The notes under the pieces: model-generated
Databases searched by the model: none
The model's input: the letters and a program-made list of their open reading frames with translations, nothing else
What the model was told of the DNA's origin: nothing
Made by a program: the position numbers and the translations under genes
Shown: positions 1 through 5,814 of the stretch, in pieces
Numbering within the stretch: position 1 is the first letter of the stretch
Layout of the letters: each line of letters starts with the position of its first letter
IMG/VR virus record: IMGVR_UViG_3300045988_000128
Span: 1-5,814 of that record
From: a virus
Strand: one strand, 5' to 3'
DNA length: 5,814 nucleotides

Positions 1-55
1 GAAATGAATATTATGAACTAGGACAGCAAAAACCGTTCGCTTGTATGAGCCTTAA
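1..55. repeat. Direct terminal repeat copy 1 (identical to 5760..5814). It is an assembly signature of a circular genome of about 5,759 bp.
   Basis: 55/55 nt identity between 1..55 and 5760..5814, read directly from the sequence. The repeat may extend further left beyond the window start. Confidence 0.95.
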
Positions 56-335
56 ACCGGGTCTAGGAGATAGATATTACCAAGAGCACAAAGCAGAGAT
101 TTGGAAACAAGGCTACATCCAGTGCACAAACGGAAAGCGCGCACAAATACCACGCTATTATGAAAAAATGATGGAAGCTGAAAACCCACAAAGATTGTGG
201 AGAATTAAGCAGAACAGACAAGCAGCAGCAATAGATACAAACCGTAAAAAATACGAAAACGCAGACTTTGCAGACCAATGCAAGACGAAAGAAAGAGTAA
301 TCAAAAAGCAGATGAAGAAGAAAGGGACACTTTAA
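1..335 (+). CDS. VP4: Replication initiation protein Rep (VP4-like, HUH rolling-circle endonuclease), C-terminal part. It continues from 5075..5814 across the circular junction. The full protein is about 339 aa.
   Basis: Codon phase starts at nt 3 and the stop is TAA at 333..335. The translation ...FACMSLKPGLGDRYY... continues the frame that ends the window (…YVAGYVTKKMYEIDGKKGNEYYELGQQKPFACMSL). The 'MS.KPGLG' block is typical of microvirus Rep C-terminal regions. The tracked ORF 45..335 is only an internal Met within this frame. Confidence 0.88.
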   Translation, partial: NEYYELGQQKPFACMSLKPGLGDRYYQEHKAEIWKQGYIQCTNGKRAQIPRYYEKMMEAENPQRLWRIKQNRQAAAIDTNRKKYENADFADQCKTKERVIKKQMKKKGTL

Positions 336-353
336 CAGTGTCATGGTGTCACC

Positions 354-386
354 TAGCCCAGTACCTATCAAGTAGGCACTGGGCTA
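354..386 (+). other. Long imperfect hairpin immediately downstream of the Rep stop. It is a candidate Rep terminator or structural/origin element.
   Basis: tagcccagt (354-362) pairs with actgggcta (378-386) and ccta (364-367) pairs with tagg (373-376), with one mismatch (363/377) and a 5-nt loop tcaag. There is no downstream T-run. Confidence 0.5.
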
Positions 387-440
387 TATTAGATCAAGCG
401 CCGTATATTATATAACTTGTTGTAGCCGTAGTAGTAGAGA

Positions 441-616
441 CTGTGAAAAAGTTGAAAACAATAAAGATTATCCGTTATCACGTTATTTTTAAGAAAAATT
501 ACTAGTTGAAAGTTTTATTGAAAACTTGTTGAAATGTTGAAAGTTAGTCAAAATGACGAAAAGCATTGTGCAACATTTTGTGGAAAACCTGTTGAAACTG
601 TTGAAACTGTTGAAAA
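441..616 (+). repeat. Iteron-like array of (C)TGTTGAAA(C) direct repeats, ending in three perfect tandem 9-mers CTGTTGAAA at 589..615.
   Basis: TTGAAA cores at 452-457, 506-511, 518-523, 529-534, 537-542, 592-597, 601-606 and 610-615, plus degenerate copies ctgtgaaaaa (441-450) and tgtggaaaac (579-588). Tandem units are 589-597, 598-606 and 607-615. Confidence 0.85.
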
Positions 617-687
617 CGCGCAAGCGCGCAAGGAATGAATTTAGCCGAGCTCCGCGTTCGCTACGCACGGCAAGGCGCTAAAGCGCC
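617..687 (+). promoter_or_regulatory. GC-rich structured island in an otherwise AT-rich intergenic region. It contains a tandem direct repeat CGCGCAAG x2 (617..632), a SacI-type palindrome GAGCTC (647..652) and a GC hairpin ggcgc-taaa-gcgcc (674..687).
   Basis: Seen directly. Local GC is far above the surrounding sequence. The hairpin stem is 5 bp of pure G/C with a 4-nt loop and no T-tract, so it is not a terminator. Confidence 0.5.
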
Positions 688-709
688 ATTCAAGCCAGAA
701 AAATAATTG

Positions 710-738
710 TTGACAAGCAGAAAAAAGAACGCTATAAT
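710..738 (+). promoter_or_regulatory. Sigma70/sigma-A-type promoter with perfect consensus hexamers, driving the zinc-ribbon, peptidase, small-ORF, VP3 and VP1 gene block.
   Basis: TTGACA at 710-715, a 17-nt spacer and TATAAT at 733-738. The predicted TSS is near 745-746. It is followed by RBS AAGGTGGAG (749-757) and ATG at 764. Confidence 0.7.
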
Positions 739-763
739 AGAATCACGAAAGGTGGAGAAAAAC

Positions 764-949
764 ATGAACGAAAAGTCATACAAACACGCCGTCCTAATGA
801 TGCGAATGCCACGAAGTCCGCACCCAGACGGAGACGAACACATTCTAGCATGTCCTAATTGCGGGAGCGGGGAATACCTACTCAATCAGGATGGAGCAGA
901 AAACGCATATTGCGGAAAATGCGGACAGGCCATAGAGTGGAAGGAGTGA
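764..949 (+). CDS. Small Cys4 zinc-ribbon protein (61 aa) of unknown function. It is the first gene after the promoter.
   Basis: ATG 764 lies 6 nt after AAGGTGGAG. The protein is MNEKSYKHAVLMMRMPRSPHPDGDEHILACPNCGSGEYLLNQDGAENAYCGKCGQAIEWKE, with CxxC-x17-CxxC. The tracked ORF start 707 (TTG) overlaps the -35 box and is rejected. The stop is TGA at 947-949. Confidence 0.6.
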   Translation: MNEKSYKHAVLMMRMPRSPHPDGDEHILACPNCGSGEYLLNQDGAENAYCGKCGQAIEWKE

Positions 950-951
950 CT

Positions 952-1344
952 ATGAGCATCGAATGCTATATCATGGACACAGACGCAAACGAAAATGTTG
1001 GAAAATACTTTAAGGTAAAAGAGTTTGCTTGCAAAGACGGAAGTCAAATTGTATTCATTGACGACTACCTATACACCATTCTGGACATCCTAAGAAACAA
1101 GCTGGGAAAACCGGTCATCATCACCAGCGGATACAGAACGCCGGAGTGGAACGCAAAATGCGGAGGAGCAAAATATAGCTACCATATGCGCGGTATGGCT
1201 GCGGACATCCGGGTTAATGGCATGAAACCCAAAGAACTTGCTAACAAACTGAATGGAATTGTCCCGGAAGAATGTGGCATTATCGTATACAAAAGCTGGG
1301 TGCATTTTGATGTGCGCAAAGCAAAATACAGAAAGGGGATATAA
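952..1344 (+). CDS. Peptidase M15 (M15_3/VanY-like zinc D,D- or L,D-peptidase), a putative endolysin. It is 130 aa.
   Basis: ATG 952 lies 5 nt after AAGGAG (941-946). Family-defining motifs are present: F.VKEFAC, SGYRTPEWNAKCGGAKYSYH, the Zn-ligand pattern HMRGMAAD (H-x6-D) and the final His in WVHFDV. The tracked upstream extension (859 TTG) overlaps the previous gene and is rejected. Confidence 0.85.
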   Translation: MSIECYIMDTDANENVGKYFKVKEFACKDGSQIVFIDDYLYTILDILRNKLGKPVIITSGYRTPEWNAKCGGAKYSYHMRGMAADIRVNGMKPKELANKLNGIVPEECGIIVYKSWVHFDVRKAKYRKGI

Positions 1345-1345
1345 A

Positions 1346-1450
1346 ATGGCACTGGTAAGTCTGAAGGACATTAAACAGGCAATCGCAGTAATGCAGAAGA
1401 TTCTCGAAAAACTGGATGAAATCTACCACGCTCTGCACGACAAGGGCTAA
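1346..1450 (+). CDS. Hypothetical small protein (34 aa, predicted helical).
   Basis: ATG 1346 lies 6 nt after AAGGGGA and directly follows the peptidase stop (TAA 1342-1344). The protein is MALVSLKDIKQAIAVMQKILEKLDEIYHALHDKG. It is too short for homology inference. Confidence 0.4.
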   Translation: MALVSLKDIKQAIAVMQKILEKLDEIYHALHDKG

Positions 1451-1465
1451 GAAAGGAGAACAGCA

Positions 1466-1690
1466 ATGATCAAATCATGGAACGTACGCGACCAGACCAA
1501 AGAAGCACTGGAAGAACTTCTAAGACGAAAGTACAAGGAGATTGACGGCAACTACAAAATGTTGAAAAAAATCTCAAACATCAACGATGCAAAGAAGCTG
1601 CTAGATGAAATCTGGGAGATGAAGAGCTTTGCAAACGCAATCGAGATGGAGCTAATCAGAAGGGAGTACAACGATGGCACGACATCGTAA
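1466..1690 (+). CDS. Hypothetical protein (74 aa, helical/coiled-coil-like).
   Basis: ATG 1466 lies 7 nt after AAGGAG (1453-1458). The ORF is intact and I recognise no motif. Confidence 0.5.
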   Translation: MIKSWNVRDQTKEALEELLRRKYKEIDGNYKMLKKISNINDAKKLLDEIWEMKSFANAIEMELIRREYNDGTTS

Positions 1691-1796
1691 GAAGATGAAC
1701 GGCGCAAAAGACCGCCGTATGTTCAACGTAACCGCACGCAAAACCAAAGCTATCAATCTCAGTCAGAAGCCCATGCGTGGTGGCATCCGACTGTAA
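1674..1796 (+). CDS. Small highly basic protein (40 aa), a putative DNA-binding/packaging protein analogous to microvirus J / gokushovirus VP8.
   Basis: ATG 1674 lies 7 nt after AAGGGAG (1660-1666). The protein is MARHRKKMNGAKDRRMFNVTARKTKAINLSQKPMRGGIRL, with 13 of 40 residues Arg/Lys. It overlaps the 3' end of the previous ORF by 17 nt. It is absent from the ORF track because of the size cutoff. Confidence 0.6.
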   Translation: MARHRKKMNGAKDRRMFNVTARKTKAINLSQKPMRGGIRL

Positions 1797-1814
1797 GAGA
1801 AAAGGAGCAAAACA

Positions 1815-2054
1815 ATGAAACACAACTACTACGGAATCTGGGACAGTGTGGCAAAGTGCTACGCATGGGTCGGTGAAAGCAAGAACGATGCAACCTTTGC
1901 ACGTATGTGCAATGTGATGGAAAAGGACGAAAAAACCTTCATTGGGCAGAGTCCGCAGGACTACACCGGCTTCAAGTTGGCAATCTTTGAAGACGAAAAC
2001 GGAACGTTTACGAACGACACGGAAAAAGTATGGGAGGGCAAGCCGAATGAATAA
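1815..2054 (+). CDS. Hypothetical protein (79 aa).
   Basis: ATG 1815 lies 7 nt after AAGGAG (1802-1807). The protein is MKHNYYGIWDSVAKCYAWVGESKNDATFARMC.... Its stop overlaps the next start (ATGAATAA). The pattern resembles a small conserved microvirus ORF, but that is recollection only. Confidence 0.5.
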   Translation: MKHNYYGIWDSVAKCYAWVGESKNDATFARMCNVMEKDEKTFIGQSPQDYTGFKLAIFEDENGTFTNDTEKVWEGKPNE

Positions 2055-2454
2055 ACGATACGAGGAAGGGCGAGAGCCCTTCTTTTCGAATACAGGCGAG
2101 AACGAACGAAAGCAGTACGTCTGGGCAAAAGACGAAAACGGCAAAGAATACCTTCAAGAGACAGCGCCTATCGACATTCAGGCTGAAATCGAAAGCTATG
2201 CAGACGAGTGCGATATTAAAAACATCGTGCGGAAAGCAAGTTTCGACCCGGAATTTCTGAAGAACCTGTCACAAGGCGCATTAACCACAGAGGAAACACC
2301 GCTCGTAGACATCACGGAATTCCCGCAGAATATCCACGAGTATCACCAGATGATAGCAACGGCACAAGCAAAAGCAATGCAGCTGGCAAAGCTACAGGAG
2401 ATGGCAAAAACAGAGCCTAAACCGAAAACCGAAGCAAAGGAGGAAGAACAGTGA
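2047..2454 (+). CDS. VP3: Putative internal scaffolding protein (VP3-like), 135 aa, with an acidic Lys/Glu-rich C-terminus.
   Basis: ATG 2047 follows GGGAGGG (2031-2037). It sits immediately upstream of VP1 and overlaps it. The motif ...YADECDIKNIVRKASF... resembles the conserved D-I-N-x-I block of gokushovirus VP3 scaffold proteins. The tracked start 1942 lies inside the previous gene and is rejected. Confidence 0.6.
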   Translation: MNKRYEEGREPFFSNTGENERKQYVWAKDENGKEYLQETAPIDIQAEIESYADECDIKNIVRKASFDPEFLKNLSQGALTTEETPLVDITEFPQNIHEYHQMIATAQAKAMQLAKLQEMAKTEPKPKTEAKEEEQ

Positions 2455-4145
2455 ACAGAAACAACGAAAGACACTTTCTGAATGTGCCACAGATGCACAC
2501 AAGCAGAACGCGTTTCAACCGTGACCAGACGATTTTGACCACGTTCGACAGCGGCAAGCTTATCCCGTTTTTCGTGGACGAAGTGCTACCGGGCGACACT
2601 TTCCAAGTCGACACAAGCGCTATCATCCGAATGACCACGCCAAAGTATCCGGTCATGGATGATGCATTCATAGACTTCTACTACTTCTATTGTCCAAACA
2701 GAATCTTGTATGATGACTTCAAGTATTTCATGGGAGAAGTAGAAGACAAGCCATGGGTACCGAGCAAAGAATACAAAATGCCGCAAATAGTATGTTTTGG
2801 AAATGAAGCAGAACCACAGCCACTCGAAAAAAGCATTCTGGACTATATGGGAGTGCCAACAAAAATCAAAAAACAATTTAGCATAAACGCACTGCCAGTG
2901 CGAGCCTATGTAAGAATCTGGAATGAATACTTCAGAGATGAAAACGTAGACAACAAAGCAACGCTAGTAACGGCTGGATTAGATCAAGCATACAGAGACA
3001 CAAACAAAGATGAAGACCTAGACAAAATCCTTGAAGAAGCACACGAAGGCGGACGGTGCCTACCTGTAAACAAGTTCCATGACTACTTCACAAGCTGTCT
3101 GCCATATCCGCAAAGAGGGCCGGAAATTTCATTACCGTTAACAGGAAATGCAGCGGTAAACCTGTTTACAGACCAAGAGCTAACAGAAAAAATGTCAACG
3201 GGTATCGATGGCGAAATCTACCTGAACAGCACAGTAACAGGAAACAACACATCGGTACCGAGGATGTTAAACTGGCCAACCGCGTCAAACACCTCACATC
3301 CGGTTCTAGTAAACGGAGCACCAAGCGATACAGACGCAAGCAAGTACCGCGCAGGATTCTTAGGTGCAGACCTGGCAAGTGTAACCGCAACAACAATCAA
3401 CGACTTGCGAAATGCTGTTGCAGTACAGCAGTATTACGAAGCACTAGCGCGTGGTGGCAGCAGATACCGCGAACAGGTACAGTCACTGTGGAACGTCACA
3501 ATCAGCGACAAAACGGTACAGATTCCTGAATATTTGGGCGGTGGACGCTATCACGTCAACATGAATCAGATTATCCAGACCAGCGGACAGCAGAGCAACA
3601 CAGATACACCCATCGGCGAAACTGGCGCAATGTCAGTAACGCCGGTAAATGAAAGCAGTTTCACAAAATCGTTCGAAGAGCACGGCTTTGTAATCGGTGT
3701 GATGTGTATTCGTCATAACCACAGCTACCAGCAGGGACTTGAACGTTTCTGGAGCAGAAAAGACAGGCTCGACTACTACGTGCCGCAGTTTGCAAACCTT
3801 GGCGAACAGCCTGTAAAGAAAAAGGAAATCATGCTGACCGGTGACGCATCAGACGAAGAAACTTTCGGCTATCAGGAAGCATGGGCAGACTACCGGATGA
3901 AACCAAACCGTGTAAGCGGACTTATGAGAAGCAACGCAACGGGAACGCTGGATTTCTGGCATTATGCAGACAACTATTCAGCAGTGCCGACACTGTCACA
4001 AGGCTGGATGGTAGAAGGAAAGAGCGAAATTGCAAGAACGCTCATCGTTCAAGACGAACCGCAGTTCTTCGGAGCAATCCGAGTAGCAAACAAAACTACC
4101 CGCTGTATGCCGTTGTACAGTGTACCGGGGCTGAACAAATTGTAA
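2451..4145 (+). CDS. VP1: Major capsid protein VP1 (phiX174 F-protein homologue), 564 aa.
   Basis: GTG start 2451 lies 6 nt after AAGGAGGA (2437-2444), in a GTGA overlap with the VP3 stop. The N-terminus MNRNNERHFLNVPQ...RTRFNRDQTILTTFDSGKLIPFFVDEVLPGDTF matches the highly conserved microvirus VP1 N-terminal signature. A long uninterrupted ORF ends at TAA 4143-4145. An alternative start at ATG 2493 would lose the conserved N-terminus. Confidence 0.92.
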   Translation: MNRNNERHFLNVPQMHTSRTRFNRDQTILTTFDSGKLIPFFVDEVLPGDTFQVDTSAIIRMTTPKYPVMDDAFIDFYYFYCPNRILYDDFKYFMGEVEDKPWVPSKEYKMPQIVCFGNEAEPQPLEKSILDYMGVPTKIKKQFSINALPVRAYVRIWNEYFRDENVDNKATLVTAGLDQAYRDTNKDEDLDKILEEAHEGGRCLPVNKFHDYFTSCLPYPQRGPEISLPLTGNAAVNLFTDQELTEKMSTGIDGEIYLNSTVTGNNTSVPRMLNWPTASNTSHPVLVNGAPSDTDASKYRAGFLGADLASVTATTINDLRNAVAVQQYYEALARGGSRYREQVQSLWNVTISDKTVQIPEYLGGGRYHVNMNQIIQTSGQQSNTDTPIGETGAMSVTPVNESSFTKSFEEHGFVIGVMCIRHNHSYQQGLERFWSRKDRLDYYVPQFANLGEQPVKKKEIMLTGDASDEETFGYQEAWADYRMKPNRVSGLMRSNATGTLDFWHYADNYSAVPTLSQGWMVEGKSEIARTLIVQDEPQFFGAIRVANKTTRCMPLYSVPGLNKL

Positions 4146-4156
4146 GAAAGGAGGAA

Positions 4157-4182
4157 GCCCGGGCAAAACCCGGGCTATTTTT
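4157..4182 (+). terminator. Rho-independent terminator or attenuator between VP1 and VP2.
   Basis: gcccggg (4157-4163), loop caaaa, cccgggc (4169-4175), then tattttt (4176-4182). The stem is GC-rich and perfect, 7 bp (8 bp with the flanking A-T pair). Confidence 0.7.
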
Positions 4183-4184
4183 AA

Positions 4185-5078
4185 ATGTCAATACTAGGAG
4201 CAATCGGAGCAGCCGGAAAAGCAGTAGGTGGATGGCTTGCAAGTAATCCACAAGTAGTAACAAGCGCACTGACGTTAGCAGGGAAAGGACTATCAAGCCA
4301 ATTCGGGCAAACGTCAGACAGCCAAAGCAGCGGATGGAATCAAAGCCAAAGCCAAGGCGCTGGCACAAGCTCGTCAAGCAGCGAGGGCGGCACAAACGAC
4401 AAGCAAATCATGGAATACCTAGATAAGTTCTATAGTTGGCAAGGCGGGCAGAACGCTTTCCAAAGCAAAACAAACCGGCAAAATATGCTTATGCAGATGG
4501 GCTACAACACGCTAGGAGCAATCCAGCAAGGCGTATATAACGCAATTGAACGAAACACGGCAATGCAGTACAACAGCGCAGAAGCACTTGCAAACAGGAA
4601 CTTTCAAGAGCGCATGAGCAGTACGGCATACCAAAGAGCTGTAGAAGATATGCGGAAAGCCGGACTTAACCCTATCCTGGCATACGCAAACGGCGGTGCA
4701 AGCACACCGGGCGGCTCAGGAGCAACAATCACAGGTGCAAGTATGGGTATGCCATCAGCAAGCGCACTGGGCGTATCTACAATGAATGGAAATGTGCCAA
4801 ACAGTTATTACAGCCGGTCAGAAAGTCAGGCACAATGGTATCAGCTTGCAGAAGCCGTGGGAAGTCAGCTAAGCACAAGCCACAGCAGCCCAACAGCACT
4901 TGTAAACGACCTGTTAAAAACATACAAAGCCATGGAAAAGACGGAAGATACCGTACCGGGAGCAGCCGGGGGCGGTGGACGAAACAAACCGAAAACAGGA
5001 GAAAGCAGAGAAATGAAGCCACAAAACAAAACGGGAAATTATGGAGAAAAAAGAAAGCCAGGTGATTATTTAAGGTGA
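4185..5078 (+). CDS. VP2: Minor capsid / DNA pilot protein VP2 (phiX174 H-like), 297 aa.
   Basis: It is the first codon after the in-frame stop at 4182-4184. The N-terminus is glycine-rich and hydrophobic (MSILGAIGAAGKAVGGWLAS). There is a Ser/Gln/Gly low-complexity linker and the conserved block NFQERMSSTAYQRAVEDMRKAGLNPILAY typical of gokushovirus-type VP2. The SD (AAAGGAGGA 4147-4155) lies upstream of the terminator hairpin. Confidence 0.85.
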   Translation: MSILGAIGAAGKAVGGWLASNPQVVTSALTLAGKGLSSQFGQTSDSQSSGWNQSQSQGAGTSSSSSEGGTNDKQIMEYLDKFYSWQGGQNAFQSKTNRQNMLMQMGYNTLGAIQQGVYNAIERNTAMQYNSAEALANRNFQERMSSTAYQRAVEDMRKAGLNPILAYANGGASTPGGSGATITGASMGMPSASALGVSTMNGNVPNSYYSRSESQAQWYQLAEAVGSQLSTSHSSPTALVNDLLKTYKAMEKTEDTVPGAAGGGGRNKPKTGESREMKPQNKTGNYGEKRKPGDYLR

Positions 5079-5814
5079 GTTGTTACAAGCCACTAATTAG
5101 GCTGTACAATCCCGAAAACAAAGAAATAAGCGGGCGGGTGTATTCACTCGCCCGCTTTTCAGAATTATCGGGGAGACAGCTAAAATATGAAGATTTGATG
5201 TACAGAAAAGACATCATGTTGATACCATGCGGGCAATGTATAGGATGCAGAATCAGGCAACGTGAAGACTGGACAACACGCATAGAATTAGAAGCTAGAG
5301 ACTATCCGAAAGAAGAAGTATGGTTTATTACACTAACCTATGATGACGACCATGTACCGGGAATGATAGTTAAGACAGGCGAAATAATGCGAAAGGTACA
5401 ATACGTCTGGAAACCGGGTGAAGAGCGTCCTGAAAGCGTCCAAACGTTACTGTATACTGACGTTCAGAAGTTCTTAAAACGTCTCAGAAAGGCTTACAGG
5501 GGCAAATTACGCTATTTCGTAGCAGGAGAATACGGAGAGCAAACAGCAAGACCGCATTACCACATGATACTGTACGGATGGCAACCGACAGACCTAGAGA
5601 ACCTATACAAGATATACCACAACGGATACTATACAAGCAAATGGCTGGCAGAACTATGGGGCATGGGTCAAATACAGATAGCACAAGCAGTACCAGAAAC
5701 ATATAGATACGTTGCAGGGTATGTAACCAAAAAAATGTATGAAATAGACGGAAAGAAGGGAAATGAATATTATGAACTAGGACAGCAAAAACCGTTCGCT
5801 TGTATGAGCCTTAA
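5075..5814 (+). CDS. VP4: Replication initiation protein Rep (VP4-like, HUH endonuclease), N-terminal part. It is truncated by window linearisation and continues at 1..335.
   Basis: GTG 5075 lies 9 nt after AGGTGA (5060-5065), in a GTGA overlap with the VP2 stop (TGA 5076-5078). The in-frame stop at 5063-5065 excludes any earlier start. The translation is MSCYKPLIRLYNPENK...PCGQCIGCRIRQ...WFITLTYDD (motif 1)...ARPHYHMILYG (HUH motif 2)...YRYVAGYVTKK (catalytic Tyr motif 3). The alternative ATG 5198 would delete the conserved N-terminus. Confidence 0.9.
   Translation, partial: MSCYKPLIRLYNPENKEISGRVYSLARFSELSGRQLKYEDLMYRKDIMLIPCGQCIGCRIRQREDWTTRIELEARDYPKEEVWFITLTYDDDHVPGMIVKTGEIMRKVQYVWKPGEERPESVQTLLYTDVQKFLKRLRKAYRGKLRYFVAGEYGEQTARPHYHMILYGWQPTDLENLYKIYHNGYYTSKWLAELWGMGQIQIAQAVPETYRYVAGYVTKKMYEIDGKKGNEYYELGQQKPFACMSL
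5760..5814. repeat. Direct terminal repeat copy 2 (identical to 1..55).
   Basis: Exact 55-nt identity with the window start, verified base by base. Confidence 0.95.

Follow-up and report, generated by a model that had tools for sequence, protein, structure and literature searches.

A circular gut gokushovirus genome with a conserved, phiX174-like candidate origin hairpin on the strand opposite its genes

Introduction

The reference isolates of the Gokushovirinae, Chp2 (Chlamydiamicrovirus) and the Bdellovibrio phage phiMH2K, have small genomes of 4.56-4.59 kb in which VP3 follows VP2 and Rep follows ORF8, the complete order in Chp2 being VP1-VP2-VP3-ORF8-VP4-VP5. The core order VP1-VP2-VP4 is found in nearly all genomes of the suborder containing the Gokushovirinae (Kirchberger 2022, PMC9239249), whereas the three core genes are rearranged in the Pichovirinae (Roux 2012, PMC3394797). 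In gut gokushoviruses, a set of M15_3 peptidases (PF08291) has been described as horizontally acquired and proposed to act as endolysins, their closest relatives being found in Faecalibacterium and its phages (Roux et al. 2012, PLoS One 7:e40418, PMC3394797). The origin of phiX174 (Bullavirinae), CAACTTG|ATATTAATAAC, is annotated at A4306 and lies inside gene A, not in a hairpin loop.

Here, we compare these systems with a viral DNA stretch of 5,814 nt (IMG/VR record IMGVR_UViG_3300045988_000128), referred to as the window. An earlier note made from its letters had claimed a complete circular Microviridae genome of about 5,759 bp.

Placement and relatives of the genome

The comparison of VP1 and Rep with Microviridae that the earlier note had proposed supports its assignment to the family. 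VP1 matches 3,559 microvirus records, the best of them (72-74% amino acid identity) being 'Human gut gokushovirus', 'Gokushovirus WZ-2015a' and 'Gokushovirinae sp.', where the Gokushovirinae label is the depositors' classification, and Rep is 92% identical to VP4 of MT135277. In pairwise comparisons, made without a tree, VP1 identity is 36-37% to Chp2 and phiMH2K and 32% to SpV4. Homology with the first two also extends to Rep (27-33%), the VP2 core, VP3, VP5 and ORF8, although both isolates lack the M15 peptidase and the cargo slot described below. Moreover, the gokushovirus-specific families Chlamy_scaf and Phage_ORF5 are both found, the core genes follow the order VP1-VP2-VP4, and a Pfam scan linked none of the ORFs to the phiX families D, G, E or J. 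Pichovirinae are ruled out by this gene order and by gokushoviruses being the nearest relatives, and by its gene content and order the genome belongs to the Gokushovirinae.

The clade is crowded and comes from pig and human gut, with 231 IMG/VR contigs whose Rep is at least 88% identical and 29 related GenBank records, of which the best reaches 84% identity over a coverage of 72%. The nearest genome (L020, IMG/VR UViG_3300045988_000102) has 94% coverage, 86.5% nucleotide identity and a VP1 identity of 85%, and VP1 is at most 74% identical to any GenBank phage record. Because nucleotide identity is no higher than 86.5% and VP1 identity no higher than 85% (74% in GenBank records), the window is on these sequence distances a distinct, new species-level member of the clade. 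As one more such member among hundreds of assemblies, it is useful for cataloguing and unsurprising.

Several relatives, namely MT135277 (Gokushovirinae sp.), MG945334 and MG945162 (Microviridae sp., pig faeces), KX513877 and KX513868 (Human gut gokushovirus), KT264791 (Gokushovirus WZ-2015a) and L020, have a Rep that is 88-93% identical to that of the window at the amino acid level and the same arrangement of Rep, intergenic region, promoter, (cargo), M15, small ORFs, ORF8, VP5, VP3, VP1 and VP2. The intergenic region, its hairpin, the promoter and the VP1-VP2 terminator are also held in common. Then, where the earlier note had seen gene content deviating from textbook gokushoviruses, the gene order does differ from that of Chp2 but is normal for the clade. 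One difference is that an extended tract of alternating CG, which separates the hairpin from the repeat module in most relatives, is almost absent in the window.

Circularity and the Rep gene

Bases 1-55 of the window are 100% identical to bases 5760-5814, with a start-to-start spacing of 5759, and the exact direct repeat that had been claimed for both ends is thus present. It is not a chance match, because no other repeat longer than 30 nt at 70% identity was found in the window. Fifty-five nucleotides is the largest default k-mer of SPAdes-type assemblers. Because of this coincidence in length, the 'terminal redundancy' of the earlier note stands as an overlap and falls as a biological terminal repeat, the segment at 1-55 being an assembly copy of 5760-5814 and the true genome being bases 1-5759 closed into a circle. 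The assembler would have linearised this circle inside the rep gene, leaving the k-mer overlap at both ends.

Circularising at the repeat, as had been suggested, gives a 5,759-nt unit with an intact Rep. The N-terminal 246 codons are encoded at 5075-5814 on the + strand (PF23343, 3.5e-18; phrog_942, 1.4e-108) and the C-terminal part at 1-335, also +, with its stop codon at 333-335, while the repeat itself encodes ...EYYELGQQKPFACMSLK, internal to Rep. With the ends joined, a single ORF of 339 aa is obtained (5075-5759 plus 1-335), which resumes at base 56 when the overlap is counted once. The claim that the linearisation point cuts a Rep frame continuous over the junction is borne out by the uninterrupted VP4 gene of MT135277, to which all 339 residues align with 0 gaps, and by 80 IMG/VR contigs with other breakpoints in which Rep is full length. 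The gene starts with a GTG that overlaps the VP2 stop (GTGA), a start also used in 24 of 88 relatives. Its translation contains HUH (RPHYHMILY) and YxxxY (YVAGYVTKK) motifs, and HYHMILY and YVAGYVTKK fall in invariant columns common to Chp2 and phiMH2K; by family assignment, Rep is a HUH/YxxxY rolling-circle endonuclease.

Also, an ENA contig from a public assembly (L093, 5,772 nt) matches the circularised unit at 100% identity. Its breakpoint differs, since it begins at unit position 5421 and has an end overlap of only 13 nt, and a 135-mer spanning the junction of the window sits inside it, that is, L093 reads through the junction. This contig may come from the same sample as the window, in which case it would represent an independent assembly and not independent biology.

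A circle of this kind could be an assembly artefact (a chimeric join, a collapsed concatemer or a strain mis-assembly), with a true molecule that is different or incomplete. The 55-nt overlap is indeed an assembler signature and not a biological feature, the strain richness and mosaicism of the clade are extreme, which favours chimeras, and related contigs of 8.8-10.9 kb (L017 and L036) suggest that concatemer assemblies happen. Nonetheless, Rep is colinear across the junction, without gaps, with dozens of independent genomes, L093 arrives at the same 5,759-nt unit from another breakpoint with full identity over its 5,772 nt, and every expected gene is present exactly once, all on the + strand, within a length that fits both the clade (about 5.1-6.2 kb) and Microviridae/Gokushovirinae in general (small circles of about 4.3-6.3 kb). 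We consider that an artefact of this sort has next to no probability. The exact repeat, the intact Rep and the read-through by L093 uphold the claim of a complete circular genome, and we are highly confident that the window is the complete, correctly circularised genome of an uncultured gut gokushovirus, with genes that would work as proposed below. Nothing met in the analysis contradicted this genome-level reading.

Another possibility would be a prophage, or a piece of a larger mobile element, in place of a free lytic phage. Some gokushoviruses are known to integrate via dif-like sites (Kirchberger and Ochman 2020, PMC7062461), and the conserved intergenic region could conceal such a site. 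This is very improbable given that no Rep relatives were found in the genomes of 185,579 species (one genome each), that every one of the 231 IMG/VR relatives sits on a contig of viral size, in most cases 5-6 kb, and that there is no conserved XerC-arm-like sequence next to the AT-rich motif, the flank there varying among relatives.

A candidate origin hairpin on the non-coding strand

Unexpectedly, the strand opposite to the genes carries, in this clade, a conserved hairpin that resembles the phiX174 origin. In the window it is found at 346-386 on the - strand, where arms TAGCCCAGTGCC and AGGTACTGGGC enclose the loop TACTTGAT and are followed by TAGGTGACACC, the conserved element consisting of the loop and the flank GGTGACACC. 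The loop is invariant in 75 sequences, and compensatory stem changes are observed in 14. The same loop and flank with different stems are present in Chp2 (flank GGTGA) and in 42-44 of 80 diverse gokushoviruses, no copy being detectable in phiMH2K and in 36-38 of the 80. Of the 80 diverse genomes, 42 have the element on the coding strand and none on the opposite strand, whereas it is opposite to the genes in 102 of 104 members of the clade, window included. Its location differs as well, being upstream of Rep in Chp2, on the coding strand, and directly downstream of Rep in the window.

The loop holds the deeply conserved core of the phiX174-type origin, ...ACTTG|AT..., which gokushoviruses carry as ACTTGAT(A/G) and which is here on the strand complementary to the genes. 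Unlike the phiX174 origin, the hairpin of the window is intergenic, has a covarying stem and lies beside a palindromic GGTGWCACC box. The Rep proteins of phiX174 and gokushoviruses are homologous enzymes of the HUH/YxxxY type (Pfam REP_ORF2-G2P). Since the hairpin is conserved and matches phiX174, it would be the most likely target of Rep, with CCTACTTGATAGG as the candidate VP4 cleavage sequence, and it gives the Gokushovirinae a concrete candidate for the viral-strand origin.

An unlikely alternative, to our judgement, is that the hairpin is unrelated to replication and acts solely as an RNA stability element or as a rho-independent terminator for the operon. It is situated 19 nt past the Rep stop codon, TTTTGT or ATTGTC comes after it in many relatives, and conserved intergenic hairpins of unproven function occur in other microviruses (Olo Ndela 2022, PMC9865509). 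However, a terminator has no need of an invariant loop, and in this element variation takes the form of freely covarying stems, the loop and the 3' flank GGTGACACC being unchanged across Chp2, gut and environmental genomes. Moreover, in Chp2 and most genomes the element has no T-run after it and sits upstream of Rep, and the clade of the window carries its reverse complement, which implies that a DNA-strand motif and not an RNA motif is preserved; the loop also corresponds to the annotated phiX174 nick site. On the + strand, the hairpin may additionally serve as a terminator after Rep.

The strand of the element raises the possibility of antisense packaging. Because 102 of the 104 members have it on the non-coding strand, we tentatively propose, as a possible rather than a probable reading, that the hairpin (loop TACTTG|AT, flank GGTGACACC) is a phiX174-homologous Rep nick site marking the displaced and packaged strand, so that the clade would package the strand complementary to its mRNA. 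If true, this would represent a negative-sense lineage within a family assumed to be uniformly positive-sense. Antisense packaging would then coincide with a promoter-proximal cargo slot into which genes of dsDNA phages infecting Gram-positive gut bacteria are taken up, and with a neighbouring 209-nt repeat module tolerated in either orientation.

Intergenic module and expression signals

A conserved non-coding module is located at 405-615 (+) and comprises TATATAACTTGTTGTAG..GTAGTAGTAG and seven GTTGAAA repeats (451-615), nine copies of the heptamer being observed in total against 1.1 expected. The module is block-inverted in 8 of 89 relatives. An apparent ORF at 553-681 was rejected as a gene, as indels shift its frame and the ATG is missing in some relatives.

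The predicted main promoter, TTGACA-17-TATAAT at 710-738 (+), matches the sigma-70/sigma-A consensus at 12 of 12 positions and is found at the same location, with at most one mismatch per hexamer, in 63 of 77 relatives. It would drive an operon of zinc-ribbon, M15, orf34, orf74, ORF8, VP5, VP3, VP1, attenuator, VP2 and Rep, whose genes are tightly coupled or overlapping, most having strong Shine-Dalgarno sites; the activity of these signals is inferred from the sequence. The likely attenuator is a hairpin resembling an intrinsic terminator in the VP1-VP2 gap (4156-4186, +), formed by AGCCCGGG-CAAAA-CCCGGGCT and followed by ATTTTT, which persists, through compensatory changes in its stem, in 11 of the 19 relatives that yielded its anchor.

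Cargo slot, M15 peptidase and putative host

Immediately after the promoter, a 61-aa ORF (764-949, +; RBS GGTGGAG) encodes a zinc-ribbon protein with a CPNC...CGKC pattern. All profile matches of this ORF are below the curated cut-offs (PF08271, 25.1 bits against 29; PF14354, 19.4 against 28.6; NF047912, 20.3 against 37), and Lar, TFIIB-type and eS31-type zinc ribbons were rejected as assignments on this basis; the sequence supports a generic CxxC...CxxC (C4) ribbon only. The AlphaFold model has a pLDDT of 62. The gene is rare: tblastn over 50,697 phage records gave no match, only 2 clusters of homologues exist in 5.8 billion, and among 88 relatives it is seen only in L009, a fragment contig, besides the identical contig L093. 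At the nucleotide level, bases 798-945 are 81% identical to a non-microvirus contig (L010) that resembles a Faecalibacterium phage, and a protein from the Faecalibacterium phage FP_Brigit shows 58% identity with the gene adjoining the homologue there.

The position of this gene would be a cargo slot, occupied by unrelated small ORFs in different members of the clade. Among 77 relatives, the slot varies from a minimum of 71-78 nt (promoter and RBS) to 615 nt, and its contents fall into no fewer than 15 unrelated families of ORFs (18 groups by BLAST, some ORFs being doubtful). The zinc-ribbon gene of the window would have been acquired from a pool of genes similar to that of Faecalibacterium phages. 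Together, the L010-like gene and the 15 or more slot families show that the clade acquires foreign genes more freely than the current view has it, by which such acquisition remains "limited to peptidases and methyltransferases" (Kirchberger 2022, PMC9239249).

The next gene (952-1344, +) encodes a 130-aa M15_3 zinc peptidase and candidate endolysin (PF08291, 2e-22, 79.7 bits against a curated cut-off of 23.2; phrog_894 endolysin, 4e-43). Its motifs are S-Y-H-M-R-G-M-A-A-D and, later, W-V-H-F-D; in an alignment with 1LBU, the first His and the Asp of SYHMRGMAAD pair with SRHMYGHAAD, whereas the third His, outside the aligned 1LBU stretch, is placed at WVHFD by motif only. About 84 of 89 relatives have the peptidase at this position, and it is annotated in GenBank relatives. 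The earlier note had regarded the zinc-ribbon and M15 genes as an unusual accessory block, which is right for the rare zinc ribbon and wrong for the clade-wide M15: the peptidase has been known in gut gokushoviruses since 2012, the window providing one more example of the set of Roux et al., and among the accessory genes only the zinc-ribbon gene is unusual.

Following the proposal of Roux 2012, M15 would be the lysis enzyme, in the role that phiX-type protein E takes in other microviruses, a function inferred here from sequence. Despite the phrog_894 match, the peptidase was not assigned to the full phage-endolysin class, whose members degrade host peptidoglycan late in infection and have an export route (holin, signal peptide or SAR domain): the peptidase has no signal peptide, no ORF in any frame of the + strand has a transmembrane-like segment, and no holin-like membrane protein is encoded.

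Outside microviruses, the best match of M15 is the endolysin of Faecalibacterium phage FP_Toutatis (42.5%), and the same affinity was reported for gokushovirus M15 genes (Roux 2012, PMC3394797). The neighbour of the zinc-ribbon homologue and M15 independently point to Faecalibacterium-type hosts, which bears on whether Gram-positive bacteria are among gokushovirus hosts. Judging from gene-pool affinity, the host may be a member of the Clostridia or Oscillospiraceae, e.g., Faecalibacterium.

Structural genes and small ORFs

Two small ORFs on the + strand come after M15, both without a match in family searches. The first (34 aa, 1346-1450), directly after the peptidase gene, is predicted to form an amphipathic helix and is present in nearly all relatives at 62-91% identity; the second (74 aa, 1466-1690) is common to most clade members.

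The VP1, VP2, VP3 and J-like set that had been described on a single strand was recovered with profile matches, all on the + strand. ORF8 (1674-1796; phrog_10695, 1e-11) is a J-like basic peptide of 40 aa ending in PMRGGIRL. Its C-terminal MRGGIR[LF] is shared with Chp2 ORF8 and with phiMH2K p10, annotated as similar to phiX174 J, and it is presumed to be a DNA-condensing and packaging protein. Then follow VP5 (79 aa, 1815-2054; PF20577 Phage_ORF5, 2e-9; phrog_1670, 1e-17) and the internal scaffolding protein VP3 (135 aa from the ATG at 2047, 2047-2454; PF09675 Chlamy_scaf, 5e-11; phrog_24309, 3e-73), for which the phrog_24309 match covers residues 36-170 of a longer ORF. The major capsid protein VP1 (564 aa, 2451-4145) matches the full PF02305 profile (1e-134) and phrog_514 (2e-196), and its GTG start, preceded by the RBS AAGGAGG, overlaps the VP3 stop. 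By homology, these proteins and the DNA pilot protein VP2 (297 aa, 4185-5078; phrog_8742, 4e-106) would form the capsid and fill it in the manner of Chp2-type gokushoviruses. Among the relatives, VP2 occurs in two allele classes, at about 57% and 76-95% identity.

Completeness and relatives of the genome

The two ends of the window carry an exact direct repeat of 55 nt (1-55 and 5760-5814), by far the longest repeat in it, and removing one copy and joining the ends gives a circular unit of 5,759 nt. In this unit, Rep (VP4, from the HUH/YxxxY rolling-circle endonuclease family) is a single ORF of 339 aa, running from 5075 through the junction to 335 and matching replication initiators (PF23343, 3.5e-18; phrog_942, 1.4e-108); the proposal in the earlier note that the end repeat splits the Rep frame is thus borne out. 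The circularised protein aligns over 339/339 residues, gap-free and with 92% identity, to the VP4 of MT135277, where the gene lies mid-record, and it is equally full-length and colinear in 80 IMG/VR contigs having other breakpoints. Moreover, an ENA contig (L093; ERZ28621845, scaffold_4430, 5,772 nt) corresponds to the unit at 100% identity, begins at unit position 5421 with a self-overlap of just 13 nt, and reads through the window junction internally. Because of these three lines of evidence, the junction is not a chimera and, as also proposed in that note, the window represents a complete circular Microviridae genome, the unit closing on itself and being recovered identically with another breakpoint. 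Overlaps of 55 nt are characteristic of de Bruijn assembly with k = 55; therefore, the "terminal redundancy" of the window is technical and not biological. Also, some clade members are found on contigs of about 1.5-2x genome length (L017, 8,781 nt; L036, 10,917 nt; L046, 10,711 nt), which may be concatemeric or chimeric assemblies.

A megablast search retrieved 29 GenBank phage records, all of them gut Microviridae/Gokushovirinae from pig, human, or monkey, the best with 72% coverage and 84% identity, and the best VP1 matches have 72-74% identity. IMG/VR holds 231 contigs with a Rep at least 88% identical. The closest genome (L020, IMG/VR UViG_3300045988_000102) covers 94% of the window at only 86.5% nucleotide identity, with a VP1 identity of 85%, so the window is a new representative, at the species level, of a densely populated clade. 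Identities to the isolates Chp2, phiMH2K, and SpV4 are 32-37% for VP1 and 27-33% for Rep, and the gene order of Chp2 and phiMH2K is unlike that of the window. The clade is mosaic, with Rep at 88-93% throughout whereas VP1 spans 60-91%. VP2 of the relatives falls into two allele classes, of about 50-62% and 76-95% identity. Class membership does not follow the similarity of Rep or VP1, in line with recombination and with the hypervariable region published for pilot proteins. Taken as a genome, the window is unremarkable: it adds one more member, carrying a known peptidase, to an abundant clade that was already known. What goes beyond the ordinary is the rare zinc-ribbon cargo gene and its slot, the pointer to Faecalibacterium-type hosts, and the clade-wide inversion of an origin-like hairpin.

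Gene content and expression signals

Every gene lies on the + strand, which has 36% A and 18% T, and nearly all are preceded by a strong Shine-Dalgarno sequence. After the non-coding region (336-763, 428 nt), which contains a perfect promoter (TTGACA-17-TATAAT, 710-738), come the 61-aa zinc-ribbon ORF (764-949), an M15_3 peptidase (952-1344; PF08291, 2e-22; phrog_894 'endolysin'), a 34-aa ORF (1346-1450), a 74-aa ORF also seen in relatives (1466-1690), ORF8 (1674-1796, phrog_10695), VP5 (1815-2054, PF20577), VP3 (2047-2454, PF09675 Chlamy_scaf), and VP1 (2451-4145, PF02305, 1e-134). A GC-rich terminator-like hairpin (4156-4176, + strand) followed by a T-run, whose stem is kept by compensatory changes in relatives, separates VP1 from VP2 (4185-5078, phrog_8742), and the GTG start of Rep (5075) overlaps the VP2 stop.

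The "J-like" gene of the earlier note corresponds to ORF8. Although not a member of Pfam Microvir_J, the protein is like Chp2 ORF8 and phiMH2K p10, the latter with a J-like annotation, in its length, its charge, and its MRGGIR[LF] C-terminus. On the + strand, a very basic 76-aa ORF (4835-5065) lies in an alternative frame over the 3' end of VP2, and MG945334 has a 'hypothetical protein' annotated at the equivalent position; it may be overprinted or a mere compositional effect. A tRNA search of the window found none, and the only Rfam match, Termite-leu RNA inside Rep (5125-5210; E = 0.0025, with 29.2 bits falling short of the gathering score, 51), was judged to be due to chance.

A conserved origin-like hairpin in inverted orientation

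Nineteen nt 3' of the Rep stop begins a hairpin (354-386) belonging to an element (346-386) that is read on the - strand as TAGCCCAGTGCC-TACTTGAT-AGGTACTGGGC-TAGGTGACACC, the hairpin sequence on that strand including GCCTACTTGATAGGT. The loop does not vary among 75 sequences, 14 of which show compensatory changes in the stem. The core of the loop is identical in sequence to the origin of phiX174, where the RefSeq 'origin of viral strand synthesis' (nt 4306) is the A in CAACTTG|ATATTAATAAC. In the reference gokushovirus Chp2, the corresponding element (L191, 2903-2950) lies on the coding strand between VP3 and ORF8; it is a 14-bp hairpin that differs in its stem and has TCTACTTGATC as its loop and TAGGTGA as its flank. 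A hairpin on the coding strand of SpV4 has ATTACTTGTTATA as its loop.

The orientation of the element was compared in a diverse set of 80 Rep-oriented gokushovirus genomes from many environments (within L221-L304), with Rep 37-50% identical to that of Chp2; one of these contigs has VP1 and Rep on opposite strands. In 44/80, ACTTG occurs in the loop of a hairpin with 8 bp or more, and the best such hairpin is on the coding strand in 44/44; two genomes additionally have a weak one of 8 pairs on the opposite strand. Shuffled genomes contain such a hairpin in 4% of cases. The best hairpin is non-coding in 35/44 and lies at most 700 nt upstream of Rep in 40/44, with the consensus ...GCACAGTTAC-(C/T)TACTTGAT-GTAACTGTGC-TAGGTGACACC. 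When the full element is defined as ACTTGAT, 8-20 nt, and then GGTGACACC with at most one mismatch, it is found on the + strand in 42/80 diverse genomes and on the - strand in none. For the wider clade around the window (Rep 57-93%), 104 genomes were oriented by Rep, and 102 of them have the element on the - strand and none on the + strand; this orientation was noted for the window and among L012-L091 and L194-L220. In a scan of IMG/VR for an exact 16-mer of the hairpin, the matches on large contigs were at the level roughly estimated for chance and were ignored.

Since the stems covary and the loop and flank are fixed across very distant Rep lineages, and since the window clade keeps the reverse complement, recognition of the element would be at the DNA level and specific to one strand. 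As for what recognises it, the evident candidate is the homologous HUH Rep. If so, the strand nicked, displaced, and packaged in this clade would be the complement of the coding strand. Such a clade-wide flip of a deeply conserved phiX174-like origin hairpin is worth an experiment.

Strand composition was considered as a marker of the packaged strand. Four-fold degenerate sites of the window have an extreme asymmetry on the coding strand, with 50% A and 12% T, and Chp2 (49% T) and SpV4 (65% T) are its mirror image at these sites. This seemed to follow the strand of the hairpin, but the marker was rejected because, in the wider sample, the coding-strand orientation is also found in 19 A-rich genomes, and because the cultured phiMH2K is A-rich like the window; across the diverse set, AT skew did not track the orientation of the element.

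An invertible repeat module beside the hairpin

The non-coding region is as conserved as the genes and contains a 209-nt module (405-615) with TATATAACTTGTTGTAG..GTAGTAGTAG. GTTGAAA is repeated seven times within the module, although the entire window would be expected to have 1.1 copies. The module is block-inverted in 8/89 relatives (L005, the sister microvirus fragment L009, L038, L053, L054, L067, L068, and L069), where it sits between GC-rich quasi-palindromic tracts with both flanks in the usual orientation. In the module tree, the inverted copies form one clade, which suggests one old inversion persisting since then, and the module would therefore tolerate either orientation.

Within the invertible module, and not in a hairpin, the + strand carries TAACTTGTTGTAG (413-425), at least 95% conserved in the clade, the + strand module motif reading TATAACTTGTTGTAGC. 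TAACTTGTTGTAG resembles the loop of SpV4 and the core of the canonical origin, ACTTGATGTAAC, and could be a second site for Rep. Where the module is inverted, in eight genomes, this motif and the hairpin element would share a strand, which argues for at most one active nick site.

Other readings of this region were discarded. The ORF at 553-681 is a 'hypothetical protein' in some GenBank relatives, but its frame is shifted by indels between relatives, its ATG is ATA in two, and the variable positions of the repeats are first codon positions. The GTTGAAA repeats lack an acceptable -10 box at the right spacing for promoters, and for a dif/Xer site beside TATATAACTTG, the would-be XerC-arm flank is not conserved. 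Between the hairpin and the module (387-404; alignment A1, columns 100-215), most relatives have an alternating CG/CA tract of 45-110 nt (CGCGCGCACGCGCG...), followed in some by a conserved CCCCTTCCCC...GGGG stretch; this tract is nearly all missing in the window and L020.

A cargo slot with a rare zinc-ribbon gene

Between the conserved promoter and the M15 gene lies a variable slot (701-951), which the zinc-ribbon ORF occupies. The slot measures 71-615 nt among 77 relatives, the minimal slot of 71-78 nt consisting of promoter and RBS. About half of these relatives have one to three small ORFs in it (30-132 aa). BLAST sorts these ORFs, some of which are doubtful, into 18 groups, for no fewer than 15 unrelated families, none with known function. 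The 'defensive hypervariable regions' of Kirchberger 2021 were rejected as an equivalent of the slot because they concern VP2.

Homologues of the zinc-ribbon protein form just two clusters among 5.8 billion, and tblastn against 50,697 phage records gave no match. One homologue is in the 1.4-kb fragment of the sister microvirus (L009), in the same context and with 97% aa identity. The other makes up the C-terminal half of a protein of 87 aa encoded on L010, a contig that is not from a microvirus. At the nucleotide level, 798-945 of the window is 81% identical to L010 1511-1658 and L011 593-740, as part of a longer gene. The genes of L010 match PHROG families without known function, and the one adjoining the homologue has a counterpart in Faecalibacterium phage FP_Brigit, with 58% protein identity. 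This nucleotide identity to a phage-like contig with such a neighbour is evidence that a microvirus captured the gene recently. For the ORF itself, zinc-ribbon families match below their cut-offs, PDB matches are generic ribbons (e.g., eS31 and TFIIB), PADLOC gave no match, and the AlphaFold model is of low confidence (pLDDT 62).

M15 peptidase and lysis

The M15 peptidase is at the same location in about 84/89 relatives and annotated in several GenBank records. Roux et al. (2012) described M15 in gut gokushoviruses, with a link to Faecalibacterium and a proposed endolysin role. Then, of the accessory block that the earlier note considered to deviate from textbook gokushoviruses, the peptidase is clade-wide and already published, and the zinc-ribbon gene is the part that truly differs. 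The best non-microvirus M15 match is the endolysin of Faecalibacterium phage FP_Toutatis (42.5%). Of the three zinc ligands, two can be matched to those of 1LBU by alignment. Together, the neighbour of the zinc-ribbon homologue and the Faecalibacterium affinity of M15 are a twofold pointer to Faecalibacterium-type hosts; a Rep search of 185,579 genomes for a prophage or host found nothing.

For a holin, no + strand frame contains a hydrophobic 19-mer with mean hydropathy of at least 1.6, so the lysis mechanism around M15 is incomplete; many such 19-mers are on the - strand, as a by-product of the A-rich + strand. Directly 3' of M15, the 34-aa ORF is kept in almost all clade members. Its product seems to be amphipathic and not to span the membrane, and a role as lysis accessory protein is possible.

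Follow-up and report, generated by a model that had tools for sequence, protein, structure and literature searches.

A repeat array in the main intergenic region of a gokushovirus genome was analysed, and we concluded that it very probably consists of host-type DnaA boxes. Judged from sequence, the array and the adjoining positions 404-459 would together reproduce the basal unwinding system (BUS) of the chromosomal origins of Oscillospirales (Ruminococcus-like Clostridia), that is, the arrangement of DnaA boxes, spacer, DnaA-trios and AT-rich element. The identity of the motif with that of host oriCs, the BUS architecture, the selective conservation and the strand-independence were observed directly. 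The module is oriC-like and not an oriC, as it does not lie on a chromosome beside dnaA/dnaN. It is a known kind of module in an unexpected new carrier. In a literature search that covered few subscription journals, neither DnaA boxes in Microviridae or gokushoviruses nor DnaA-trios in a phage were found.

Genome organization

The window, by which we mean the whole 5,814-nt stretch of DNA that was analysed, was a complete circular gokushovirus genome of 5759 nt (about 5.76 kb). Its ends, positions 1-55 and 5760-5814, were identical over 55 nt and represented an assembly overlap, and the genome was therefore circular with a length of 5759 nt. All genes were on the plus strand (Table 1). The main intergenic region, 336-763, held the array, the hairpin and the promoter. 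The oriC-like module was thus flanked by VP4 and the first gene downstream of it. The promoter was followed, ahead of the zinc-ribbon gene, by a strong Shine-Dalgarno sequence, AAAGGTGGAG, at 750-763, and relatives with a different first gene had an equivalent strong promoter in the same place. The M15 endolysin was present in 70 of 120 element carriers. In the 5' part of VP4 (5125-5210), a sub-threshold match to the Rfam family Termite-leu was seen (29 bits, compared to a gathering score of 51), which was probably due to chance.

Table 1. Positions of the genes, promoter, hairpin and module parts in the window
Feature	Position	Strand	Remarks
VP4/Rep, 339 aa	5075-5814 joined to 56-335, across the junction	+	intact HUH motif HYHMILY; tyrosine motif YVAGYVTKK
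Hairpin	354-386	gene orientation	just 3' of the VP4 stop codon
AT-only tract TATATTATATAA, candidate DNA-unwinding element	404-415		far end of the trio run; 12 of 12 A/T
DnaA-trio run TTG TTG TAG CCG TAG TAG TAG	417-437	+	one frame; 5'-TAG-3' equals 3'-GAT-5'
Spacer AGAC, 4 nt	438-441		GGGAG, GGCA or AGGC in relatives; GGGGG in hosts
S1	442-450	+	TGTGAAAAA; TGTGGAAAA, AGTGGAAAA or TGTTGAAAT in relatives; box closest to the trios
S2	450-458	+	AGTTGAAAA; in tandem with S1, 8-nt step
Variable spacer	459-503		70% column conservation; reverse-oriented TTATCCGTT at 469-477
S3	504-512	+	AGTTGAAAG
S4	516-524	+	TATTGAAAA
S5	527-535	+	TGTTGAAAT
S6	535-543	+	TGTTGAAAG
Inter-cluster spacer	544-578		87% column conservation; includes TTGTGCAACATTTTG
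S7	579-587	+	TGTGGAAAA; other strand fits TTWTNCACA; best box of the third cluster
S8-S10	590-616	+	TGTTGAAAC TGTTGAAAC TGTTGAAAA, head to tail; slot starts 590, 599 and 608
Promoter, perfect TTGACA-17-TATAAT	710-738		~95 nt downstream of the array; only perfect promoter
Zinc-ribbon protein, 61 aa	764-949	+	first gene 3' of the array
M15 peptidase/endolysin	952-1344	+	
VP5	1815-2054	+	
Scaffold protein	2047-2454	+	
VP1	2451-4145	+	Phage_F, 1e-134
VP2	4185-5078	+	

The repeat array

GTTGAAA occurred nine times in the window, and seven of these copies were on the plus strand at 451-615. Shuffled sequences held 1.1 copies on average, and none of 200 shuffles reached nine. TTGAAA was found in eight copies (452-615). 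Tandem Repeats Finder returned CTGTTGAAA in 3.0 perfect copies at 589-615 and TGTTGAAA in two copies at 527-542. The first-pass annotation had described a dense, non-random array with eight exact TTGAAA copies and three perfect tandem 9-mers, and all of this was reproduced. Read in register, the array consisted of ten 9-mer slots, TGT(T/G)GAAAN, at 442-616, all on the plus strand; the slots S1, S3 and S4 of the window genome were slightly degenerate. The functional unit began at ~404, earlier than the position 441 given in the annotation, which added the AT tract and the TAG triplet run. Two further sequences were observed within the array. The reverse-oriented TTATCCGTT in the variable spacer reads TTATCCTTG in a large clade of relatives, and TTGTGCAACATTTTG (565-579) is a strongly conserved non-box spacer. 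The DnaA-box model accounts for neither of them.

We considered it barely conceivable that the array controls transcription, either as an operator bound by the 61-aa zinc-ribbon protein or by some other regulator of the phage, or as a promoter-associated element acting on 710-738; stacked -35 boxes, an UP element and curved DNA were the variants considered. The zinc-ribbon protein is encoded by the first gene after the array, and TGTTGAAA resembles TTGTTGACA of the real -35 at 710. However, the zinc-ribbon gene was nearly unique to the window genome; tblastn detected a homolog in 1 of 120 element carriers, and the annotation's suspicion that its product was the binder was not borne out. The first gene was a different one in L001-L003, and the array of relatives was inverted or at a variable distance from the promoter. 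Stacked sigma-70 promoters, which the annotation had also dismissed, were rejected: no promoter-like site, defined as a -35 with a -10 located 16-18 nt downstream, was found within 441-616, and the repeats lacked -10 partners.

Host origins with the same boxes

When genomes were scanned for three tandem TGTTGAAA units, 76 loci were obtained. Many of them, such as those in Moraxella, Acinetobacter and Colwellia, were 9-bp repeats in coding sequence without relation to the array and were set aside. In contigs of Ruminococcus, Oscillospiraceae and Clostridia, dense non-coding clusters of 20-40 boxes were located between dnaA and dnaN (L087, L093, L094, L116, L124, L128 and L133), with rnpA, yidC, jag and recF nearby. 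Pfam searches on the flanking genes gave Bac_DnaA (~1e-65), Bac_DnaA_C and three DNA_pol3_beta domains. The commonest 8-mer across the host oriC regions was TGTTGAAA. In six host oriCs, which like the other host genomes had been found with a phage-derived pattern and were thus subject to ascertainment bias, 185 boxes were counted, with 144 of the form TGTTGAAA(A/G/C), 31 of TGTGGAAA and 0 of the canonical TGTGGATAA.

The similarity extended beyond single boxes. The unit of TGTGGAAAA and three tandem TGTTGAAA, which occupied 579-616 in the phage, recurred in the oriCs of L087, L093, L116 and L128, and the 20 nt at 578-597 were identical to oriC sequence of L128 and L116. At the dnaN-proximal end, the host oriC showed an AT-rich stretch, (TAG)4-6, GGGGG and then tandem TGTTGAAAC TGTTGAAAA. 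Its phage counterpart was the AT tract, TTG TTG TAG CCG TAG TAG TAG, AGAC and TGTGAAAAA GTTGAAAA. Phage relatives were identical to the host core at 43 of 49 and 56 of 69 positions.

The sequence TGTTGAAAA is two mismatches from TGTGGATAA, the canonical DnaA box, which reads TTATCCACA on the other strand. We regard TGTTGAAAA as a putative DnaA box because of where it lies within oriCs of metagenome-assembled genomes. Helix 5 of the DnaA of the candidate hosts was RDHSTIVY, compared to RDHTTVIH in B. subtilis, and this involved E. coli positions 435, 438 and 439. These positions are base-contacting and are likely determinants of altered box specificity (PMC5043019). The TGTTGAAA/TGTGGAAA boxes together with the RDHSTIVY helix look like a lineage-specific DnaA-box variant of Oscillospirales.

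Similar TGTTGAAA clusters were present in two Chthonomonadaceae genomes (L126 and L141), and the host call was therefore made mainly from the near-identical unwinding core. Among the groups found, the full core with boxes was matched only by Ruminococcus/Oscillospiraceae origins. These results suggested that the phage host is a Ruminococcus-like bacterium.

Some host loci were arranged differently. The oriC of L124 (1184-2170, Ruminococcus) carried (TTG)5 beside the boxes instead of (TAG)n. Such TTG trios have T as the middle base and fall off the published NAN rule, and the TTG TTG of the phage at 417-422 was in frame with the TAG run. DnaA-box clusters away from dnaA were also seen in Ruminococcus and Ruminiclostridium (L082 ~520-1110, L091 ~2680-3270 and L136 ~2870-2950), one of them upstream of mraZ. 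They may represent secondary clusters of DnaA boxes or have a regulatory role.

The putative unwinding core

The incC BUS of B. subtilis comprises DnaA-boxes #6/#7, a GC spacer, DnaA-trios and an AT-rich element (PMC6669920, PMC8287927). As a general definition, a BUS has a box, an optional second box, a spacer no longer than 16 bp and three or more NAN trios with the consensus 3'-GAT-5'; the box lies next to the trios with at most two mismatches from the species consensus, and the distance between box and trios averages 4 bp, or 13 bp when counted from the distal box (PMC8287927). The core of the phage was compared to this definition. S1 differed from TGTGGATAA at 1-2 positions and from the host oriC box TGT(T/G)GAAAA at 0-1, and it read TGTGGAAAA in 16 relatives. 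S2 followed as a second tandem box in the same orientation. The AGAC spacer left 4 nt between the trios and S1, and about 12-13 nt separated the trios from S2. The trios were TAG TAG TAG at 429-437, with an in-frame TAG at 423-425, and they were on the same strand and the same side as those of the host dnaA-dnaN origins. The AT-rich element was located beyond the trios.

The AT tract had only 12 nt in the window and was longer in relatives, for example ~28 nt in MG945136. An AT-rich stretch was present at the matching place in relatives and host oriCs. All relatives showed the same order, namely an AT-rich tract, AACTTGTTG, TAG triplets, a short and mostly GC-rich spacer and the first two boxes.

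Conservation among gokushoviruses

In a megablast search against GenBank phages, several gokushoviruses matched only positions 404-697 of the window, with 79-88% identity, and the element was often the sole megablast-detectable stretch between gokushovirus genomes. A more sensitive search detected it in 47 GenBank gut gokushovirus records, and the most widely shared part was 404-459. When IMG/VR was queried with a 20-mer from the array, about 61-62 contigs were obtained, 61 of them of microvirus size, and a 21-nt pattern from 414-434 gave at least 119 contigs. In all, more than 120 gut gokushoviruses carried the module. The proteins of the carriers were 39-90% (VP1) and 37-94% (VP4) identical to those of the window.

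Column conservation in 65 aligned relatives was 93% for the boxes and 95% for the trio run (414-437), compared to 77% for the inter-box spacers and 70% for the middle spacer. The annotation had proposed to look for the repeats in related phages, and the position, sequence and number of the array were conserved in them. In the slots S1, S4 and S10 of the relatives, TGTTGAAAA, TGTGGAAAA and TGTGGATAA interchanged; at S4, the counts were 27 for TGTTGAAAA, 24 for TGTGGATAA and 6 for TGTGGAAAA. Across 647 slot instances, position 4 of the 9-mer was occupied by T in 69%, by G in 30% and by C in 0%. Spo0A 0A-boxes, which have a TGTCGAA core, were rejected because C was never found at this position.

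The shortest version was that of KT264799 (5179-nt genome), which had the AT tract, trios, spacer and two boxes only and is comparable in this respect to incC of B. subtilis. The classical gokushoviruses SpV4 and phiMH2K had no box cluster and no trio run, which meant that the module is not essential to the subfamily. A distant blastn search of PLSDB plasmids gave no match, and Rfam at a permissive threshold gave nothing at the array.

Inversion of the module

In MG945447, MG945388 and MG945867, the whole module, from the AT tract to the last box, was inverted relative to the genes. The orientation of the VP4-proximal hairpin, the GC-rich block and the promoter was unchanged in these three genomes. 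Among the IMG/VR carriers listed, the module was in the VP1 orientation in 95 and in the opposite orientation in 13 (13 of 108, about 12%), and the inverted genomes belonged to at least three VP1-identity classes. In 106 of the carriers listed, the loop motif of the hairpin, CTATCAAG, was in the gene orientation, and in none was it in the opposite one. Since the module was inverted in about 12% of the genomes, it acts as double-stranded DNA, independently of the strand.

The inversion was also relevant to the idea of a strand-specific element, which could be a complementary-strand origin in the viral single-stranded DNA, a structured RNA or the ORF at 553-681 (…LLKLLKLLKTRKRAR…). We gave this almost no weight. 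The need of single-stranded DNA phages for a complementary-strand origin speaks for it, as does the open frame across the tandem repeats, which was kept in many relatives. However, such an element does not fit the 13 inverted modules among the 108 genomes listed. The array itself was unpaired when folded as single-stranded DNA (the intergenic region overall had z = -2.6), and TTTCAAC was found 0 times in 65 relatives, so there were no reverse-oriented boxes with which duplex boxes could form. A structured RNA had no match in Rfam. As for coding, the 42-aa ORF lacked a Shine-Dalgarno sequence, had its ATG in 24 of 65 relatives, was variable in length and matched no family in Pfam or PHROG, and the same repeats are non-coding in the host origins. 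The annotation had called the array non-coding; this holds overall, apart from this poorly supported ORF across the tandem repeats.

The CTATCAAG loop with a stem of at least 7 bp was found in 104 of 121 carriers listed, with 27 different stem arms, which indicated that the stem co-varies. This hairpin could be a terminator, or the site that VP4 recognises or nicks. In reverse complement, its loop reads CTTGATAG, which resembles the phiX CTTG/ATA core; it is, however, on the non-coding strand. Between the array and the promoter, a GC-rich block (617-700) held two copies of CGCGCAAG and a hairpin, GGCGC-TAAA-GCGCC, at 673-686. In MT135268 the block was ~88% identical, and MG945447 had it as well. 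Because it stayed fixed while the DnaA module inverted, it is a conserved element in its own right. Many relatives had alternating CG/CA palindromes, CGCGCACGCGCGAAACGCGCACGC, upstream of the module, and the window was without them.

The annotation had interpreted the repeats as Rep-binding iterons next to structured DNA, in the manner of CRESS viruses and rolling-circle plasmids. The repeats would then be bound by the phage Rep (VP4) and would mark a rolling-circle origin, which we now consider very improbable. The array does follow VP4 closely within the main intergenic region and is near the conserved hairpin, and AACTTG at 414-419 recalls the nick-site core of phiX174. However, the repeat is the commonest 8-mer of host oriCs, and the boxes were constant among carriers whose VP4 was 37-94% identical, with no co-variation. 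Genomes with the array inverted relative to both VP4 and the hairpin make up about 12%, and SpV4 and phiMH2K have homologous Reps but not the repeats. The phiX174 origin, CAACTTGATATTAATAAC, had no match at up to three mismatches, and matches to its 9-mer core were no more frequent than expected by chance. The analogy to bacterial oriC was thus the right one. The annotation's proposal of a candidate ori stands in part: a link to replication initiation is most likely, and the Rep origin is not retained as the repeats are host oriC boxes. AACTTG was also tried as a VP4 nick site, and this was considered unlikely; the motif shares the frame of the trios and changes orientation together with the module, and TTG trios are used in L124.

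Proposed mechanism

From these comparisons we infer DnaA binding, DNA melting and a replication step that benefits from them. After the incoming single strand has been converted to the double-stranded replicative form, host DnaA-ATP would occupy the ten same-oriented boxes on it. DnaA at S1/S2 would oligomerise onto the TAG trios, by which the AT tract at 404-415 would be melted. The distal clusters S3-S6 and S7-S10 would raise the local DnaA concentration in the way of the upstream boxes of B. subtilis incC. In incC, the trio-proximal boxes are orientation-critical, and the upstream boxes stimulate flexibly at a distance (PMC6669920). The open complex might then start or assist phage DNA replication in one of two ways. 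Host helicase could be loaded, and the replicative form would be copied like a minichromosome. Alternatively, the opening could give VP4 (HUH Rep) and helicase access to single-stranded DNA, which would be similar to DnaA assisting plasmid Rep proteins (PMC10797057).

The boxes might bind host DnaA as a sink or sensor and not as an origin, by titration that would halt host initiation or by coupling phage gene expression or replication to the DnaA-ATP level, without opening. We judged this to be unlikely. Clusters of DnaA-titrating boxes are known from chromosomes, such as datA and the DBCs of B. subtilis. Ten boxes per genome multiplied by the copy number of the replicative form would be a strong sink, and a strong promoter is located ~95 nt downstream. 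However, the distance and orientation to the promoter varied among relatives, and the strict host-like orientation of boxes to trios would be left unaccounted for. A titration locus is expected to hold boxes without an unwinding apparatus. Here, the box cluster was present, but so were the trios and the AT tract, and titration may occur as a side-effect. The trios, spacer and AT tract were the best-conserved parts (95%) and, with two boxes, the sole parts of the minimal version, and a sink does not account for them. Because the trios and AT tract were retained in KT264799, DNA opening was favoured over simple DnaA titration.

Several points count against our preferred reading of an oriC-like unwinding module, among them the two mismatches between TGTTGAAAA and TGTGGATAA, the short AT tract, the slight degeneracy of S1, S3 and S4, the ascertainment of the host genomes and the absence of the module from SpV4 and phiMH2K. 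In addition, VP4 is intact, with both the HUH motif and YVAGYVTKK, and the need for DnaA is thus left without explanation. To our knowledge, phiX174-type replication needs the phage Rep and a host helicase and is not DnaA-dependent. As a tentative proposal, which we would sooner doubt than accept, the lineage may have captured or convergently rebuilt a host origin core and become a dual-mode replicon, in which DnaA fires the replicative form and the HUH Rep only spins off progeny strands. DnaA-fired theta replication or plasmid-like carriage would then be tied to the host cell cycle.

Implications

Microviruses serve as the textbook example of phages that replicate by means of a rolling-circle nuclease of their own. 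The occurrence of a conserved and complete host-origin unwinding module in more than 100 gut gokushoviruses implies that they depend on host DnaA, or manipulate it, in a hitherto unrecognised way. Three subjects become testable in this way. The first is the start of gokushovirus replication, for which the annotation had stated that there was no defined origin. The second is the identity of gokushovirus hosts, through boxes and trios. The third is TGTTGAAAA as a lineage-specific DnaA box linked to the RDHSTIVY recognition-helix variant. If the dual-mode replicon were true, it would be the first virus-borne DnaA-trio unwinding system, and it would provide a sequence-based host assignment (Oscillospirales) for a large and so far hostless group of gut gokushoviruses. 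Origin mimicry could also serve as a general host-prediction signal for small phages.

Comparison with known systems

The phage shares a Rep of the HUH superfamily and repeats in the main intergenic region with phiX174, which has a 30-bp origin in gene A, and with CRESS viruses and rolling-circle plasmids. In contrast to these systems, its repeats were of the host type, did not co-vary with Rep and inverted independently of the hairpin. In the ABC primosome described by Masai and Arai, a hairpin DnaA box on single-stranded DNA reportedly directs the loading of DnaB, DnaC and primase. The use of DnaA by a single-stranded DNA template is common to both. However, a hairpin-formed duplex box is needed in the primosome, whereas the phage has no inverted boxes and its module works in either strand orientation. 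Dense DnaA boxes outside oriC are also found in E. coli datA and the DnaA-box clusters of B. subtilis; we know of no trios or unwinding element in datA-type titration loci.

The theta origins of plasmids and phages (RK2 oriV, pSC101, F and P1 oriR) are similar in that a replicon with its own initiator also has host DnaA boxes (PMC10797057). They differ in having a few canonical boxes beside Rep iterons, in contrast to the full trio-containing core and rolling-circle Rep found here. According to a 2024 review, there is no evidence that DnaA engages the single-stranded unwinding element of plasmid origins (PMC10797057). Canonical BUS-like modules were also observed in large dsDNA viral contigs of IMG/VR (L276, L258, L247, L283, L257 and L275; 9-161 kb). 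They consisted of an AT-rich stretch, (TAG)3-5, GGGG, TGTGGATAA TGTGGATAA and more boxes. Their surroundings were those of phages, with RecT, a capsid gene or an ExoX-like gene in the neighbourhood, and they were not adjacent to dnaA/dnaN. Mimicry of origins may be common among phages.

The closest likeness was to the bacterial BUS. Several differences from bacterial oriCs were seen: the phage module is in a 5.76-kb ssDNA phage with its own HUH Rep and not beside dnaA/dnaN, its boxes all face one way, its AT tract is short, and a phage-specific AACTTGTTG lies ahead of the TAG run. The order and relative orientation of the AT tract, the 3'-GAT-5' trios, the short spacer and the two tandem boxes were the same as in the incC BUS of B. 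subtilis, as was the presence of further distal box clusters. With the oriCs of Oscillospirales, the core of the phage relatives was near-identical in sequence.

Follow-up and report, generated by a model that had tools for sequence, protein, structure and literature searches.

Gokushoviruses are among the most abundant gut phages, and to our knowledge a complementary-strand origin has so far been defined for none of them. The best-known sites of this kind are those of the ssDNA coliphages: the n′/PriA primosome hairpin of phiX174, the three-hairpin DnaG site of G4, where several short hairpins lie within about 140 nt, and the minus origin of M13/f1 (RNA polymerase). A start site for the complementary strand is needed by every microvirus, and in other Microviridae negative-strand initiation has been linked to intergenic hairpins that are conserved and compensated, tentatively and with the explicit statement that this role is not certified (PMC9865509). 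The single-strand origins (ssos) of plasmids are orientation-specific, flexible in position, exchangeable and host-limiting (PMC5703833; PMC4595007), and one of them, sso1 of ICEBs1, has been tested by a plasmid ssDNA-accumulation assay (PMC4595007). Here we describe a GC-rich intergenic island of gokushoviruses that is a candidate for such a site.

The window, the whole 5,814-nt stretch of DNA analysed here (IMG/VR record IMGVR_UViG_3300045988_000128, positions 1 to 5,814), has the same 55 bases at its start (1–55) and at its end (5760–5814). This terminal direct repeat indicates that the window is a circularly permuted complete genome, circular and about 5.76 kb long, with the Rep gene split by the window ends. 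Every long ORF lies on the + strand, and the gokushovirus relatives recovered by BLAST, at 72–82% identity to the window, come from pig and human gut. The features that define the locus are the following.

5075..335, across the junction, + strand: Rep/VP4 gene
336–763: intergenic region after Rep, 428 nt
354..386, − strand: conserved hairpin just past the Rep stop, with loop ACTTGATA; candidate Rep nick site (viral-strand origin)
405..615, no strand assigned: AT-rich module with GTTGAAA repeats, about 210 nt with eight or so repeats (the 'iterons' of an earlier note on this DNA)
616..700, no strand assigned: conserved island, ACGCGC...TTCAAGCCA, about 85 nt, with boundaries from the alignment with relatives
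710–738, + strand: main promoter TTGACA-17-TATAAT, 12/12 consensus positions, 10 nt downstream of the island
2451–4145, + strand: VP1 gene
4156–4176: canonical terminator between VP1 and VP2

Beyond the intergenic region the order is a small zinc-ribbon ORF, an M15 peptidase, small ORFs, VP1, the terminator and VP2. The promoter at 710–738 is the sole strong promoter found by a scan of the genome; judged by this promoter and the Shine–Dalgarno sites the host looks Firmicutes-like. Within the N-terminal coding part of Rep, at 5130–5160, lies another GC hairpin followed by a T-run (AGCGGGCGGGTGTATTCACTCGCCCGCTTTTC), and a Termite-leu Rfam match at 5125–5210 is weak and below threshold (29 bits against a gathering score of 51).

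The earlier note had proposed the GC-rich block as a candidate complementary-strand priming site on the strength of features seen in the window alone. These motifs are present: a tandem motif, CGCGCAAGCGCGCAAG, at 617–632, the hexamer GAGCTC at 647–652, and the perfect GC hairpin GGCGC-TAAA-GCGCC at 674–687. The block is also as GC-rich relative to its AT-rich surroundings as had been described (GC 0.60 in 617–700, against 0.34 and 0.32 in the flanks), and it contains 12 CpG where 4.4 are expected. Folding as ssDNA, a check suggested at the time, lent no support, since the single sequence of 600–705 folds no better than its dinucleotide shuffles on either strand (z = −0.09 on the + strand and −1.05 on the − strand). 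The stems described below are only 4–7 bp long, and with a single-sequence fold that is not significant, thermodynamics cannot carry the argument for structure. The region 600–710 has no match in Rfam 15 even at E ≤ 10, and a tRNA/tmRNA scan with ARAGORN found nothing in the island. The motif evidence from the single sequence is not beyond chance; the comparative evidence is well beyond it.

The island is found in 12 GenBank gokushoviruses at 80–90% identity, and a pattern scan of IMG/VR added at least 118 further genomes; its carriers in IMG/VR number more than 140, with one copy per genome. It is also carried by 19 of 25 extra genomes that were fetched by Rep similarity alone. The alignment of relatives has sharp edges, starting at ACGCGC and ending near TTCAAAC, with 1-nt internal indels, and a covariance model matches the window at 607–702 with 97.8 bits. 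The island has the orientation of the long ORFs in 119/119 genomes, and its slot never changes: it lies after Rep and before the main promoter and is never flipped. Mean pairwise identity is 0.83 in the island and 0.75 at the third codon positions of Rep, the adjacent gene; this higher identity, combined with variation in length (84 and 85 nt, from 1-nt indels), means that the island is non-coding and under selection. A small ORF is ruled out by the indels, by stop codons and by the two lengths.

No chromosomal copy was found among 185,579 bacterial and archaeal species genomes, which rules out a host att, dif or tRNA-derived site; the sole match is a free microvirus contig in a MAG. This 5.7-kb contig (L130, CAVKUS010000079.1) is binned in a MAG named Bacteroides sp. 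CAG:545, probably by mis-binning, because its strong Shine–Dalgarno sites and TTGACA/TATAAT promoter better fit a Firmicutes-like host. A 10.9-kb record (L071/L148, IMGVR_UViG_3300045988_007630) holds two non-identical sets of VP2 and Rep and one exact island-pattern match only; its gene content suggests a chimera assembled from two related microviruses and not a prophage. In many relatives TTGACA begins about 12 nt past the island end. About half of the relatives (L002, L017, L028 and others) have an extra 60–90 nt at this point, which starts with CAAAGGAGCAAAACC and carries GGTTACAA direct repeats (GGTTAC repeats); the window is without this insert, which may be an operator region.

The structure of the island was assessed in an alignment (A1) of 121 unique island sequences, and the pairs of its two larger stems were counted in 123 unique sequences. 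RNAalifold recovered two hairpins from the 121 sequences. By explicit pair count 95.4% of cells are paired, compared with 19–44% when the partners are slid, and the covariation score of 0.134, compared with 0.074 for shuffled alignments, was attained in 0 of 500 shuffles. The two hairpins, P2 and P3, and a smaller one at the 5′ end, P0, are placed in the window as follows.

617..630, no strand assigned: P0, 5′ mini-hairpin, GCGC (618–621)-AAGC-GCGC (626–629) in the window
644..671, no strand assigned: P2, central hairpin, 644–650 with 665–671, loop of 14–16 nt
674..687, no strand assigned: P3, hairpin GGCGC-TAAA-GCGCC

The stem of P2 is built from the pairs G644–C671, C645–G670, C646–G669, G647–C668, G649–C666 and C650–G665, with an A648·A667 mismatch. 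Among the 123 unique sequences, pair 649–666 is GC in 81 and AT in 42, pair 650–665 is CG in 51 and TA in 72, and pair 644–671 is GC in 118 and TA in 5, with not one broken or wobble cell at these three covarying positions. The hexamer GAGCTC lies within this stem and varies with it (GAATTC, GAGTTC, GAACTC). The P2 loop, TCCGC...GCTMC, is conserved in sequence. P3 has an invariant GCGC/GCGC stem, seen also in relatives fetched by Rep similarity without any sequence pattern, and a loop that varies (TAAA, AAAA, TGAA, AAA); its outer pair, 674–687, is GC in 87 sequences, AT in 14, GT in 17, AC in 3 and AA in 2. The conservation of the stems with compensatory change that the earlier note had named as a check is borne out, in P2 and in the outer pair of P3. 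An additional closing stem, GAATGG/CCATTC, around P2 and P3 was rejected, with only 79% of cells paired and a lack of consistent covariation.

P0 is the tandem CGCGCAAG of the earlier note. That sequence is confined to the small lineage of the window, and most relatives have ACGCGCACAGCGC. The corresponding hairpins are GCGC-ACA-GCGC in most relatives and CGCGC-AA-GCGCG in the lineage of the window; one genome (L075) has the compensatory form CTCGC-AA-GCGAG, and in three (L110, L128, L164) P0 is swapped for an unrelated 11-bp hairpin, CCATTTTCG[T/G]G...C[A/C]CGAAAATGG. Judged by these alleles, it is the hairpin that is kept at the P0 position, and not its sequence. Of the motifs first noticed, all exist in the window and the stem of the GC hairpin is kept among relatives, but neither the tandem CGCGCAAG nor GAGCTC as a palindrome is conserved.

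Stem alleles lie scattered across the whole-genome tree, with 24–25 Fitch steps per pair against 34–38 for random assignment, probably as a result of recombination. Because recombination confounds tree counts of compensatory events, the claim of covariation is limited to at least five distinct double substitutions. Comparison across genomes thus identifies the island as a real, folded, non-coding and orientation-locked element that is selected for its structure.

The neighbourhood of the island is less constant. The AT-rich module is conserved in about 97 phage records. It adjoins the island in + orientation, the arrangement of the window, in 68 genomes; it is inverted and on the other side of Rep in 36 genomes, in which the Rep stop codon marks the start of the island; and it is inverted but still adjacent to the island in 5. 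Altogether 41 of 110 genomes (about 40%) have the module inverted, relocated or both, with the island fixed. The idea of an ori-like module, which rested on the adjacency of island and iterons, finds no support in this comparison. The arrangements indicate that the AT-rich module is a separable cassette that would work in either orientation. When inverted across Rep it lies between the bidirectional terminator after VP2 and the start of Rep, where it occupies the expected place of a Rep promoter. Alternating CGCGCACGCGCGC runs, quasi-palindromic and 30–45 nt long, flank the module in many relatives (upstream of the module in L142, L149, L150, L166, L169 and L176, and upstream of the inverted module in L040 and L028); they resemble the 5′ hairpin of the island and could be recombination substrates for module inversion.

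The island is absent from two genomes, L150 and L176, in which Rep is 89–91% identical to that of the window, and from the distant relatives L180–L183. Other GC-rich multi-hairpin inserts fill the slot in these genomes.

L150, about 3390–3520: alternative cassette, ssDNA fold z = −6.1
L176, about 2840–2950: alternative cassette, ssDNA fold z = −5.2
L180–L183, just downstream of the module: alternative cassettes

Between the island and these cassettes no homology was detectable (best E 0.05, with partial alignments). The cassettes of L181–L183 share GTCATGC...CGYACGGCGC-NCC-GCGCC...GCATGAC, of which the CGYACGGC word and the GGCGC/GCGCC hairpin are common to these cassettes and the island. By these comparisons the slot is conserved and its occupant exchangeable.

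How the island could act depends on which strand is packaged, and here the hairpin at 354–386 is informative. On the − strand it has a perfect 14-bp stem (z = −5.1) and a loop that contains a phiX174/pC194-type core at 366–373; it is present in 110 of 145 genomes, on the − strand every time. Distant relatives have wholly different, fully compensated stems around an invariant loop, TATCAAG(TA), which GGTGA adjoins. A variable, compensated stem with an unchanged loop is the signature of a Rep origin, which makes this hairpin the nick-site candidate. The mapped origin of phiX174 has the same core, there on the coding strand, and hairpins of the same architecture, with GGTGA after them, occur in Chp2 and SpV4, again on the coding strand (ssDNA fold of Chp2, z = −5.9). 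In many relatives a T-rich tail (GGGCTTTTGTCGTCT) follows the hairpin on the + strand, and from this layout the hairpin may serve both as viral-strand origin and as terminator of the Rep mRNA. In a subset of genomes (L176, L149 and others) the loop motif recurs (TCTATCAAGTAG) some 50 nt downstream of this hairpin and outside any hairpin; the additional copy may be a second Rep recognition site.

The base composition of four-fold degenerate sites on the coding strand points in the same direction. The window (T 13%, A 50%) is the mirror image of phiX174 (T 58%, A 9%), SpV4 (T 65%, A 28%) and Chp2 (T 50%, A 25%), and the AT skew of the coding strand is at least +0.31 in all 144 island-bearing genomes. 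T-richness is a known signature of ssDNA phages (PMC3278643). phiMH2K is also A-rich, with its CTTGATA on the non-coding strand only. The nick-type loop on the − strand and the A-rich rather than T-rich codon skew together suggest that in this clade it is the non-coding strand that is nicked and packaged, so that the + strand, taken as the virion strand in the earlier note, is probably not the packaged one. A literature search found no report of non-coding-strand packaging in this clade.

With packaging of the − strand, any priming signal would have to work in the form of the reverse complement of the island; with packaging of the + strand, the picture of the earlier note would stand, as a hypothesis. 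The island itself gives indications of strand that are weak and in conflict. The variable P2 pairs are all Watson–Crick, so P2 forms equally well on the − strand, and 105 of the 121 sequences have a slightly more favourable MFE on the − strand. The sole wobble-informative pair, 674–687, shows G·T 17 times against A·C 3 times in the coding-strand reading, an excess that favours folding in the + sense, which would mean RNA if the − strand is packaged.

The best-supported single hypothesis, which we put forward tentatively and short of an even chance, is that the island is a complementary-strand initiation signal. It would be a cassette of two to three short hairpins (P0, P2 and P3) acting in single-stranded nucleic acid; on the packaged ssDNA circle it would mark the start of the complementary strand, and the starter would be a host enzyme, whether a primase, a primosome or RNA polymerase. 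Since both the nick-type hairpin and the codon skew indicate packaging of the non-coding strand, the island would probably be active as the reverse complement of 616–700, about 230–330 nt 5′ of the nick on that strand. That the signal is read as ssDNA and not RNA, on which strand it is read, that a host protein binds it and that priming starts at the island are all matters that we infer from sequence comparison.

Two general properties of single-strand origins can be looked for in the alignment. The island is gene-sense in all 119 genomes and fixed in orientation relative to the 354–386 hairpin (− strand in 110 genomes), and its secondary structure is selected, as seen in the covariation of P2 and P3 and the swaps of P0, with z-scores that are not significant. 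The occurrence of unrelated, strongly folding cassettes in the same slot, together with the orientation lock, matches the described behaviour of plasmid ssos. The priming-site proposal thus stands in part: the element is real, non-coding, structured, orientation-locked and present once per genome, and priming is its best candidate function, tentative as that is, whereas the link to the iterons is not supported, a nick site in the hairpin loop is unlikely and the + strand is probably not the virion strand. Priming could instead take place at the hairpin at 354–386 or in the AT-rich module. A broader scheme, which we think unlikely as a whole, would make the clade 'negative-sense' Microviridae in which 354–386 (ACTTG/ATA loop, − strand) is the viral-strand origin and the reverse complement of the island is the second-strand origin, one of several interchangeable, host-specific cassettes.

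The main rival, unlikely in our estimate and yet the one to be taken most seriously, is a function in RNA, at the 3′ end of the transcript of Rep (VP4). The element would be a terminator of non-canonical type or an insulator that keeps transcription from reaching the main promoter, or else a 3′ structure that stabilises or regulates Rep mRNA. This rival draws on the 36 genomes in which the island begins at the Rep stop, where it would lie within the 3′ untranslated region of the Rep mRNA with no other hairpin before the promoter. At least three T occur in the 5 nt after P3 in 21 of 38 Rep-abutting genomes, compared with 13 of 76 with the arrangement of the window (Fisher p = 6e-5, not phylogeny-corrected). 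The excess of G·T at pair 674–687 is in the mRNA sense, and if the non-coding strand is packaged, the coding-sense strand would be single-stranded only as RNA. The P3 stem, however, has only 5 bp and is followed in the window and most genomes by CATTCAA, without a U-tract and without a terminator call. An intrinsic terminator was rejected: the scan made no call, the tail in the window is CATTCAA, and at least three T stand in the first 5 nt in only 34 of 114 classified copies. In the arrangement of the window, a far stronger hairpin with a T-rich tail (354–386) already follows Rep, and the island may be untranscribed. A terminator role also leaves the conserved P2 loop sequence and P0 unexplained; the count of G·U intermediates in P2 (0 of 123) is unusual for RNA helices, and the Rfam search gave no match.

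We judge it improbable that the island is a double-stranded regulatory site for the promoter, such as an operator, a UP-like element or an insulator, to which a protein of the host or the phage would bind, possibly with the island extruded as a cruciform. In the window and in many relatives the island ends 10–12 nt short of the −35 box, its loops are conserved in sequence, and the GCGC-N4-GCGC arms are like half-sites for a dimer; but base-changing Watson–Crick covariation at three stem positions fits a folded strand and not a protein that reads a duplex. In about half of the relatives, moreover, the 60–90 nt with GGTTAC repeats part the island from the promoter, and neither the orientation lock nor the swaps for unrelated hairpin cassettes would be expected of an operator.

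Very improbable, in turn, is a neutral or selfish GC-rich cassette that recombines among co-infecting gokushoviruses and has no function for the phage. The sharp boundaries, the presence/absence polymorphism among near-identical genomes, the similar GCGC mini-hairpins at both island ends and the frequent recombination indicated by scattered stem alleles (about 24 Fitch steps per pair) would all suit such an element, but not the zero broken P2 pairs in 123 sequences, nor conservation above that of synonymous sites, nor a single copy that is always in one slot and one orientation and is found in no host genome. Least credible of all is a viral-strand origin with Rep nicking in an island loop, as the earlier note had suggested for the GC hairpin: proximity to the Rep gene and hairpins with conserved loops speak for it, but 616–700 contains no CTTGATA-like core (CTTG/ATA), L150 and L176 lack the island despite about 90% Rep identity, and the hairpin at 354–386, whose ACTTGATA loop is invariant across distant relatives and which matches hairpins of Chp2 and SpV4 and the mapped origin core of phiX174, is the far better candidate.

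Read as a complementary-strand initiation signal, the island offers a concrete, well-bounded candidate for a second-strand origin, in which the P2 alleles are natural compensatory mutants and the alternative cassettes in near-identical genomes are natural 'swap' controls. Should the cassettes prove host-specific, as plasmid ssos are, they might help to mark the host range of microviruses that have not been cultivated. For this clade the wrong strand may have been taken as the virion strand, in which case the reading of ssDNA structure, mutation bias and replication signals would be affected in thousands of metagenomic Microviridae genomes.

Among known elements, Rho-independent terminators share with the island a GC-rich hairpin (P3) downstream of a gene and, in some relatives, a short T-rich tail. 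They differ in that the island has a 5-bp stem, no U-tract in the window and most copies, and additional conserved hairpins and loops; the canonical terminator at 4156–4176 looks quite different. The complementary-strand origins of the coliphages are, like the island, intergenic, non-coding and orientation-dependent sets of hairpins in the small circular genomes of ssDNA phages. The island has no detectable sequence similarity to them, however; its stems are shorter and thermodynamically unexceptional, and it may be active on the non-coding strand. The hairpins of reekeekee- and roodoodooviruses (PMC9865509) are likewise intergenic and conserved at the nucleotide level, with compensatory substitutions and a tentative link to the negative strand, whereas the island belongs to another subfamily, differs in position and sequence, was compared in a much larger sample (more than 140 genomes), and has several hairpins in a slot with alternative cassettes.

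Membership in the ssoA family was suggested by the likeness of TTTAGCCGAG in the window to the RSB motif TTATGCCGAG, but the two share a GCCGAG core and a TT prefix only. An ssoA is defined by an RSB (5′-TTATGCCGAGAAAATTT-3′) in the loop-distal stem, a CS-6 (5′-TAGCGT-3′) in the apical loop and one imperfect hairpin of about 160 nt. Smith–Waterman comparison of 121 islands with palA (a 157-nt query verified at 100% identity to pC194) gave a mean score of 15.6, against 16.1 for dinucleotide shuffles, and a best score of 23, the 99th percentile of single shuffles. CS-6 is absent from the coding strand of the island, and on the − strand the P2 loop reads TAGCG(T/A) only in the GCTAC copies (about 45%) and GGAGCG in the rest. 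The architecture differs too, with one long imperfect hairpin in ssoA (palA fold, −34.6 kcal/mol) against two or three separate short hairpins within about 85 nt in the island, whose stems are shorter than those of characterised ssos. A covariance model of the island (R1) has no match in pT181 or pE194 at E ≤ 1. With chance-level similarity to palA, a CS-6 that is on the wrong strand and not conserved, a different architecture and the null result for R1, membership in ssoA was rejected. On sequence criteria the island is thus analogous to the known sso families and not a member of one. What it shares with ssoA (palA) and other ssos of Gram-positive rolling-circle plasmids is a locked orientation, a cassette-like organisation, a flexible position with respect to rep and exchange between close relatives.
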